Below, piece by piece: positions 1-64,000 of a stretch of 64,000 nucleotides of DNA. Within the stretch, counting starts at the first letter, position 1, and the number at the start of each line of letters is the position of its first letter. This DNA comes from a virus, in the IMG/VR virus record IMGVR_UViG_3300032561_000012, positions 1 through 64,000 of that record, one strand, 5' to 3'. The translations under genes and the position numbers were made by a program. The notes beneath the pieces are model-generated. The model ran no database searches. It was given only the letters and a program-made list of their open reading frames with translations, and was not told where the DNA came from.

Positions 1-1257
1 AGCCACAACCTGCATATAAGGGCTACGATCCCACCCAGGAGGCATATCGAAGTACTCGTGAACAAGCTCCTCAAGTATAACAGGCGCAAAAGGTCTAAAC
101 TTTTGTCTACGTTTGATTTCATTTACTTGATCCTTAATGTCTGGACCTCTAGGGTCCGCTAATAAACTACGGTTACCAAGGGCTCTAGGTCCAAACTCTG
201 CCCGCCCGCTGGCTACCCCAACAATTTTGTTAGTAACCAACTCGGAAATGATATCTTTAACAGGATAACGGCCAGCAATATTAGTGCCCAAGAAAGCATT
301 ATCCCAAACCAATCTTCTGCCCACTGCCATTGCAGCCGCGCCAAGGCTACTGCCAGCATCACCAGGATTAGGCATAATCCAAATGTTATCAAAATACTCT
401 CCTAGAATTCTATTTGCACTACAGTTAAGTGCTACTCCGCCGCAGTATACTAAATTTTCACTATAACCAATATCACTGGCTTTAATCATTATATTACCAA
501 TTAAGTCTTCTGTCAACTCTTGTACCTGCGCGGCCATGTCCATAGGGTCATTGGGATAGACTATGTCATCAGTTAATCCTAGGTGTAGATTCTGTTTGAA
601 CACGATGTTTTTTTCATCGTGTAATAGAGATGCTCTTAGTCGCAAACTACGAAGATCTACCACCTGACCCCATCCAGCCATGCCCATTAAGATATATTCT
701 TCATCTAGTGGTTTGAGTCCAGCTTGCTTGGTAAAGGCACTGTACATCAGACCAATGCTGTGCGGATACTTTTGCCCCCACAATTTTTTATACACGGCCT
801 TGCCACGGTCATCATAGTAACTATGCCAGATACTAATAGTGTCCCACTCGCCTATTGCATCAATGACAACCACCGTGGCATCTGTAAATGAGCTTGTTTG
901 AAAACCTGCGGCCGCATGTGTTAAGTGATGGTTGTAACTCTTAATAGGTAATTTATCTAGACTTAACTTAGGTAATTGTTGTTTTAATATACCTGAGACA
1001 GTCCATGGTGTTTTTAATTCACTCCACTGGCCAGCATACAATTGACGAGCCTTTTTAACCCACGGACGCTCATAGTATGCTATACGGTCTATGGATCCAT
1101 ACTTAAGCGCATCTTTGATTAATGGTTCATTTAAGTTACTGTCGTGTTTACGTTTGCTGTATCGTTCAGCATGTCCAGCAAACAGTATCTTCCCATCATC
1201 ATTGATGAGAGTTACTGCCGCATCATGAAACCCCGCAGAAATTCCTAAGATATTCAT
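1..1257 (-). CDS. NodU/CmcH-family carbamoyltransferase, 3' end beyond window; not in ORF track
   Basis: Manual translation from ATG 1257: MNILGISAGFHDAAV...HAERYSKRKHD, HHLTHAAAGF, DAIGEWD, GGVALNC, PNPGDAGSSLGAA, GRAEFGPRALGNRSLLADPR, KRRQKFRPFAP. Confidence 0.93.
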   Translation of the reverse strand, partial: MNILGISAGFHDAAVTLINDDGKILFAGHAERYSKRKHDSNLNEPLIKDALKYGSIDRIAYYERPWVKKARQLYAGQWSELKTPWTVSGILKQQLPKLSLDKLPIKSYNHHLTHAAAGFQTSSFTDATVVVIDAIGEWDTISIWHSYYDDRGKAVYKKLWGQKYPHSIGLMYSAFTKQAGLKPLDEEYILMGMAGWGQVVDLRSLRLRASLLHDEKNIVFKQNLHLGLTDDIVYPNDPMDMAAQVQELTEDLIGNIMIKASDIGYSENLVYCGGVALNCSANRILGEYFDNIWIMPNPGDAGSSLGAAAMAVGRRLVWDNAFLGTNIAGRYPVKDIISELVTNKIVGVASGRAEFGPRALGNRSLLADPRGPDIKDQVNEIKRRQKFRPFAPVILEELVHEYFDMPPGWDRSPYMQVVA

Positions 1258-1984
1258 ATATTATTTTTTCAGCCTCAACGTGTGCAGGTTCCAATGGATG
1301 TGTAGTAGCAAAAGGAAATTTGTTCTGTTCTGCCCATTCATAAAACCCTAGGTTTGTAGGAAACCACATCCAATTACGATAATTTAATTGCTGTAATAAA
1401 GTAGTCAGTGTTGCATCATTTTTAAAATGACTGGTGTTATTCAAACTATGATCTACCATGGTAAACAGATAAGGTATTTTTTTCAATTCTAAATATTGTT
1501 GCATCATAACTATCTCGCATAATGATGCGTATAATTCCCAATATTCAAATGTACCTACATAGTGATAAAATACTTTGGCAAACTGAAATATTCCTTTTTC
1601 TTTATCTTTGGCTATTTTAGACACATGCCAGTCAAAGACCACAGGATTATCGTTGTGAAAGTATTCTTTAATAGACTTTGAATCGTCTATTATAGACCAT
1701 GAAGTTAACTGTTCCCACTCGTCTGCAATTCTAAATTCGTATCTTCCAGGAAATGTCCAAGTAATTAACACTAAGCCAATATCATCTTTCATTGCTTCGC
1801 AGGCATTCATAGTTTCTCTGCGTATAGCACTATTTGATCTACCTGGCATTGCCGCGCAATGATAGTCCATGCTTAGACGTTTGGCCAGCAGTGCTGGATA
1901 TGTATGTTGGCTAGGACAAAACTTGCAGTCAGCAAGTTCATTGCCGTAGGTAAAACTATCACCGCCAGCAATTAACGTAGCCAC
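1223..1984 (-). CDS. SGNH/GDSL-like hydrolase or acyltransferase
   Basis: N-terminal GGDSFTYG, block II-like PGRSN, C-terminal TTHPLE. Confidence 0.7.
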   Translation of the reverse strand: MATLIAGGDSFTYGNELADCKFCPSQHTYPALLAKRLSMDYHCAAMPGRSNSAIRRETMNACEAMKDDIGLVLITWTFPGRYEFRIADEWEQLTSWSIIDDSKSIKEYFHNDNPVVFDWHVSKIAKDKEKGIFQFAKVFYHYVGTFEYWELYASLCEIVMMQQYLELKKIPYLFTMVDHSLNNTSHFKNDATLTTLLQQLNYRNWMWFPTNLGFYEWAEQNKFPFATTHPLEPAHVEAEKIIYEYLRNFCGVS

Positions 1985-2616
1985 GACAGTTGTTCCATAT
2001 AATTGTAAATTTTGTCTGCTACCCTAGCATGTCCTTGTTCTAAAAAATGCTTACGAGGACCTTGAGGTGTACTGTCAGTCCATTCCATCATTGACTGATC
2101 AGGCCACCCTAGAAAATATTTTAATTCAATTTGACCTATTAGATCTTTATGCACAAGACTTTTTCTTTCTGTACTCTGATGATTTCCAAATGCGTCTAAC
2201 ATCAGATATTTTTTATTATGTGTTTTTAAATAGTTTTGTAATAATATATTGTTAATCAAATACTGTCTATATAGGTATTGGTCATTGTGATTCCAATTGA
2301 TATGATCTATTAGCCATTTTCTCCAAGGTGCTAGATGCTCATGTGGCAGTGGGCTACACCCTGGCCATAGGTCATATGTACCCGCACTGTCTGACCATTC
2401 TATCCTAGCAAAATGGCTCCATGCTATGACTACCATATCATAGTTATTAATTTGTTCTATACAGGTTCTAACCATACGAGTATTGCCAGTCCCTGGTTTT
2501 GCTAAGTTAGTTACTTCATAGCCTATTTTTTCTGCCAATAGATAAGGCCAAGCAGAATTTAAATCTGCTAGTTCTTCCCCGTAGGTAAAACTATCTCCAA
2601 CTGTTAATAATCGCAT
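1972..2616 (-). CDS. SGNH/GDSL-like protein
   Basis: VGDSFTYG, NLAKPGTGN, C-terminal KHFLEQGH. Confidence 0.7.
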   Translation of the reverse strand: MRLLTVGDSFTYGEELADLNSAWPYLLAEKIGYEVTNLAKPGTGNTRMVRTCIEQINNYDMVVIAWSHFARIEWSDSAGTYDLWPGCSPLPHEHLAPWRKWLIDHINWNHNDQYLYRQYLINNILLQNYLKTHNKKYLMLDAFGNHQSTERKSLVHKDLIGQIELKYFLGWPDQSMMEWTDSTPQGPRKHFLEQGHARVADKIYNYMEQLSWLR

Positions 2617-2717
2617 TATTTGTAAATAAAAGGATCTCTTTTACGAAGTTCTTTTAACTTCTTACGATAGTGTAATTCTAATTTGATACGATTATAAAGA
2701 TTTCGTAACCACTTCAT
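2616..2717 (-). CDS. 33-aa basic micropeptide MKWLRNLYNRIKLELHYRKKLKELRKRDPFIYK; not in ORF track
   Basis: AAGGAGA RBS upstream; TAATG stop/start overlap with the next gene; fills the gap exactly. Confidence 0.75.
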   Translation of the reverse strand: MKWLRNLYNRIKLELHYRKKLKELRKRDPFIYK

Positions 2718-3255
2718 TGAATTTCTCCTTAAGTAATTCATGCGCAGCTAAATGTGCGGCTTCTAGAGGGTGCCCGTCTGAACCCATACTGTACTTATTT
2801 TCTATTGCCCATTGGTAAAATCCTCTTGGTCTACAGGTGTCATGAGGATCTGTTCCTGCCGGAAACATATACCAATGGTCCCACGCTATCTGCGGATTAT
2901 CAGAGACTACACAGTTATCTACACAGGTAAACAAATAAGGAATATTATTCAATGTTAAATAATTTTGCAGTTCTAGTATTTCACTGTCACTGTCTAATTT
3001 GTTGTCTCTACTAGGCCAACTCCAACATACTATCACTAGGTGTTTGAGGTTAAATTCAACCAGTGGCATACAAGTATCTATCACTCTACGACATATTTCT
3101 TTATTGCCCAACCCAGGATATGCTGAGCACACATAGTTATTACCTGACAGCAGCGCCGTGAATGTTTTACGGCTGTAACCATCAGGCCCGCCATGTGGGC
3201 TGTCTGCAAGCTCACTGCCCCATATATGACTATCACCCCCTGCTACTGTAATCAT
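2692..3255 (-). CDS. SGNH/GDSL-like protein
   Basis: GGDSHIWG, YPGLGN, C-terminal DGHPLEAAH; paralog of 1223-1984. Confidence 0.7.
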   Translation of the reverse strand: MITVAGGDSHIWGSELADSPHGGPDGYSRKTFTALLSGNNYVCSAYPGLGNKEICRRVIDTCMPLVEFNLKHLVIVCWSWPSRDNKLDSDSEILELQNYLTLNNIPYLFTCVDNCVVSDNPQIAWDHWYMFPAGTDPHDTCRPRGFYQWAIENKYSMGSDGHPLEAAHLAAHELLKEKFNEVVTKSL

Positions 3256-4399
3256 ATCCTGGTTTCATCATTGCTATTTGTTGTTGTTTATAGTCTGAAT
3301 CTGTCCAACAATAGTCAAAAGTATTAGCAATTCCATTGACTTCTATACGGTATATGTCTAGGTAGTTTGACATCTTAGTCCAGATCTCTTCAATGTTGTC
3401 AGTACCAAAACTGGCCATTAGATCTACACGACCAATTGGCAAATATCCTAAACTTAGTTTAGTGTCTGCAGGATCCAAATTGTTATCCACTAGCCATTGA
3501 GTAAATTCTGCTTGCTCTTTATCATGCCAAGGATACTTGCCGCCCTTGGTAACATCACGACTCCACTCTACATCAAATTCACCACTGTAATATTGTAGCT
3601 GTGTGATAGCGTCACAGACTGTACGATCCAAATTTGGGGCATGCTCATCACGCCATACTTCAAATAGAGTTTTGCCTATTTGTGTCCAATGCATATAGAC
3701 TCTGCCAAATTCTCTATCATACCCATTAGATAAAAATCCTTGACGATGTTGGTCTAATAGTGGATAGCGTTTGACTAACGGAAAAGTAGTTATCTGACTA
3801 GGGCGTATCCAGTCTGGGGCCATGGCTTTTTTACGTTGGCTTAGTATTAGGTTTTCTAACTCATGACATATGGTATTCAATTCGCGTATTGCATACTTTG
3901 TTTCATAGTCAGCATATTTGTAGTAGGGGCTTAAGTTATCCACAGTGCCCTGTAACAATTCAAAATGATTATGCAGTTGATTTAATATACCATGTTTTGG
4001 ACTCAATCCAATATTAGCATCATCTTTGATGTATAGATCAGGTAGATTATATTCAGCTGGAAACCTTACAGTATTTGGATGAAACCATTCTTCAATGATA
4101 TAAGGGCGCAGACCGTGATCTTGCCACACTTTAGTTTGATTAAATCTATTAATGGTTTCAATTGATGTGTTTAATTCACTGCAAAGAAACTCTAATGTAC
4201 GTTTGCTGTCAGGCCAACCTAGAAAACAAAAGTTTTTTTCTAAAAGTAGTTTTGAATTGAGTATTTCTTGTAGTGCTGATATCCAATCTTGTGCAAGTTT
4301 GTGATCATCAGCAATGATATAATAGTCAAGAAAATCCGTTTTGTCTAACGGATTGCGTAGAGTTACTTTAACCGATTGATTGGTACCATTCAAATACAT
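3233..4399 (-). CDS. Hypothetical protein (388 aa) in the radical SAM cluster
   Basis: Long ORF overlapping both neighbours; no motif recognised. Confidence 0.6.
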   Translation of the reverse strand: MYLNGTNQSVKVTLRNPLDKTDFLDYYIIADDHKLAQDWISALQEILNSKLLLEKNFCFLGWPDSKRTLEFLCSELNTSIETINRFNQTKVWQDHGLRPYIIEEWFHPNTVRFPAEYNLPDLYIKDDANIGLSPKHGILNQLHNHFELLQGTVDNLSPYYKYADYETKYAIRELNTICHELENLILSQRKKAMAPDWIRPSQITTFPLVKRYPLLDQHRQGFLSNGYDREFGRVYMHWTQIGKTLFEVWRDEHAPNLDRTVCDAITQLQYYSGEFDVEWSRDVTKGGKYPWHDKEQAEFTQWLVDNNLDPADTKLSLGYLPIGRVDLMASFGTDNIEEIWTKMSNYLDIYRIEVNGIANTFDYCWTDSDYKQQQIAMMKPGYDYSSRG

Positions 4400-5702
4400 C
4401 GCGTCTTTCCAATAAAATATCAGCCAAAATTAAGTCATCTTGGCGAATCGTTTCTAATTGTAACACACGATGCTTGCCTTTGTCAAGAGCAATCTGCCAT
4501 TCATTGGGCCACTGTTCTTGGAAGGTTGGGCGAGTTTTAAGCTGTATTAACATGTCCCTAAGTTGGCTATTTGCTAGTCCAATGCTATCGGGTCCGCCAT
4601 CCAAAAGTTCATCTATCCAAGGGTGTAATATTGACTTGGGTAGGGCCAAGGGTGACATGATAATATTAGGGCTAAAACTAAAGACAACTTTGGCTAAGAT
4701 GTCTACACCCAATTCTGTTGCTAACTGCTCAATATTACGAAGTTCAAACATACCCGGCAGGGTAAGTGTGAAGTCTAACCTCATCTGACGGCGGTGCGTA
4801 GCGATTCCAAGGCCTTCCTTAAAGTTATCAACCCACGCTTGATAGTCGAGACCTGTGCGTATATATTCTCCAATTCTGCCTGTACCATCAAGGCTTGCAC
4901 ATATTTGCCAGTCACGTAGCCTGCTGAGAATATCAGTATAGAGATTGACGCCGCGATAATTGACGCGACTAAGATTTGTGTTGTATCTAGCATAAACATT
5001 TTTACCATCTCCCAGTTCAACAATGCGCTGCATATAGCGCCAATGTTGTTCGTACATCAAGGGCTCACCGCCAACCCAATATACTTCCTCGATTTGATGA
5101 TTCTCTACCGCAGATGAAAATTCTTCTTCAATCTGCCCGTCCTGGAATGCTTCAATTTGACGTTTGATAGTAGGCTGCATCCAATTATTCTTTGGATCAC
5201 CCCAATTGATCATGTTATGTTGTCTTTGTTCACTCTCCCACGCACTAGACAACATATCACCGCACATACGACACTTAAAGTTGCAGAGATTACTAAAACG
5301 ATAATCCCAACTTACAGGCCGCATAGTTGTCGTTCCCTCTGCGTCTGTAGTGTCCCATATACTATTGTACTTATGAGCAAACAGTTGATCAAAATAACTA
5401 CGGTAAACGCTTGTGTTCAATAATTTATCATTGCAGACTTCACATTCAGGTAAGGTTTCACCTGCCATCATACGCACACGCACATCTTTCATATGTTCGC
5501 TGTTCCAGTGTTCCTCTAGAGTAATAGGAATATACTTGCCTGTACCACTAGCAGTGTCAATATACTGTTTAAAGTTTTGTGCAGGCTCGCGACTAGCACA
5601 ACACATTCGTCGCTCAGTCTGCGGACTTAGGTATGTGTGTACCCAAGGTGCTAGGCAAAGTGTCTTAGGTTTGTCCATATCCCATGGCCTTGGCAATTTC
5701 AT
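4368..5702 (-). CDS. Radical SAM enzyme with N-terminal twitch-like domain (start probably the downstream MDKPKT)
   Basis: CLAPW...MCC...CEVC, then CNFKCRMC, GGEPL, YNTN. Confidence 0.9.
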   Translation of the reverse strand: MKLPRPWDMDKPKTLCLAPWVHTYLSPQTERRMCCASREPAQNFKQYIDTASGTGKYIPITLEEHWNSEHMKDVRVRMMAGETLPECEVCNDKLLNTSVYRSYFDQLFAHKYNSIWDTTDAEGTTTMRPVSWDYRFSNLCNFKCRMCGDMLSSAWESEQRQHNMINWGDPKNNWMQPTIKRQIEAFQDGQIEEEFSSAVENHQIEEVYWVGGEPLMYEQHWRYMQRIVELGDGKNVYARYNTNLSRVNYRGVNLYTDILSRLRDWQICASLDGTGRIGEYIRTGLDYQAWVDNFKEGLGIATHRRQMRLDFTLTLPGMFELRNIEQLATELGVDILAKVVFSFSPNIIMSPLALPKSILHPWIDELLDGGPDSIGLANSQLRDMLIQLKTRPTFQEQWPNEWQIALDKGKHRVLQLETIRQDDLILADILLERRDVFEWYQSIG

Positions 5703-6849
5703 TGTGTGAGTTTAAGAAACTTTGTTCTCTATATTTGTCCGTGGTCTGCATTTTTTGCAAAAATTCTTCACCGTCACTGCCTTGACCATTACGAATAAAT
5801 TTCACTATACGCATGATCTCTGCACGATGCTTGGGATGAAACTGATGATTTTCTAATCTATCGATCACTAACGCCTGCGCCGCGGGAGTCATGCGGCTGA
5901 TACACATGTGCCAGGGATCATGTAACATATTAAAGTATACATGATCAAATGTTTGGTCTTCAATCCAACGACAAATCTCTGGCAGATAGTAGACATTTTG
6001 TATGTTTACTGTTAGACATAACTGTGTTGAAAATTTAGCACTACGCATTGAATTAAATTTAACTAAATTGTTTTGTACTATATTCCAATCAGCGCCATAA
6101 CGCTCATATTCAAATCGTTCTTTAGTATTGTCAATGCTAAATGCTACTTCAACATGTTTAAAATGACTCCATATGTTATAGCAGTCAGGAAACACAGTGC
6201 CATTGGTGTTGTAGTGTATTTCAATATTTTTAGCATAGTCGTGATCTACAGCATATTGTAATAGATCAAAATGCTGTTGAATAAGGAAAGGTTCGCCACC
6301 TGTGAATTCAAAGTATTTAATGTTAGGCAGTAGAGCTTTTAGGTTATCCCAGAATTGAGGATTTTCTCTAGGCCAAGCACCATCAGTGAGAAACTTGTAA
6401 GCAAGATGTTCTTTACGATTAATACCTGGTACGTAGTCCATCTCTTCTTTAGCCCACTTACTACTTGACCAACTTCCACAAATACGGCACTTAAGATTAC
6501 AGATATTGCCCAACTTAAGGTCAATAAACCACAACTGATCAGGATTGACATTGTTAAAATCCACAAGATCATAGTATTCCTTTAGTCTAATGCGACTGTT
6601 CATGCGCTTGCTAGTACGTCCAGCGGCTTCTTCATCCCAGCAACGCTGGCAGGTACTAGGCTTATTACCAGCGAGAAAATCCTTGCGTAGATCCTGCATG
6701 TAGTCACTGTGATATATTTCTTCAAGAGTATGCTCTCTGAGATTATACCCAGAGATTTCATCTTTGGCTAAACAGCAAGGACGAGCTGTGCCTATAGGAC
6801 TGGTTTCAATACTAATCCAAGGTAGCATACAAATTTTTTCAGGCAACAT
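5665..6849 (-). CDS. Radical SAM enzyme with N-terminal twitch-like domain
   Basis: CMLPW...PCC...CQRC, then CNLKCRIC, TGGEPF, YNTNG. Confidence 0.9.
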   Translation of the reverse strand: MLPEKICMLPWISIETSPIGTARPCCLAKDEISGYNLREHTLEEIYHSDYMQDLRKDFLAGNKPSTCQRCWDEEAAGRTSKRMNSRIRLKEYYDLVDFNNVNPDQLWFIDLKLGNICNLKCRICGSWSSSKWAKEEMDYVPGINRKEHLAYKFLTDGAWPRENPQFWDNLKALLPNIKYFEFTGGEPFLIQQHFDLLQYAVDHDYAKNIEIHYNTNGTVFPDCYNIWSHFKHVEVAFSIDNTKERFEYERYGADWNIVQNNLVKFNSMRSAKFSTQLCLTVNIQNVYYLPEICRWIEDQTFDHVYFNMLHDPWHMCISRMTPAAQALVIDRLENHQFHPKHRAEIMRIVKFIRNGQGSDGEEFLQKMQTTDKYREQSFLNSHNEIAKAMGYGQT

Positions 6850-8152
6850 AAGTTCTCAATGTTTGTAATTCTGGGAATGTAGCTTCAAATGATTCTTTAC
6901 GATACGCATCATGTATGTCGTTCACACGAAAGAATTCACCTAGTAAATGTGTTTTAGAATTGTTTTGGTACATAAAGTTAATTATGCCTTCATAGCCACT
7001 GACTGCACGCTTTAAATGGTCCTGGGGTGTCAGCCACTCAATATGGTCAACAATCTTATTGCGTATGTGATCTTTTAATACACTAGGCAGTACATCAATT
7101 CTGTCGCGCTCTGGACCTTGTAGAATATTAATATTCCAGTCTTGTGCTTTGATGTATCCTTTATTGACCCACTCTCGATGAAAGTCAGGTAAGTGATGTA
7201 CATTGTATAGGCTAACTGTACTACTTACATAAAAGTCTGTAGTTGGGCATACTTCCAACATCTGTTCACGATTGCGTTCAATTTGATCCCATTTAGTACC
7301 TTTACGAATATATTCAGCACGTGGACCCATAGCATCCAAACTAGCACCAACACTGACATTCTTGAACAGCTTCCAATAGTCAAGTACATTATCATCTTTT
7401 AAGTTTAAGCGACTAAAGTTTGTGTTATAGATTAGCTTAACATCAAACATTTCACGTTTAACTAGTTCTTTAAGTATACGATAATGCTCTTCCATCATCA
7501 TGGGTTCGCCGCCAGCAAAGTATACCTGTTCTAAGTAAGGTATATGTGGTTCTAACTGTTCCCACATGTCTAATTCAGTGCGACCTGCAAACATGATCTT
7601 AGGATAGTTACGTTTGCCGTATAGGTCTTCTTCCTCAGTGTACCAACTTGAACTAAACCAACCACCACAGGTTCTGCAGGTAAAGTTACATAGGTTACTA
7701 AACCGCACATCATAGTAGCGTAACTTAAAGTCGTCATATGAGCCATCTGGTTTAGTAGCATCAACTAGACCAATATGATGACCAAAGTTTTTATTAGTAC
7801 TGTTACGCATACTCATAAATCCTGATGCTTCTTGTTCGTAGCACTTAGTACATTCTTTGCATGGTTTTTCTGCTAGCATATTTGCACGCATTTCTTTATA
7901 TGCAGATTGATTCCACACTACTTCCATACTATCTTGTTTAAAGTTGCCAATTGGATATTTGTCATCGCCCAAACAACAAGGATAAGCACGACCATCAGGA
8001 AAGGCATGCATGTGTATCCAAGGAATCATACAGAATCGATCACTAGCAGTTAGGCGATCTAACTGATCAGGTCGTAGATCAGCTTCATCTATATACACAG
8101 GCTTGCGTGTATGATAGTTATGATTTTTATAATATTCTGTTTCTTTACTCAT
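6839..8152 (-). CDS. Radical SAM enzyme with N-terminal twitch-like domain
   Basis: CMIPW...PCC...CTKC, then CNFTCRTC, AGGEPM, YNTN. Confidence 0.9.
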   Translation of the reverse strand: MSKETEYYKNHNYHTRKPVYIDEADLRPDQLDRLTASDRFCMIPWIHMHAFPDGRAYPCCLGDDKYPIGNFKQDSMEVVWNQSAYKEMRANMLAEKPCKECTKCYEQEASGFMSMRNSTNKNFGHHIGLVDATKPDGSYDDFKLRYYDVRFSNLCNFTCRTCGGWFSSSWYTEEEDLYGKRNYPKIMFAGRTELDMWEQLEPHIPYLEQVYFAGGEPMMMEEHYRILKELVKREMFDVKLIYNTNFSRLNLKDDNVLDYWKLFKNVSVGASLDAMGPRAEYIRKGTKWDQIERNREQMLEVCPTTDFYVSSTVSLYNVHHLPDFHREWVNKGYIKAQDWNINILQGPERDRIDVLPSVLKDHIRNKIVDHIEWLTPQDHLKRAVSGYEGIINFMYQNNSKTHLLGEFFRVNDIHDAYRKESFEATFPELQTLRTYVA

Positions 8153-9525
8153 AGAGTATCATACCATTCAGCTAATTGTGGAAAGGTATGTCTGAAGTCT
8201 TTGCCACGTCGTTGATCATACTGTTCATAGAAGTTCTTAAAGTCACGTTGTAATACTTCACGTGATAATGCACCACTGTGTGGACTATCTACTGTCTGTA
8301 GGTATTCAACCAATCTATCAAGTTGATTGAATTCATATTCGTGTAGATATTCACGGGCAGCATTTCCAAATCGTCCTAGTTCATGGGCAAACTCTACACG
8401 CATCTCTAAAGGCAATATCAATGGACTTTGGAAACTAGGGAATCGTAAAATGTTTAGGCTAAAGTTGATACTATCTTTGCCGTATTTCTTTTTAAGATTT
8501 ACAATGCTCCATAAAAATTCAGTTAGACTTGGTAAGCATAGGGCATTGATGGTACACATAACATGTAGGCCGCGCAATTTACCACTATCCAATAGATAAC
8601 TAACATTGCTAGCCCACTGATTCCAATCCAAGCCATCACGTATATAAATTGCGTGACGACCAATACTTTCATTGCTGGTGTACAAATCAAGTTCAATACC
8701 TTGTGTGGCATCTAATAGTCTCTCCAACTTATCTTGTTCAAATCCTAGGTTACTGTTAATAGCAAGTCTGGTAGAGCTTTTTCCTCTATTTGCTTGGAAC
8801 CACTCAATTAGTCTCCAAGTATATCCACTCATCAAGGGCTCTCCGCCTGTGATGCGTAGTTCTTTTAGGGTTTTGTGGAGGTCTGATTCCCACCAACGGA
8901 AGAACGCTTCCACGTAGGGATTAACTTGATCAATAGTATACAGTTGACTACTATCGTGAGTGTGAGTAAAGTGATTGCGTCCGTCAGATACGAGATGTTC
9001 ATAGGCTCCATTGCGTTTAATATCTCGTACCCAGGTAGTACTAAAAGCAGGGTTACAATAGCTACAAGCAAACTGGCATGTTCTATCGAAAGCGATTTCC
9101 AATGTTTGTAGGTCAACATCGCGATCAGGGCTAGTATTAAAAGCTTCATCTAAGTCTTTATCCTCATATATTACAGTTTTATAAACACGATCACTAATTG
9201 GCTCGGGCACATCTACCCCAGCATACTTAGGATCCTTGTACATGTCTTCAATTTTCCAGCAGTACTCACAACCCTTAGGGCGAAGTCCATCTTGCATCAA
9301 TGCACGATCATTTTTCTTTTCACGAGTGTTGTGCAGAGCTTTGGGATTAACCAATACCTGTTCAACACTGACCTGATGTGGCAATGGGTGGTGACAACTA
9401 GTAGTTTGTCCTGAACCTAACCATATAGTAGCATTGTACCATTTGGCCGCACAGAAGCTCTCTGACTTAATGTCAATTACTCTACGCTTGTATTGTAAGT
9501 CTGTTTCTTTAGCTAGCTTCGGCAT
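8149..9525 (-). CDS. Radical SAM enzyme with N-terminal twitch-like domain (CHH subtype)
   Basis: CAAKW...SCHH...CEYC, then CQFACSYC, TGGEPL, INSN. Confidence 0.9.
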   Translation of the reverse strand: MPKLAKETDLQYKRRVIDIKSESFCAAKWYNATIWLGSGQTTSCHHPLPHQVSVEQVLVNPKALHNTREKKNDRALMQDGLRPKGCEYCWKIEDMYKDPKYAGVDVPEPISDRVYKTVIYEDKDLDEAFNTSPDRDVDLQTLEIAFDRTCQFACSYCNPAFSTTWVRDIKRNGAYEHLVSDGRNHFTHTHDSSQLYTIDQVNPYVEAFFRWWESDLHKTLKELRITGGEPLMSGYTWRLIEWFQANRGKSSTRLAINSNLGFEQDKLERLLDATQGIELDLYTSNESIGRHAIYIRDGLDWNQWASNVSYLLDSGKLRGLHVMCTINALCLPSLTEFLWSIVNLKKKYGKDSINFSLNILRFPSFQSPLILPLEMRVEFAHELGRFGNAAREYLHEYEFNQLDRLVEYLQTVDSPHSGALSREVLQRDFKNFYEQYDQRRGKDFRHTFPQLAEWYDTL

Positions 9526-10927
9526 GGTATTTGCACTCCTGCCAAAATTCTTTCATTTGTGGAAACACATCTAAGAATGTTTCATCACGTGCATCTTTTG
9601 TTGTAGCACCACGACGTTTATCATATTCATTAAAGAAGCGATAAAAATCAGCACGCTGTTCATGTAGATACTTGTCAGTGAGTTTCTTACCTTTCTTCAT
9701 CCAATCTAGGTCACGTTCTAGGCGTTGGATTTCATAGTCTTTGAATCCATCAAAACGAAGTTCACCTTCCTTAAGTTGATGTTGCTTCATATACTTGACT
9801 ACATCAGCTAATATCACAGTATAGCTTTCTGGAAGAATTTGTAGACTCTGCCAACTAGGTGTACGTAGTACAGGAGTATCAAACCAAACACGTTGATAAG
9901 TTGAACTATATGTCTTACGCAAAAACAAGATCTCTTCTAACAAACGTTTTAGTCCTAAAATGCTCAGATTGTTCATGGTAATAATAAACGTTAGGCTATT
10001 GCGTCCTGGAATTTCTTCTAAGAAACGAGTAGTATAGTCAACTACCCTACTAGGATTTAAGCCACGACGAATATAACTAGCATGTTCTGGAATACCAGTG
10101 TCAAGGCTTACATACTGCATGAAGTGTTCAATCTTTGTGCCTTCACATAACTGTTTGACTTTGTCTATATACTTGTTAAACAGTTCTGGTTCTACGCTAA
10201 AGTTACTAGTAACATCTACGTGTAAGTCACTCTTAGGTGCCGCTAGGATATAGTCAAACACACGATGCGTGTTCTTGTCCATTAGAGGTTCACCACCAGT
10301 CATTCTAAAATGTTTTAGTTTAGGGTATAGTTCAGGCCACCAAGCCCAAAACGCATCTACATAAGGATTATCATCTTTAACTGGAATAGGTTTGCGTCGA
10401 CCTTGGAAGTGTTCTGGAGCATTATGTGGCTTGCTGGTAGGATATGCACCCCAGCGGTCAATATCCTTTTGCCATTCTGTGCTGAACTGTGGACTGCAAT
10501 AGCTACATGCTAGATTACAGCCGTGACTAAAGTTTACTTCTACATAACTAGGAGTAACATCAGCGTCCCATGGTAGATCTTTAATAGTGTCGTAGTGTTC
10601 TGCCGCCCAGGGTTCACCACTACGATAGTGACGATCACTTAAGTGTCCAGCATCCTCCATAGTCCAGCAGTAGTTACACTCTTTAGGGCGAGTACCCTCT
10701 AGCATTTTCTTACGTTGTTCTTTCTTATATGCTGTGTTATGTAAGGCGCTAGGATGAAACACTAAAGGGGCCGCATCAATCTCATGTAAGGGAGGATGGT
10801 AACAGCTATTGTTTAATCCTGTAGGTAAATGTAGGCTTACCTGTTGCCATTTAGCCAAGCAAAGACTAGGACCTAGTTTGTCCTTCATCTCTTCTGCACT
10901 TGACATGAATACGCTTTTATTAGCCAT
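9509..10927 (-). CDS. Radical SAM enzyme with N-terminal twitch-like domain (CYH subtype)
   Basis: CLAKW...SCYH...CNYC, then CNLACSYC, TGGEPL, VTSN. Confidence 0.9.
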   Translation of the reverse strand: MANKSVFMSSAEEMKDKLGPSLCLAKWQQVSLHLPTGLNNSCYHPPLHEIDAAPLVFHPSALHNTAYKKEQRKKMLEGTRPKECNYCWTMEDAGHLSDRHYRSGEPWAAEHYDTIKDLPWDADVTPSYVEVNFSHGCNLACSYCSPQFSTEWQKDIDRWGAYPTSKPHNAPEHFQGRRKPIPVKDDNPYVDAFWAWWPELYPKLKHFRMTGGEPLMDKNTHRVFDYILAAPKSDLHVDVTSNFSVEPELFNKYIDKVKQLCEGTKIEHFMQYVSLDTGIPEHASYIRRGLNPSRVVDYTTRFLEEIPGRNSLTFIITMNNLSILGLKRLLEEILFLRKTYSSTYQRVWFDTPVLRTPSWQSLQILPESYTVILADVVKYMKQHQLKEGELRFDGFKDYEIQRLERDLDWMKKGKKLTDKYLHEQRADFYRFFNEYDKRRGATTKDARDETFLDVFPQMKEFWQECKYHAEAS

Positions 10928-12041
10928 TGTTATTTACTACCTGTTTATAAGCAACCTGTGAAAATGGAAGATAATCAAAAAGATTTTCTTTACGGATCTT
11001 ATCCAATAGCAATATGCTTGCTATAGTATTTAAAAACAAAGATTGTCCTTGATTTTTCTGTATTTTATTCTTAGCATACATTAATTGAGATATACTTTCT
11101 TGTGACAATGGCATCGTTAATGCTTGATCAACTTGTTGATTAGCCAATTCAATTAACTCTGGCGGTAGACAATCTACCGAATAGTAATCTGGAAATTCTA
11201 ATACAGATAACCACATGTCAATTCCTATATTGTTAAAATATTTTACATATTCATCTAAGAACCAAATATTTAAATTACTAACAACATTATCAGTTGTAAG
11301 TTTTAAATTGTCCATTTTATCTCGATGTTCTACCAGATCTTGAATATTTTTTTCTATCAAAGCCCAATTGGATCCTGATCGAAGACTATTAAGTTTTTCG
11401 CCAACAGCATCTATACTAATATGATAATCAACTATACCAAAATGTTTCCAATAATCAAATATAGATTTATCTTTATATTTTAACGTAGATACATTACTAT
11501 TGTATCTCAATGAGACATTTTGACTTTTTTCTTGTTTGATATATTCGTCTAATACTTCCCAATGGCAGGGATTTAATAAAGGTTCTCCCCCTGTAAAATA
11601 AATTTCTGTTACAGAATCATTTACTATTATGTCTAGATAGTCTGTTAAATCAGTAAAACTATCAATTTCAATCCCAAATTCTTTTTCCCATAGACTACTT
11701 GAGTGTGGCCCGCAGGTACGACAAGATAGATTACATACCTTAGAATTTCTTATATCAATATATTGATATCCAGTCCATGGCTGTTTACGATGATTCAGAC
11801 CTTGTCTATAACTTTTAACGTTGTTTGCTTCTTGTTTTGTGCATATACGGCATTCAGCAGGAGCACAATTTGTTTGTTTAATACGTTCTTTAAGATCAGC
11901 AAAAGGATTTCCTGTTTTTAAATCAGTAATATTTTTCCTGTAAGAATGATCAATTACACAACAGGGAGCAATTTTATTATTAGGAAAAAATGTAATGCCG
12001 TTGGTAATAGCTGCACAGGTCCATTGTTCTTTGCTTGTCAT
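10920..12041 (-). CDS. Radical SAM enzyme with N-terminal twitch-like domain
   Basis: CAAI...PCC...CRIC, then CNLSCRTC, TGGEPL, YNSN. Confidence 0.88.
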   Translation of the reverse strand: MTSKEQWTCAAITNGITFFPNNKIAPCCVIDHSYRKNITDLKTGNPFADLKERIKQTNCAPAECRICTKQEANNVKSYRQGLNHRKQPWTGYQYIDIRNSKVCNLSCRTCGPHSSSLWEKEFGIEIDSFTDLTDYLDIIVNDSVTEIYFTGGEPLLNPCHWEVLDEYIKQEKSQNVSLRYNSNVSTLKYKDKSIFDYWKHFGIVDYHISIDAVGEKLNSLRSGSNWALIEKNIQDLVEHRDKMDNLKLTTDNVVSNLNIWFLDEYVKYFNNIGIDMWLSVLEFPDYYSVDCLPPELIELANQQVDQALTMPLSQESISQLMYAKNKIQKNQGQSLFLNTIASILLLDKIRKENLFDYLPFSQVAYKQVVNNNG

Positions 12042-12937
12042 TCTCTAACCATTGGTCCTTGATTTTTAAAGTTACTCTTATAATGATGTTTAAAAAATTT
12101 GCTTTCTTCTGGATCCATATCCACAATAGGTAAACCTAAACGTTGCCGTAGTGTATCACCTATTACCTTGCAGTGATCTATAGCAATATCCTCATGGTTG
12201 TATTCATTCCATAGGTCTTCAAGTGTATCAAAGTCTTGTACCCAACGATATTCCCAATCGCATAGCATTGTTAAGTATGTGCCCAAGCGTGCGCCATATA
12301 TTGCCCAGAAGCCATTTTCTACATCTGCGCCTACTGTTTGCCAAATGCACAAATGGTCATAGTTACGTGAGTGTACACGTTGCTCAAACTCAGATAAATT
12401 AGGCTTTGCACCGCGATCTAAACACATCTTAACGCCTTCACGGAAGCCTGCACGCCATGCCTGGAAAGCTGTTTGATTAGGATATGTTGTTGAATAACAA
12501 TCTGCCATAGCCCAGTAGTTGGGATAGAAACAAAACTCTACATCATTCTTAGCGTCGCCGTCTGATGCTTCATGTGTTCGCATGTTATACACAAACTCTT
12601 TGGTCCAGCAACTTAGTCCTCCGTTTCCGTACTGTAGCCCATTAATATGGTTGCGAGCACGCCAACGAAATACTTTATCGCTATTAGCATCAGTAAGAGC
12701 AAGCTGAAGGTTAAAAAATCCTGGATCGGGTATATTATCACCGTCAACAACCACAAAACGATCAGTGTCGCTGATGTCAGCACATGCCTTGTGTGCGGCG
12801 TCACTGCCCTTAACTCCGTCAACCCTTTTTGCCCATGGTACCATGTTTTGAATCTTAATCCAATTTTGTTCTTTATTAGGTTCATCATATGTTAGGTATA
12901 TTACATCCAAGTCTGCTATGTCAATTAGTTGTGTCAT
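12038..12937 (-). CDS. GT-A-fold glycosyltransferase-like protein
   Basis: DVIYLTYDEP start, AHKACA helix, VVVDGDN DxD motif, YGNGG. Confidence 0.6.
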   Translation of the reverse strand: MTQLIDIADLDVIYLTYDEPNKEQNWIKIQNMVPWAKRVDGVKGSDAAHKACADISDTDRFVVVDGDNIPDPGFFNLQLALTDANSDKVFRWRARNHINGLQYGNGGLSCWTKEFVYNMRTHEASDGDAKNDVEFCFYPNYWAMADCYSTTYPNQTAFQAWRAGFREGVKMCLDRGAKPNLSEFEQRVHSRNYDHLCIWQTVGADVENGFWAIYGARLGTYLTMLCDWEYRWVQDFDTLEDLWNEYNHEDIAIDHCKVIGDTLRQRLGLPIVDMDPEESKFFKHHYKSNFKNQGPMVRE

Positions 12938-13283
12938 AATATTCTATAGTTGAGTATTCTTCATTTTTTTCTAAAATCAATCCTGCATGATTTTTAACCA
13001 CGGCATATCCGTGATCGCTTTTCTTTAATTTTACACTAATTCCTAGGTCAAGAGCAATCTTTTCTAGACGATTTCTTTCTAAATTTACATAATACCTACT
13101 GGCATTATCGTATACATCCTTTTCTACAACCAAGTATTTGGTATTTTCTGGGTGTTGTTGCATAGTACACATAGTAATCTTACCCGTGTCATCATAATGA
13201 ACCCTATATTCAATGGGTTCAGGTACTATAACTCCAAAACTAGCCAGGGCCTGATTAAACTCTTCTTCCCAACTCATCTTCAT
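12921..13283 (-). CDS. Hypothetical protein
   Basis: ORF overlapping both neighbours in the operon. Confidence 0.55.
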   Translation of the reverse strand: MKMSWEEEFNQALASFGVIVPEPIEYRVHYDDTGKITMCTMQQHPENTKYLVVEKDVYDNASRYYVNLERNRLEKIALDLGISVKLKKSDHGYAVVKNHAGLILEKNEEYSTIEYYDTTN

Positions 13284-14121
13284 ATTCCTTAACTATATCA
13301 TCTGTGATCCATGACTTTTCATAATAGTGTAGTGGGTGATATTGATTTATATTATTAATACGCACCATTGGCAAATCCAATTCATAGACCAGTGCTTCGT
13401 GCCAGGGTATAGATCTACTCAATCCGTTAATGTCTGGTTTCATATGTACAAAATTAATAAAATCTATTGCAGGTAACAGACATTTTTCAACTCCTAGAGT
13501 TTTGGCTGCTATAGAGTAAACCACATCAGTGGTAGGTATTTTGTCTCGACAATTTTTTAATACATTATCTCTGATGTAATTCCAATTGGTAAAAATTTGT
13601 TCTGCGTATCTAAAAAAATCTGCAGAATCTTGACTATATCTAAAATACATTAGTCCGCTGTAGACATCTGGCAAGTCATTATCATCAAACAAACGTCTAT
13701 AACTACGCACTACGCTAGGTTGTTCTAGGTAATCTTTACATCCCTGACTAAGCGCAATGTTCTTTAATCTGAACGTAGTCCACCAGTGCGCTATGCTGCG
13801 AGTAAAAATCAAATCACTTTCTAATTTAATTGTTTCTTTAAACGGTGTTAGATAAAATACCTGCCACTCATTTGACAATTTCCACTCAGAATCTTTTGCC
13901 AGATCCTGTTCTAGTAGAATAACATAGTCAAAAACTCTGCGGTGTTGTTCTGTAATCTGTTCCATGGTTGCTGAGTCAACTATAACAGCATATTGACTGC
14001 CGGGCATGGTTAGCTTTATGCTCATGGCCTGCACATAGGCCAGACGTAGGTAATCAACGGTAGTATTTTGTGCTATTGACACAAACCCTTGTTGTGCCTG
14101 ATGAGGTGTTATTCTGTGCAT
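13255..14121 (-). CDS. GT8-like glycosyltransferase-fold protein
   Basis: YLRLAYVQAMSIK, FDYVI, LTPFKETIKLESD (DxD position), YSGLMYF, HYYEK. Confidence 0.55.
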   Translation of the reverse strand: MHRITPHQAQQGFVSIAQNTTVDYLRLAYVQAMSIKLTMPGSQYAVIVDSATMEQITEQHRRVFDYVILLEQDLAKDSEWKLSNEWQVFYLTPFKETIKLESDLIFTRSIAHWWTTFRLKNIALSQGCKDYLEQPSVVRSYRRLFDDNDLPDVYSGLMYFRYSQDSADFFRYAEQIFTNWNYIRDNVLKNCRDKIPTTDVVYSIAAKTLGVEKCLLPAIDFINFVHMKPDINGLSRSIPWHEALVYELDLPMVRINNINQYHPLHYYEKSWITDDIVKEYEDELGRRV

Positions 14122-14918
14122 ATTGTTTTTACAAAATTATCAAAATCATCTGACAACAAATATTCTTTATCCATAACGTGAATATTCTGTTGTGGTACCA
14201 GTACAGCTTTATTAGTTTCTTTAATTGTTATTAAACCCTTGTCAATTGACATTGATTTTATTGGATCATTGTAGGTAAACATTGACCACGGAATTAGAGT
14301 ATTGGGATTTTGATTATACCCGTTTAATAGATTATTGGCTATGGTAAATGCAAAGTCATTTCTAAAAGCCCCATGTTTAACATGATATAGATTCCAGTAG
14401 TATAGATAATTTCTTTGTACACGCCCTACTAGATTAAAAAACATCTGTGCTGTTGGTGTCTTTTTAAATACCGCGGCAGTGGCCCATTGATAGACTAATC
14501 CGTATGCGCCCATCTTATCAGGCCAAGCACCAAGTTGTGTTTGATTTTGTGCTGTGATTTTATAATCAAAATCTTGCTCAAATAATTTCAATAGATTGCA
14601 ATCTAAAACCAAATAATCGCCGTCAATTAAAATAGTTTCATCATACGGGCTTAGATCATATGCACGATATCTATTGCCGTTTTTCCATGCTGTGCCTTCT
14701 TTAGTTCTAATATTTGGCATGGTATTGCTGATGCAAATAACATTGTCAAATATATCACTGGCAATCTCAGAGTCAGTTATCAGTGTTACAGGTAGATTAA
14801 GTGTGTGAGCAATTAATTGACTAGAACGTTTGGCTATTTTTACATAGTCAACTGTGTCTGTATTAAAAGCAAATAATACAACACCTCTAGACTTTGCGGG
14901 CACGTTTGATTTCTGCAT
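14109..14918 (-). CDS. GT8-like glycosyltransferase-fold protein, paralog of 13255-14121
   Basis: LPVTLITD, FDNVI, LSPYDETILIDGD (DxD), RNDFAF. Confidence 0.6.
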   Translation of the reverse strand: MQKSNVPAKSRGVVLFAFNTDTVDYVKIAKRSSQLIAHTLNLPVTLITDSEIASDIFDNVICISNTMPNIRTKEGTAWKNGNRYRAYDLSPYDETILIDGDYLVLDCNLLKLFEQDFDYKITAQNQTQLGAWPDKMGAYGLVYQWATAAVFKKTPTAQMFFNLVGRVQRNYLYYWNLYHVKHGAFRNDFAFTIANNLLNGYNQNPNTLIPWSMFTYNDPIKSMSIDKGLITIKETNKAVLVPQQNIHVMDKEYLLSDDFDNFVKTICTE

Positions 14919-15201
14919 GCTGGATATGCCACATATTCATTACCATTTGATAATGTTGTTTACATAACCCTAAGAATTCTAATCTATTAACTAGGATTGG
15001 ATTTTGGTATGTGTCTTCTAAGAAGAGCTCATCTTCACCCCAGGTGACTACAAAAGAATACAGCTCAGGAGTTGCTTTAAACAACCCACCATTATAGGCA
15101 AAATGTAAATCAGTTTGAATTTTTTCGCGTAGAATACGCTTGTTGGTTTGGTAATCTGTTGCTAAACGGATTTGGTCTACAATTTTTTCTAAGTCGCTCA
15201 T
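14887..15201 (-). CDS. Hypothetical protein, first gene of the modification cluster
   Basis: ORF preceded by a late-promoter-like ATAATTA 5 nt upstream of ATG. Confidence 0.6.
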   Translation of the reverse strand: MSDLEKIVDQIRLATDYQTNKRILREKIQTDLHFAYNGGLFKATPELYSFVVTWGEDELFLEDTYQNPILVNRLEFLGLCKQHYQMVMNMWHIQHAEIKRARKV

Positions 15202-15238
15202 ACTAGTAATTATCTAGTCTAGCAGACTTAGAAAAATA

Positions 15239-16198
15239 TTATGAGATTGTTACAGTACCCCAGGTATTAGTTAGGTATGTGGTTTCTGGATAAACAACAT
15301 TGATTTGAGCATTGTGGGTAAATCCAACAGTATTATTAAAATGTGAGTTACCGCCTACTGTAGAGCAATAGGTATAGAATGTAACTGTAATTGTTGATCC
15401 ATTATCGCTATGTGAACCTTGAAGTCCATTAGTGTTAACAGCAATATAAACATAGTCACCATCATAAACATAGGTAGAATTAGCTGATGTAATTTTTGCC
15501 ACTACCTGAGCTGAGGTGCTCATATTCCAATAACCTAAGCCAGTGTTATTAGTACTAACTGTACCGCCACTACCAGAATAGCTAGTAGTAGTTCCCTTAA
15601 TAGTGATACCTGTTAAGTTAGTTCCCCATAGGGTTACAAAGTCAGCTGAATGGCTTGTACCATTTGATCCTGTTGGTGTATTTACAACAACGTTGATTTG
15701 CCCGCCTGCGTTAAAGAAATAGCGTGCTTGGTCAGCACTGGCAAAAGTTACAGTTCTTGTGATTGTACTTGTTTGTGCGGCACTAGAAGTATCTGTAAAT
15801 GATATTGCAGTACCATAGTTACTGCCAGTAGTTGTAGTACCTTGCGCATAAGCAGTTGCACGTGTTGTATTAACTTGTGTAACTGCGGCAGCTACGTTTG
15901 AAAAATACGTGATAGTTTGGCCAGCTGTCATATTGATGTTAGCACCGCCTAGGCCCCCACCAATTTGTGTTTGTCCTTGGTGTGCTAATGCGGCGTTAGT
16001 AGTATAGACTAATCCTGCCCATTGTACGGCTGTAACTGTACCGCCTGTTGAAACTGATGCAATTAAACTAGTGCTTTGGCCGTATCCCCAGGTACTGCTA
16101 CCAACTCCCCATACATAAGCAACATTGCCGCCAGCAGTTGTTTGTGCTAGTCCATTGTAGTCCGTTGCTTGAATTAATCCACCAGAAGCGTATGCCAT
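15239..16198 (-). CDS. Virion structural protein, fibre/baseplate associated
   Basis: Thr/Ser/Gly-rich; ARYFFNAGG motif; located in the fibre cluster. Confidence 0.6.
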   Translation of the reverse strand: MAYASGGLIQATDYNGLAQTTAGGNVAYVWGVGSSTWGYGQSTSLIASVSTGGTVTAVQWAGLVYTTNAALAHQGQTQIGGGLGGANINMTAGQTITYFSNVAAAVTQVNTTRATAYAQGTTTTGSNYGTAISFTDTSSAAQTSTITRTVTFASADQARYFFNAGGQINVVVNTPTGSNGTSHSADFVTLWGTNLTGITIKGTTTSYSGSGGTVSTNNTGLGYWNMSTSAQVVAKITSANSTYVYDGDYVYIAVNTNGLQGSHSDNGSTITVTFYTYCSTVGGNSHFNNTVGFTHNAQINVVYPETTYLTNTWGTVTIS

Positions 16199-16212
16199 GT
16201 TCCTATCCCGTT

Positions 16213-17622
16213 TTAACTATTTAGTTTGACGATGGCTTCAATTGTACCCTCGTCTAATGTTGTTTTATTATCTAAACTACGTCCAATGACGTTGAATGCT
16301 GTGATTTCACTGCGTAGAGCTGATCTAGCTAAGCCATTGCCTGCCGACACTAGGCGATCACCTTTTTTAACCATACCAATAACACGCACAGGCACACGTC
16401 CTTGAACTGCCACTGGCGGGTGTGTTAGATCGTTACCTGCTGATCCATTCATTAGATAAGCTGCACGTGTACTAATAACTCCAAATACATCTTCTGTTAG
16501 GTCTTCTGCGGCTGCTGTAATTTCTTTAGCACCACCAAGTGCTACCACTGTGCCAGCTGGATATGCTGTATCAGCTTCAAATCGTTCTGCCAAGTCAGCG
16601 TATTGTGCAGTAATAGATGTACCAACTAGGTAGTTAGCATACACATTACCAAATTTACTGCCTGTAGATCCAATATTAATACCAGCACCGCTTGGTAGTA
16701 AGGTATTTTGTAATGTTGTGGTACCTGCAACTACAAGAGGTCCAGCAAACGTACTTGTTAGGCTACTTGCAGTTAATGTTAATATTGTTTGGTTAACACC
16801 GCTTTGATTAACTTGGAATAATATGTTTTTGTTTGAGGTAGTTTCTTGTAGAACAGCTGATGCTCCGCCTGCGTTAATCACTAGATCTGAGTTAACAGTT
16901 AATCCAGCTGTTGATAATGCGTATGCCGTTGTGAATGCTGTTTGGTCTGACATGTAGTGACTGGCTGCCAATCCACCTAGTGAATTTGCACCTTGTGTTG
17001 CGCCAGTGAATTGTGCGCCTGTCAATGATGCTTGACTAATCAAATTCAATCCAGGAATAATTGTAGTAAATCCTGGAATAGCTGTTTGTGGGGTAAATGT
17101 AGTATCTTTACTTAGAATAGCAATAGCTTGGTTACTAATGTAGAATATAACTACTACATGACTAGCTGAACTTGAATCTAAAATTGTTTGTGTAACAGGA
17201 CCGCTAGTGCCTGCTGTGCTAGTATATGCTGGGCCGATGGTAATCCATGCTGAACCAGACCATACTTTTAATTGTGCGTTAGTTGTGTCCCACCAAATAT
17301 CACCAGTAACGCTAACTGATGCACTAGGTGCTGTTGATTGTGAGATTGAGCTTGAAATAGGTTTCCAAATGTTGTTAGCACTGTTATATACTTTTAAGAT
17401 CTCGTTAACACTGTCGTACCAAAGTTGACCTGTTAAAGGTGCTGTTGGGGGAGTACTGTTGCTGAAATTTTCTAATATTTCAACATAGTTTTCGTTTAAG
17501 AAAATACCGTAACCAGCATAGTTTTTACCAATTAGGGTTATACTAGTTGCTGTGGTATTAACTGTACCATCTGCGACAGTTGCTAGTGTTCTACCAGCTG
17601 TTGTTGTGACTGTATATGACAT
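16213..17622 (-). CDS. Tail fibre/baseplate protein with C-terminal intramolecular-chaperone-like domain
   Basis: N-domain shared with 18530-19843 and 19857-21218; C-terminal YADLAERFEAD...GRVPVRVIG..KKGDRLV. Confidence 0.7.
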   Translation of the reverse strand: MSYTVTTTAGRTLATVADGTVNTTATSITLIGKNYAGYGIFLNENYVEILENFSNSTPPTAPLTGQLWYDSVNEILKVYNSANNIWKPISSSISQSTAPSASVSVTGDIWWDTTNAQLKVWSGSAWITIGPAYTSTAGTSGPVTQTILDSSSASHVVVIFYISNQAIAILSKDTTFTPQTAIPGFTTIIPGLNLISQASLTGAQFTGATQGANSLGGLAASHYMSDQTAFTTAYALSTAGLTVNSDLVINAGGASAVLQETTSNKNILFQVNQSGVNQTILTLTASSLTSTFAGPLVVAGTTTLQNTLLPSGAGINIGSTGSKFGNVYANYLVGTSITAQYADLAERFEADTAYPAGTVVALGGAKEITAAAEDLTEDVFGVISTRAAYLMNGSAGNDLTHPPVAVQGRVPVRVIGMVKKGDRLVSAGNGLARSALRSEITAFNVIGRSLDNKTTLDEGTIEAIVKLNS

Positions 17623-17678
17623 TTTTCTAACCTATTTAATATTATATTATTTATCACACTTTAATCCAAGGGTTTAGA

Positions 17679-18527
17679 TTAATATGTAATGTTAATGTAC
17701 CCATTTCCGCCAGATGTATAGTCTGCGCCGCCATTAGAGCCTATACCTATAGTTGCTCCTCCTGGTACTAGACTTTGTCCATTTATGCCGCTAGATCCAG
17801 CAGAACTATTATCTGCTCCGGCTGATCCGCCTGCGCCGCCTAATGGATAGCCGCCTCCGCCACCACCACCACCACCGCCGTCGTAACCAGCACTTCCACC
17901 AGTACCACCAATTGATGTTCCAGAATAACTTGTAGCACCTTGGGGGCCGCCTGCTACATTATTACTACCTCCAGTACCACCCCCGCCACCTGCGGCAACA
18001 ATTATTGGGCTTCCATTTAATAACACTACAGATGCGGCGCCGCCGCCACCGCCACCGCCTGATCCGCCATGTGGGCCAGCATTACCGCCTGGGCCGCCGT
18101 TATAATTACTATAATCTGTACCACCTGCGCCGCTTCCACCACCGCCGCTAGTAGTCCCGTTTGTGCCACCACCGCCTGGTAGTAGAGTATAGACTGTGCC
18201 TGGAGTTGTAGACGTTGTATAAGTTATGATGTTACCAGCATAGCCCGCATGACCTGGGCCACCGCCATCATCTCCACCACCACCACCACCGCCGCCTATA
18301 ACGGTAAACGTCAGTGAAAATATACCAGCTGGAACTGTAAAACTGTTGGTTGTATTAGGTGTACTATAGGTAACGTTGCCAGATCCGTAGTTACCAAAAA
18401 CCTGTTGCCATACGCCGTTGGTTTTAGTGTAAATTCGTTTGATAGGTTGCCATACGCCGTTGGCTTTGGCATAGACTGCCTGCGCCTGTCTTTGTACTCC
18501 ACTGGCTTTAACGTAGGTATTTGGCAT
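17679..18527 (-). CDS. Glycine-rich adhesin, analogous to T-even gp38
   Basis: N-terminal YxKxNGVW repeats followed by many poly-Gly runs. Confidence 0.6.
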   Translation of the reverse strand: MPNTYVKASGVQRQAQAVYAKANGVWQPIKRIYTKTNGVWQQVFGNYGSGNVTYSTPNTTNSFTVPAGIFSLTFTVIGGGGGGGGDDGGGPGHAGYAGNIITYTTSTTPGTVYTLLPGGGGTNGTTSGGGGSGAGGTDYSNYNGGPGGNAGPHGGSGGGGGGGAASVVLLNGSPIIVAAGGGGGTGGSNNVAGGPQGATSYSGTSIGGTGGSAGYDGGGGGGGGGGYPLGGAGGSAGADNSSAGSSGINGQSLVPGGATIGIGSNGGADYTSGGNGYINITY

Positions 18528-18529
18528 AA

Positions 18530-19843
18530 TTAGTACTGATAGATAATATCGCCATTATTACCTGTAGAGTTAGATGGTACGCCATTGGCAATGGATTGTA
18601 TGGTTTTAGTGCCTTGGCTATTTGATCCAACATTAGAAGCATTTAATGGACTTTGCACATAGTTGATTACCCAGTCTTGTCTAGCAGCTAAATTACCACC
18701 AATGGTCACTGCGCCGCCCACTGTTAAACTGCCAGTGGCTATTACGCTATCTGCACTTAAATTACCAACTAGGTTACCGTATAGTGTTGTGGCATATAAA
18801 TTATTAAATCTTGTAGCCGATGCGCCAATGTCAACTGTTCCATTGTATTGAGGAACCATTGCGGCCTGTAAAGTTGTTATTCCACCTAATGTAGTAGTTG
18901 TGTTAGCAGTAAAGGCACCTTGTGCTGTTAATGCTCCGGTAACCACCGCCGCATCGTTGATAGTTACGACTCCAGTACTAGCACCAATAGCAATAGCCGC
19001 AACATTTGCGCCATTTTGATTGACGTAGAAATTAAGATCTCTGTTATTCTGTACTGTACGAATAGCTACTCTATTACTGGCAGATTCAAGAGTTGCTGTT
19101 AAGTCACTGGCAATAACAAACCCACCGCCTGCTGTTATTTGATATTGAGTGGCAGCATTTTGGTCACTGCGTAAAAATTGATTGCTGGTTACACCGTTTA
19201 ATGTTAATGCGTTACTAGCAGAGCCTGTAAATTGACTGCCTGCTAACGCTGATGTATCAACTAAATTCAATCCAGGATTAATAGTAACAAAGCCAGCAAT
19301 AGCCGATTGTGGGGTAAACACTGAATCATTGCTGATAATAGCAACAATATTGTTATTAACTTTTAATTCAACTACAGTATGACTAACACTGCTACTGTCA
19401 ATAATGGTAGTAGTAATAGCACCTGAACCAGTTGAGGTGTTTGGTGGGCCAATTAAGATCCATCCGTTGGTAGCGCCACTGAAAACATATAATTGATTAT
19501 GAACATTATCCCACCATAGGTCACCTATGGTGCTGGTCACCGCAGTCGGAGCAACTGCCGCTGAAATACTGCTACTAATTGGTTTCCATTGACTTAAACT
19601 AGTATTCCAAACTTTTAAAGTATTAGTACTTGTGTCATACCAAAGTTGTCCAGTAAGTGGACTATTAGGTGCAGTATTAGCCGCAAAATTCTCTAAAATG
19701 TGTACAAAGTTTTCGTTTAAGAATGCACCATATCCAGCATAGTCTCTACCTATCAATGTGATGCTTAACGCCGCAGTGTTAATCGTTGCGTCTTGCACTG
19801 TAGCTATAGGAGCACCTTGCGTTGTGGTTATGTAATATGCCAT
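18530..19843 (-). CDS. Tail fibre/baseplate protein paralog
   Basis: LIGRDYAGYGAFLNENF..LENF..GQLWYD N-domain; ends GNNGDIIYQY. Confidence 0.7.
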   Translation of the reverse strand: MAYYITTTQGAPIATVQDATINTAALSITLIGRDYAGYGAFLNENFVHILENFAANTAPNSPLTGQLWYDTSTNTLKVWNTSLSQWKPISSSISAAVAPTAVTSTIGDLWWDNVHNQLYVFSGATNGWILIGPPNTSTGSGAITTTIIDSSSVSHTVVELKVNNNIVAIISNDSVFTPQSAIAGFVTINPGLNLVDTSALAGSQFTGSASNALTLNGVTSNQFLRSDQNAATQYQITAGGGFVIASDLTATLESASNRVAIRTVQNNRDLNFYVNQNGANVAAIAIGASTGVVTINDAAVVTGALTAQGAFTANTTTTLGGITTLQAAMVPQYNGTVDIGASATRFNNLYATTLYGNLVGNLSADSVIATGSLTVGGAVTIGGNLAARQDWVINYVQSPLNASNVGSNSQGTKTIQSIANGVPSNSTGNNGDIIYQY

Positions 19844-19856
19844 TATTTTACCTTAA

Positions 19857-21218
19857 TTAACTAGATAGTTGGAACCAGAAGTCCCCGTTGTTACTACCAG
19901 CATCATTTACTCCTAGAACAGGAGCAGAGTTGCTGACAAATTTAGCTGAACCACCCCACCATTGTGCGGCATTCTTTACAAATCCTGTAGTCGCTACTGC
20001 GGCATTACCTGAACCATTGTAGGTATCTGGTTGTGTTACTGCGGTTGCTCCACCAAATAAATTAAATCCTGATTGTGAAGCTGTGGCTACTGTTGATCCA
20101 TCAATAGACAATGTCATTGAGCCAACATCAGTATCAGTAATACTTAAAATACTGTTTGATTGGTAAATTGCGTTAGTTTTAAATCCTGAATTGTTAACTA
20201 CAAAAGATGTAGTAGCAATCATAGCATTAGCTGTACCAGCTGGTGCTGTTGGTGCTGTTGGTACACCTGTTAACGCAGCGTTAATAAAGCTGTTGTCAAC
20301 GTATTGTTTAGTAGCAACACCTAGTGGTTGTGCAGGGTCATTGGCAACGTAAACGTTGCCATCTAAGCCGCTAATATAAAGAGCTTTTTCTTGTCCATTG
20401 ACTAATGAGTTAACGTGGAAGCTGACATTGCCACCTAGATACGTGTTATATAATCTACCAGTTCCTGTTGTTGTAACATTAGCAAAGAATGTTCCTAATG
20501 TACCCAATTGAATACCAACATTACTTTGTAATGTTAGACTACCTGAGCCTACATTGTTTAGATCACTACGGAAATAACTAGCCGCTGGATATGCGCCTAG
20601 ATAGCTAGCATTATTAGCTGTGCCATAGATAGTATAACTACTATTCATGTTATAGCCAGCTTGGATAACTGTATTAAAACCTGAGATAGGTGTAGCTAAC
20701 GTAAATGTTGCTGAGCTAATAATTGCAGTGCGAGTACCATCTAAGTAAATTGATACCACATCGTGTGGATTACTACCAGTATCAAGTAATTGTTCCCATA
20801 CTGCACCACTACCGTTGCGTTGTGGGCCTACTAAGACCCAACTGGTGCTGCCAAGACAAACATAAAGTTGGTTGTATGTGGTATCTAGATAAAAGCTACC
20901 TGCTACTGCTGAAATTGTAGGAACACCGCTTGATGATCCAGTAATTGCTGTGCCTACAGGTACCCATGCATTGGATCCGTTGTAGACATACATTACGTTG
21001 CTGGTTGAATTGTACCACAGTTGTCCCACTTGCGGACTTGTTGGACTTGTGCTATTGGAAAAGTTTACCAATAGTGCCAATTGATCAGTGACCATGATCT
21101 GGCCATAGTTACTGTAGTTACGTCCCACCAGCGTCAAGCTAGTAGTGGTATTGTCTACGGTACCATCTGCAATAGTGCCTAGCGTTTGTCCATTGGGTAG
21201 TGTTATATTGTACGACAT
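19857..21218 (-). CDS. Tail fibre/baseplate protein paralog
   Basis: LVGRNYSNYG..GQLWYN N-domain; ATKQYVD and LTGVPTAPTA fibre motifs; ends NNGDFWFQ. Confidence 0.7.
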   Translation of the reverse strand: MSYNITLPNGQTLGTIADGTVDNTTTSLTLVGRNYSNYGQIMVTDQLALLVNFSNSTSPTSPQVGQLWYNSTSNVMYVYNGSNAWVPVGTAITGSSSGVPTISAVAGSFYLDTTYNQLYVCLGSTSWVLVGPQRNGSGAVWEQLLDTGSNPHDVVSIYLDGTRTAIISSATFTLATPISGFNTVIQAGYNMNSSYTIYGTANNASYLGAYPAASYFRSDLNNVGSGSLTLQSNVGIQLGTLGTFFANVTTTGTGRLYNTYLGGNVSFHVNSLVNGQEKALYISGLDGNVYVANDPAQPLGVATKQYVDNSFINAALTGVPTAPTAPAGTANAMIATTSFVVNNSGFKTNAIYQSNSILSITDTDVGSMTLSIDGSTVATASQSGFNLFGGATAVTQPDTYNGSGNAAVATTGFVKNAAQWWGGSAKFVSNSAPVLGVNDAGSNNGDFWFQLSS

Positions 21219-21231
21219 TTTATTATCCTAG

Positions 21232-21846
21232 TTATGCTGTCAAATTAGTTAGCGTTTGAATTCTCACAGTATAATCGATCTGTATAAGTCTATTCAGTGC
21301 CTTCTGCACTGGACTGAAAATCACGTGTGTTAGCAGTGGTAACCCTGCACCTAATCCACTGGCTCCTGCTACTGAACCAAATAAGCCCAATTCGTCAAAT
21401 ACAAAGTCGCCGTTAAGCGTTTGGCTGTTATCATATACTGCTTGCCCGCTAGGTTCACCGTAGTCTAACAAACAGGTCACTACAATGTCAGTGTAGACTA
21501 ACCCTGGTGTGTGGTTAATAGTAATATTGTTACGCAATGGGTCTGTATTGGCCGCATTGGTATTGTCTACAATTTTGTAGTATGTTGGGTTATACAAGTC
21601 AGCGTTTTGTACGTTGGTATTTGTAGGCAAGTAAGTAATAACACCTGTAGGGTCAACTGTAGTCCCACCATTACCAAAGTGCATTTCAGTAATAAAATTA
21701 GTACCTTTGTTGGCTACGTTTTGTGCTAGAGCAACACTCATGTTTTCATAATGGATAGCATTACACTTATCAACAAAGACTTCTTTGGTGATAGGATTGT
21801 GGATTTTTACAAATCCTTTAATGCTTAAATTAGTTGTTGAGTGCAT
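21232..21846 (-). CDS. Baseplate/fibre-attachment structural protein
   Basis: FDELGL and LLTHVIFSPVQK..NR.IQIDYTVRI motifs; baseplate context. Confidence 0.55.
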   Translation of the reverse strand: MHSTTNLSIKGFVKIHNPITKEVFVDKCNAIHYENMSVALAQNVANKGTNFITEMHFGNGGTTVDPTGVITYLPTNTNVQNADLYNPTYYKIVDNTNAANTDPLRNNITINHTPGLVYTDIVVTCLLDYGEPSGQAVYDNSQTLNGDFVFDELGLFGSVAGASGLGAGLPLLTHVIFSPVQKALNRLIQIDYTVRIQTLTNLTA

Positions 21847-21847
21847 C

Positions 21848-21976
21848 TTATGCTCTTCCCTTTACAAATACCTGTTTAGTCTGTGGATCAAATATTTTAA
21901 TGTGTGCTTCTACACGAATACCACCGCGCTCGTCTGGAGCTTTTTTTGGTTGTTCAGTTTGTGTATTAGTGGTCAT
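21848..21976 (-). CDS. 42-aa protein MTTNTQTEQPKKAPDERGGIRVEAHIKIFDPQTKQVFVKGRA; not in ORF track
   Basis: ATAAATA box 5 nt upstream; stop 1 nt before the next ATG; resembles the N-terminus of the downstream gene. Confidence 0.7.
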   Translation of the reverse strand: MTTNTQTEQPKKAPDERGGIRVEAHIKIFDPQTKQVFVKGRA

Positions 21977-22011
21977 ACTCTTATTTATCGCGTTTTTATC
22001 CATGATTATTC

Positions 22012-23187
22012 TTACCAAATTGCCAAGTTAGCACGGCGCCATGTATTAGTAGCAATACATACATAAACATAGCCGCCATCGTAGGTAATTTGTCCTTTGG
22101 TGCCCACTGAGTTATTAGCTGTTGGAACATAAACGTTACTAACTGTTAGATTACCACCAATTGTAACTCCTGTGTTGGCAAAAGTAGTGACTACGTTTGC
22201 GGCTAGCGTGCCACCTACGTGTACCTTAACTGTGGTACCTAAGGTATCTGTACCAAGCGTTAAATTGCCAGTGTTTACATACAAGTATCCGTCATCTTTA
22301 CCACTGATAGTCCATGCGCTAGACACAAAGTTATTACCATTGATACCCATGTCAATGTACTTGCTACTGTCTGTACCGTCTGGAGCAGTAGCAATAAAGT
22401 CTGCACTGTTGTTAGTGCCCACGCTGTCAATATTTTGGATATTTAATTGTACAAAGCTATTAGCAGTGTTAACGGCATTTACTACCACATTACCAAATGC
22501 TATTGGGCTTGGGAACCCTACGTTTAACGCACCAAACACTGAGGTATTACCAGTGATGCTTAATGGGCCAATATTTCCAATGTAAGTTGGTAAGTAAGCG
22601 GCTACTTTGGTGTTACTGTAAAATGATTGGCTATTAACATATCCTGTCATAGCTGTGTTAGCTGTGTTGGCCGCAGTATTAGCCGCAGTTACCTGTTGAT
22701 TAATATAACTAACCACGCTGGTATTAGCAATATTGGCCGCTGTGTTAGCCGCTGTTACTTGACTGTTAACATACCCTGTCATTATAATGTTAGCAGTGTT
22801 TGCTGATGTGTTGGCCGCAGTTACTTGACTGCTAACATATCCTAACATGCCTATATTAGCTGAGGCAATGGCAGTTGCTTGTATGGTGTTGCCTCGATCA
22901 ACGTAACCCTTCATGCCAACGTTGGCCGCAGTGATAGCAGTATTTTCACCGCTGGTTGCGGCATCAACGTAGCCTTTCATTCCAACATTGGCTGCAGTAA
23001 TTGAAGCGTTTACTGTTGCAATGTTAGCTGTAAGAGCTGTGTATAAGTTACTGGTAAAATATGTACGCAGTGTACTTACATTAGCTTGTAACGTAGTCAG
23101 TGTGTTGGCAACATAGTCAATTACAGGAATACTTGTGGTATCTGCAGCTATGGTTAAATTTCCTAATTGGCTAATCTTAATTGTCAT
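22012..23187 (-). CDS. Fibre protein with 22-aa coiled-coil repeats
   Basis: N-terminal IKISQL; six repeats like AANVGMKGYVD; C-terminal GQITYDGGYVYVC...W. Confidence 0.65.
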   Translation of the reverse strand: MTIKISQLGNLTIAADTTSIPVIDYVANTLTTLQANVSTLRTYFTSNLYTALTANIATVNASITAANVGMKGYVDAATSGENTAITAANVGMKGYVDRGNTIQATAIASANIGMLGYVSSQVTAANTSANTANIIMTGYVNSQVTAANTAANIANTSVVSYINQQVTAANTAANTANTAMTGYVNSQSFYSNTKVAAYLPTYIGNIGPLSITGNTSVFGALNVGFPSPIAFGNVVVNAVNTANSFVQLNIQNIDSVGTNNSADFIATAPDGTDSSKYIDMGINGNNFVSSAWTISGKDDGYLYVNTGNLTLGTDTLGTTVKVHVGGTLAANVVTTFANTGVTIGGNLTVSNVYVPTANNSVGTKGQITYDGGYVYVCIATNTWRRANLAIW

Positions 23188-23189
23188 TT

Positions 23190-26100
23190 TTATGTCTCAG
23201 TGTAAATTGTTACATTGCCTTCAGTGGCTATCATCATATTTATCGCATTTTCAGTTGTTATAGCATTATTCATTCCTGGAATTATATTGCTATAAGTTGC
23301 TGGGTATGCCTTCATAACGTTTGCAGCCAATGTATCGCTGCCATTCAACCCTGTACCATCTAGGGCTGTACCAGTACCGTTGTTGTAGAATACATTAGCA
23401 TAGGTAATTAGATTACCGTAAGTGGTATTTGGTATTATTTGACTAGCACTAGCATCAAACGCACTAGCACCAGCAAGGTGTGTAGCAGCCGCTGTGCCTT
23501 GTGTACCTCTACGTATTTGTCCTAGAGTATTTGTTACTACGTTAGCAGTCCAGTAAGTAATACGTTCAGCGTCAATGAATATCACACCAGGTTTTAAATT
23601 AACTGGGTCTGGCATAGTCAGTGCAGCCGCGTTAGCAACAAAAATATTGCCGTCTGTTAGGCCTAAACTATGTGTTAGTACAGTTGTGTTGGCGCTGCTG
23701 ATACGTAGATAACTAGGTTTGTTAATCATGTTATCAAATATTCTATAGCCTAAAGTAACATTAGCACCATTTACAGTTACATTTGAAGTATAGATACGCA
23801 TGTCTAATGTGTCAAATGTAATACCTGGCACTAGTTCTTCTGGAGCATGGCTATAGTATCTGTCAATATATTGTCCGCCACTTAGAACGATCTCTTCTGG
23901 TGTATTACCAGCCAGTTCCTCTGTGACATAGTTACTTTGATAGATTGTATCTAGAACATTAGTTGACAGTAAAGGTATACCGTCTTGGCTGTATTGTACG
24001 CTGTCATAACTGCTAAGGTCCCATGTGCGACCAAATCCTGGACTTAGATCAAATCCTGCGCCAACCACTGGGCTACTTGGATATGTAATACCAGTTAGCA
24101 GTTGATCTAATGCATTGTATGTTGCTGTAATAGTAGTATCTGTAGCCAAGCTGACGTTGACACTTAGTGAAATTTGTGTTACACTAGTAATAACATTGCT
24201 CAAGTTAATTGTAACATTAGAAACTATGTTAGTAATGTATCCTGCTGTGACATTAGCACCACTGATAGTCATACCTTTTAATAGGTTACTTGCTGGGAAC
24301 ACATAGATAGTATTTGCACTTACCGCTGCATTAGCTACAGTAATTGGCACTGTAATTGTGTCAACCACTGGCATTACATTGCTAGGTTCATAGTAACCTA
24401 CAATACGATCACTGGCATTAGTAAACAGGTTAGCCGCATATACTGTATAATCGCCTGAGAAGAATGTTCCAGATGTAATTATATTTGATTTAACCTGATA
24501 TGCTTGACGTACTAGTACATTACCTTCAGGTTGTGCATAGGTTACAATTTGTCCTGCAATGTAATTGGTATATGGTTGCCATTGCTGAACTGTACTTGAA
24601 TATGTAGTACGGTCAAATTTGATTGCTGTGTCAAAAGTTCTAACCAATGGGTAAGCATTACCAGTTAGTAACGGTGTGTTGTTAGTGAATGGCAATTTAA
24701 CCAATTGTGCATAAGCAGTAGCTGACACACTTGAGGTACCGTTAATAGTAACCACAGGTGTGGTAATATATCCGCTACCTGGGTTAGTAACTGTGATACT
24801 AACCACAGTTAAATTAGCATTACCAGTAACCGGTCCGCTCATAACTGCGGTAGCAGTTGCTCCTGATCCTTTACCGTCAACACTTGAAATAGTTACCTGA
24901 GGAACAAAACTATAGTTTGCTCCTGTTGTTTCTACTATAACTGCACCGACCTGTAGTGTACGGTTATCGTACCATTGATTATAAGGGAATGTCTGCCAGG
25001 TAGCTTCATCTTCGCTGGTGTATGGTACTTCGCCGCTTGGACTACGGAATATGCCGTAGCCTGTGCTGGTGTCATAGTATGCTGGCAAATCAAAGTCAGT
25101 AACACTACCACTATAAGTATCGTTGCCGGTGTAGTCAATTAAGTATTCACGTACTTTAGTTCTATATGGTTTTACTTCGTTAATATAGTCTTGATAGTAG
25201 GTTTGATTATCAACAATATAACTTGGGAATTGGCTTAGTGTACGCAATTTGTGTGTTACACTGATAAAACTTGATTTAAATAGCCAATCAACATAGTTTT
25301 GTTCTGTTAGCAAGTAGTTTACTAAGATAAAGAACAAGTTATTAAATTCACCTTGTAATTGGTCAATAAAGATATCATTGTTCAGCGCCTGTACAATAGC
25401 ACGAATTTCATTGTTAGGGTCTTGGTCAAATCTGCTACTGTCAAAGTCTTGATTACCAAAACCTAAGGCATTATTAACAAAGTCACCAAGGCTGGTATTT
25501 AATTGTATAGTACCGTTTTGAATACCAACTACTTGGAATGTGCCATCAGTATTAACAACAAACAATCTCCAAGTACCATTACCAGTGGCATCACTTACAT
25601 AGATGATTTCACCAGCCGCTGGTTTCAATGCCAAAGCATCATTGGTTGTCATTACAGAAAAATTAGGTTTAGTTGCTGCACTATATCCTGTAGCATACCA
25701 ATCAGTGTAGGTCCAATACAAGCTAGTCTTGTAGGCCTGTACTTGTTCAATCTGCCAAAGTTTATCGGCAGTTAATACATACAACACCCAAAGACCGTTT
25801 TGTGTACTGTCGCTGGTCACTAATACCAGATAGCCCGGTGCTAATGACATAGTATCAATATAATTTAATTCTTCAACTGTTGATACACTTTGATCGTATG
25901 CACCCAATTTGTAATCAGGTTGCGGATCTTCTGCATACATGCCTGCTAGACTGTATTGTTCAACAATAGGATTAGCAATTAAAATACTATTTGCATACTG
26001 TACCATTTCTACCACAGCGGTTAGTCTGCCTTTGAACATACTTTGTCTTGGGCGTATGTCAATACCATAACGATCAGCGTCGCTGAGTGTTGGATCAGGT

Positions 26101-29100
26101 ACTGTTTGACCAATGCTGTCTAATCCAGCCAAACTGTCAACTAGTTTATTGACAATTTTTACAGGTATTGGGTCACTAGGATTACCTTTTTGTACTAGTT
26201 CGTATTCGCTGTGTATCATATCACTGTTGATCAACAGTTGATAGTCTAAGTGCATGATGGTATTGTCAGCTGACAAGTACGATCCTACATTGTAGAATGC
26301 AATGGCCTGCGGACTGATTACCGCTGCATAAGCTAGGCCTTGATTCTTAGGATTCTGTATATAGTCTGCTATCACACTAGTAGGCAAATGTCTAGTAGGA
26401 TTATTAGGATCTACAGTAGTTTTGCCTGTGACCCAATAATAGTAGTTAGTAGTGATAATATTTGTAGTTGGATCTACATAGGTAATCTCTACATAAGCAC
26501 TGTTATCAGCATATTTAGGTTGACCGTCGCCACCGTTAGCCACGTACTGACTTGGTAGGTAGATACTCTTTACCCACTCACAAACTTCAATAACAGCACC
26601 TGGGAATAAATTACCCCAATTGATACTACGATATGTTATTTTATCATTGAGGTTAGTATCTTGTTCATAGTCTATGTAGCGAACTTGACTTAGGTTCCAC
26701 CAAACTCGCCCAACTTGTAGATCACCCCAGTAGACATTTGAATTGATGTCTGCATTGGCATTAGTACCTACATTGTATTGTGCAGGATCATATTCTGTCT
26801 TGTAACTGATTTCTTGCTCAGCTTCGCCTAGTATACGACCTTTAGCTGGATCAATGAATTGTAGATCATCAATAATTGTATTGGTTAGATTATTGTATAG
26901 ATATGCTCTGGTTAAACTGTCTGGATCAACTTTAGCCTGTTGATATCTAATCAATCCCCAACCGCGAGCCAGCGTTGGGTTTTCAAATATGTACACAGCG
27001 CCTGTGCCGCTAGGTTCACCATTGACTGTAGCACCTGGTGCCGAAACAACAACAAAGGTTTCTTTAACATCAAGAGAGTAACCAAACTCTGCACCTGATG
27101 CTAATAGTCCTGGATCTAGGTTTTGACAGTATTGATATCTACCTGGAGTATATACGTCATCGCGCGGATCATCGTACAGTTCATAAATGTAAGTACTACC
27201 ACTGCCAGGAATACTGTCAAACCATTTGGTTGTGGTACGATCAAATGTAGTACTGTTAGTAGTAGTAGCAACATCAAATGTAGTGTATCTATGTGTAGTA
27301 CCACGTGCCGCACCAATAACCAACATGTAGGCATTTTGTGCAATCTTAACTTGGCTACCAAAGTATTCGCCAGGTTGACCAAATGGATTAACAATAATCT
27401 GCATGAATGCGAATAGTCTAAGGTCAGCATCAGCATATACACCTGGACTACCAGGAGTACGTATACCTGACAGAATACGCAGTTGGTCTTTAGCTACAGT
27501 AACATCTGAGTTTAAGCGCAATAGACCATTTTGATTGACCGCACTAACACCTAAGATTTGTGCATCGTTAACATCTTTAACAATACTGTCTAAGCTGGCC
27601 ATTGGGTAAGCTGTGGTTGTAATTGATGTGTTAGCCCAGATGTGGCTGTTATTATTCCATACTGGATTTACAATAGCAACAACATTAGCACCTGTTGAAC
27701 TTTGGCCATAGTTGAATAAGATATTACCAGTGTAGTTTGTAACTGTGACAAATTGACTATTGGTTACGTTGGCCAATACTACTACATTAGCATAAACTCC
27801 ACTGCCTTGATTTTGACTGATGGTCTGACCAGCCACGGCTGTGATATTACTGCTGAGTGCTAGTATATTAGCCGCCTGTCCGTTATAGGTCGTTGGCATC
27901 ATACGTGCTGATACAATAACTTCAAAGTTTTGTAAACGTATACTATCGCCAGGTGTGAATACTGGATTTACAGCATAGCCAGTGTTGGTACCGTATAAGC
28001 GACCTCTGTTATGGAATTTCCAAATAGCACCACTGTTGTATTCTGTACCATTGGCATAGTAAGGGGCACCTGTATAGATTGCACAGTTAATACCGCAAAC
28101 TGTTAGACTGGTACCAAATGCTGCACCTGCTTGTAAGGCTGTTAGAGTATTTTCTAAGCTGTCAACTCCAATTAATCTTTCTAATAGATTAAAGTCATTG
28201 ACTTCAATGTATAACACATGACCTACTTCTGGTGGGTCAATAAATTCAATAGTATAAGTACCTGTTACTGTGTAGTTAGTAACTTCATTACCGTCAATAG
28301 TTACTTTATAAACTGGACCAATTGGATTTCTAGTTGTGTAGATTAATCCACCTGTGGTTTTAAATGCTTCTATCACACGATCGTAGATGTAAATACAACC
28401 TGCACCTACTAGTAGATTGCCACCTTCGCCTGCTACAGTATCACCAGGTGCACCAATAGCAATCTGTGCGCCATCAAAGCTAGCTGACAGTGAGTGACCA
28501 AAATTAGCAAAGGTATTTGCTGGATTTGGATTTTGAATATTCTTAACTAGTTTATAGTAAGGTTGTTGCACAATACTGATGTCACTTTGTACTACATTTG
28601 CAGTAAAGTAAACTGTACTACCACTTAAGGTATAGTCTTGGTTAGGAATATATGTTTTGTTACTGCTGGTAATTAATAGCGATGTAGCATCGTTAGCGGC
28701 ATACGGAGTAAATGTCAACGGAATACTATTAGTAACACTGGCATTTACAACATTAGTTACATAAACTCCTGCATCAACACTTTGAATGCTGATATTGCCA
28801 GCTACATAGGTGTTGCCAATTAAGACATTAGAGCCTATGGCAAAATTGCTAACTAAATTTGTCAATACAACTACACTAGAATTACTTACTGTTGCAGCCA
28901 ATGAGCCTTGTGCGCCTGACACTGATTGGTTAATCAATTGAGTAGCTGTTGCTGAAATATTACCGCTGAGAGTTAGGGTAACTTGATCTTTAACTGACAC
29001 TGTTTGTTGTTGGAATGGAACAAAACGACTTAGGCCGTAGGCATAAACATTGTTGTTACCTGCCGCTCCCACGTATAACCATTCACCGTCTTGATTAAAC

Positions 29101-32100
29101 TGTATGCTAGACCCAAACAAATCACCTACATTGCCACCTACTATGATTTGCTTACGATCAAATGTACTTGAACTTACAGTCTTGCTGTAGATGTACACAT
29201 ATCCTGTATTGCCTGAAGTACCGCTGTTAGGTGCCCCCACAGCCAATACATCACTGTTATTAGCATCAACAGATAAGTCTACAGCCTGACCAAATGCGCT
29301 GGTGTTTGTACCAAGTGGTTGTACAGTTACACCTTCAGCAAACGTGCCTGCGTAATTTTTTAAGAATGTGTTAACAGATCCCACGCCGTTTAAAGCAGTT
29401 GGCGATCCCACAGCTACCACAAGGTTGTCTGCGCTCATAGCTACGCTAGTGCCAAAACCGTCGCCTTGGGTGTATTCATTAACACCTTTAGTCACCTGTT
29501 GTGTGAAATTCCAAGGATGTGCTTTTTCATAGACATTCCAAAGATGTTCAACTGTAGCCACAGGACTTCCCATGGCCAATGTTGTAGCGGCATTATCATC
29601 AATCCAGATCTTTTCTCCTACTTGCCATCCGTGTGGCGGATTACCTGCATAACCATATAGACGTGCATCTTCCATGTATTGGAAACGCATACTGTCTAAT
29701 CTATATAAGATACCAGACCCTGTTTGTGTAGTCAGTGATGAGACGTTTGAAGGACTACCAAGATATTTTACCATGATGTTGTTGAGATCAACAACTTTGT
29801 ACACTTGATAGAAACCATCAAATGCTGTGCTAAAATTCTTAATTAAAAACACACTGCCTTCAGTAGTGGCTGTACCTGCTACAAAATTATGCGGTGCTTG
29901 TGTGGTAAAGGTAATATAATTGTTTAGACTATTAGCTACCTGAGTTACCAAATTGTTTGTTTCAGTTACACGATAGACATTCCAATCACGTTTAAAGTCT
30001 TTGGCTACCCAAATACGATATCCACTGCCCATGCTGGCAATATTATTGTCTAGGTCAACGTAATTAGCAAGATCAAATATAGTTAGATCAACGTCTTGTG
30101 AGTTAACATATCCTGCTGTAGGAATATCGTTGTCATAGTTACTGTGACTGGTTCTAATTAAAGCAATGTTGCCATTATAGGTACCGTATGATCCATATAG
30201 TTGACTTTGATTGAATACAGCAACACCATCACCTAGATTATTATTTTCTGCTGTGACAAACTGCGCTACACTTGGGTTTACACCAAATGCTTTTTCATTC
30301 AATGGAATTTCAATATAAGGATTGCTGTCTAGTGCTCCGTAAGCACCCACACGTATAGCCCACTCTTCATAGAATTTAATGTCACTGGTCAAGTTATTAA
30401 ATGTAGCACGCAACATTTGATTAACAGCATTTGCTGAACCTTTTTGTGCAATATACCCTTTGTAGAATTCTATTTGTGTGGTTTTAGTTAGGCCCAGGTC
30501 ACTAAGATATTGACGAGGCTTGTAGCCAATTAATGTATGGCTGTAAGTTAAATTGTCTTTGTCTTTGATCTCACCGTAGCTGTCATAGTATGACTGTGCT
30601 TCTACAGCCAATGTTGAGAAGTTAGGTAATAGGCCTTTTTGTATTTGATTGCTGGTCAACTGACTCCAATATTGGAATTGGAAAGTTGGGCTAGCAATGA
30701 TATCTTGCAAGGCTGTATAGTATTGACTCTTGTATTCAACGATATCACCTTGAAGGTAATCTTGTCCTTGATTCCAACTGTCGACTACACCTGAACTATA
30801 GATAAATCCAGGAGCATATAAACTACCGTCCCACGCAGCAGTTTTCTGACCAATTAGTTTTAGACGGTATTGACGATTACCTGTTTCTGGTTGATATATC
30901 ACATCATCAAACACTGTGGTGTTGTCAAATATCAAAATATGTTCGTACTGTACTAGGTCAACTTCAACATATCCAATAACACTTGCTGGATCAGTCAGTG
31001 ATAATTTAAATGTTGTAGGAGTACGTAAGACCGAGTAGTTGTTATTTCTAACTAGGTTAAAGTTTTGATCAATAACTTTACTACCGTACTGACTATCAGT
31101 AATACCAGCAGTAATACTGTTGACACTGATAGCAGTTAAAGTATCTGCCACAGGACTTAAGACTAAGATACTACCTGGTTTCCAGCCCTGTTGTGCCCAG
31201 TATAAGAATTCTTTAACTGATAAGTTCCAGTCACGTATTTCACCTAAGTTAGGATCTACAAGTCCAAATGTAAAGCCCTGTGCTACCAAATAACGTTGGT
31301 AGCTGATTAAGAAGTCAGCTATCTGTTGTTGTGTGCTAAATTCAAAACCGTATGGAACTTTTAGTTTTAAGTTTTGATAGTTATTGAATAGTGTAGCTGT
31401 GCTGTTCAACACTGTGGTCTTATTAGCATTACTATTAACCACACTAGGGATAATTGTAAAGTAACTGTTTTGTAAATCATAGCCACGAACACTGTAACCA
31501 TTTGTGGTCTTTTCTACAATAACTGCACTGTAGATTAATTTACCTACAGGTACTGGGCCTTCTACAGTCCATACTTTGTAGTTTTCGTTAGGTATGACAA
31601 TACTGTTATTAGTACTGGTTGGACTGACCTGTTCTGCTAATACCTCAAGATATTTTTGATCAGTGAAGCCTGCAGCCGCATAGGCTAGGTTAACAGTAAA
31701 TGATTTAATAAATGGGCTGATGTATGATTCAGGATTGATACCTTGATTACGTAGGTATTCTGCTATCCAGTTAATGTATCCTGCACCACGATACACTGTG
31801 CCTGAGCTAGTATCACCATTGAAGTCAACTTGATCTTGTGTTATGTGATGATTAGTGTTACGTGTTAAATACTGCTCTGACCCTATCACTAATCCACTGC
31901 TAGTATCTTGAAGAGTGTTTAATTGATTAAATTGAGAATAATTGTAAGTATCAATCAACAACCCAAAATATTTACCTGGTTTAGCCAGTGCAATAGCCTG
32001 TTGAACTGCGTATGGGAATTCGCTACTTGAGCGCCAAGCATACTCTACTGGACCATATTGGCCCACTGCCCAACTCTGTGCCATTTTTCTGCTGTTGATT

Positions 32101-35100
32101 GATTTGGCCATTATCTGTGCTGGACTTAGCAAGTTACCGTTTTGATCTACAGGGATGACCTGACTTAGGCCAGGGCGAACATAGTGCGGATCAATACCTG
32201 CTCTAGCACCTTGTACAATCAACCCAGCTTCTAGGTCATTCCATAGTAATGTGTTACCGCCGGTATAAGGTGCAGGACCGTAATAGCTTTCCCACCAAGT
32301 AGGCATAGTAGCAAACCCTAGCATTTCCCATGGTGTTAGGTGTGGGCGTAGTGTGTCGTAGTAGTATTGATAGCAAGCACGCCACGATCCTGGTAGAGCC
32401 TCACCAGTAAGTTTATCAGGTTGGCCAGCATAGTTCCAAGTAAAGCTGTCATTGCTTTCAAATGTACTGTTGGTGCTGAAATCTAATTTATTATTACCAA
32501 TCCAATTTAAGAAACTATTTGATGCCAGTTGATTGATTTCAGCCAGGCTATATGCTTCAGGTACACGTCTAAATTTGCCTGGTACCACTGATAAGATATC
32601 ACCGTAGGTACCTGTATCAGGTAGTTTAATATTGTTGAATATACGTAGTTCTAATTCTAATAAGAACTGATCTCTATAGTCATTGAACACAGGTGTTACA
32701 CTGCCATCGTGGCCGCGTATAACATCTGTAGGTGTTCTATAGGTATTGTCATAGAATACTTCTGGTACATATGGTGGCCATAAGCCTAACTTAGTAGGAG
32801 TTTCTGGAATATAGTTACCATCAGTGTTGCTGTATTCGTTGATGGTAATAATGTCACCAACATTTAATGTTGTTAAGAATGTTATTGCTGGTACTGTTGA
32901 ACTAAATTCAAAGTCTTGATTATTGACCACTTGCTGACCATTGACATAGACTAATACTGCTTGATTGCTTAACTGTTGGTCGTTGAATACGTTAGTTAAT
33001 TGATAGTCAGTGACTAAAGGATCAAATACAGTATAGGTTAAGGTAGTCTTTAATGGACCATAAGGTACCATGTCACTGTAGTAGAATGGGAATGATTTAT
33101 TCTTAACAGCATTGATCTTAGTTAAAATTAAATCAACACTGGCCGCAGGATCTGTAGGAATAATACCTGGTAAACTAACTGCTAGTTCTAAAAATTTATT
33201 TTTAAATTTAGTATATTCTTGTTGAGCAAAGCGCAAGGCATTGATAAAGTTAGCGTTGTCATCTACTAGGAATATTGACAGTGGTGCAGGTGCTGAGTGT
33301 TGTAGCAGTGTACCGCCTTGGGCTTTGATATCAATATCACGTAGGTTACTACTGCCAAGAATATTACCTATAACTGAATTGCTGTTCTGTGCCAGCGCAA
33401 CTAAATGGTTACGAACCTGTCCTAGGGTCAATGTATTAATATCTACGTTCTGTGCATTAACGTCTAGATTCTGTGGTACTTGGTAGAAGCCAAGTTGGCT
33501 GACTTGATCACTATAGACTAGAATATCAATTTGGTCACCAGTGGTCAGTGTTGCAGAAACTGTAACTGCACTATTGGCCAACGCCCATTGACTAGATTGT
33601 AAGTACGTGTAATTTTGAAATACTTTTAAGTAAGGTATAGTTGCAGATGTATTTGGTACTACATCAATAGGGAATGAGCTAGTAGTACCATCATAGGTAT
33701 AGCTGATCTGTTGATACTGTTTACTGTTTTCTGGAACTGTCTTCCAGGTATTTTTAGGTTGCAGTGTTTGGCTGTCAACTATAGTTTGTAGATAGCCAAG
33801 GTTAATTAGCTCTGTTTGTACTACTCCAGAAGCATCTGAATAGGTAAATGAGTCTGTGTTAAAGTAATTTTGAAACTCAATATCGCCTTGGGTACTGAAG
33901 TTTCTATAGGTCAATGAGAACCCTAGTACAGGATCAACAAAGCCAGTGGAATTAACTAAATACCCAAATAACCAAGTACCTTTAAATGTACTTCTAGTAT
34001 AGGTAGAAAAACTCTTGCCACTAACATCTAACACTTCAAATAGCGGAAATTGATTAACCGCGGTCTTTTGTTGGCTGCTATTCCATTGCACACCATTGTA
34101 CCACCACTCACTACCTGCGTATTGACCAGTTGCTACTGTGGTAGTATCATATGGTAATACATCTCCGTCTGCAGCTTTGACTAATTCAATATGATATGGA
34201 CCTGTAGGTGCTCCATCTAGATCAACTGAATACTGTACTAGTTTGACCAGATAAATCTTATTCTTAACCAATGGATCTTGATCAGCAGCAAATATCACAC
34301 GCAGGCCATTGGGGTATATTGGTTTACCGTTAGCGTCTAATAATGGTATACCAAATGCAGTTGAATATGTCTGGCCTTGCAGTTGCGTAAATGCATCTGT
34401 GGTAGTGGTGTCTAAAATATCAATCGCATCTAGTCCACGGCGGCCATAGTTAAACAATAATGTATCTGCATCAAATTGAATAATAGGTCGTTGGCCACGA
34501 GAATTTTGGTCAAATGATGGTAGTACACCATTGTAGTTTGCTGTGGCAGTGATAACGTCAACATGGAACCAACGATTGTTACGTGACCAAGCATTACGAT
34601 CTACACTACTGCGATTAATAGTAATGTAGTCTGGGAACAAGGTATTAGGATACAATAAAGTATTTTCTTTAATGTAGGCCTCTGGGGTTATCATTTGGTC
34701 TACAGGGACTAAACGTATACCACTGTTGTATAATGCTTGATTACCAACTTCTTCTACGTAGTATTGATTATTTTGATATTCAGCTGGCGTTACATCTGTG
34801 CCAAATTGAATTTTTAATCCTGAAGTAAAATTAACTCCATTTGGACTAGTATAATTTTGTTGTCCTAGGATGTCAGCATCTACATCAATGGCCCAGTTGT
34901 TGTATTCAACAACTTTGATCTTTTCAAAAATATTATAATTTGTGCCGTCTTGTATCCACAAGGTATCTAGGCCAGCAGTTAACAGCGGCATTGGATAGAA
35001 TAACCCGTCAAGATCTTTGTAGAATTCTCTGTTGGCATTAACTACACCAAATTTAATGTAGACCTTTTGATTCACTGCCACTGCTTGATCAGGAATTAAC

Positions 35101-36200
35101 TGTATTAGTAGGTCATTAGTGCCATCTGCATTTTTAATTCCTGCATCAACTAACACAACTTTCCATACGTTGTATCTCAACGATGAGCTGACAATAGTAC
35201 CTGCGTTATAACCTGGTACTACATTACCTGAGTGATCATGTACTACTGGAGCAGTCCAATCAGCATCGCCACCTTTGTGTGGCCAAGTGCTGACACTAGA
35301 AAAAACTAGTTTCTTACCTGTGAGCTGTTGAACAATACCGTTGTATTGTGGGTACTCTGTAGTAAACTGACTGACTGTTTTATTCTGCCAGGTATTGTAT
35401 GGTACTGGCGTAGAGTAGTCTATATTGTCTACTACCTGCATGCCTGAGAACTTGTCTTGTGCCGTGCTTTGCGGAACATTGAATGAAATAGTACCAACAT
35501 CAATACCATTGTTAGTTACGCCATAGACGTCGCGTGAGCTGATAGTAGGAGTAGCATTTACTTTACCTGCTAGAGCTAGATTGCCTCGTTCGCTTTGAAT
35601 CCAAAAAGGTACACCAGGTTGATTGACTATAAATTTATACTCGCCACCGCGTGCCAGAGTAATACTATAGTCTACTGTGCCAGTCTGATCAGTAAAAATA
35701 TACTGAAGATTGTTAGGATCACGAGTGACTGTGTATGTTGTAGTCAGTGGCAGACCTGAGGTGTTAACAGCCACAGCATCAGGACCATTAGGCAACCAGT
35801 AGTATTGACTAAAGTTAACAAACTTGTCATATGAAATTAATGGATCAAAACTGTAGTATTCTTGTTCCCATAGGCGACTTTGATTATTAGTGAATCCGCC
35901 ATAGTAATTGATTTGATTTAGTAAATCGCGATAGCTAGCAAAGAATTTAATATTCTGTTGTTGATCTTTGATTACCAAGCTAGGTTCAAGCTGATAGTCT
36001 TGACGATCAGCTGTAGGTTCAATTATGTAGCTATCACCGCTCTTATATGTAGGAGCAAATGTGCGTCCTATGTAACCATATAAGTTTGTTAAATTAGGTT
36101 CACTGACCAGTTGATCCATTGTAGCTGATAAGAACTTTTGATTCGTATCAGTTTGGAATACACTAGGTAAAAATTTAAGCGTTTTTCTTGTTACGGCCAT
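23190..36200 (-). CDS. Giant (4336 aa) baseplate wedge/adhesion protein with FG-GAP-like repeats
   Basis: Uninterrupted ORF directly after the gp6-like gene; seven FG...G(A/S)P-type blades; CBM5/12-like W..Y..G.IV.Y motifs. Confidence 0.7.
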   Translation of the reverse strand: MAVTRKTLKFLPSVFQTDTNQKFLSATMDQLVSEPNLTNLYGYIGRTFAPTYKSGDSYIIEPTADRQDYQLEPSLVIKDQQQNIKFFASYRDLLNQINYYGGFTNNQSRLWEQEYYSFDPLISYDKFVNFSQYYWLPNGPDAVAVNTSGLPLTTTYTVTRDPNNLQYIFTDQTGTVDYSITLARGGEYKFIVNQPGVPFWIQSERGNLALAGKVNATPTISSRDVYGVTNNGIDVGTISFNVPQSTAQDKFSGMQVVDNIDYSTPVPYNTWQNKTVSQFTTEYPQYNGIVQQLTGKKLVFSSVSTWPHKGGDADWTAPVVHDHSGNVVPGYNAGTIVSSSLRYNVWKVVLVDAGIKNADGTNDLLIQLIPDQAVAVNQKVYIKFGVVNANREFYKDLDGLFYPMPLLTAGLDTLWIQDGTNYNIFEKIKVVEYNNWAIDVDADILGQQNYTSPNGVNFTSGLKIQFGTDVTPAEYQNNQYYVEEVGNQALYNSGIRLVPVDQMITPEAYIKENTLLYPNTLFPDYITINRSSVDRNAWSRNNRWFHVDVITATANYNGVLPSFDQNSRGQRPIIQFDADTLLFNYGRRGLDAIDILDTTTTDAFTQLQGQTYSTAFGIPLLDANGKPIYPNGLRVIFAADQDPLVKNKIYLVKLVQYSVDLDGAPTGPYHIELVKAADGDVLPYDTTTVATGQYAGSEWWYNGVQWNSSQQKTAVNQFPLFEVLDVSGKSFSTYTRSTFKGTWLFGYLVNSTGFVDPVLGFSLTYRNFSTQGDIEFQNYFNTDSFTYSDASGVVQTELINLGYLQTIVDSQTLQPKNTWKTVPENSKQYQQISYTYDGTTSSFPIDVVPNTSATIPYLKVFQNYTYLQSSQWALANSAVTVSATLTTGDQIDILVYSDQVSQLGFYQVPQNLDVNAQNVDINTLTLGQVRNHLVALAQNSNSVIGNILGSSNLRDIDIKAQGGTLLQHSAPAPLSIFLVDDNANFINALRFAQQEYTKFKNKFLELAVSLPGIIPTDPAASVDLILTKINAVKNKSFPFYYSDMVPYGPLKTTLTYTVFDPLVTDYQLTNVFNDQQLSNQAVLVYVNGQQVVNNQDFEFSSTVPAITFLTTLNVGDIITINEYSNTDGNYIPETPTKLGLWPPYVPEVFYDNTYRTPTDVIRGHDGSVTPVFNDYRDQFLLELELRIFNNIKLPDTGTYGDILSVVPGKFRRVPEAYSLAEINQLASNSFLNWIGNNKLDFSTNSTFESNDSFTWNYAGQPDKLTGEALPGSWRACYQYYYDTLRPHLTPWEMLGFATMPTWWESYYGPAPYTGGNTLLWNDLEAGLIVQGARAGIDPHYVRPGLSQVIPVDQNGNLLSPAQIMAKSINSRKMAQSWAVGQYGPVEYAWRSSSEFPYAVQQAIALAKPGKYFGLLIDTYNYSQFNQLNTLQDTSSGLVIGSEQYLTRNTNHHITQDQVDFNGDTSSGTVYRGAGYINWIAEYLRNQGINPESYISPFIKSFTVNLAYAAAGFTDQKYLEVLAEQVSPTSTNNSIVIPNENYKVWTVEGPVPVGKLIYSAVIVEKTTNGYSVRGYDLQNSYFTIIPSVVNSNANKTTVLNSTATLFNNYQNLKLKVPYGFEFSTQQQIADFLISYQRYLVAQGFTFGLVDPNLGEIRDWNLSVKEFLYWAQQGWKPGSILVLSPVADTLTAISVNSITAGITDSQYGSKVIDQNFNLVRNNNYSVLRTPTTFKLSLTDPASVIGYVEVDLVQYEHILIFDNTTVFDDVIYQPETGNRQYRLKLIGQKTAAWDGSLYAPGFIYSSGVVDSWNQGQDYLQGDIVEYKSQYYTALQDIIASPTFQFQYWSQLTSNQIQKGLLPNFSTLAVEAQSYYDSYGEIKDKDNLTYSHTLIGYKPRQYLSDLGLTKTTQIEFYKGYIAQKGSANAVNQMLRATFNNLTSDIKFYEEWAIRVGAYGALDSNPYIEIPLNEKAFGVNPSVAQFVTAENNNLGDGVAVFNQSQLYGSYGTYNGNIALIRTSHSNYDNDIPTAGYVNSQDVDLTIFDLANYVDLDNNIASMGSGYRIWVAKDFKRDWNVYRVTETNNLVTQVANSLNNYITFTTQAPHNFVAGTATTEGSVFLIKNFSTAFDGFYQVYKVVDLNNIMVKYLGSPSNVSSLTTQTGSGILYRLDSMRFQYMEDARLYGYAGNPPHGWQVGEKIWIDDNAATTLAMGSPVATVEHLWNVYEKAHPWNFTQQVTKGVNEYTQGDGFGTSVAMSADNLVVAVGSPTALNGVGSVNTFLKNYAGTFAEGVTVQPLGTNTSAFGQAVDLSVDANNSDVLAVGAPNSGTSGNTGYVYIYSKTVSSSTFDRKQIIVGGNVGDLFGSSIQFNQDGEWLYVGAAGNNNVYAYGLSRFVPFQQQTVSVKDQVTLTLSGNISATATQLINQSVSGAQGSLAATVSNSSVVVLTNLVSNFAIGSNVLIGNTYVAGNISIQSVDAGVYVTNVVNASVTNSIPLTFTPYAANDATSLLITSSNKTYIPNQDYTLSGSTVYFTANVVQSDISIVQQPYYKLVKNIQNPNPANTFANFGHSLSASFDGAQIAIGAPGDTVAGEGGNLLVGAGCIYIYDRVIEAFKTTGGLIYTTRNPIGPVYKVTIDGNEVTNYTVTGTYTIEFIDPPEVGHVLYIEVNDFNLLERLIGVDSLENTLTALQAGAAFGTSLTVCGINCAIYTGAPYYANGTEYNSGAIWKFHNRGRLYGTNTGYAVNPVFTPGDSIRLQNFEVIVSARMMPTTYNGQAANILALSSNITAVAGQTISQNQGSGVYANVVVLANVTNSQFVTVTNYTGNILFNYGQSSTGANVVAIVNPVWNNNSHIWANTSITTTAYPMASLDSIVKDVNDAQILGVSAVNQNGLLRLNSDVTVAKDQLRILSGIRTPGSPGVYADADLRLFAFMQIIVNPFGQPGEYFGSQVKIAQNAYMLVIGAARGTTHRYTTFDVATTTNSTTFDRTTTKWFDSIPGSGSTYIYELYDDPRDDVYTPGRYQYCQNLDPGLLASGAEFGYSLDVKETFVVVSAPGATVNGEPSGTGAVYIFENPTLARGWGLIRYQQAKVDPDSLTRAYLYNNLTNTIIDDLQFIDPAKGRILGEAEQEISYKTEYDPAQYNVGTNANADINSNVYWGDLQVGRVWWNLSQVRYIDYEQDTNLNDKITYRSINWGNLFPGAVIEVCEWVKSIYLPSQYVANGGDGQPKYADNSAYVEITYVDPTTNIITTNYYYWVTGKTTVDPNNPTRHLPTSVIADYIQNPKNQGLAYAAVISPQAIAFYNVGSYLSADNTIMHLDYQLLINSDMIHSEYELVQKGNPSDPIPVKIVNKLVDSLAGLDSIGQTVPDPTLSDADRYGIDIRPRQSMFKGRLTAVVEMVQYANSILIANPIVEQYSLAGMYAEDPQPDYKLGAYDQSVSTVEELNYIDTMSLAPGYLVLVTSDSTQNGLWVLYVLTADKLWQIEQVQAYKTSLYWTYTDWYATGYSAATKPNFSVMTTNDALALKPAAGEIIYVSDATGNGTWRLFVVNTDGTFQVVGIQNGTIQLNTSLGDFVNNALGFGNQDFDSSRFDQDPNNEIRAIVQALNNDIFIDQLQGEFNNLFFILVNYLLTEQNYVDWLFKSSFISVTHKLRTLSQFPSYIVDNQTYYQDYINEVKPYRTKVREYLIDYTGNDTYSGSVTDFDLPAYYDTSTGYGIFRSPSGEVPYTSEDEATWQTFPYNQWYDNRTLQVGAVIVETTGANYSFVPQVTISSVDGKGSGATATAVMSGPVTGNANLTVVSITVTNPGSGYITTPVVTINGTSSVSATAYAQLVKLPFTNNTPLLTGNAYPLVRTFDTAIKFDRTTYSSTVQQWQPYTNYIAGQIVTYAQPEGNVLVRQAYQVKSNIITSGTFFSGDYTVYAANLFTNASDRIVGYYEPSNVMPVVDTITVPITVANAAVSANTIYVFPASNLLKGMTISGANVTAGYITNIVSNVTINLSNVITSVTQISLSVNVSLATDTTITATYNALDQLLTGITYPSSPVVGAGFDLSPGFGRTWDLSSYDSVQYSQDGIPLLSTNVLDTIYQSNYVTEELAGNTPEEIVLSGGQYIDRYYSHAPEELVPGITFDTLDMRIYTSNVTVNGANVTLGYRIFDNMINKPSYLRISSANTTVLTHSLGLTDGNIFVANAAALTMPDPVNLKPGVIFIDAERITYWTANVVTNTLGQIRRGTQGTAAATHLAGASAFDASASQIIPNTTYGNLITYANVFYNNGTGTALDGTGLNGSDTLAANVMKAYPATYSNIIPGMNNAITTENAINMMIATEGNVTIYTET

Positions 36201-36215
36201 TATACTCTCAATATG

Positions 36216-39200
36216 TTATGAACTTACAACTGCGCCAGTTTGATTCAACTGAGCAGCGGTAATTGCTGTAATTATTTTCACGTCTGCCACTGTGGCTGCA
36301 CTGGTTACTATTTCATTGATGTTACAATTAACCTGCATTAAACTACCAAACACGCTGGATTCATTTGCAGGTACAATCGTAATACTTGCTACATTAGGAA
36401 CTAATTGAACATGTAGGTATGCGGCTAATTCACTGAAGTAGAATGTTTCACCAAAGTCCCAATTGGCCACATCAAAATAACTATTAATTGCTGCAATCAC
36501 TTGGCTTTGTACTTCATTGTCACTGATAACCACATTAGGATTCTTAATCACTAAGAAATTTGCCTGTAGTGTAGGATCTGCTTTGGCTCCAAACAAAGGT
36601 TTAAATGCCGCAGGATTATAAATGATAGTGTCACTGATGGCTTTGTAATTGTCTAGGCCACTGTAAGCAGTATCAAGTTCTTCACTGGTAGGTGCTGTTG
36701 GTTTGCTGATTAATCCAGTAGTGTCTTGTACCCATGCAAGATAGTCTGTGCTATATTGTTGCGTTAGAATATACAAGTCAATGATGTTGTTTGGGCTAGG
36801 ATCAATACGGCGATTATTTGGACTATTATGGCGATACTGGAAGTAGATACTTTGGCGTCCTACTTTAGCCACATATCCTGACACAGGATTGAGTGTGTAA
36901 ACAGCGCCACTAACACTCAATTGATAAAAACTATCAATTGGTGGTATATAGAACAGTTGTCCTGCTTGGTAGGTTGTTGCAGCTACCTGTGCATCGCGCA
37001 GTGATTGATATGTTGATACCACAGTACTATTGTCTACACTGGTCTGTACAATAAAATTATCATAGCCAGTGGTTTCTTGGAAGTAAACGTACTTGCTGTC
37101 AATGTTGGTTTCTGGGCTAACAATCAATTCAAACAGTTCAGGATTATCTGGGATGCCGTCATTGTTGACATCACTGAATGTAATTAAAATACGATTTTGA
37201 TCTACATAGCCATCAACTTCAGTAATAGCTTTATAGATATACCAAATGTAGTCAAGTGCCAGTGGATTACTGTCATCGGGATTACTATTAACTTTTAACA
37301 CTTTGATCTGATCGTGTACAGTTTGTCCTGTTGTGGTATCAAAGATCTTAGTCGTGCCGTCATAGTAGAAGTCTGTTTCTAATACGCTTTCAAACACATA
37401 GTTTAGGCCGCGATAGCTAACTGTGTAGGTTTTACCCACAGTTGTAAATGCGATAAGCCAGCTTGAATCTAACCCTGTACCAGATGTATCACCAGCATGA
37501 GCTAAACTAAAATCATTAGCAGTGTTTAAGTCGCCTGGTAGTACCATTTGCCAGCTGGCTAAACCTACATCATAGCGTAGACCAAAGTTAGCATAGGCTT
37601 GAATATAGCTGACCATTGCAGCTACAATGCTGTTAGAAAATGTTACATTGAATACTGCAAACACTTTGTCAGCAATAGCACCTGTAGGAACATTTTGGCT
37701 GATAGTCACTGGACCACTGCCATTAGGTAAATTACCCTGTCCTCCATTTGTACCATCACCTACTACTAATTCTACTGCACCATAGATATAGTATTTGTCA
37801 CCAGGCTTGCTAGGTGTACCTGTTTGTATAGTATTTGTAGCGTCAAAGTAGTTACCTAGGCCTGCTGAATAACGAATAATACTACCTTGTACTATGTATT
37901 TGTTATTGCTGGTCACTGATGAGCCAATTTGTAAGATCTTACCTGATGCATCTGTAAAGTATCCTGTACTACCGTTAGCAATCACAGTTGATTTATTCCA
38001 GTAGATATTAGTCAATGCTATCAAAGGATAGTTAGCATAGAAAAATTGTGTAGTCTCAGGTGCTTGCGCAATTGGTGCTACCTTGTCATAGATCACACGA
38101 TAGATGTCATTGGTAGTGGTGTAGCTGAAACTGAATGTATTGATAAAAGGATCACGATATAAGATACCATCATCTGCAAAAATGTTAGTGCTGGAATATT
38201 TGCCTGTTACATCAATAACATCAAGATAACGACTAATGCCGCTACTGGTACGGTTAACTGCTTTGATCTTTAAAATATTACTGAATAATGTGTAAGGTAA
38301 GATATTATAATCTTCACCTGTGATCATACGATTCTGTGTGTAGAACTGTTGTGGTGCTTTCTGACGTACATCGTCAAGACTTTCACGTGTGGCTGAATTT
38401 GCCACTGTGTACTGTAGACTGGCTGTGATTGTAATGGTTTCGACACGGCCACTTGCACTGATATAGTTAATAGGAACTACTACACCCTGCATTTCGTCAG
38501 GAGTAATTTTGTATTGTAGGCCATTGCTGGTTCTGTAATACACACGGAAATTGCCTTGTGGAATATTACTAAATGAGCCATCACCAAATACTAGATCAAT
38601 TTGATCACCTGCACGACTGTTAACTTGATAGATATTTCTATTAGTGCTTTGATTGTAGATAACATTGGTATTGGCCACAGCTGGAACCTGTTCCCACAAT
38701 GTGCCTAGATTGCCATTGGTGTCTACACTGTATAACCAAATGTCACTGTTGTTAATATTGTTAGTATTGATACTGTATACACGATTAGGCACACTTTCAG
38801 CAAAGTTAAAGTCTTGGCTTTGTAGTTTACCCTGTACAAAATACAAGAAGTAACCAGTATTAACTGATCCATTACCTAGGTTGTCATTTTTGTATAAGAA
38901 ATTAAACGGTGCATTCAGATATGGATTTACTTCATATATGTATGATTGTCCTGCTGAAGTTGGGCTTACCATTTCAAACGGCATACCGGTGCCCGCCACT
39001 GTGGCATTGAAACTATATGTAGCTAACACATTAGGTATTAGATTAATCTGATATTCATCATTGGTGATGCCATTGATTAACTGGCTAGCACTAGGCTTAC
39101 CAATAGCTTGATTGCTGATCAATGCAGCATTTAAGATTAAGGTAAATTGTTCTTGCCAGTTACCGTTGCCTGCATCTGCCCAGTTAATCACTAGGTTTGA

Positions 39201-39611
39201 TAGATTAATACCATTGCTGTCGTAAATTGTTTCAGTTGTGCTAACTGATGTAAATTTTAAGAATCCACGACTGTTGATATTGCGTTTAGGGTTATAGCTA
39301 ATTAAGCGAGCTAGTTTAAGAATACTGTCACGACGTTGTGCTGTGTCAATAAAGTTTTCACGTGCGTTTAAGTCGCCACGGAAAGCCAATGATTGGCCTA
39401 AAAAGGCAATCATATCAATTAAGGCAATGAACTCACTTGACTCAATGAAGTCATTAAAGTCTTCTGGATAGTAAAGCTGTAGGTAGCTTACCATTGAAGC
39501 ACGAAGTGTTTCGTAATCGTAACTTTGGAAGTCAGCGTTACGGAATGTTTGATATAGTTTAGTCCAGTCTTCAGCGACTAATAAACTGGTTTGTCGTGTG
39601 GTGGTTGCCAT
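36216..39611 (-). CDS. Baseplate wedge subunit, T4 gp6-like
   Basis: DFQSYDYETLR, ENFIDTAQRRDSILKLARLISYNP, LVFGDG, ESLDDVRQKAP..TQNRMITGEDY. Confidence 0.85.
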   Translation of the reverse strand: MATTTRQTSLLVAEDWTKLYQTFRNADFQSYDYETLRASMVSYLQLYYPEDFNDFIESSEFIALIDMIAFLGQSLAFRGDLNARENFIDTAQRRDSILKLARLISYNPKRNINSRGFLKFTSVSTTETIYDSNGINLSNLVINWADAGNGNWQEQFTLILNAALISNQAIGKPSASQLINGITNDEYQINLIPNVLATYSFNATVAGTGMPFEMVSPTSAGQSYIYEVNPYLNAPFNFLYKNDNLGNGSVNTGYFLYFVQGKLQSQDFNFAESVPNRVYSINTNNINNSDIWLYSVDTNGNLGTLWEQVPAVANTNVIYNQSTNRNIYQVNSRAGDQIDLVFGDGSFSNIPQGNFRVYYRTSNGLQYKITPDEMQGVVVPINYISASGRVETITITASLQYTVANSATRESLDDVRQKAPQQFYTQNRMITGEDYNILPYTLFSNILKIKAVNRTSSGISRYLDVIDVTGKYSSTNIFADDGILYRDPFINTFSFSYTTTNDIYRVIYDKVAPIAQAPETTQFFYANYPLIALTNIYWNKSTVIANGSTGYFTDASGKILQIGSSVTSNNKYIVQGSIIRYSAGLGNYFDATNTIQTGTPSKPGDKYYIYGAVELVVGDGTNGGQGNLPNGSGPVTISQNVPTGAIADKVFAVFNVTFSNSIVAAMVSYIQAYANFGLRYDVGLASWQMVLPGDLNTANDFSLAHAGDTSGTGLDSSWLIAFTTVGKTYTVSYRGLNYVFESVLETDFYYDGTTKIFDTTTGQTVHDQIKVLKVNSNPDDSNPLALDYIWYIYKAITEVDGYVDQNRILITFSDVNNDGIPDNPELFELIVSPETNIDSKYVYFQETTGYDNFIVQTSVDNSTVVSTYQSLRDAQVAATTYQAGQLFYIPPIDSFYQLSVSGAVYTLNPVSGYVAKVGRQSIYFQYRHNSPNNRRIDPSPNNIIDLYILTQQYSTDYLAWVQDTTGLISKPTAPTSEELDTAYSGLDNYKAISDTIIYNPAAFKPLFGAKADPTLQANFLVIKNPNVVISDNEVQSQVIAAINSYFDVANWDFGETFYFSELAAYLHVQLVPNVASITIVPANESSVFGSLMQVNCNINEIVTSAATVADVKIITAITAAQLNQTGAVVSS

Positions 39612-39665
39612 CTTTATTCCCTAATATAATGTATTTATCAGGTTTAAAAACTGCGCAGTTAATAA

Positions 39666-40043
39666 TTAGTGTGCTGTAAGGGTATTGGTTGCGTTGTTGA
39701 AGTTCATTAGCATGGTATTAACTTGATTAGTTAGTACATAGCGTAATTGTACTTCAATTTGTATGCCTTGATCATATTCTGTGATAACAATATTATCAAA
39801 ACTCACACGCGGATCATAGGTAGCCACTGATTGTACATCTTGGCTGATCACTGATTTTAGGTCTTCTGTAAAAGGCTCGTGTAAGACATTCCAAATAATA
39901 GTACCAAAATTTGGATTCATTAGCTTTTCGCCCTTGCGGATATTAAAATGATTAAGTATATCGCGTTTAATCAAGTCAAAATCTGTCAAGCGCCAGTTTC
40001 TTGTGCCTGCTAGTGTACTAAAACCTTTATATGTGTTTGCCAT
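39666..40043 (-). CDS. Baseplate wedge subunit gp25
   Basis: IRKGEKLMNPNFG..LHEP..YDPRV. Confidence 0.9.
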   Translation of the reverse strand: MANTYKGFSTLAGTRNWRLTDFDLIKRDILNHFNIRKGEKLMNPNFGTIIWNVLHEPFTEDLKSVISQDVQSVATYDPRVSFDNIVITEYDQGIQIEVQLRYVLTNQVNTMLMNFNNATNTLTAH

Positions 40044-40051
40044 ACAAATAT

Positions 40052-42130
40052 TTATCCGGCATTTACTGTTGATAATTGTGGCGCAAGTACCTGCACAGCA
40101 TATTTGCCTTTGTTAAAATATGTGGCTCCAGTGGTGCCATAAGCATCTGCACCGCTTTTACCGTTGCGATAATCGCGTGCCCCGCCAGGGCCTAATAGGT
40201 GTGCCACAGCCAACATACCTGCTACGTCTTCTGGTGATTGATCAGATGTAACACAGCCCAATTTACACATACTGGTGTAATTGCGTTTGGTATAAGCACA
40301 CATTGCGGCTTCTTGTTCTGCTGGACTACCTAAGAATGTCTGTAGGCTATCCATGCCGTTTTTGCCAGTCCAATTATTGGGATTGTTTAACTGTGCGTTT
40401 GACTTACAGGTACTCTTGACATAACGGCCATCAACCAGTGCAGGCCAACCAAATTGATATTTGCCTACGTAGCCAATGCTGTTGACTGTGTTATATTTGC
40501 CACCACTTTCACTCTTACCAATAGTGGTGTAGTAGGCAGTAAGTTGTGCAGAAGTCAGACTACCAATAGTACAGTCACAAGGTGGTTGGTTGCGTAGATC
40601 AGTTGCGGTTGCAGGATTTTTTATTCCTGTGTCTTGTGCTTGTTTAGTAGCATCTACAGGTGCATTATATGTTCCAGGCTGTATACCTGGACTTTGTGGC
40701 ACAAAGAATGCTGCGGCTGTGGTTCTAGTAAATGGTTCGTGTGTTGGCGCAACCGTAACAATCGTATCTAATGTGCCAGGATTAATTACCCATTGTCCTA
40801 CAGTGTTTTGTGCTGTATCAGGCAAACTCTGATGTTGAATACCTTTTACTTCTTTGGCTGATTTTGATTTTCCTGACTGTGCGTACCATCCGCTGCCATC
40901 TACAGCAACCACCCCACCTGATTTAAGTGATACTTGTCCTGTGGCATCTACAATAAATTCTCCGCCAAGTTTTAACTGTGTTGCTCCTGCTTGTAGATTA
41001 AATGCACCTGGACTTAGTATGTTAGTCGTTGACGTGTTCATTTGGAATGTGCTGGTGGCATTCATATTGATATTCTGTGCATTAAAGTTAATGTCAGCAT
41101 CACTGTGGAAGTTAATAGTTCCAAGACTTCTAACATTAAAATTACTGCCAGCAAATATATTCAATGCGCCATCACTGCCTAACTCAATCCAATTATCACC
41201 ATTGGCATTGGCAATATAAAGAATATTGTTAGTGTCATTCATCAGGATTTGATGTCCACCTGCTGAACGCAGACGTATCAATTGATCTATGCCTAGGGCT
41301 GTACCATCATCCATAACAAATGAATGTCCACCTTTACGTGTTTTAACAGTAAAGTAGTCAGGAGGTAAGTTGCCGCTGTTTAATTTAGTAACATATTCTT
41401 TGTCGTCTGCTGGATCGTTGACAAATGGACGGCCTGGGGTGGATATACCAAATACCTGACTAGGGCTTTCGCGCTGACTTGAGCTTGAAATAGCACCACG
41501 CACTGGATCTTTTTCAAGACCCTGTTGTTGTAGTATACCGTATTGGAATTTGTGTATGGGTTTATTGTTATTGTAGAAACTTGAATTAGTAACATCTGCT
41601 GTCTGATACTCATTGAATTCCACTACAGGAACAATGTCACCTTGTTTGTATGTGTTGTTTTCGTTTTTACCAAGACTAGTAGTATCTACATTAGGAGTAC
41701 CAGCAATAGCTGGAATCATATAGTGACTTAGGCTTGAGTCAACACAGGCCAACCAGTATCCACGTAAAGGATCCCCTGCGATAAACAGAACAATCACTTC
41801 AACTTCAAGGTCTGGTGGTACTGCCCACATACCATAGCTGTGTGACACAGTTTCAAAACTGTTGGTTGTTGGAGACTGTGCTCCAGACTTCTGTACTTGA
41901 CTGGTATAGCCCATGAATGGACTAGCATATGACACTGTGCGCCAATTGTTAGGATCATCAGCAGGTCCGCCTAGATCAGGAATATATACCTGTAGTCGAC
42001 CACTGCGTGTTGGATCTAGATTGTTTTTAACCACACCAATGTATGGATACGGATCAACACGTGTGCCGCTGGCTTCTTCTCTGCGTAGATTTTTTGCTAC
42101 TTTACTTGCTATTCTATGATCGATTGCCAT
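40052..42130 (-). CDS. gp5-like baseplate hub/spike with C-terminal lysozyme-like domain
   Basis: OB-fold DPTRSGRLQVYIP; beta-helix repeats; C-terminal ESGGKYNTVN..GKYQF..AHLLGPGGA. Confidence 0.8.
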   Translation of the reverse strand: MAIDHRIASKVAKNLRREEASGTRVDPYPYIGVVKNNLDPTRSGRLQVYIPDLGGPADDPNNWRTVSYASPFMGYTSQVQKSGAQSPTTNSFETVSHSYGMWAVPPDLEVEVIVLFIAGDPLRGYWLACVDSSLSHYMIPAIAGTPNVDTTSLGKNENNTYKQGDIVPVVEFNEYQTADVTNSSFYNNNKPIHKFQYGILQQQGLEKDPVRGAISSSSQRESPSQVFGISTPGRPFVNDPADDKEYVTKLNSGNLPPDYFTVKTRKGGHSFVMDDGTALGIDQLIRLRSAGGHQILMNDTNNILYIANANGDNWIELGSDGALNIFAGSNFNVRSLGTINFHSDADINFNAQNINMNATSTFQMNTSTTNILSPGAFNLQAGATQLKLGGEFIVDATGQVSLKSGGVVAVDGSGWYAQSGKSKSAKEVKGIQHQSLPDTAQNTVGQWVINPGTLDTIVTVAPTHEPFTRTTAAAFFVPQSPGIQPGTYNAPVDATKQAQDTGIKNPATATDLRNQPPCDCTIGSLTSAQLTAYYTTIGKSESGGKYNTVNSIGYVGKYQFGWPALVDGRYVKSTCKSNAQLNNPNNWTGKNGMDSLQTFLGSPAEQEAAMCAYTKRNYTSMCKLGCVTSDQSPEDVAGMLAVAHLLGPGGARDYRNGKSGADAYGTTGATYFNKGKYAVQVLAPQLSTVNAG

Positions 42131-42137
42131 TTTTTAA

Positions 42138-45100
42138 TTATCCTGTAACTGCTGCTTGGCCAGGAACTTGATTCCCTTTAATACTTATTGGTGTAAAATT
42201 AGGAACGATTGCTTGTGGTTCTGTTTGATCTGTAATAACAGCACTAGGCGCTGTTTCGTTTACGGCCATCAAATCCTGTTGTCCAGGAGTAAATCCTCCG
42301 CCGCTGGTTTCTGTTTGATCACCATAGTAGCCTCCAGAATAGTCAGGGCCAATGGCCTGAGTAATCTGTTGGTCTTGGCCAGGTGTTTGATTATTAGCAC
42401 TGTCTGCAGCAGAAGCAGTGCTTGGGTCTGGACCACCTCCAGCTACTTCTACAGTAGGCACAGGAGTTGGTGGAGTTACACCAGGAGTTATTTGAGCTGT
42501 TGGTGTTCTATTGTCACTGGTTTGATTATTTTGTCCATTGACATAATCGTATGCCTGCTGTCTTACCAATCTAACCAGTTCTAGTTCTTGTGTAAATTGT
42601 CCGTTGGTAAAGTGACTAGATACTTTAGTTACTATGTACAGTCCTGAAAACACACTCTGTTTGTAGTTGGTGTTAAACTTCATAAACCCAGTGGTTTCGT
42701 CAATGTCTGACGGAATTCTAAACAATAGCTGTACGTAAAGTCCGCCCTTGTCCATGACTAAACTACTGTTACCAGCAGTTAAACGTGGATCTGTACTGGG
42801 TTTAGATGCAACATTAAATCCTTCTAGCGGAGGTCTATAGAACACATCATCCTGTTTAATGTAGTCAGGATCTCCAATGATTTTTAATTTAACATTCAGC
42901 ATGTCAGCTTGACTGTTGGTCATGATGCTGGCTTCTAGATCCACTGACGCAGTTTCTTTGGCTGTGCTAGCACCACCAGTGGCATTGCTTCTAGAGTTTT
43001 GTACTACTGGTTTCATTACCAGTGGCATCACAGCATCATATTGACTGCTGGCCGCAGTGGTAGTCGTAGGAGCATTACCACCGCCGTTGTAGTTTGGATA
43101 GTTTTGTGTTTGATTATCCGTGGTGTTGCTGGCCGCAGTTGGATTAACATCTGTTAGACTATTTCTATAGGCAGTGACCTGATTAAAGTATAGTGCATTA
43201 AATTTAATATCAAAATCTAAAACGTCATCATTTTGTCCTGTATACAGATAGTTGTAGTATTTCACAGGATATAGTTGCACACCTTGTGGGCCTATGTCAG
43301 CACGTAGATTGTAAATTTTATATGGTATTACACTGTAGGTAATTTCTCTGGCCCACACACGTTTACGTACATCAAAATCTAATAGTCTGACTGTAGGAAT
43401 AATTTTAAACCAATACAGTGGTTTATCTTTTAATGCTTCTTTCTTGCTGGCATAGTCAGGATCTTCAGGCACAATCAATTGATTCTGTATGTAATCGCTA
43501 TTTCTAACTATGTAGTCAATGAGCCTGTCAATAGTTGTGCCTGCTTGTATTTGAAATATAGCTTTAGTAGGATCATATAACGCTACGTTTGGGGTAGCTG
43601 GTGCCGCTGGAGCTGGTATTGTAGTTGTTACTCCAAGTCTAGCATTCTGTTGAGTAGCGTAGTCTTGCATACGTTTAGCATAGGCTGCATCTGACTCACC
43701 AGGTGCTTTGATAAAATATGTTTTGTCATATGAACCAGCAATGGCATTATTTGTTGTAGTGGCAGAAGCCGTGGCTGCTTTAATTGCGGCATTTTGAGTA
43801 TTAGCATAATCTCTCATACGTTTAGCATAGGCTGCATCTGACTCACCAGGTGCTTTGATAAAGTATGTCTGATCTACTACCCCTGAAGTGTAGGTTGGTG
43901 TTGCACTGGTAGTAGCAGGTGTGGGGTTGGCTGTGGTTGTTTTAACCGTGCCGCCAACTGTCTGTCCTAGATCAGCACGCTTCATAGCCACAATGTCACC
44001 TGGGGTTTGATTGCCCTTCATTGATGTTTCTTTTGGTGTATGTCTAAGTTGATCTGTAAATAAACTGTCGCCTATGCTGATGGTTGTACCATCATCTAGT
44101 GTGGTCTTAGGAAATTCAAATCTATAGACATCAGCTACACTGATTTTATTATACTGCACCAACGCCTGCATCCATTGATTAATCGCACTGCCATAACTTG
44201 AGAATTTATTATATGCTGGAGGGGTTGATGGTGTTGGTTTAGCAGTGGCAGTGTTAGGCTGCGGAGTAGTTGGGATTGACGCAAATCTATTTTTCCCTGT
44301 GGTCTGCGTTGCTGAATTTGTTGGGGCAGGTGTTGATCCATTGGCCGCCTGCACTTCTGCTCTGACTGCGTTTAGTGCTGTGACTTCATCAGCAGTTGTG
44401 CCTTCTACACTTTGGAAAAAGTTAGCCACAGTGCTGGCAGTAATTTCAAAGTTTGCAGGAGTTGAACAGGTAGACATATCATATGCTGAATGATGGAATG
44501 GCACATAGGTGATTTTATATTCTGCACCTTTGACTGTTACTCTGATTTCCAAATTGGTGATTTTACATGGTACACGTTTTCTTAGATCTTCAATTGAGCC
44601 CAAGATACTGCCATCATCGCCCATGGCAAAGAAATCAATTTGAATTAGATATGGCATATCTAAATAGTTTTGTGCATTGATGTCTTTGGCCGCTAACAAT
44701 AATCTTTCTACAAAGGTAAATCCATAGGGTTCAATTAAGGTAAATGACCCTTCTATGGCATTGGTATTTCTACTAAGGTCATTAGGCGCAATAACTGTGG
44801 TCATGCTAAAGTCTTCAAAATAGAAGTCTTCACTAAAGAATTGATTTCTAGGAAAATTATCGGGACTGTAACGGCCAGCACTGGCCACTAGAACATTTTT
44901 TGGTGTATAGGTTTGAGTTTCTACAGTATGATTATAGTCTGAATCTGATAGTAGATGTAAACTTAGACCGTAGATATAGCTAGGATAGTCTTTTAATCTA
45001 TTAGGCAAAGGTTTGTTAGTATTAGTATCAGGTGTTGCTGTAGTAGGTTTACTAGGAGCATTAGGACTATTATAGTTTGGTGCTGTGTTTAAATTTTGTG

Positions 45101-45458
45101 TAGTATCTGCCGCAGGATTAGGTGCTGTGTCTGCTACACTTGCTTCATTGGCCACAGGTCCTGTTGTTATAGTTTCAGCACTAGGATCAAATCCGCCGCC
45201 ACTGGCTTCATTTTGATCACCGTAGTATCCACCTGCATAACTTGGTGCAAGATTTTGTTGTTCGCTGGCAGACAATGCCGCAGGACCTGGAACATTGTTA
45301 GCCGTAGCTATAGTAGAACCGCCGCCACTGGCTTCTGTTTGTTCGCCATAGTAGCCGCCTGAATAGTCAGGTGCTAGGCCTGTAACACTAGGAGGAGGTG
45401 AACTAGGAGTATTGACTAACTGGGTTTCAGCGTTATCTTGAGTAATCACGTCAGTCAT
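42138..45458 (-). CDS. Baseplate hub protein (gp27/VgrG-like) with low-complexity insertions
   Basis: LKIIGDP and FSGLYIVTKVSSHFTNGQFTQEL motifs; between gp53-like and gp5 genes. Confidence 0.65.
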   Translation of the reverse strand: MTDVITQDNAETQLVNTPSSPPPSVTGLAPDYSGGYYGEQTEASGGGSTIATANNVPGPAALSASEQQNLAPSYAGGYYGDQNEASGGGFDPSAETITTGPVANEASVADTAPNPAADTTQNLNTAPNYNSPNAPSKPTTATPDTNTNKPLPNRLKDYPSYIYGLSLHLLSDSDYNHTVETQTYTPKNVLVASAGRYSPDNFPRNQFFSEDFYFEDFSMTTVIAPNDLSRNTNAIEGSFTLIEPYGFTFVERLLLAAKDINAQNYLDMPYLIQIDFFAMGDDGSILGSIEDLRKRVPCKITNLEIRVTVKGAEYKITYVPFHHSAYDMSTCSTPANFEITASTVANFFQSVEGTTADEVTALNAVRAEVQAANGSTPAPTNSATQTTGKNRFASIPTTPQPNTATAKPTPSTPPAYNKFSSYGSAINQWMQALVQYNKISVADVYRFEFPKTTLDDGTTISIGDSLFTDQLRHTPKETSMKGNQTPGDIVAMKRADLGQTVGGTVKTTTANPTPATTSATPTYTSGVVDQTYFIKAPGESDAAYAKRMRDYANTQNAAIKAATASATTTNNAIAGSYDKTYFIKAPGESDAAYAKRMQDYATQQNARLGVTTTIPAPAAPATPNVALYDPTKAIFQIQAGTTIDRLIDYIVRNSDYIQNQLIVPEDPDYASKKEALKDKPLYWFKIIPTVRLLDFDVRKRVWAREITYSVIPYKIYNLRADIGPQGVQLYPVKYYNYLYTGQNDDVLDFDIKFNALYFNQVTAYRNSLTDVNPTAASNTTDNQTQNYPNYNGGGNAPTTTTAASSQYDAVMPLVMKPVVQNSRSNATGGASTAKETASVDLEASIMTNSQADMLNVKLKIIGDPDYIKQDDVFYRPPLEGFNVASKPSTDPRLTAGNSSLVMDKGGLYVQLLFRIPSDIDETTGFMKFNTNYKQSVFSGLYIVTKVSSHFTNGQFTQELELVRLVRQQAYDYVNGQNNQTSDNRTPTAQITPGVTPPTPVPTVEVAGGGPDPSTASAADSANNQTPGQDQQITQAIGPDYSGGYYGDQTETSGGGFTPGQQDLMAVNETAPSAVITDQTEPQAIVPNFTPISIKGNQVPGQAAVTG
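43668..43862. repeat. Exact 48-bp in-frame direct repeat at 43668-43715 and 43815-43862
   Basis: catacgtttagcataggctgcatctgactcaccaggtgctttgataaa occurs twice, offset 147 nt. Confidence 0.9.
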
Positions 45459-45461
45459 TTG

Positions 45462-45764
45462 TTACAATCCCAATGCTGATGTTAGATTCTGTTTCTGTGG
45501 TACGTAGATAACAACACCTGGCACAAAGTCAAAAATTGGATCTTGTATAACATTAGGATTTCTAACAGCAAATACCCACCATAGGCCTGGATCTCCATAT
45601 AAGTCAAAGGCCAACAGATCAGGACGATTACCATATATCTTATCAATTTGGTATTGTACATCTGTAGAATTAATTGGTATGTTAGGAATATTAGCCACAT
45701 CTAAGAAAAAACTGTAGATGTCTGTGTTAGCATACGGGCTGGTCTTGTTATAAGCCACGGTCAT
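45462..45764 (-). CDS. Baseplate wedge gp53-like (LysM-like) protein
   Basis: RPDLLAFDLYGDPGLWWVFAVRN. Confidence 0.8.
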   Translation of the reverse strand: MTVAYNKTSPYANTDIYSFFLDVANIPNIPINSTDVQYQIDKIYGNRPDLLAFDLYGDPGLWWVFAVRNPNVIQDPIFDFVPGVVIYVPQKQNLTSALGL

Positions 45765-46786
45765 TAGATGAATCCTCCGACACCTGTTTTGGTGTCTTTG
45801 ATTAATTTACCCTGCGCAAAGTCAGTTAGGTTAAATCTATTGTGTAAATTATTGCGACTATACATTGGGCGTAGAGTCACTGCAATGGTACTGGTAGTAG
45901 GCACACGAGTATGTGTGGTTATGGTACTAAATCCTGTGGTGTTGCCTGCAGCCACAATGGCTTTAGTTGCCGCTGTTGTAGCCTGTGTACTAGACTGCAA
46001 CAGACTAGGTACTGTACCTGGATCCAGTGCGCTGGTATCTACACTACTGTTTGGTCCTTGTGTATTTTGTGGACTTTCTGTAGATGTTGTTAGACTAGTT
46101 TGGCTAATTGGCACTTGTATGTAGTCAGCTTCATTTGGTAAGGTATGAGTGAAACTAGTAATCACGCAAGGAACGTGCGGGAAGTAGTGACTGCCGTAGC
46201 CGTCTAAGAATACAATAGGTGGAGGATTGCCTACGTTAGCGCCTTGACCAAAGAACATTTTAGTCACACTACGGAAGAAGTAGACTGCGGCCATTAGATA
46301 TTGTCCGTCTGCCACTGTCTGTACAGTAAATTCACCAGATACCTGTATGTCTGCCACTTCTGAATAGTTGTAGAAATGTGCGGGATAATTACTATGTGTA
46401 AGCTGTGCAGTGCTGTAGTTGGCGTTATGTGTCACTGCAATCTGTGGTGTGTATGGCCAAATAACTCCGTTAGTTTCTACCAATGGATACATCAATGAAT
46501 TTGCTGGGATTCCAGGATCTTGATAGAATATTTGTGCGCTAGGTGCTAGACTTACACGCACACGCCAATCATCTTCAGCAGCCGCAGTTGCTCCGCCCTG
46601 TGCGCTAGCTGATTGAAAGCCAATATTAGGTACATTTACAGGAGCACTAGAAGCGCCGCCAGGCAACAGTCCAGCAACACTTAGTCTGCTGGTACTGGGA
46701 TTTAGTAAATCAAATGCAGTGTTACTGCCGCCACCTAGGCCTGGTACGCTGCCTGATTGTCCAAATAATCCGCCAAATATTGACAT
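45764..46786 (-). CDS. Tail tube initiator/baseplate protein, gp48/gp54-like; start moved to 46786
   Basis: PYTPQI, GNPPPIVFLDGYG, VPCVITSFTHTLP; AGAGG SD before ATG 46786. Confidence 0.65.
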   Translation of the reverse strand: MSIFGGLFGQSGSVPGLGGGSNTAFDLLNPSTSRLSVAGLLPGGASSAPVNVPNIGFQSASAQGGATAAAEDDWRVRVSLAPSAQIFYQDPGIPANSLMYPLVETNGVIWPYTPQIAVTHNANYSTAQLTHSNYPAHFYNYSEVADIQVSGEFTVQTVADGQYLMAAVYFFRSVTKMFFGQGANVGNPPPIVFLDGYGSHYFPHVPCVITSFTHTLPNEADYIQVPISQTSLTTSTESPQNTQGPNSSVDTSALDPGTVPSLLQSSTQATTAATKAIVAAGNTTGFSTITTHTRVPTTSTIAVTLRPMYSRNNLHNRFNLTDFAQGKLIKDTKTGVGGFI

Positions 46787-46801
46787 GTTGTAAAATACCT
46801 C

Positions 46802-46830
46802 TTGTATCATGTATTTATAGGTTATATAAT
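46802..46830 (+). promoter_or_regulatory. Sigma70-type promoter for the gp55 operon
   Basis: TTGTAT (46802-46807), 17 nt, TATAAT (46825-46830). Confidence 0.55.
46812..46819 (-). promoter_or_regulatory. T4-type late promoter TATAAATA for the baseplate operon
   Basis: Exact T4 late consensus upstream of the first baseplate gene. Confidence 0.75.
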
Positions 46831-46859
46831 AGTAGTAGTTTAAAAGGAACCCCTGAACT

Positions 46860-47741
46860 ATGAGAAAGGTAAATTATCTTAATAATAAAGATATTCTTAA
46901 AGAAATTGCAAAAAGTAAGCTGACATACTGTAGTTTTATAGATGATTCAGTTAAAAATTATGATATGATTGTTACTGGTGTAGGAGCAATCACTAAAAAA
47001 GCAGTAACAGAAGCACGTAAGCTACGTGCAGAACGCCTAGCTAAAGAACAACAAGAAGCAGAACTACTGTTAGGAAATAAGCGCAAGCTAGATGAATTCC
47101 TAACTCCTGCCAAAGATATTCCAGTCACTGATGTGGTTTTTCGTGTGATGACCTGGGACCACATACCCATCGACGAAGCAAAACAAAAGAAAGCTGACGC
47201 TAAAGCCCAAGAAGAATACGATTCTGATGAAGATAACTTTGAAACAGAATACGACGAGCCTGTAGTAGTCAAAGGCGCAACCAAGTATACCAAAGTAAAC
47301 TTTCCTCCGTTCCAACACTACAAAGTAGATGAAGAATTAAATCCTATTTGTGTAGGTAAAAGTCATTGGAAAGGTGGTTTAGAAAAAGGCAAGTTCAGTA
47401 AAGATCATGGCACTATGACTGCTAAACTAGCACACATGTTTATTAAACTATGTGAACGCTATGCTACTAGGTCTAACTGGCGTGGTTATACTTATAATGA
47501 TGAAATGCGTAGCCAAGCATTATTACAACTAAGTCAAATCGGCCTACAATTTGATGAAGCAAAGAGTCAAAATCCATTTGCCTATTACACAGCGGCAATC
47601 ACCAACAGCTTTACCCGTGTTCTTAATATTGAAAAGCGCAATCAAAACATTCGTGATGATATTTTAGAAATGAATAATTATTCTCCAAGCTACACACGCC
47701 AAGGAGACTGGGGCGGAGGTGGTGGCCACTACGAAGAATAA
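46860..47741 (+). CDS. Late-transcription sigma factor, gp55-like
   Basis: NYLNNKD..NWRGYTYNDEM..FDEAKSQNPFAYYT; gp55-47-46 synteny. Confidence 0.85.
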   Translation: MRKVNYLNNKDILKEIAKSKLTYCSFIDDSVKNYDMIVTGVGAITKKAVTEARKLRAERLAKEQQEAELLLGNKRKLDEFLTPAKDIPVTDVVFRVMTWDHIPIDEAKQKKADAKAQEEYDSDEDNFETEYDEPVVVKGATKYTKVNFPPFQHYKVDEELNPICVGKSHWKGGLEKGKFSKDHGTMTAKLAHMFIKLCERYATRSNWRGYTYNDEMRSQALLQLSQIGLQFDEAKSQNPFAYYTAAITNSFTRVLNIEKRNQNIRDDILEMNNYSPSYTRQGDWGGGGGHYEE

Positions 47742-47757
47742 TTTGGCAATTCGCAAT

Positions 47758-47786
47758 TTGCACTTTGACCTTAACTAACTTATACT
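47758..47786 (+). promoter_or_regulatory. Sigma70-type promoter directly before the gp47 ATG
   Basis: TTGCAC, 17 nt, TATACT; ATG 6 nt downstream. Confidence 0.5.
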
Positions 47787-47792
47787 ATATAC

Positions 47793-48812
47793 ATGGCTAA
47801 CCTATTTAAAAAAGCGGCTGTTTGCACGGATATTCACTTTGGATTAAAGTCTAACAGCCAAACACACAACGACGATTGTCTTAATTTTATCAAGTGGTTT
47901 ATTGCTACCGCCAAAGCTGAAGGTTGTGAGACCTGCTTCTTTACAGGTGACTGGCATAATAACCGCGCGGCAATTAACATCGTCACACTTAATTACAGTC
48001 TACAAGCCCTGGAGTTATTAAATGCCGCTTTTGATCGTGTATATTTTATCCCTGGCAATCACGATCTCTACTATAGAGATAAGCGTGATGTACAAAGTGT
48101 CGAATGGGCAAAGCATCTACCCAATGTACAAATTGTTAACGATTGGTTTTCAGACGGTGACGTTGTCATTGCTCCTTGGCTCGTTGGTGACGATCACAAA
48201 CGGGTACCTAAACTAAAAGGTCAATACTGTTTTGGGCACTTTGAACTACCGCATTTCTACATGAATGCCATGGTACAGATGCCAGACACAGGTGAAATCC
48301 AAGCTGATGCTTTCCGAGGGTTTGATAAGGTGTTCAGTGGACACTTCCATAAGCGTCAAGAAAAAGGCAACATTGTCTACTTAGGTAACTGTTTCCCACA
48401 TAACTACGCAGATGCAGGCGATGATAGTCGTGGCATGATGATCATTGAATGGGGTAAAGAGCCAGAATATCGCACATGGGCTAACCAACCTAAATATAGA
48501 GTATATAATCTAAGTGATGTTCTACGCACTCCAGAAAATTTACTACTGCCAAACATGCACTGTCGTGTTAATCTAGACATTGACATCAGTTACGAAGAAG
48601 CAACATTTATCAAAGAAACATTTGTTGGTACATACAATCTGCGTGAATTAACACTACTACCTGTTAAAGATGTTACTGTTGGTAGTGACATTGTTATGGG
48701 TAATATACAATTTGAAAGTATTGACACCATTGTTACTAATCAATTGACTAATATTGCAGGTGATGGGCACTACGATCCTAACTTACTACTTGATATCTAT
48801 AGGCATCTATAA
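47793..48812 (+). CDS. Recombination nuclease gp47 (Mre11/SbcD-like)
   Basis: TDIHFG, GD, GNHD, GHFE, SGHFH metallophosphoesterase motifs. Confidence 0.92.
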   Translation: MANLFKKAAVCTDIHFGLKSNSQTHNDDCLNFIKWFIATAKAEGCETCFFTGDWHNNRAAINIVTLNYSLQALELLNAAFDRVYFIPGNHDLYYRDKRDVQSVEWAKHLPNVQIVNDWFSDGDVVIAPWLVGDDHKRVPKLKGQYCFGHFELPHFYMNAMVQMPDTGEIQADAFRGFDKVFSGHFHKRQEKGNIVYLGNCFPHNYADAGDDSRGMMIIEWGKEPEYRTWANQPKYRVYNLSDVLRTPENLLLPNMHCRVNLDIDISYEEATFIKETFVGTYNLRELTLLPVKDVTVGSDIVMGNIQFESIDTIVTNQLTNIAGDGHYDPNLLLDIYRHL

Positions 48813-50585
48813 TTGTTTAAAATCAAATATCTAACTGTTAAAAACTTTATGAGTGTAGGTAACGCTACACAGGCTGTTAACTTTGACCGCAGAGACTTAA
48901 CCTTAGTCTTAGGTGAAAACGTTGACCTAGGTGGTGATGACACAGGTGCACGTAATGGTACAGGTAAAACTACTATTATCAACGCACTGAGTTATGCTCT
49001 ATACGGACAAGCACTGACTAACATTCGTAAAGACAATCTAGTTAATAAAACCAATCAAAAGGCCATGCTGGTTACTATTGACTTTGAAGTTAATGGTGTT
49101 GAATATAGAATTGAGCGTGGTCGCAAATCTAATGTACTTAAATTCTATATTGGTGATCAAGAACAAGAAGCCAAGGACGATAACAGTCAAGGTGACAGCA
49201 GAGAAACACAGCAAGAAATAGAACGTTTATTAGGCATGAGTCACGAGATGTTCAAGCACGTGGTTGCATTGAACACCTACACTGAGCCATTTTTAGCACT
49301 AAAATCAAATGATCAACGTGCTATCATCGAACAACTGCTAGGTATTACCTTATTGAGTGAAAAAGCAGAAGCACTCAAAGAGCAAAGTAAGGCCACAAGG
49401 GACGCCATTCAGCAGGAAGAAGCCAACATCAAAGCTGTGTCTGATGCTAATAAACGTATTGAAGAGCAGATTGAAGCGGCACAGCGTCGTCAGATGCTAT
49501 GGTTAACTAAACACAAAGATGATGTTCGTAAACTACAAGAAGCACTTGACGAATTGCAAAAACTAGATATCGATGCAGAGATTCAAGCACATAAAGAACT
49601 GTCAGCGTACAATCAAAAAAGCAAAGACATTGCTGATTTAAACACTGCTATTCAACGATCTACACAGGATCTACAGCGCGAAGTCAAAGGCATTGCTAAC
49701 TTAACCAGTGATATAGAAACTCTTCGTGATCACAAGTGTAATACCTGCGGTCAGGATCTGCATGATGAAAAACATGCAGAATTGTTGTCTATCAAAGAAA
49801 GCAAACTACGTGATGCTGAGTTACAACAGAATACACATGCTAGTCAATTAGAAGAACTAATTGCAGCCAAAGCATCTATAGGTGAGCTAGGTGTTAAACC
49901 TACCACATTCTATGATACTGAAGCAGATGCTATTCAACATCGTAGCAGTGTTGCTGGATTACAGCAACAGTTAGCTGCTAAGTCAAAAGAAGAAGATCCT
50001 TATACAGAGCAGATTGCAGACATGAAAACCACTGCCCTGGCTGAGATTGACTATTCTATGATGAATGAACTGACTCGCCTTAAAGAACATCAAGAGTTCT
50101 TACACAAACTATTAACTAACAAAGATTCTTATATACGTAAACGTATTATTGATCAAAATTTAAGCTACCTAAACGCAAGATTAAGTCAATACCTAGATCG
50201 TATTGGTTTACCGCATACTGTGGTGTTTATGAACGACCTAAGCGTTAATATTACAGAACTAGGTCGTGAACTAGACTTTGATAACCTAAGTCGTGGTGAA
50301 CGCAATAGACTTATCCTTAGCTTGTCGTGGGCATTCCGTGATGTATGGGAAAGTTTATATCAACCAATTAACTTGTTGTTTATTGATGAATTAGTAGACA
50401 GCGGCATGGATGCATCAGGTGTAGAAAATGCCTTGGCTATTCTTAAAAAGATGTCGCGTGATGCACACAAATCAATTTGGTTAGTAAGTCATAGAGATGA
50501 ACTAGGCGGGCGTGTAAACAACATCCTTACAGTGGTAAAAGAAAATGGCTTTACCAGTTATAACACTGATGTTGAGATTGCATAG
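48813..50585 (+). CDS. Recombination ATPase gp46 (Rad50/SbcC-like)
   Basis: Walker A NGTGKTT, coiled coil with CNTC zinc hook, LSRGE signature, FIDE, SH. Confidence 0.93.
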   Translation: MFKIKYLTVKNFMSVGNATQAVNFDRRDLTLVLGENVDLGGDDTGARNGTGKTTIINALSYALYGQALTNIRKDNLVNKTNQKAMLVTIDFEVNGVEYRIERGRKSNVLKFYIGDQEQEAKDDNSQGDSRETQQEIERLLGMSHEMFKHVVALNTYTEPFLALKSNDQRAIIEQLLGITLLSEKAEALKEQSKATRDAIQQEEANIKAVSDANKRIEEQIEAAQRRQMLWLTKHKDDVRKLQEALDELQKLDIDAEIQAHKELSAYNQKSKDIADLNTAIQRSTQDLQREVKGIANLTSDIETLRDHKCNTCGQDLHDEKHAELLSIKESKLRDAELQQNTHASQLEELIAAKASIGELGVKPTTFYDTEADAIQHRSSVAGLQQQLAAKSKEEDPYTEQIADMKTTALAEIDYSMMNELTRLKEHQEFLHKLLTNKDSYIRKRIIDQNLSYLNARLSQYLDRIGLPHTVVFMNDLSVNITELGRELDFDNLSRGERNRLILSLSWAFRDVWESLYQPINLLFIDELVDSGMDASGVENALAILKKMSRDAHKSIWLVSHRDELGGRVNNILTVVKENGFTSYNTDVEIA

Positions 50586-51598
50586 TGAAATTAGCAACAT
50601 GGCATTGGCACATTGAAATATCTAGCAAGTGTACACTTAAGTGTCCGCGATGTGCTCGCACAGAAGTGCCTGACACATTAGTAAACACAGAATTAAGTTT
50701 AGACTTTTTTAAAAAGAACTTTACACCAGAGTTTATACAGAAAAACGTAGAAAAGATTACATTCTGCGGTGATGACGGTGATCCTATATATGCACACGAC
50801 CTAATTCCAGTCATTCGTTATATTAAAAGTGTTAAACCTGTTAAAATTGTTATAGTTACCAATGGTAGCTATAAGAAAACTGAATGGTGGCAACAATTAG
50901 GACTTGCTTTAGATGCTGATGATCATGTACACTTTAGTTTAGACGGGTGGGATCAAGCCAGCAACGAACAGTATAGAGTAAACAGTGATTGGTCTAGCAT
51001 CATAGCTGGTATTACTGCTTTTAATTTTACCACACAAGCATATACTACCTGGGATGCTATCGCATTTAGTTTTAATCAAGATCGTTTAGACTACATGCAA
51101 GAACTAGCACGTACACTAGAATTTGATCAGTTTCAATTGACTCGCAGTACTAAATTTAACAAAGTCTACACTGTATATCCAGAAGGCGACCCATTACAGC
51201 CTAGAAATGAGTTGATCAGCAGTAACTACAGGTTTCAACGAGAAATTATTAATCTTTCTGGGCGTAAAGAATCCACAGTAGGCTACGAAACTAATTTAAA
51301 CCTCTATCAATCAGCTGAGGAAATAAATGGAGTTAAAGCACTGTGTGGGATTGGGGCCAAAGGACTGTTTATCAACAGTCAAGGACATTTCTTTCCTTGC
51401 TGTTGGGTAGCAAATAGATATTCACACAATAATGAGTGGTTAGACTTAGCAAAAAGTTTTAATTTAAATGAAAAACCACTAGATATTGTGTTACAAGATT
51501 CATTCTGGGACAAAAAATTTGAAAATTTTTCCTGGACTGAGTGCAAGACTAAATGTAATATATCAGTAGTAAATCAACAATACGCAACCGAATGGTAA
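50585..51598 (+). CDS. Radical SAM enzyme with C-terminal twitch/SPASM-like domain
   Basis: CTLKCPRC near N-terminus, GDDGDP, TNGS, C-terminal C..G..PCC..C..KC. Confidence 0.88.
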   Translation: MKLATWHWHIEISSKCTLKCPRCARTEVPDTLVNTELSLDFFKKNFTPEFIQKNVEKITFCGDDGDPIYAHDLIPVIRYIKSVKPVKIVIVTNGSYKKTEWWQQLGLALDADDHVHFSLDGWDQASNEQYRVNSDWSSIIAGITAFNFTTQAYTTWDAIAFSFNQDRLDYMQELARTLEFDQFQLTRSTKFNKVYTVYPEGDPLQPRNELISSNYRFQREIINLSGRKESTVGYETNLNLYQSAEEINGVKALCGIGAKGLFINSQGHFFPCCWVANRYSHNNEWLDLAKSFNLNEKPLDIVLQDSFWDKKFENFSWTECKTKCNISVVNQQYATEW

Positions 51599-51608
51599 GG
51601 AGAATTGC

Positions 51609-51785
51609 ATGGCAGATAAACCACACCCAAGTAAACGACACAATAACCCAATGCAGTATAAGAGTGGTAAGGCCAGATTAGGTCCATTGAATGTCAAACA
51701 GCTTTCAGAATTGTTAAATAAAACACAACGTAAGAAAGATAAAGCAAAAATTACGAGAGAACTTGCTCGTAGACAAGCAGTATAA
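51609..51785 (+). CDS. 58-aa basic protein MADKPHPSKRH...ELARRQAV; not in ORF track
   Basis: AAGGAGA RBS; fills the gap; K/R-rich. Confidence 0.65.
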   Translation: MADKPHPSKRHNNPMQYKSGKARLGPLNVKQLSELLNKTQRKKDKAKITRELARRQAV

Positions 51786-51805
51786 TTTTTAAAAAGGAAA
51801 AGAAA

Positions 51806-51985
51806 ATGGCAACATTACATGAACAAATTTTAGAAGCAATTGAAACATACAAAGCAGAATCAGAAAAGTTTGACGGTAAGGGTGTTAAAGCCGCTGCCGC
51901 ACGTGCTCGTGGTGCATTAGGTGACTTAGGCAAACTAGCCAAAGCTCGTCGTGCAGAAATCCAAGAGAAGAAAAACAGTTTATAA
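51806..51985 (+). CDS. 59-aa Hc1/histone-H1-like DNA-binding protein; not in ORF track
   Basis: MATLHEQILEAIETYKAESEKFDGKGVKAAAARARGALGDLGKLAKARRAEIQEKKNSL; KGxKAAxxRARxAL motif; AAGGA RBS. Confidence 0.7.
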   Translation: MATLHEQILEAIETYKAESEKFDGKGVKAAAARARGALGDLGKLAKARRAEIQEKKNSL

Positions 51986-52690
51986 TTGAAAAAGATTTTA
52001 TACATCAACGGAGACAGTTATTCTGCACCAACTGAGTATGGGATGTATGGCAATGTTTTATCACATCAATATAATATTGGGTTAGTAAACAAAGCTGTCA
52101 TTGGTAGTTCAAACCACAGAATAATTCGATCTACTCTAGAAGATTGTATAAAATTTAAAAGACAAAATATAAACGTATATGTGATCATTGGCTTATCATT
52201 TTTCACACGTGAAGAAATATGGGCTAACACAGATAATGAATTTGTTAAAAGACTTAACGAATGCCCTGAAGGAAAATTTGTTACTTTAGACTCAGTTCGT
52301 AAAGAAGATTTAACTATTTTTGATAAACGACGATTAGTTGATTTAAATATTAATGTGCAGGTTGTACAATTACTTGTTAATATTTTTATGTTAACTAACA
52401 CATTAACTTTATTAAATATTCCTCATTTTATTTTTTCTGCGGCGCATAATCAGCCCAACAGTGAATTAAAATGGGGATATTTAAATCAATTAGAAGTTTA
52501 TCAAGATATTAAAAAAAGAAAGAATATTTTAGATATTTTTAATTTCAGTATCCCAACCTGGGCTAAAGAAAATAATGTAGATACTTCTGATACTGGGCAT
52601 TTAGTGAGTATTGGCACACATAAAATATTTGCTGATTATCTCTATGATAATCATCTATCAAAATTAAATTGGGACATCAATGATGTATGA
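51986..52690 (+). CDS. SGNH/GDSL-like protein, AT-rich
   Basis: INGDSYS, NKAVIGSSNHRI, C-terminal DTGHL. Confidence 0.65.
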   Translation: MKKILYINGDSYSAPTEYGMYGNVLSHQYNIGLVNKAVIGSSNHRIIRSTLEDCIKFKRQNINVYVIIGLSFFTREEIWANTDNEFVKRLNECPEGKFVTLDSVRKEDLTIFDKRRLVDLNINVQVVQLLVNIFMLTNTLTLLNIPHFIFSAAHNQPNSELKWGYLNQLEVYQDIKKRKNILDIFNFSIPTWAKENNVDTSDTGHLVSIGTHKIFADYLYDNHLSKLNWDINDV

Positions 52691-53114
52691 ATATCCGTGG
52701 ACTTACAATGGAAAAATATTTGAGTCTGAGGATATCAACAACTATTATGGCTTTATATATAGGATAACTAATACTGTTAACGGGCATGATTATGTTGGCA
52801 GAAAATACTTCAAAACCATCAAAAAGAGACCACCTCTAAAAGGCAAGAAAAACAAACGTAGGGAAACAGTTGAAACTGATTGGAAAACTTACTGGGGCAG
52901 TAGTCCTAGACTCCAAGCAGATATAGACAAACTAGGCCGGGACAAGTTCACACGTGAAATCATACATCTATGTGAGTCACGTGGCGAAACTAATTACTTG
53001 GAAGCCTATTATCAGTTTAAGGAAAATGTATTGTTACGTGAAAACAACTACAATGGCATTATTCAAGTTAGACTAGGTAAGAATTCCGTTAAAGATTTAA
53101 AGATTACAAAATAA
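52680..53114 (+). CDS. Single-domain GIY-YIG family endonuclease
   Basis: GFIYRITN...YVGRK, YWGSS, LEA, YNG. Confidence 0.85.
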   Translation: MMYEYPWTYNGKIFESEDINNYYGFIYRITNTVNGHDYVGRKYFKTIKKRPPLKGKKNKRRETVETDWKTYWGSSPRLQADIDKLGRDKFTREIIHLCESRGETNYLEAYYQFKENVLLRENNYNGIIQVRLGKNSVKDLKITK

Positions 53115-53560
53115 CAGCCCTTTTGCAGATTAAGTTCTGTGTCATGAGGAGATGGTGCTCGCGTAATGGCCGCACTTGGAACGTCTAGAGTAGACTAGAC
53201 ACATGACGGCACGGCAATCAATTAGGTGTAAAAACCAAAAGATTCAGGCTCTGAAACAACTCAACCTGAGAGCAAAACAACAGTTGGCTAACTACGGCTG
53301 TTTGAGCTACCGCCAGAGAAATCTAGAGTAGGGAGTACAGGCTGACCGCTTCCGTGCTGATGATAGCAATCTCTTTTAGTTAGTGTGCGAGTAGGACTCA
53401 GATAAAGCTCTCGTTGCAATTTGCCTGTAATAGGTAAATTGTGACTGAAGGATCTAGATAAAGCATTTAAGAACGTACAATAGTTCAATATATCTTAGAT
53501 TAAAGAGATTAGAAGAAAAAGCATTGAGCGCAAGCGAAAATGCAGATGTCGTAGACATCT
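53115..53560 (+). ncRNA. Putative structured non-coding RNA and/or origin region
   Basis: Longest non-coding gap seen in the window; many stems, some with G-U pairs on the + strand, and long-range pairings (see findings). Confidence 0.55.
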
Positions 53561-53736
53561 TAAAAGAATGGAAACTTACTCTTTTTAGTTGTTTCTAAGT
53601 TATCTTTGATTATCTCACCAATAATGTCTCTTTCTGATTTACTTAACAGCATAGATTCATCATAGCTAAGACCACCACGCATGTACCAACACATTCTTAA
53701 GGCGTCTTCTTTAAAGGCTCTTACCTCTTTGTCCAT
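53560..53736 (-). CDS. gp51-like baseplate hub assembly protein; frame open upstream to the slippery site; not in ORF track
   Basis: MDKEVRAFKEDALRMCWYMRGGLSYDESMLLSKSERDIIGEIIKDNLETTKKSKFPFF. Confidence 0.7.
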   Translation of the reverse strand: MDKEVRAFKEDALRMCWYMRGGLSYDESMLLSKSERDIIGEIIKDNLETTKKSKFPFF

Positions 53737-53774
53737 CTTTTCTAACTGCTGGACAATTTCTTCGTTACTTAGAG

Positions 53775-54623
53775 CTAAGAGCCTAGACCGAAAAAATTTG
53801 CGTAGTCAAACGTAACTTCTGTTTTATATTCATGCTGACATTCGTCACAGACATTATCATATGGTTTAAGACCAGCAGTACTGGCAATCTCAGCTAGTTT
53901 TTCCTGTACTTTGCGTACCGTTGCACTGCTGGTGCTAGAATAAAACTCTCTAATAAACCCGCTGTCAACTACCTTGGTTCCATCACTCATTAGAATATAT
54001 TCTGTGCTGGCTGTTAGGTTGTCTAGATTTAATTCAATTAGTTCTTCTGTAATGGCCTTAAGGTTAGCATCACGGTCTTCTTTGCTGATTTCATTTTCGC
54101 CTTGAGCTAGAACATTTAAAATACGTTGTTCTTTATATGTGATGCTGTTGGCGTTGTTGACTGCAAAATAGTTCTGTGGTTTAAGTTTGATAGTCAAATC
54201 AGGTTCTTGAATCAAATTATCAAAGTTTGGCATGGTGATTTGATCCAGGGCCGCGTTAAGATTAACAGTATGATCATTAGTGTGTTTGCACTTAGGACAA
54301 CTGGTATTGATGTCCATATCACTGCCATAACTGGCAATACGTATAGCAATCAAACAAGCATCAACGTCTACACTAGGCATAGCCCACGGGTCTTGAATAC
54401 TAGGAATACAGCTTTTGACTACTTCTACAATGGCTGATCCGTTGATTAAACTATCTGGTGTACGCAGGGTAATTTCATCTTTGGTAGTCATAGGGTACAC
54501 AGGCAGTTCACCTGTAGCACTGAGTGTTAGTGCGCCCTCAGGCCAATATTTGCCCTTACTAGGTAACTTTAAAAAGATCGCAGGTTGGCGAAAATGCTTG
54601 GCTAAAGGATTAGTTTGATTCAT
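53775..54623 (-). CDS. Baseplate hub assembly chaperone, T4 gp26-like; start probably MNQTNPL
   Basis: LKLPSKG, PMTTKDE, DVDACLIAIRIAS, CPKC and CDEC pairs, ends ANFF. Confidence 0.8.
   Translation of the reverse strand: MNQTNPLAKHFRQPAIFLKLPSKGKYWPEGALTLSATGELPVYPMTTKDEITLRTPDSLINGSAIVEVVKSCIPSIQDPWAMPSVDVDACLIAIRIASYGSDMDINTSCPKCKHTNDHTVNLNAALDQITMPNFDNLIQEPDLTIKLKPQNYFAVNNANSITYKEQRILNVLAQGENEISKEDRDANLKAITEELIELNLDNLTASTEYILMSDGTKVVDSGFIREFYSSTSSATVRKVQEKLAEIASTAGLKPYDNVCDECQHEYKTEVTFDYANFFGLGS
53790..53799 (-). other. Candidate -1 ribosomal frameshift site A AAU UUU UUC
   Basis: Two overlapping X XXY YYZ heptamers in the zero frame near the gp26-like stop; the -1 frame is the gp51-like ORF. 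Confidence 0.65.
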
Positions 54624-54693
54624 GGTGATTTTTTCCAATAAATATATGATATACTACGTAATATTTAGCACCAATAAAGTGAGCATATAATAA

Positions 54694-56856
54694 ATGGATG
54701 AAGAAAAATTACTGGAGATGTTCCAGCGCCTGTTTGAAAAGATGGGAGCTTCTGTGGACAACTGGTCAGAAGAACTAGACAAATCCACTAAAGGTCAAAC
54801 TAAGCAAGAAAAATTAATTGACCGAATCACTAAACAGTTCACTAAACTTAACTCAGATCTTGAAAAAGGTCGTAAAAAGATCATTGACCTTGGCCCTACT
54901 ATCAAAGATCTTGATCAACAAATTGAAGATCTTGATGAAGGTGTAAAAAAATCTGAATTAGAAATAGAACGCCAACGTCTGGCCAACCAATTCCTCACAG
55001 CACAGTACAAAAAAGCCGCGGTACAACTAACATCAGCTATTGGCGATACACTGGTCAAGGGCATATTCAAAGGTACTAAAACACTAGTAAATGATCTGCA
55101 GAGCAACAGTAGTGGCATAGCACTAGCTGGCGATCTAATGACGCAGGCTATAGATTCGTCACAAGCTGGCATGACCGCAGTAGGAAAAACAGGCGAAGCT
55201 CTTGGGTCTGGTATGGCACAGCTTGGTGGCAAAACAGGCAAATTTGGTATAGCCTTATCTGCTGGGTCGGCCGCATTAGAATACTTTACAGCAGGTGTTG
55301 CTGAAGCTGCTAAAGCCGGCATTGACATGCTGGTTAAAGAAGTTGAAAAAACAGTCAAAGCATTTAATGACACAACAGCATCAGGCGCACTATTTGCACA
55401 CGGCATGGATGATCTGCGTGCAAACGCATCACGTGCTGGTCTAACAGTTGAACAGTTTGGTGCAGTGATTAAAAATAACAATGCGGCTCTAGCAGAATCT
55501 GGTATGACAGTAGAAACAGCAGCCAGAGCTGTAGCTGATGTTACTAGTAGATATGCTGTTCAAACAGGCAAAAGCGGATTAACCTTACAGCGTGAAATGC
55601 AAAACCTAGGTATTGGTTTCCAAGAACAAGCAGAAATCACAGCACAGGTTATTGCCAGTTATAAAAAAACAGGTGCGCAGGCTACTAACTCACAGGTAGC
55701 GGCAGCCACTGTTGAAATGGCTAAAAACATGAAAGCCATGTCAGACATCATGGGCGAAGAATACAAAGCACGACAAGATGCCGCTAAAAAACAAGCAGAG
55801 CAGTATGCATTCCAAGCTAAAGTTAACGAGATAGCTAGAAAAACTAACGATCCTGGATTGGTAAATCGTGTAAATCAAGCATTGGGTGCGATGAGCGAAA
55901 GTAATCGTAGAGCGGCTATTCAAGCCACAGTATTAGGTGGTGCTGTTACTGACGTAGCAGCCAATCTAACAGGTGCCGCGGCTGCAGGGCAAGATTTTGG
56001 TAATGCACTGTTAAGTGGCAGAACAGATATTAAATCTTTAACTGACGGTACTGCTAAACTCAATGATTCATTCCAAGCTGGCACTAGCGAAATGGGCGCA
56101 GCTATTAGCCGTGCTACTATTGCTACTGGTGACCTAGCAGATGTGTCACAGGCCTATGATCAACAGCAACAAGATTCATTTAAAATGAATACCAAGAATA
56201 GAGACAAAGCACTATCAGATGCAGACAAACTATCAGCGGCACACGGTGGCCTACAAGAAGAGGTAATGGGCGCAGAAAAATCTGCACAAGATTTGAAGAT
56301 GGCATTACAAAAAGAATTAACTCCCGCAATTAAGAGTTTTGCTAGTGTAGCCAATCAAATACTTGACGGAGTTAAGAAAACTCTAGCCAAAGCAGGCATA
56401 GGTAATCCAGGCGAAACAGGACGAGACTGGACAAAAATAGCAGAAGGTGCTGGATTAGCTATTGCAGGTGTAGTTGGTGGTATTGCAACATCATGGACTG
56501 GTGTTGGCGGAGTTGCTGGCGGTATTGCCGCAGAGCAAGGCGCATCAATGATGATGTCTGGGTGGAATGACCCAGTAGTCAAAAAAGCCGACGGGGGCAT
56601 TGCAGATGGTCCTGTAAGCGGTTATGCGGCTCAATTACACGGCACAGAAGCAGTGGTACCACTACCAGACGGTAAAAATATTCCAGTAGAAGTTAAACAA
56701 AACACAATGGGCGGAATTGATCCTAAGATGATGTCAGACATGCTGCATGAACTGAAAAAAGGTCACGAAATGACCAAACACAGCATGGATGAATTAGTGC
56801 GACATGCTAGAACCACCGCTGGCTACTCATCACAATTAGTTCAACTAGCTAGTTAA
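54694..56856 (+). CDS. Tail tape measure protein
   Basis: Ala/Gln/Lys-rich helical sequence, Gly-rich hydrophobic segments, C-terminal ADGGI..LHGTEAVVPLPDG. Confidence 0.7.
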   Translation: MDEEKLLEMFQRLFEKMGASVDNWSEELDKSTKGQTKQEKLIDRITKQFTKLNSDLEKGRKKIIDLGPTIKDLDQQIEDLDEGVKKSELEIERQRLANQFLTAQYKKAAVQLTSAIGDTLVKGIFKGTKTLVNDLQSNSSGIALAGDLMTQAIDSSQAGMTAVGKTGEALGSGMAQLGGKTGKFGIALSAGSAALEYFTAGVAEAAKAGIDMLVKEVEKTVKAFNDTTASGALFAHGMDDLRANASRAGLTVEQFGAVIKNNNAALAESGMTVETAARAVADVTSRYAVQTGKSGLTLQREMQNLGIGFQEQAEITAQVIASYKKTGAQATNSQVAAATVEMAKNMKAMSDIMGEEYKARQDAAKKQAEQYAFQAKVNEIARKTNDPGLVNRVNQALGAMSESNRRAAIQATVLGGAVTDVAANLTGAAAAGQDFGNALLSGRTDIKSLTDGTAKLNDSFQAGTSEMGAAISRATIATGDLADVSQAYDQQQQDSFKMNTKNRDKALSDADKLSAAHGGLQEEVMGAEKSAQDLKMALQKELTPAIKSFASVANQILDGVKKTLAKAGIGNPGETGRDWTKIAEGAGLAIAGVVGGIATSWTGVGGVAGGIAAEQGASMMMSGWNDPVVKKADGGIADGPVSGYAAQLHGTEAVVPLPDGKNIPVEVKQNTMGGIDPKMMSDMLHELKKGHEMTKHSMDELVRHARTTAGYSSQLVQLAS

Positions 56857-56891
56857 GGCGATAAATACTGTATCTTTAAAGAGAGCATAAT

Positions 56892-58616
56892 ATGGCCTGG
56901 AAAAAATATTTCAAAACAGCAAACTCAAATTCTGCGGGATTAATGAGTCCAATTGGTAGCGGTGGTAATCTACCAGATCCACGTTATAGCAACTATGCTA
57001 GCCAACTACCAGAAGTTTACATTGGACACCCAAATCGTACAGAACGCTACAATCAATACGAACAAATGGACATGGACAGTGAAGTAAACGCGGCACTAGA
57101 TATCCTTGCTGAGTTCATGACGCAACCTAATATTGAAAACGGCACAGGTTTTGATTTATTCTTTAAAGAAGATCCAACAGACAACGAAGTTAAGATACTT
57201 AAAGACCAATTACAACAATGGGTTAGTTTAAACGATCTTAACAAACGCCTATTCAAACTAGTGCGTAATACTATCAAATACGGTGATCAGGTATTCTTGC
57301 GTGACCCAGAAACATTTAAGTTATTTTGGACAGAAATGTTCAAAGTGACCAAGGTTATTGTTAACGAAGCAGAAGGCAAAAAGCCAGAGCAATATGTTAT
57401 CAAAGACCTAAACATCAATTTTCAAAACCTAACAGCCACAGCATTGAGCAGTAGTGATACCTTTGTTAATCACCCGCAGGTAGGTGGACCAAGTGGTAGT
57501 TATGTACAACCACAAACACCCTACAGTGGCGGCAGTCGTTTTAGTCACGCTAAAAATGAAGCTGTTATTGATGCAGAACACGTAGTACACCTAAGCCTAA
57601 CAGAAGGTTTGGACTTAAACTGGCCATTTGGTAACAGTGTATTAGAAAGTATCTTTAAGATCTTTAAACAAAAAGAACTACTAGAAGATGCTATTATTAT
57701 CTATCGTATACAACGTGCTCCAGAACGCAGAATCTTTAAGATTGACGTAGGTAACATGCCAACACACATGGCTATGGCCTATGTTGATCGTATCAAAAAT
57801 GAAATCCACCAACGTCGTATTCCTACGCAAACAGAAGGTGGACAAAACATGATGGATGCTACCTACAATCCATTATCAACTAACGAAGACTACTTTTTCC
57901 CAACTACAGCAGATGGTCGTGGATCAACAGTAGAAGTATTCCCAGGTGGACAAAACCTTGGTGAAATTACAGACTTGCGTTATTTTACTAACAAGATGTT
58001 CCGTGGTCTACGTATTCCCTCAAGCTACTTGCCAAACGGTATTGACGAAAGTGAACGCACATTCAGTGACGGTAAAACAACCACAGCACTTATTCAAGAA
58101 TGGCGTTTTAACCAATACTGTATGCGCCTACAACGTTTGATTGTTGAAAAACTAGACATGGAATTTAAAATGTTCATGCGCTGGAGAGGTGTAAACATTG
58201 ACAACAGCTTATTTGAACTACGTTTCAATGAACCACAAAACTTTGCCAAATATCGTCAAGCTGAGCTTGATCAAACACGTATTGCTACATTCACGAGCCT
58301 AGAAGGTATTGGGTATTTGAGCAAACGTTTCCTACTAGAACGTTACCTAGATCTAAGCGAAGAAGAAATGACACGCAACGATGAGCTATGGGCTCAGGAA
58401 AACGGTGTAGTAGAAGATACTACTGCTCCTGATGCTGGTCTACGTAGCGTTGGCGTAAGTAATGCAGGTATTCAACAGGATTTAGAAACTCTAACGCCAA
58501 ATCCTGAAGGACAACTGCCGGCTGGCGCAGTGCCAGGAGGCCCAGAAGAAGCAGGTGCTCCAGGTAGCGCACCAGCTGGCGGTGGTGGTGCTCCCGCTGG
58601 TGGATTAGGTTTGTAG
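56892..58616 (+). CDS. Portal protein gp20
   Basis: LEDAIIIYRIQRAPERRIFKIDVGNMP, EDYFFP, PGGQNLGEITD, LRIPSS. Confidence 0.95.
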   Translation: MAWKKYFKTANSNSAGLMSPIGSGGNLPDPRYSNYASQLPEVYIGHPNRTERYNQYEQMDMDSEVNAALDILAEFMTQPNIENGTGFDLFFKEDPTDNEVKILKDQLQQWVSLNDLNKRLFKLVRNTIKYGDQVFLRDPETFKLFWTEMFKVTKVIVNEAEGKKPEQYVIKDLNINFQNLTATALSSSDTFVNHPQVGGPSGSYVQPQTPYSGGSRFSHAKNEAVIDAEHVVHLSLTEGLDLNWPFGNSVLESIFKIFKQKELLEDAIIIYRIQRAPERRIFKIDVGNMPTHMAMAYVDRIKNEIHQRRIPTQTEGGQNMMDATYNPLSTNEDYFFPTTADGRGSTVEVFPGGQNLGEITDLRYFTNKMFRGLRIPSSYLPNGIDESERTFSDGKTTTALIQEWRFNQYCMRLQRLIVEKLDMEFKMFMRWRGVNIDNSLFELRFNEPQNFAKYRQAELDQTRIATFTSLEGIGYLSKRFLLERYLDLSEEEMTRNDELWAQENGVVEDTTAPDAGLRSVGVSNAGIQQDLETLTPNPEGQLPAGAVPGGPEEAGAPGSAPAGGGGAPAGGLGL

Positions 58617-58635
58617 GTTTTTGGTAAATAATAAC

Positions 58636-58860
58636 ATGAACCTACTAGAAGTCTTTGACCAAATGCCGCAGGGCTATCGCAGCGAAAAAGAAGATCATAC
58701 TGAGATAAAACTCAAAGATCTACGTAAAACCAAGCTGACTCTAAAGCAGATTAATCGCCTACGTATTATGAATGATGTACGTAAGTTAGAACACGAACAA
58801 AAGATCACAGGCGTACAAAAACAGTACAAAGCCCCTCCAGCTGAAGCGTCAGTAGCATAG
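58636..58860 (+). CDS. Small head-module protein; start moved to MNLLEVF
   Basis: GTAAATA box 5 nt upstream of ATG 58636; RKTKLTLKQINRLR. Confidence 0.6.
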   Translation: MNLLEVFDQMPQGYRSEKEDHTEIKLKDLRKTKLTLKQINRLRIMNDVRKLEHEQKITGVQKQYKAPPAEASVA

Positions 58861-58992
58861 TTATCCTCCAAAACGATTCAAAAAACTAGCATTTAACCCC
58901 CTTTTCTGTAATAAAAAGTAAATATATTAACATAATACATTTACTCTCAAGTATTAGTCCGGATTTAATATTAATTTTTAAGGAGTTCTTAA

Positions 58993-59931
58993 ATGAGCAA
59001 CAAATACGAACAATTAGTCGAATTCATCATTAACGATGAAACAGACAAAGCTCGTGAACTTTTCCACAAGATCGTTGTAGAAAAATCACGTGATATCTAT
59101 GAAAGTCTAGTTGAAGAAGAAGACCTAGACGAAGTAATGGGTGGCAACGAAGTTGAAGAAATGGTTAACGACGTTCAAATGGACGAAGAAGGCATTTCAG
59201 AAGAAGAAGAAGAGTTTGGTGACGAAGAAGATTCTGAAGAAGACGAAGATGGTGCTTTTGATCACGACGAAGGTCACGAAGAAGCTGGTGAAGCTGAATT
59301 AGAAGATCGCGTGGTTGACCTAGAGTCAGCACTTGACGAACTTAAAGCAGAATTTGATGCACTAATGGCTGATGAACAACATGAACCAGAACATCATGAT
59401 GGTGTTGACGATCCAAATTTTGGCGGCGAAGAAGACATGATGTACGAGTCAGCTGAAGACGACGAAGAAGATGACGAAGAAGACGACGAAGAAGATTTAG
59501 AAGAATCTATCGTTCGTGAATACGTTGAAAACGTTGGTACACCTTACTCAGGTGAATTAGATGGTAAAGAAGGTAAAACAGTTGGTACAGGTAAAAGCTT
59601 CAAATCACCTATCCAAACTAAAGACCCTGTAGCATCTAAGAACGACATGGGTGGTTCAGCTAAGAATATCGCTACTGGTAAAGCTAATGCTAATCCAGAT
59701 GGCAACACACCAGCTAAAGAAGGTGCTGCAAACGCTTACAAGAAAGGCGAAACAAAAATGCCACACAGCGGTCAATTTAAAAACGTACCAGGCAGCAAGA
59801 AAGTTTGGGATGGTGGCGGAGATGGCGGTCACGGTGCTGAAAAGAAAGGCGCTGGTGAAGGTAAACTAGCTGGTAACGACGGTAGTCGCCCAATTGGCAA
59901 AACACCTGTTATCAAAACAACACCACGTTAA
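58993..59931 (+). CDS. Acidic prohead core/internal protein
   Basis: Very E/D-rich; between portal and protease; AAGGAG RBS. Confidence 0.6.
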   Translation: MSNKYEQLVEFIINDETDKARELFHKIVVEKSRDIYESLVEEEDLDEVMGGNEVEEMVNDVQMDEEGISEEEEEFGDEEDSEEDEDGAFDHDEGHEEAGEAELEDRVVDLESALDELKAEFDALMADEQHEPEHHDGVDDPNFGGEEDMMYESAEDDEEDDEEDDEEDLEESIVREYVENVGTPYSGELDGKEGKTVGTGKSFKSPIQTKDPVASKNDMGGSAKNIATGKANANPDGNTPAKEGAANAYKKGETKMPHSGQFKNVPGSKKVWDGGGDGGHGAEKKGAGEGKLAGNDGSRPIGKTPVIKTTPR

Positions 59932-59950
59932 TTATTAGGAAACCATAGCA

Positions 59951-60592
59951 ATGGCATTTTATCTTAAAGAGAACTTAACTTTTGACGCAGCTAGAATGGA
60001 GGTTCTAACAGAATCTTCAGCTGACGGCAAAGGTAAGAATCTTTACATGAAAGGTATTTTCATTCAAGGTGGCGTTAAAAACCACAATGAACGTGTATAC
60101 CCAGTAACTGAGATTGAAAGAGCCGTTAGCACACTAAATGAACAAATCAAGGGTGGCTACAGCGTCTTAGGCGAAGTAGATCACCCTGATGATTTGAAAA
60201 TCAATTTAGATCGCGTGTCACATATGATTACTGATATGTGGATGGATGGTCCTAATGGTTTTGGCAAATTAAAGATTCTTCCTACTCCAATGGGTCAGTT
60301 AGTTCAGACCATGTTGGAATCAGGAGTAAAACTTGGTGTTTCATCTCGTGGTAGCGGCAACGTGAACGAGGGAGACGGCAAAGTAAGTGACTTTGAAATA
60401 GTCACAGTAGATGTAGTTGCGCAACCAAGCGCACCAAATGCATATCCAACAGCTATCTACGAGGGGTTGATGAATATGCGCGGTGGCAGTAAGGTATTCG
60501 AGATGGCAAAAGAAGCCAGCGCAGATCAAAAGGTACAAAAATATTTGAAAGAGCAAGTTACTCGCTTGATCAAAGATTTGAAAATTAAATAG
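59951..60592 (+). CDS. Prohead protease gp21
   Basis: GIFIQG..N.R.YP, LGEVDHP, TPMG, GVSSRGSG, DVVAQPSAP. Confidence 0.95.
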   Translation: MAFYLKENLTFDAARMEVLTESSADGKGKNLYMKGIFIQGGVKNHNERVYPVTEIERAVSTLNEQIKGGYSVLGEVDHPDDLKINLDRVSHMITDMWMDGPNGFGKLKILPTPMGQLVQTMLESGVKLGVSSRGSGNVNEGDGKVSDFEIVTVDVVAQPSAPNAYPTAIYEGLMNMRGGSKVFEMAKEASADQKVQKYLKEQVTRLIKDLKIK

Positions 60593-60601
60593 GAGATCAC
60601 A

Positions 60602-61696
60602 ATGTTAGACGCTATCAAACCATTGTTGGAAAGCGGCATCATTAATGAAGATACTAAGCAAGCTATCAGCGAAGCTTGGGAATCACAAATTAATGAAGCA
60701 CGTGAAGCTGTTCGCTCTGAATTGCGCGAAGAGTTTGCACAACGCTATACACATGACAAACAAGTAATGGTTGAAGCTCTAGACAAAATGGTTACTGAAA
60801 GTCTCGCCGCTGAACTCAAAGAGTTCGCCGAAGAGAAACAAGCTCTTGTTGAAGACCGCGTGAAATTTAAACGTCACATGGTTGAATCAGCAGGTAAGTT
60901 TAATGACTTTATGGTTACTAAACTTGCAGAAGAAATCAAAGAACTACGTGCAGATAAGAAAGTTCAAAACGAAGCAGTAGCTAAGTTAGAACGTTTTGTT
61001 ATTCATGCGCTAGCTGAAGAGATCAAAGAGTTTGACCAAGACAAGCAAGCTGTTGTTGAAACTAAAGTAAAACTAGTAGCAGAAGCTAAACAAAAATTAG
61101 CTAAACTACAAGAAGCTTTTGTTGCTCGCAGTGCTAAACTTGTTAAGGAAGCAGTGGCAAACAATCTAGGCTCAGAACTAGCTCAACTTAAAGAAGATAT
61201 CCAAGCTGCTCGTGAGAACATGTTTGGTCGTCGCTTATTTGAAGCATTTGCTCAAGAATTCGCTGTTACACACTTAAGTGAAAACGCTGAATTCGCAAAA
61301 CTTAAAGCAGAAATTGCAACGAAAGATGCAGTGATCGCTGAAAGCAAAAAAGCACTAGCTGAAAAAGAAGTATTAGTTGAGTCAAAAGAAAAAGAAGTTC
61401 GAGTAATCAAAGAAAGTGTAACTCGCAAGGAAGCACTAAACGGTTTACTCAAAACATTAAACAAAGAGAAAGCTGAAGTAATGAGCAGCCTACTCGAGAA
61501 TGTGCAAACTGATCGTCTTCAGGCTGCATATGAAAAGTATCTACCAGCAGTTCTAAACAACACTCCAGCTGTTAAAGCTGAAAAAGCTGTATTAGCTGAG
61601 AGTCGTGTAGAAGTGACAGGTGATAAATCTGCTAAAACAGACGTAGAAGTTGCTACTAATGTAGTCGACATCAAACGTTTAGCAGGGCTAAAATAG
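60602..61696 (+). CDS. Prohead scaffold protein, gp22-like
   Basis: Long E/K/A coiled coil between gp21 and gp23; ends KRLAGL. Confidence 0.8.
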   Translation: MLDAIKPLLESGIINEDTKQAISEAWESQINEAREAVRSELREEFAQRYTHDKQVMVEALDKMVTESLAAELKEFAEEKQALVEDRVKFKRHMVESAGKFNDFMVTKLAEEIKELRADKKVQNEAVAKLERFVIHALAEEIKEFDQDKQAVVETKVKLVAEAKQKLAKLQEAFVARSAKLVKEAVANNLGSELAQLKEDIQAARENMFGRRLFEAFAQEFAVTHLSENAEFAKLKAEIATKDAVIAESKKALAEKEVLVESKEKEVRVIKESVTRKEALNGLLKTLNKEKAEVMSSLLENVQTDRLQAAYEKYLPAVLNNTPAVKAEKAVLAESRVEVTGDKSAKTDVEVATNVVDIKRLAGLK

Positions 61697-61724
61697 TAGT
61701 AAATTTTAAAAGGAAAATAAAGAA

Positions 61725-62903
61725 ATGACAACCCAACTATTAGAAGGCCGTTGGAACGAGACCAAAGACGCCCTGTTAGAAGGTCTACAAGGTTCAAAAA
61801 GAACCTCAATGGCAATTATTTTGGAAAACACTAAGAAGCACTTGATGGAAACTGCAACTAGTGGTGCTACAGCAGTAGGTAACGTAGCAACATTAAACCG
61901 CGTGATTCTTCCAGTGATTCGTCGTGTAATGCCAACTGTTATCGCTAACGAAATCATCGGTGTTCAACCAATGACTGGCCCTGTAGCGCAAATCCACACT
62001 CTACGTGTGCGTTATGCTGACTCACAAGCTGCTGGTTCAATTGGTGGCGACGCTGCAAGTCCAGGCGATGAAGCATTATCACCATTCAAAATTGCTGTAG
62101 CATACTCAAGCCAAACTTCAACAGGTTTAGCTGCATCTACAAGCTCTTTAGAAGGTACACCAGGTAACAGAATCAACGTTCAAATCTTAAAACAAGTTGT
62201 TGAAGCGAAAACTCGCAAACTATCAGCTCGTTGGACATTTGAAGCTGCGCAAGATGCACAATCTATGCACGGTCTAGACGTTGAAGCTGAAATCATGGCT
62301 GCTCTAGCACAAGAAATCACTGTTGAAATCGACCAAGAGATTTTAAACAGCTTGTTAGCTTTAGCACCAAACACATACAACTACAACCAAGCTACTGTAT
62401 CAGGTACTGCTACATTCGTTGGTGACGAACACGCTGCTCTAGCTGTTCTAATCAATCGTTCAGCAAACTTGATTGCACAACGTACACGTCGTGGTGCTGG
62501 TAACTGGGCAGTTGTAAGTCCAGAAGCTTTAACAGTGTTACAATCTGCAACTACTTCAGCTTTTGCTCGTAGTACAGAAGGTACATTTGAAGCTCCAACA
62601 AACAACAAATTTGTTGGTACATTAAACAATGCTATGAAGATCTATGTAAACAGCTATGCTGCTACTGGTACTTCAGTATTGTTAGGTTATAAAGGTTCTA
62701 GCGAAGCTGATGCAGCTGCGTTTTATTGCCCTTATATTCCTCTAATGAGTTCTGGTGTTGTGTTGGATCCTAGCACATTTGAACCAGTAGTAGGTTTCAT
62801 GACACGTTATGGTTATGCTGAACTTACAAATACTGCTTCATCTCTAGGTAACGCAGCTGACTACTTAGAAACAATCGGTATCTCAAACCTATCATTCCAA
62901 TAA
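61725..62903 (+). CDS. Major capsid protein, gp23-like
   Basis: IIGVQPMTGP, AKTRKLSARWTFEAAQD, EIDQEI, FYCPYIPL, FMTRYG. Confidence 0.96.
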   Translation: MTTQLLEGRWNETKDALLEGLQGSKRTSMAIILENTKKHLMETATSGATAVGNVATLNRVILPVIRRVMPTVIANEIIGVQPMTGPVAQIHTLRVRYADSQAAGSIGGDAASPGDEALSPFKIAVAYSSQTSTGLAASTSSLEGTPGNRINVQILKQVVEAKTRKLSARWTFEAAQDAQSMHGLDVEAEIMAALAQEITVEIDQEILNSLLALAPNTYNYNQATVSGTATFVGDEHAALAVLINRSANLIAQRTRRGAGNWAVVSPEALTVLQSATTSAFARSTEGTFEAPTNNKFVGTLNNAMKIYVNSYAATGTSVLLGYKGSSEADAAAFYCPYIPLMSSGVVLDPSTFEPVVGFMTRYGYAELTNTASSLGNAADYLETIGISNLSFQ

Positions 62904-62928
62904 TATTGGTTTAGTAGTTTTAAGAAAT

Positions 62929-62958
62929 AAAAATAGCACCTTCGGGTGCTATTTTTTT
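62929..62958. terminator. Bidirectional intrinsic terminator after gp23
   Basis: AAAAATAGCACC-TTCG-GGTGCTATTTTTTT. Confidence 0.9.
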
Positions 62959-62960
62959 AT

Positions 62961-63287
62961 CTAAGCATAATACTCAAAACGTTTTGTTATATCATAGCCA
63001 TCTTTGCGTTTAATATTTCTTACAGCTTGTAGCAGTACGTTAGCATCTTTTTGACAAAAGTTGGGATGCCTAAAATTCCACGCACGCTTGCTTTCTGCAC
63101 GTTCTAAACAGTATAACAAATCCATTTTAACATCAAAACTTTTAGTAGTTCTAAGCAATTCATTCATATCTTGTATGTCTAAAAAATATTCTACATAATT
63201 CTTAGTAGCGTTAATAGTATTGTAGTTAGTAGCACCACCTTTAAAAACAGGTTTAACACCTTTGTATTTTGCAGTATACCAAGTCAT
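62961..63287 (-). CDS. Hypothetical protein, opposite orientation to the head module
   Basis: AGGAG RBS; own sigma70 promoter; ends at the shared terminator. Confidence 0.7.
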   Translation of the reverse strand: MTWYTAKYKGVKPVFKGGATNYNTINATKNYVEYFLDIQDMNELLRTTKSFDVKMDLLYCLERAESKRAWNFRHPNFCQKDANVLLQAVRNIKRKDGYDITKRFEYYA

Positions 63288-63314
63288 TATCTGCTCCTAG
63301 TAAAAAGAAATGCT

Positions 63315-63343
63315 AGTATAACATATTTTGGTTAAAAAGTCAA
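63315..63343 (-). promoter_or_regulatory. Strong sigma70-type (early) promoter
   Basis: TTGACT, 17 nt, TATACT with TGn extended -10. Confidence 0.8.
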
Positions 63344-63372
63344 GCATAATTATTGAGTATCAATGGATTACA

Positions 63373-63380
63373 TATAAATA
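63373..63380 (+). promoter_or_regulatory. Late promoter TATAAATA
   Basis: Exact T4 late consensus upstream of ATG 63419. Confidence 0.7.
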
Positions 63381-63418
63381 CAGTTACTATACTATCAAAT
63401 TCCTTAAGGAGAATTCAA

Positions 63419-63823
63419 ATGGCAGATGAACAAGTAGTAGACCCAGTACCAACTCCAGCACAACTAGCGGCTGGTGCAACAGAACCAGTACCAGCTCCAA
63501 CTGTAGCAGAACCAGCGGTAGCACCAACTACTCCTGAAGTTGTGACTCATAGTGAAAGTTTATTGGCTAAAGTAGCTAAAGATTTGGAAAACAGCAAATT
63601 AGTAGTTGCGGCTGAACAGGCAAAACAAAAAGCCCTTTTAGCAGTAGTAGCAGATACTAAAGCTGGCATTGACAAACTACATGCTGACTTAACAGCATTT
63701 ACTTCAACAATTAAAGCTGAAGAACAAAAAGTTGTAAGTTGGACAGAAACACACAAAACTAAAGTGGCTGCGATTGTTATCGCTGTCGCAGTTCTTGCTT
63801 GGTTAGTAGTTACTAAACTATAA
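63419..63823 (+). CDS. Tail-anchored membrane protein; start MADEQVV
   Basis: AAGGAGA RBS; Pro-rich N-terminus, coiled coil, C-terminal TM VAAIVIAVAVLAWLVV. Confidence 0.65.
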   Translation: MADEQVVDPVPTPAQLAAGATEPVPAPTVAEPAVAPTTPEVVTHSESLLAKVAKDLENSKLVVAAEQAKQKALLAVVADTKAGIDKLHADLTAFTSTIKAEEQKVVSWTETHKTKVAAIVIAVAVLAWLVVTKL

Positions 63824-63836
63824 ACTAAAGTGATTC

Positions 63837-63865
63837 AAAAAGCCCCTTATAGGGGCTTTTTCTTT
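63837..63865 (+). terminator. Intrinsic terminator
   Basis: AAAAAGCCCCT-TAT-AGGGGCTTTTTCTTT. Confidence 0.85.
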
Positions 63866-63875
63866 GGCTATTGCG

Positions 63876-63960
63876 ATAAATATACTTGTTCACTCAGACA
63901 AGAGAGTTTATGCAGCCCCACTGCGTAGGCCTAGAACGCCATTTATAAAGGAGAAAACAA
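63876..63960 (+). promoter_or_regulatory. Late promoter (ATAAATA) plus structured 5' leader
   Basis: Three short hairpins and a possible GUUC/GAAC pseudoknot before the AAGGAG RBS. Confidence 0.5.
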
Positions 63961-64000
63961 ATGGGACGTCCAATTAAATTAACACAAAGCAGTTCAATTG
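63961..64000 (+). CDS. 5' end of a late gene (MGRPIKLTQ...), truncated by the window
   Basis: AAGGAGA RBS and ATG. Confidence 0.6.
   Translation, partial: MGRPIKLTQSSSI

What the first reader, a model, noticed from the sequence alone, without database searches (positions are those of the whole stretch)
52680..53560. Minimal GIY-YIG nuclease followed immediately by a ~445-nt multi-stem, possibly pseudoknotted RNA
Seen: the 144-aa nuclease has only the catalytic domain with a basic insert (KKRPPLKGKKNKRR) and no DNA-recognition extension. The gap after its stop is packed with helices: GTCATG 53141-46/CATGAC 53202-07 enclosing GTGC/GCAC and GTCTAG/CTAGAC; AATC/GATT; CAGG/CCTG; AACAGTTG 53279-86/CGGCTGTT 53295-302; a 14-bp stem 53413-26/53432-45 with three G-U pairs; long-range GGCACGG 53208-14/CCGTGCT 53352-58; and AGGAGAT 53147-53/ATCTCTT 53369-75, which would be a pseudoknot. 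G-U pairs favour a + strand RNA co-transcribed with the nuclease. I do not recognise it as tRNA, tmRNA, RNase P, group I/II intron or HEARO/omega RNA. Inference: an undescribed large phage ncRNA, perhaps forming an RNP with the nuclease (RNA-supplied specificity) or acting as a replication primer.
Basis: partly seen in the sequence, partly recalled or inferred. Interest (0 to 1): 0.8.

Follow-up and report, generated by a model that had tools for sequence, protein, structure and literature searches.

The report
Large twin-box phage RNA behind nuclease
The gene-free 445 bases behind a small nuclease gene of this uncultured freshwater T4-like phage encode a real, doubly knotted non-coding RNA of a large, mostly uncatalogued family that shows the same short word twice, and its job is still unknown.

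Summary
The gap 53115-53559 is a real structured RNA on the + strand. It is conserved over its full length in 65 related viral loci. On 48 distinct sequences, 97 proposed pairs are 93.3% paired against 84.0% in shuffles and 32-43% when slid, and 42 pairs show changes on both sides. On 94 more diverse sequences, 48 of 72 core pairs do. Its long-range GGCACGG/CCGTGCT pairing and its AATC/GATT helix do not. Its AGGAGAT/ATCTCTT knot never varies, so it cannot be tested. It also missed two 11-12-nt "boxes" 56 nt apart that stay identical while changing at least 13-14 times on the tree.

No Rfam family matches the window. A sister clade carries Rfam Polynucleobacter-1 (RF01718) as its 5' domain in front of the same core.

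A small nuclease gene lies upstream in 61 of 61 loci: GIY-YIG in 54 and PD-(D/E)XK in 7. Other genes are often inserted between it and the RNA. Nothing shows that the two work together.

This scan had already noted the same RNA family on other genomes. Function is unknown; my best guess is a scaffold that presents twin loops to a two-fold reader.

The parts
52680..53114 (+). 144-aa stand-alone GIY-YIG nuclease gene (catalytic domain only, basic insert at residues 47-61)
   Evidence: ORF. Pfam PF19835, E 3.7e-38, residues 7-124. PHROG 447 over the full length, E 3.8e-41; 19 homologues with invariant G24 F25 Y27 Y38 G40 R60 E103 N125.
53116..53560 (+). Whole structured RNA (about 445 nt)
   Evidence: conservation. 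(covariation).
53117..53210 (+). 5' domain. A closing helix 53117-19/53208-10 encloses hairpin 53125-40 and a three-way junction: 53141-46/53202-07 with hairpins 53154-76 and 53183-200. The joining strands AGGAGAU and UGGAAC are conserved.
   Evidence: helices 2-6; 53118/53209 is CG 45, UA 15, AU 3. The closing helix is misaligned in A1 (42% paired). This domain is specific to the near clade and fails the RF01718 model.
53225..53269 (+). Hairpin 53225-27/53234-36 and helix 53244-48/53265-69 with inner pairs 53252-53/53262-63
   Evidence: helices 1-3: 3 of 3, 4 of 5 and 1 of 2 pairs changed on both sides.
53279..53302 (+). Hairpin 53279-86/53295-302. Its loop CUAACUA (53288-94) is the 5' strand of pseudoknot 2.
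   Evidence: helix 4 (8 of 8 pairs compensatory) and helix 5.
53312..53353 (+). Near-invariant core. Strand 53312-16 pairs with 53342-46 inside the loop of hairpin 53331-36/53348-53 (pseudoknot 1). CUAGAGUAGGG precedes it.
   Evidence: helices 6 and 8. Invariant columns.
53355..53383 (+). Hairpin 53355-58/53365-68, the invariant strand AAUCUCUUU (53368-76), and UAGUUAG (53377-83), the 3' strand of pseudoknot 2
   Evidence: helix 9, and helix 5 (98.6% paired, 7 of 7 compensatory).
53388..53413 (+). Short variable hairpin carrying box 1 (ACUCAGAUAAAG, 53396-53407) in its apical part
   Evidence: In one search the stem (helix 15) has 3 of 4 pairs compensatory but only 50.6% of cells paired, because that stretch is poorly aligned. 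Local folds are not consistent.
53414..53444 (+). 13-bp hairpin between the two boxes
   Evidence: helix 16 (99.7% paired). helix 10 (6 of 13 compensatory).
53452..53463 (+). Box 2 (AUCUAGAUAAAG), a direct repeat of box 1 at +56. Its UCUAG could pair with 53323-27.
   Evidence: The pairing with 53323-27 is 96% paired but has 0 of 5 compensatory changes (helix 7).
53465..53519 (+). A-rich linker of variable length, largely absent in the far clade
   Evidence: alignments.
53521..53560 (+). Two 3' hairpins: 53521-25/53539-43, with GA/GA internal loop and inner GC-GNNA-GC, and 53544-50/53554-60
   Evidence: helices 11-13: 5 of 5, 2 of 2 and 6 of 7 pairs compensatory. Read on the - strand, the first hairpin is followed by UUUUUCUUCU. 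That is my own reading as a terminator for the convergent genes; the scan lists none there.
53560..53736 (-). Convergent 58-aa gene, followed by the PF12322 baseplate gene 53775-54638 (-). This is the fixed downstream neighbour.

Best explanation
The gap encodes an RNA gene product in its own right: a roughly 445-nt, doubly pseudoknotted non-coding RNA on the + strand (53116-53560).

Shown:
- It belongs to a large family in uncultured freshwater T4-like phages.
- One sister clade carries Rfam Polynucleobacter-1 (RF01718) as its 5' domain.
- The window's own 5' domain has a similar layout (a hairpin plus a three-way junction) but fails that model.
- Two identical 7-8-nt words (RGAURAW inside ACUC.../AUCU... 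boxes) lie about 56 nt apart on either side of a 13-bp hairpin. Selection keeps them identical while the word itself drifts.

Inferred:
- The RNA is made as the 3' end of the + strand operon transcript, because it abuts the stop codon of whichever ORF precedes it. It ends at conserved hairpins at the convergent gene junction.
- The near-invariant knotted core is a rigid platform.
- The RNA acts in trans as a scaffold or decoy that presents twin loops to one reader with two equal binding sites.
- The GIY-YIG nuclease is a fixed syntenic neighbour, not a demonstrated partner.
For: The RNA is real.
- Matches of 400 nt or more in 65 loci, 48 distinct sequences.
- 198 of 204 loci held at that point match an nhmmer profile.
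- A1: 97 pairs, 93.3% paired against 84.0% shuffled (0 of 500 shuffles reach it). 42 pairs are compensatory against 30.2. Slid controls give 32-43% paired.
- A2 (94 sequences): 90.0% against 77.5%, 48 of 72 pairs compensatory, pseudoknot 2 at 7 of 7 and pseudoknot 1 at 3 of 5.
- Invariant G-U pairs place it on the + strand.

Family link. L097 and L171 carry RF01718 (39.2 and 38.5 bits, cut-off 37) directly 5' of a core that matches the window's profile (99 and 92 bits).

Start of the RNA. It lies 0-15 nt after the preceding stop codon in the 18 loci inspected, whether that ORF is GIY-YIG, DUF6071-like or a zinc-finger gene. No promoter-like site lies at 53000-53115.

Twin boxes.
- 53400/53456 are GG 51 and AA 45.
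- 53404/53460 are GG 53 and AA 40.
- 53406/53462 are UU 57 and AA 38.
- These are among the top-scoring column pairs of 96 sequences.
- All 8 RGAURAW words occur.
- On a tree built without the box columns, the pairs change 14/14 (joint 14), 13/13 (joint 13) and 10/11 (joint 11) times. Independent pairs go the same way 7 of 7, 6 of 6 and 6 of 6 times.
- Mixed boxes, which one crossover between the boxes would make, are 0, 0 and 1 of 94.

Presence in RNA. A freshwater metatranscriptome holds contigs 80-95% alike that tile 53116-53565.
Against:
- No column of the five neighbouring proteins tracks the box state.
- The phage's own word is not enriched in 780 kb of flanks: 73 against 74.0 forward, 61 against 58.7 reverse.
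- Two extra exact copies in the window are not conserved in 5 orthologues each.
- Local folds do not consistently put the boxes in hairpin loops. Box 1 was classed 8 in a loop, 11 unpaired but not enclosed, 74 partly paired and 1 with no box found, of 94. Box 2 was 2, 6 and 86. 'Twin loops' is therefore a model.
- The metatranscriptome evidence consists of contigs of relatives. DNA carry-over is not excluded, and no RNA ends are known.
- A nuclease gene upstream in 61 of 61 loci is also what a functional pair would give.
Confidence: 0.5

Rival explanations
1. The nuclease and the RNA form one machine. The small nuclease (GIY-YIG or PD-(D/E)XK) has no recognition domain of its own, docks on the RNA, and the twin boxes set what is cut.
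For: - A small nuclease gene lies upstream on the same strand in 61 of 61 distinct loci, directly adjacent in 42.
- The nuclease has only a catalytic domain.
- Two unrelated nuclease folds occupy the same slot.
- If the RNA supplies the specificity, no covariation between box word and nuclease sequence would be expected.
Against: - The RNA core is the same with either nuclease family.
- About 11 of 61 loci have a whole gene inserted between nuclease and RNA.
- Synteny covers several other genes as well, such as p59 and the baseplate pair, so adjacency may simply be inherited gene order.
- There is no hypervariable guide, only 3-4 polymorphic positions.
- Own-word sites are not enriched nearby.
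- From memory, not tested here: T4 endonuclease II is a minimal GIY-YIG enzyme that needs no RNA.
Confidence: 0.12
2. The nucleases are free-standing homing endonucleases that parasitise a very conserved RNA gene, using it as a landing or cleavage site. The adjacency then says nothing about what the RNA does.
For: - The Pfam family is SegE-type, and four weaker PHROG hits are annotated as homing endonucleases.
- Two unrelated nuclease families sit in the same slot.
- The slot between p59 and the RNA also takes up other genes.
- The RNA core has long invariant runs that would suit a target.
- From memory: T4 segB sits in the tRNA gene cluster.
Against: - The nucleases are not sporadic: one is present in 61 of 61 loci.
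- Protein identity is 80-92% across 80 loci, with catalytic-type residues invariant.
- There is no DNA-binding extension of the kind typical of Seg proteins.
Confidence: 0.12
3. It is a cis-acting 3' untranslated element. It would stabilise or terminate the + strand operon transcript and insulate it from the convergent baseplate genes, with no action in trans.
For: - It always lies at the 3' end of a + strand operon, at a convergent junction.
- The 3' hairpins abut the stop codon of the - strand gene. Read on the - strand, the first hairpin is followed by a U-rich run.
Against: - 350 nt of near-invariant, doubly knotted core and identity-selected boxes are far more than a terminator or stabiliser needs.
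- The terminator scan finds none at 53500-53560 on either strand.
Confidence: 0.1
4. The twin boxes have no outside reader. They touch each other as a parallel run of like-with-like base pairs (A-A, G-G, U-U), a tertiary contact that closes the fold.
For: - The covariation is of the identity type (GG/AA, UU/AA).
- It holds at three positions in one parallel register of +56.
- No complementary partner column was found within the RNA.
Against: - No such multi-pair contact is known to me in a natural RNA (from memory).
- The box prefixes differ consistently, CUC against UCU.
- The spacing between boxes varies from 51 to 61 nt.
- These tools cannot test it.
Confidence: 0.1
5. It is a replication-origin element. 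The transcript primes DNA synthesis, and the boxes are iterons for an initiator protein acting on DNA.
For: Direct repeats that stay identical within a genome but differ between relatives are typical of iterons (from memory). Nothing found here is specific to this idea.
Against: - The constraints are on RNA pairing, including G-U pairs.
- There are only two repeats.
- No composition-skew switch was examined beyond, and no initiator gene was found nearby.
Confidence: 0.04

Closest known systems
Polynucleobacter-1 RNA motif (Rfam RF01718; listed in Table 1 of Weinberg et al. 2010, PMC2864571; one passage seen)
   Same: In relatives L097 and L171 this 141-nt motif lies directly 5' of a core homologous to the window's RNA. 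The layout of its 3' half (a hairpin, then a stem enclosing two hairpins) resembles the window's 5' domain. It is also found in fresh water and has no known function.
   Different: The window's RNA does not match the model, even in a 301-nt search at E up to 10. Nor do 11 loci and 9 of 10 records of relatives. RF01718 covers about a third of the RNA at most. It has none of the knotted core, the twin boxes or the 3' hairpins. The paper's table flags it as probably cis-regulatory.
GOLLD and ROOL, large ornate RNAs often carried by phages (Rfam; cryo-EM paper PMC12286853, listing and abstract only)
   Same: These too are large, intricately folded and often phage-borne, with long conserved single strands and no known function. 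They need no protein-coding partner.
   Different: There is no match to any Rfam model. This RNA is smaller. It is not next to tRNA genes: there are none in the 64-kb window. Whether it forms oligomers was not tested.
Phage T4 segB in the tRNA gene cluster
   Same: A free-standing GIY-YIG nuclease gene sits beside conserved structured-RNA genes in a T4-type genome.
   Different: Here the nuclease lacks a DNA-binding domain and is present in every locus examined, rather than sporadically.
Lambda-type N protein and boxB hairpins (from memory)
   Same: The same RNA loop sequence occurs twice in one phage and differs between related phages.
   Different: There the two copies lie in two transcripts, and the protein reader is known and covaries with them. 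Here both copies are in one RNA, and no neighbouring protein covaries with them.

Membership tests
Rfam RF01718 Polynucleobacter-1 | Scores at or above the family's gathering score (37 bits) against the covariance model | tested here: not met
   No match in the window at the gathering score. None at E up to 10 in 901 nt or in 301 nt. None in the whole 84.5-kb record.
Rfam RF01718 Polynucleobacter-1 | Homology to RNAs that do contain the motif | tested here: met
   L097 and L171 score 39.2 and 38.5 bits for RF01718. Immediately 3' of it they match the nhmmer profile of the window's family over profile positions 115-421/431, at 99 and 92 bits.
Rfam RF01718 Polynucleobacter-1 | Same secondary-structure layout in the 5' domain | tested here: inconclusive
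   By eye, from the model's structure line and the helices, both show a hairpin followed by a stem that encloses two hairpins. The first 60 model positions have no counterpart downstream of the ORF stop.
GOLLD / ROOL / HEARO / OLE / raiA (large bacterial and phage RNAs in Rfam) | Match to the family covariance model | tested here: not met
   Only chance-level hits to unrelated families, with E 1.9-9.6.
GIY-YIG nuclease, SegE type (Pfam PF19835) | Profile match above the curated cut-off, with conserved motif residues | tested here: met
   131 bits against a cut-off of 25, over residues 7-124. G24 F25 Y27 Y38 G40 R60 E103 N125 are invariant in 19 homologues down to 38% identity. Reading these as catalytic residues is from memory.
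Free-standing homing endonuclease (Seg-like) | C-terminal DNA-binding domain and sporadic distribution among close relatives | tested here: not met
   The protein is 144 aa with one domain. A nuclease is present in 61 of 61 loci, GIY-YIG in 54.
RNA-guided nuclease systems (omega RNA/TnpB-IscB, bridge RNA) | A hypervariable guide segment, and linkage to the same effector family in all genome contexts | tested here: not met
   Only 3-4 polymorphic box positions and 8 main words. The effector differs between clades: GIY-YIG or PD-(D/E)XK. There is no HEARO match.
Type III toxin-antitoxin RNA (ToxI-like) | Tandem array of near-identical repeats of about 36 nt, followed by the toxin gene | tested here: not met
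   Only the 12-nt boxes repeat. The 56 nt between them is a unique hairpin. The genes downstream are convergent baseplate genes. The family's features are from memory.

The most novel reading that the evidence does not exclude
The RNA is the recognition subunit of a modular nuclease machine. Small catalytic-domain-only nucleases of two unrelated folds (GIY-YIG or PD-(D/E)XK) plug into the same knotted RNA, and the two identical, drifting boxes set a two-part nucleic-acid target. This would be a phage RNA-directed nuclease unrelated to CRISPR, TnpB or IscB.
Probability: 0.1. Interest if true: 0.95.

Novelty: new variant of a known kind. Interest (0 to 1): 0.65.

Why it matters
Large, intricately folded RNAs of unknown function are rare, and each has been a source of new RNA biology.

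This one is widespread. It has two well-supported pseudoknots.

It also shows an unusual signal: two short segments that must stay the same as each other while being free to change. That points to a reader with two equal sites or to an unusual RNA-RNA contact. It can be tested directly with matched and mismatched box mutants.

The finding also shows that the orphan Rfam motif RF01718 is only the front end of a much larger RNA in some phages. If the RNA turned out to work with the neighbouring nuclease, it would be a new kind of RNA-protein nuclease.

Tried and rejected
1. Known RNA classes. ARAGORN found no tRNA or tmRNA in the window. Rfam gave nothing for the gap at the gathering score or at E up to 10.

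2. Coding remnant. The gap has no ORF of 60 aa or more. The 42-aa ORF 53203-53331 lies across covarying helices.

3. Cultured phages. blastn of 52600-53800 found no match. blastn of 53215-53470 at E up to 10 gave 6 records with 8-11% coverage and E 0.8-3, which is chance. An earlier scan note claimed relatives in E. coli, Salmonella and Klebsiella phages. I could not reproduce that with these searches.

4. Bacterial genomes. An exact scan with the core pattern found 0 stretches in genome contigs. I did not use the second scan that was allowed, so 'absent from bacteria' is not shown.

5. A target for the boxes in trans.
- The phage's own word is not enriched in the flanks.
- In six records, 6 of 16 further ACTC/ATCT-prefixed hits carry the own word (my count). 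That is suggestive only.
- The window's two exact extra copies (12388 and 20883, antisense inside ORFs) are not conserved in 5 orthologues each and do not follow the box word. I read them as chance.

6. A neighbouring protein as box reader. The best mutual information for any column of p58b, p59, GIY-YIG, p58 or the baseplate protein is 0.07-0.40, against an entropy of about 0.62-0.76.

7. Box complement within the RNA. None was found. The best partners are poorly aligned columns with 30-71% standard pairs.

8. Twin hairpin loops by local folding. The result was inconsistent.

9. A CsrA-type decoy with GGA in loops (consensus from memory). About half of the family has AGA, not GGA.

10. Translational bypass or a tiny ORF. 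Only a 6-codon frame runs into box 1 (read).

11. AAUCUCUU pairing with AAGAGAUU at 53503-10. The complement is specific to the window and not conserved.

12. Expression. One freshwater metatranscriptome held 5% of the sampled words. When laid, its contigs (80-95% alike, so from relatives) tile 53116-53565. Depth cannot be ranked, DNA carry-over is not excluded, and parts without cover mean nothing.

13. Nuclease fold. Sequence and profile searches of the PDB gave nothing.

14. Supplementary files of PMC2864571 and PMC10690425 could not be seen. They may hold the RF01718 description, or a candidate that overlaps this RNA.
Full report
WHAT IS THERE. The window is part of an 84.5-kb IMG/VR virus record. 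Its genes are T4-like: an SbcC-type ATPase ORF, a radical-SAM protein and a PF12322 baseplate protein. ORF 52680-53114 (+) encodes 144 aa. It matches Pfam SegE_GIY-YIG over residues 7-124 (131 bits, cut-off 25) and PHROG 447 over its whole length. The basic stretch KKRPPLKGKKNKRR is present and there is no second domain. The following 445 nt have no ORF of 60 aa or more. Their G+C is 0.44-0.47, against 0.27-0.40 around them. The gap ends at the stop codon of a convergent 58-aa gene, which is followed by the baseplate gene.

IS IT MORE THAN CHANCE? Single-sequence folding is only mildly unusual: z -2.1 on the + strand and -1.4 on the - strand. The comparative evidence is decisive.
- A protein-anchored scan found 221 relatives of the nuclease in viral contigs, of which 80 loci were kept.
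- blastn of the gap found matches of 400 nt or more in 65 loci, giving 48 distinct sequences at 68-89% identity.
- A scan with a 32-nt pattern from the most conserved part of the RNA does not depend on the nuclease.
- An nhmmer profile then matched 198 of the 204 loci held at that point, including far relatives that share only profile positions of about 120-440.
- On the 48 near relatives (A1), my 97-pair structure is 93.3% paired, against 84.0% in shuffles (0 of 500 reach it) and 32-43% when partners are slid. 42 pairs changed on both sides, against 30.2.
- On 94 sequences that include the far clades (A2), the 72 core pairs are 90.0% paired against 77.5%, and 48 pairs are compensatory.
- G-U pairs that never vary, such as GU:94 and UG:94 in the 53331-53 hairpin, would be A-C mismatches on the other strand. 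The RNA is therefore read from the + strand.

Six of its helices are confirmed with covariation: GTCATG/CATGAC, the two hairpins it encloses, CAGG/CCTG, AACAGTTG/CGGCTGTT and the long stem 53414-44.
- The long-range GGCACGG/CCGTGCT is 77.7% paired with no compensatory change, and it competes with three covarying helices.
- AATC/GATT is paired in about 6% of cells.
- The proposed AGGAGAT/ATCTCTT knot is 98.8% paired but invariant, so it is untested. The far clades lack AGGAGAU and keep a GAGG-type motif in their 5' domain (by eye).

(a) Pseudoknot 2. The hairpin loop CUAACUA (53288-94) pairs with UAGUUAG (53377-83). All 7 pairs are compensatory and 98.6% of cells are paired. In far relatives, for example, AUUUAUCAU pairs with AUGAUAAAU.
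(b) Pseudoknot 1. Strand 53312-16 pairs with 53342-46 inside the loop of the GGGRGU/GCYUCC hairpin. 3 of 5 pairs are compensatory.
(c) The 3' hairpins 53521-43 and 53544-60 covary too, with 5 of 5, 2 of 2 and 6 of 7 pairs compensatory.
(d) The twin boxes, described next.

THE TWIN BOXES. I noticed them, before I looked at earlier notes. Box 1 (53396-53407, ACUCAGAUAAAG) and box 2 (53452-53463, AUCUAGAUAAAG) flank the 13-bp hairpin.
- In a mutual-information scan of 96 sequences, the same-letter pairs rank 3rd, 5th and 15th of all column pairs: 53400/53456 (GG 51, AA 45), 53406/53462 (UU 57, AA 38) and 53404/53460 (GG 53, AA 40).
- All eight RGAURAW words occur, plus GACGAAA, GUCGAAA and AGAUCAA.
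- On a tree of the 94 RNAs built without the box columns, the two members of each pair change 14/14, 13/13 and 10/11 times. The joint state changes 14, 13 and 11 times, so they change together. Independent pairs on supported branches go the same way 7 of 7, 6 of 6 and 6 of 6 times (p 0.016, 0.031, 0.031). The three-position word changes at least 28 times.
- Recombination that moves both boxes at once could inflate these counts. But one crossover between the boxes would give mixed boxes, and those are 0, 0 and 1 of 94. Identity itself therefore seems to be selected.
- I found no complementary partner inside the RNA. No residue in five neighbouring proteins follows the word. The own word is not enriched in 780 kb of flanks.
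- Two extra exact copies in the window are not conserved in orthologues.
- Whether both boxes sit in hairpin loops is not settled.

CONTEXT AND LINKAGE.
- Among loci found through the RNA pattern, 61 distinct RNAs have at least 2.6 kb of upstream sequence. 42 others had too little upstream and 13 were duplicates.
- Of the 61, 54 have a GIY-YIG gene upstream on the same strand. It is adjacent in 37. In 17 the gap exceeds 60 nt: about 6 of these are around 113 nt, and about 11 hold an inserted gene of 730-1740 nt.
- The other 7 have a PF24608 PD-(D/E)XK nuclease in the same slot. None lacks a nuclease.
- The RNA begins 0-15 nt after the stop codon of whichever ORF precedes it: GIY-YIG, a DUF6071-like gene or a zinc-finger gene (18 loci inspected).
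- Downstream there is always the convergent 58-aa gene and the baseplate gene.
- This fits an RNA made as the tail of the operon transcript. Linkage to 'some small nuclease' is perfect in this sample. All of these phages are syntenic relatives, however, so inheritance of gene order explains it as well as function does.

COMPARISON WITH WHAT IS KNOWN.
- No Rfam family matches the window.
- Earlier notes of this scan named Rfam RF01718 (Polynucleobacter-1) as the first third of this RNA family. I tested that.
- The model finds nothing in the window's record, nothing in 11 diverse loci and nothing in 9 of 10 relatives' records.
- It does score 39.2 and 38.5 bits (cut-off 37) in L097 and L171, directly 5' of the core that matches the window's profile.
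- RF01718 is therefore the 5' domain of one clade of this family. The window's 5' domain has a similar layout but is not a member by the model.
- In the paper library, 'Polynucleobacter-1' occurs only in Weinberg et al. 2010. I saw the one passage, Table 1, where it is flagged as a likely RNA, likely cis-regulatory, from Burkholderiales and fresh water or estuary.
- The 2023 survey of viral structured RNAs (PMC10690425) mentions neither GIY-YIG nor Polynucleobacter in its main text. Its supplements were closed.
- No cultured phage and no species-representative bacterial genome (exact pattern only) matched.

EXPRESSION. One freshwater metatranscriptome (2017) holds contigs 80-95% alike that tile 53116-53565 and parts of the nuclease ORF. 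This shows that relatives' sequence is present in an RNA library. It does not give ends, strand or level.

HOW IT MOST LIKELY WORKS.
Shown: a conserved, knotted RNA on the + strand, identity-selected twin boxes on either side of a hairpin, and a fixed place at the end of an operon behind a small nuclease gene.
Inferred: it is a stable trans-acting RNA whose rigid core presents two equal words to a reader with two equal sites. The nuclease is a neighbour.
I put this at about 0.5 overall. Nearly all the doubt lies in the mechanism, not in the existence of the RNA. The rivals are:
- a nuclease-RNA machine (0.12);
- nucleases homing on a conserved RNA gene (0.12);
- a purely cis 3' element (0.10);
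- boxes that pair with each other, like with like (0.10);
- an origin or primer element (0.04).

VERDICT. In public terms it is an uncatalogued, full-length relative of an orphan Rfam motif and a new variant among large phage RNAs. Within this scan, the same family has already been reported on other genomes.

Noticed in passing
window 63889-63963 (+): The only Rfam hit in the window at the gathering score: freshwater-2 RNA (RF02980), 53.4 bits against a cut-off of 49.9, ending in a ribosome-binding-site-like AAGGAG and an ATG.
   Followed up: no
window 51609-51785 and 51806-51985 (+): Two small basic proteins (58 and 59 aa) with no Pfam or PHROG family. They are conserved just upstream of the nuclease in most related loci, the 59-aa one at 61-96% identity. 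I tested them as possible readers of the boxes and found no association.
   Followed up: partly
L121, L115, L117, L172, L189, L157, L097, L171 (gene directly 5' of the RNA): In these relatives a 167-184-aa PF24608 'phage putative PDDEXK endonuclease' takes the place of the GIY-YIG gene in front of the same RNA core. This is a swap between unrelated nuclease families at one locus.
   Followed up: partly
window 51986-52690 (+); L007, L025, L017, L046 between the nuclease gene and the RNA: The DUF6071-like gene (sub-threshold Pfam hit, 24.8 bits against 27) lies before the nuclease gene in the window. The C-terminal sequence of the ORF inserted after the nuclease gene in other phages looks similar by eye. 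The slot between p59 and the RNA seems to take up and shuffle genes.
   Followed up: no
window 12388-12398 and 20883-20893 (+): Exact extra copies of the 11-nt box 1 and box 2 words, antisense inside two ORFs of unknown family. The pattern gives 6 matches in the window against 2.4 expected. The copies are not conserved in five orthologues each, so I read them as chance.
   Followed up: yes
window 53521-53543, read on the - strand: The first 3' hairpin of the RNA, read on the other strand, is followed by UUUUUCUUCU. It may also serve as the terminator of the convergent baseplate operon. The tool's terminator scan does not list it.
   Followed up: no
G001 (record of L121) 45265, 88627, 208194 (-): Three further exact copies of that phage's own box 2 11-mer (ATCTAGATAAT) in a 250-kb record. 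Two of them lie antisense to open frames. I did not test their conservation.
   Followed up: partly
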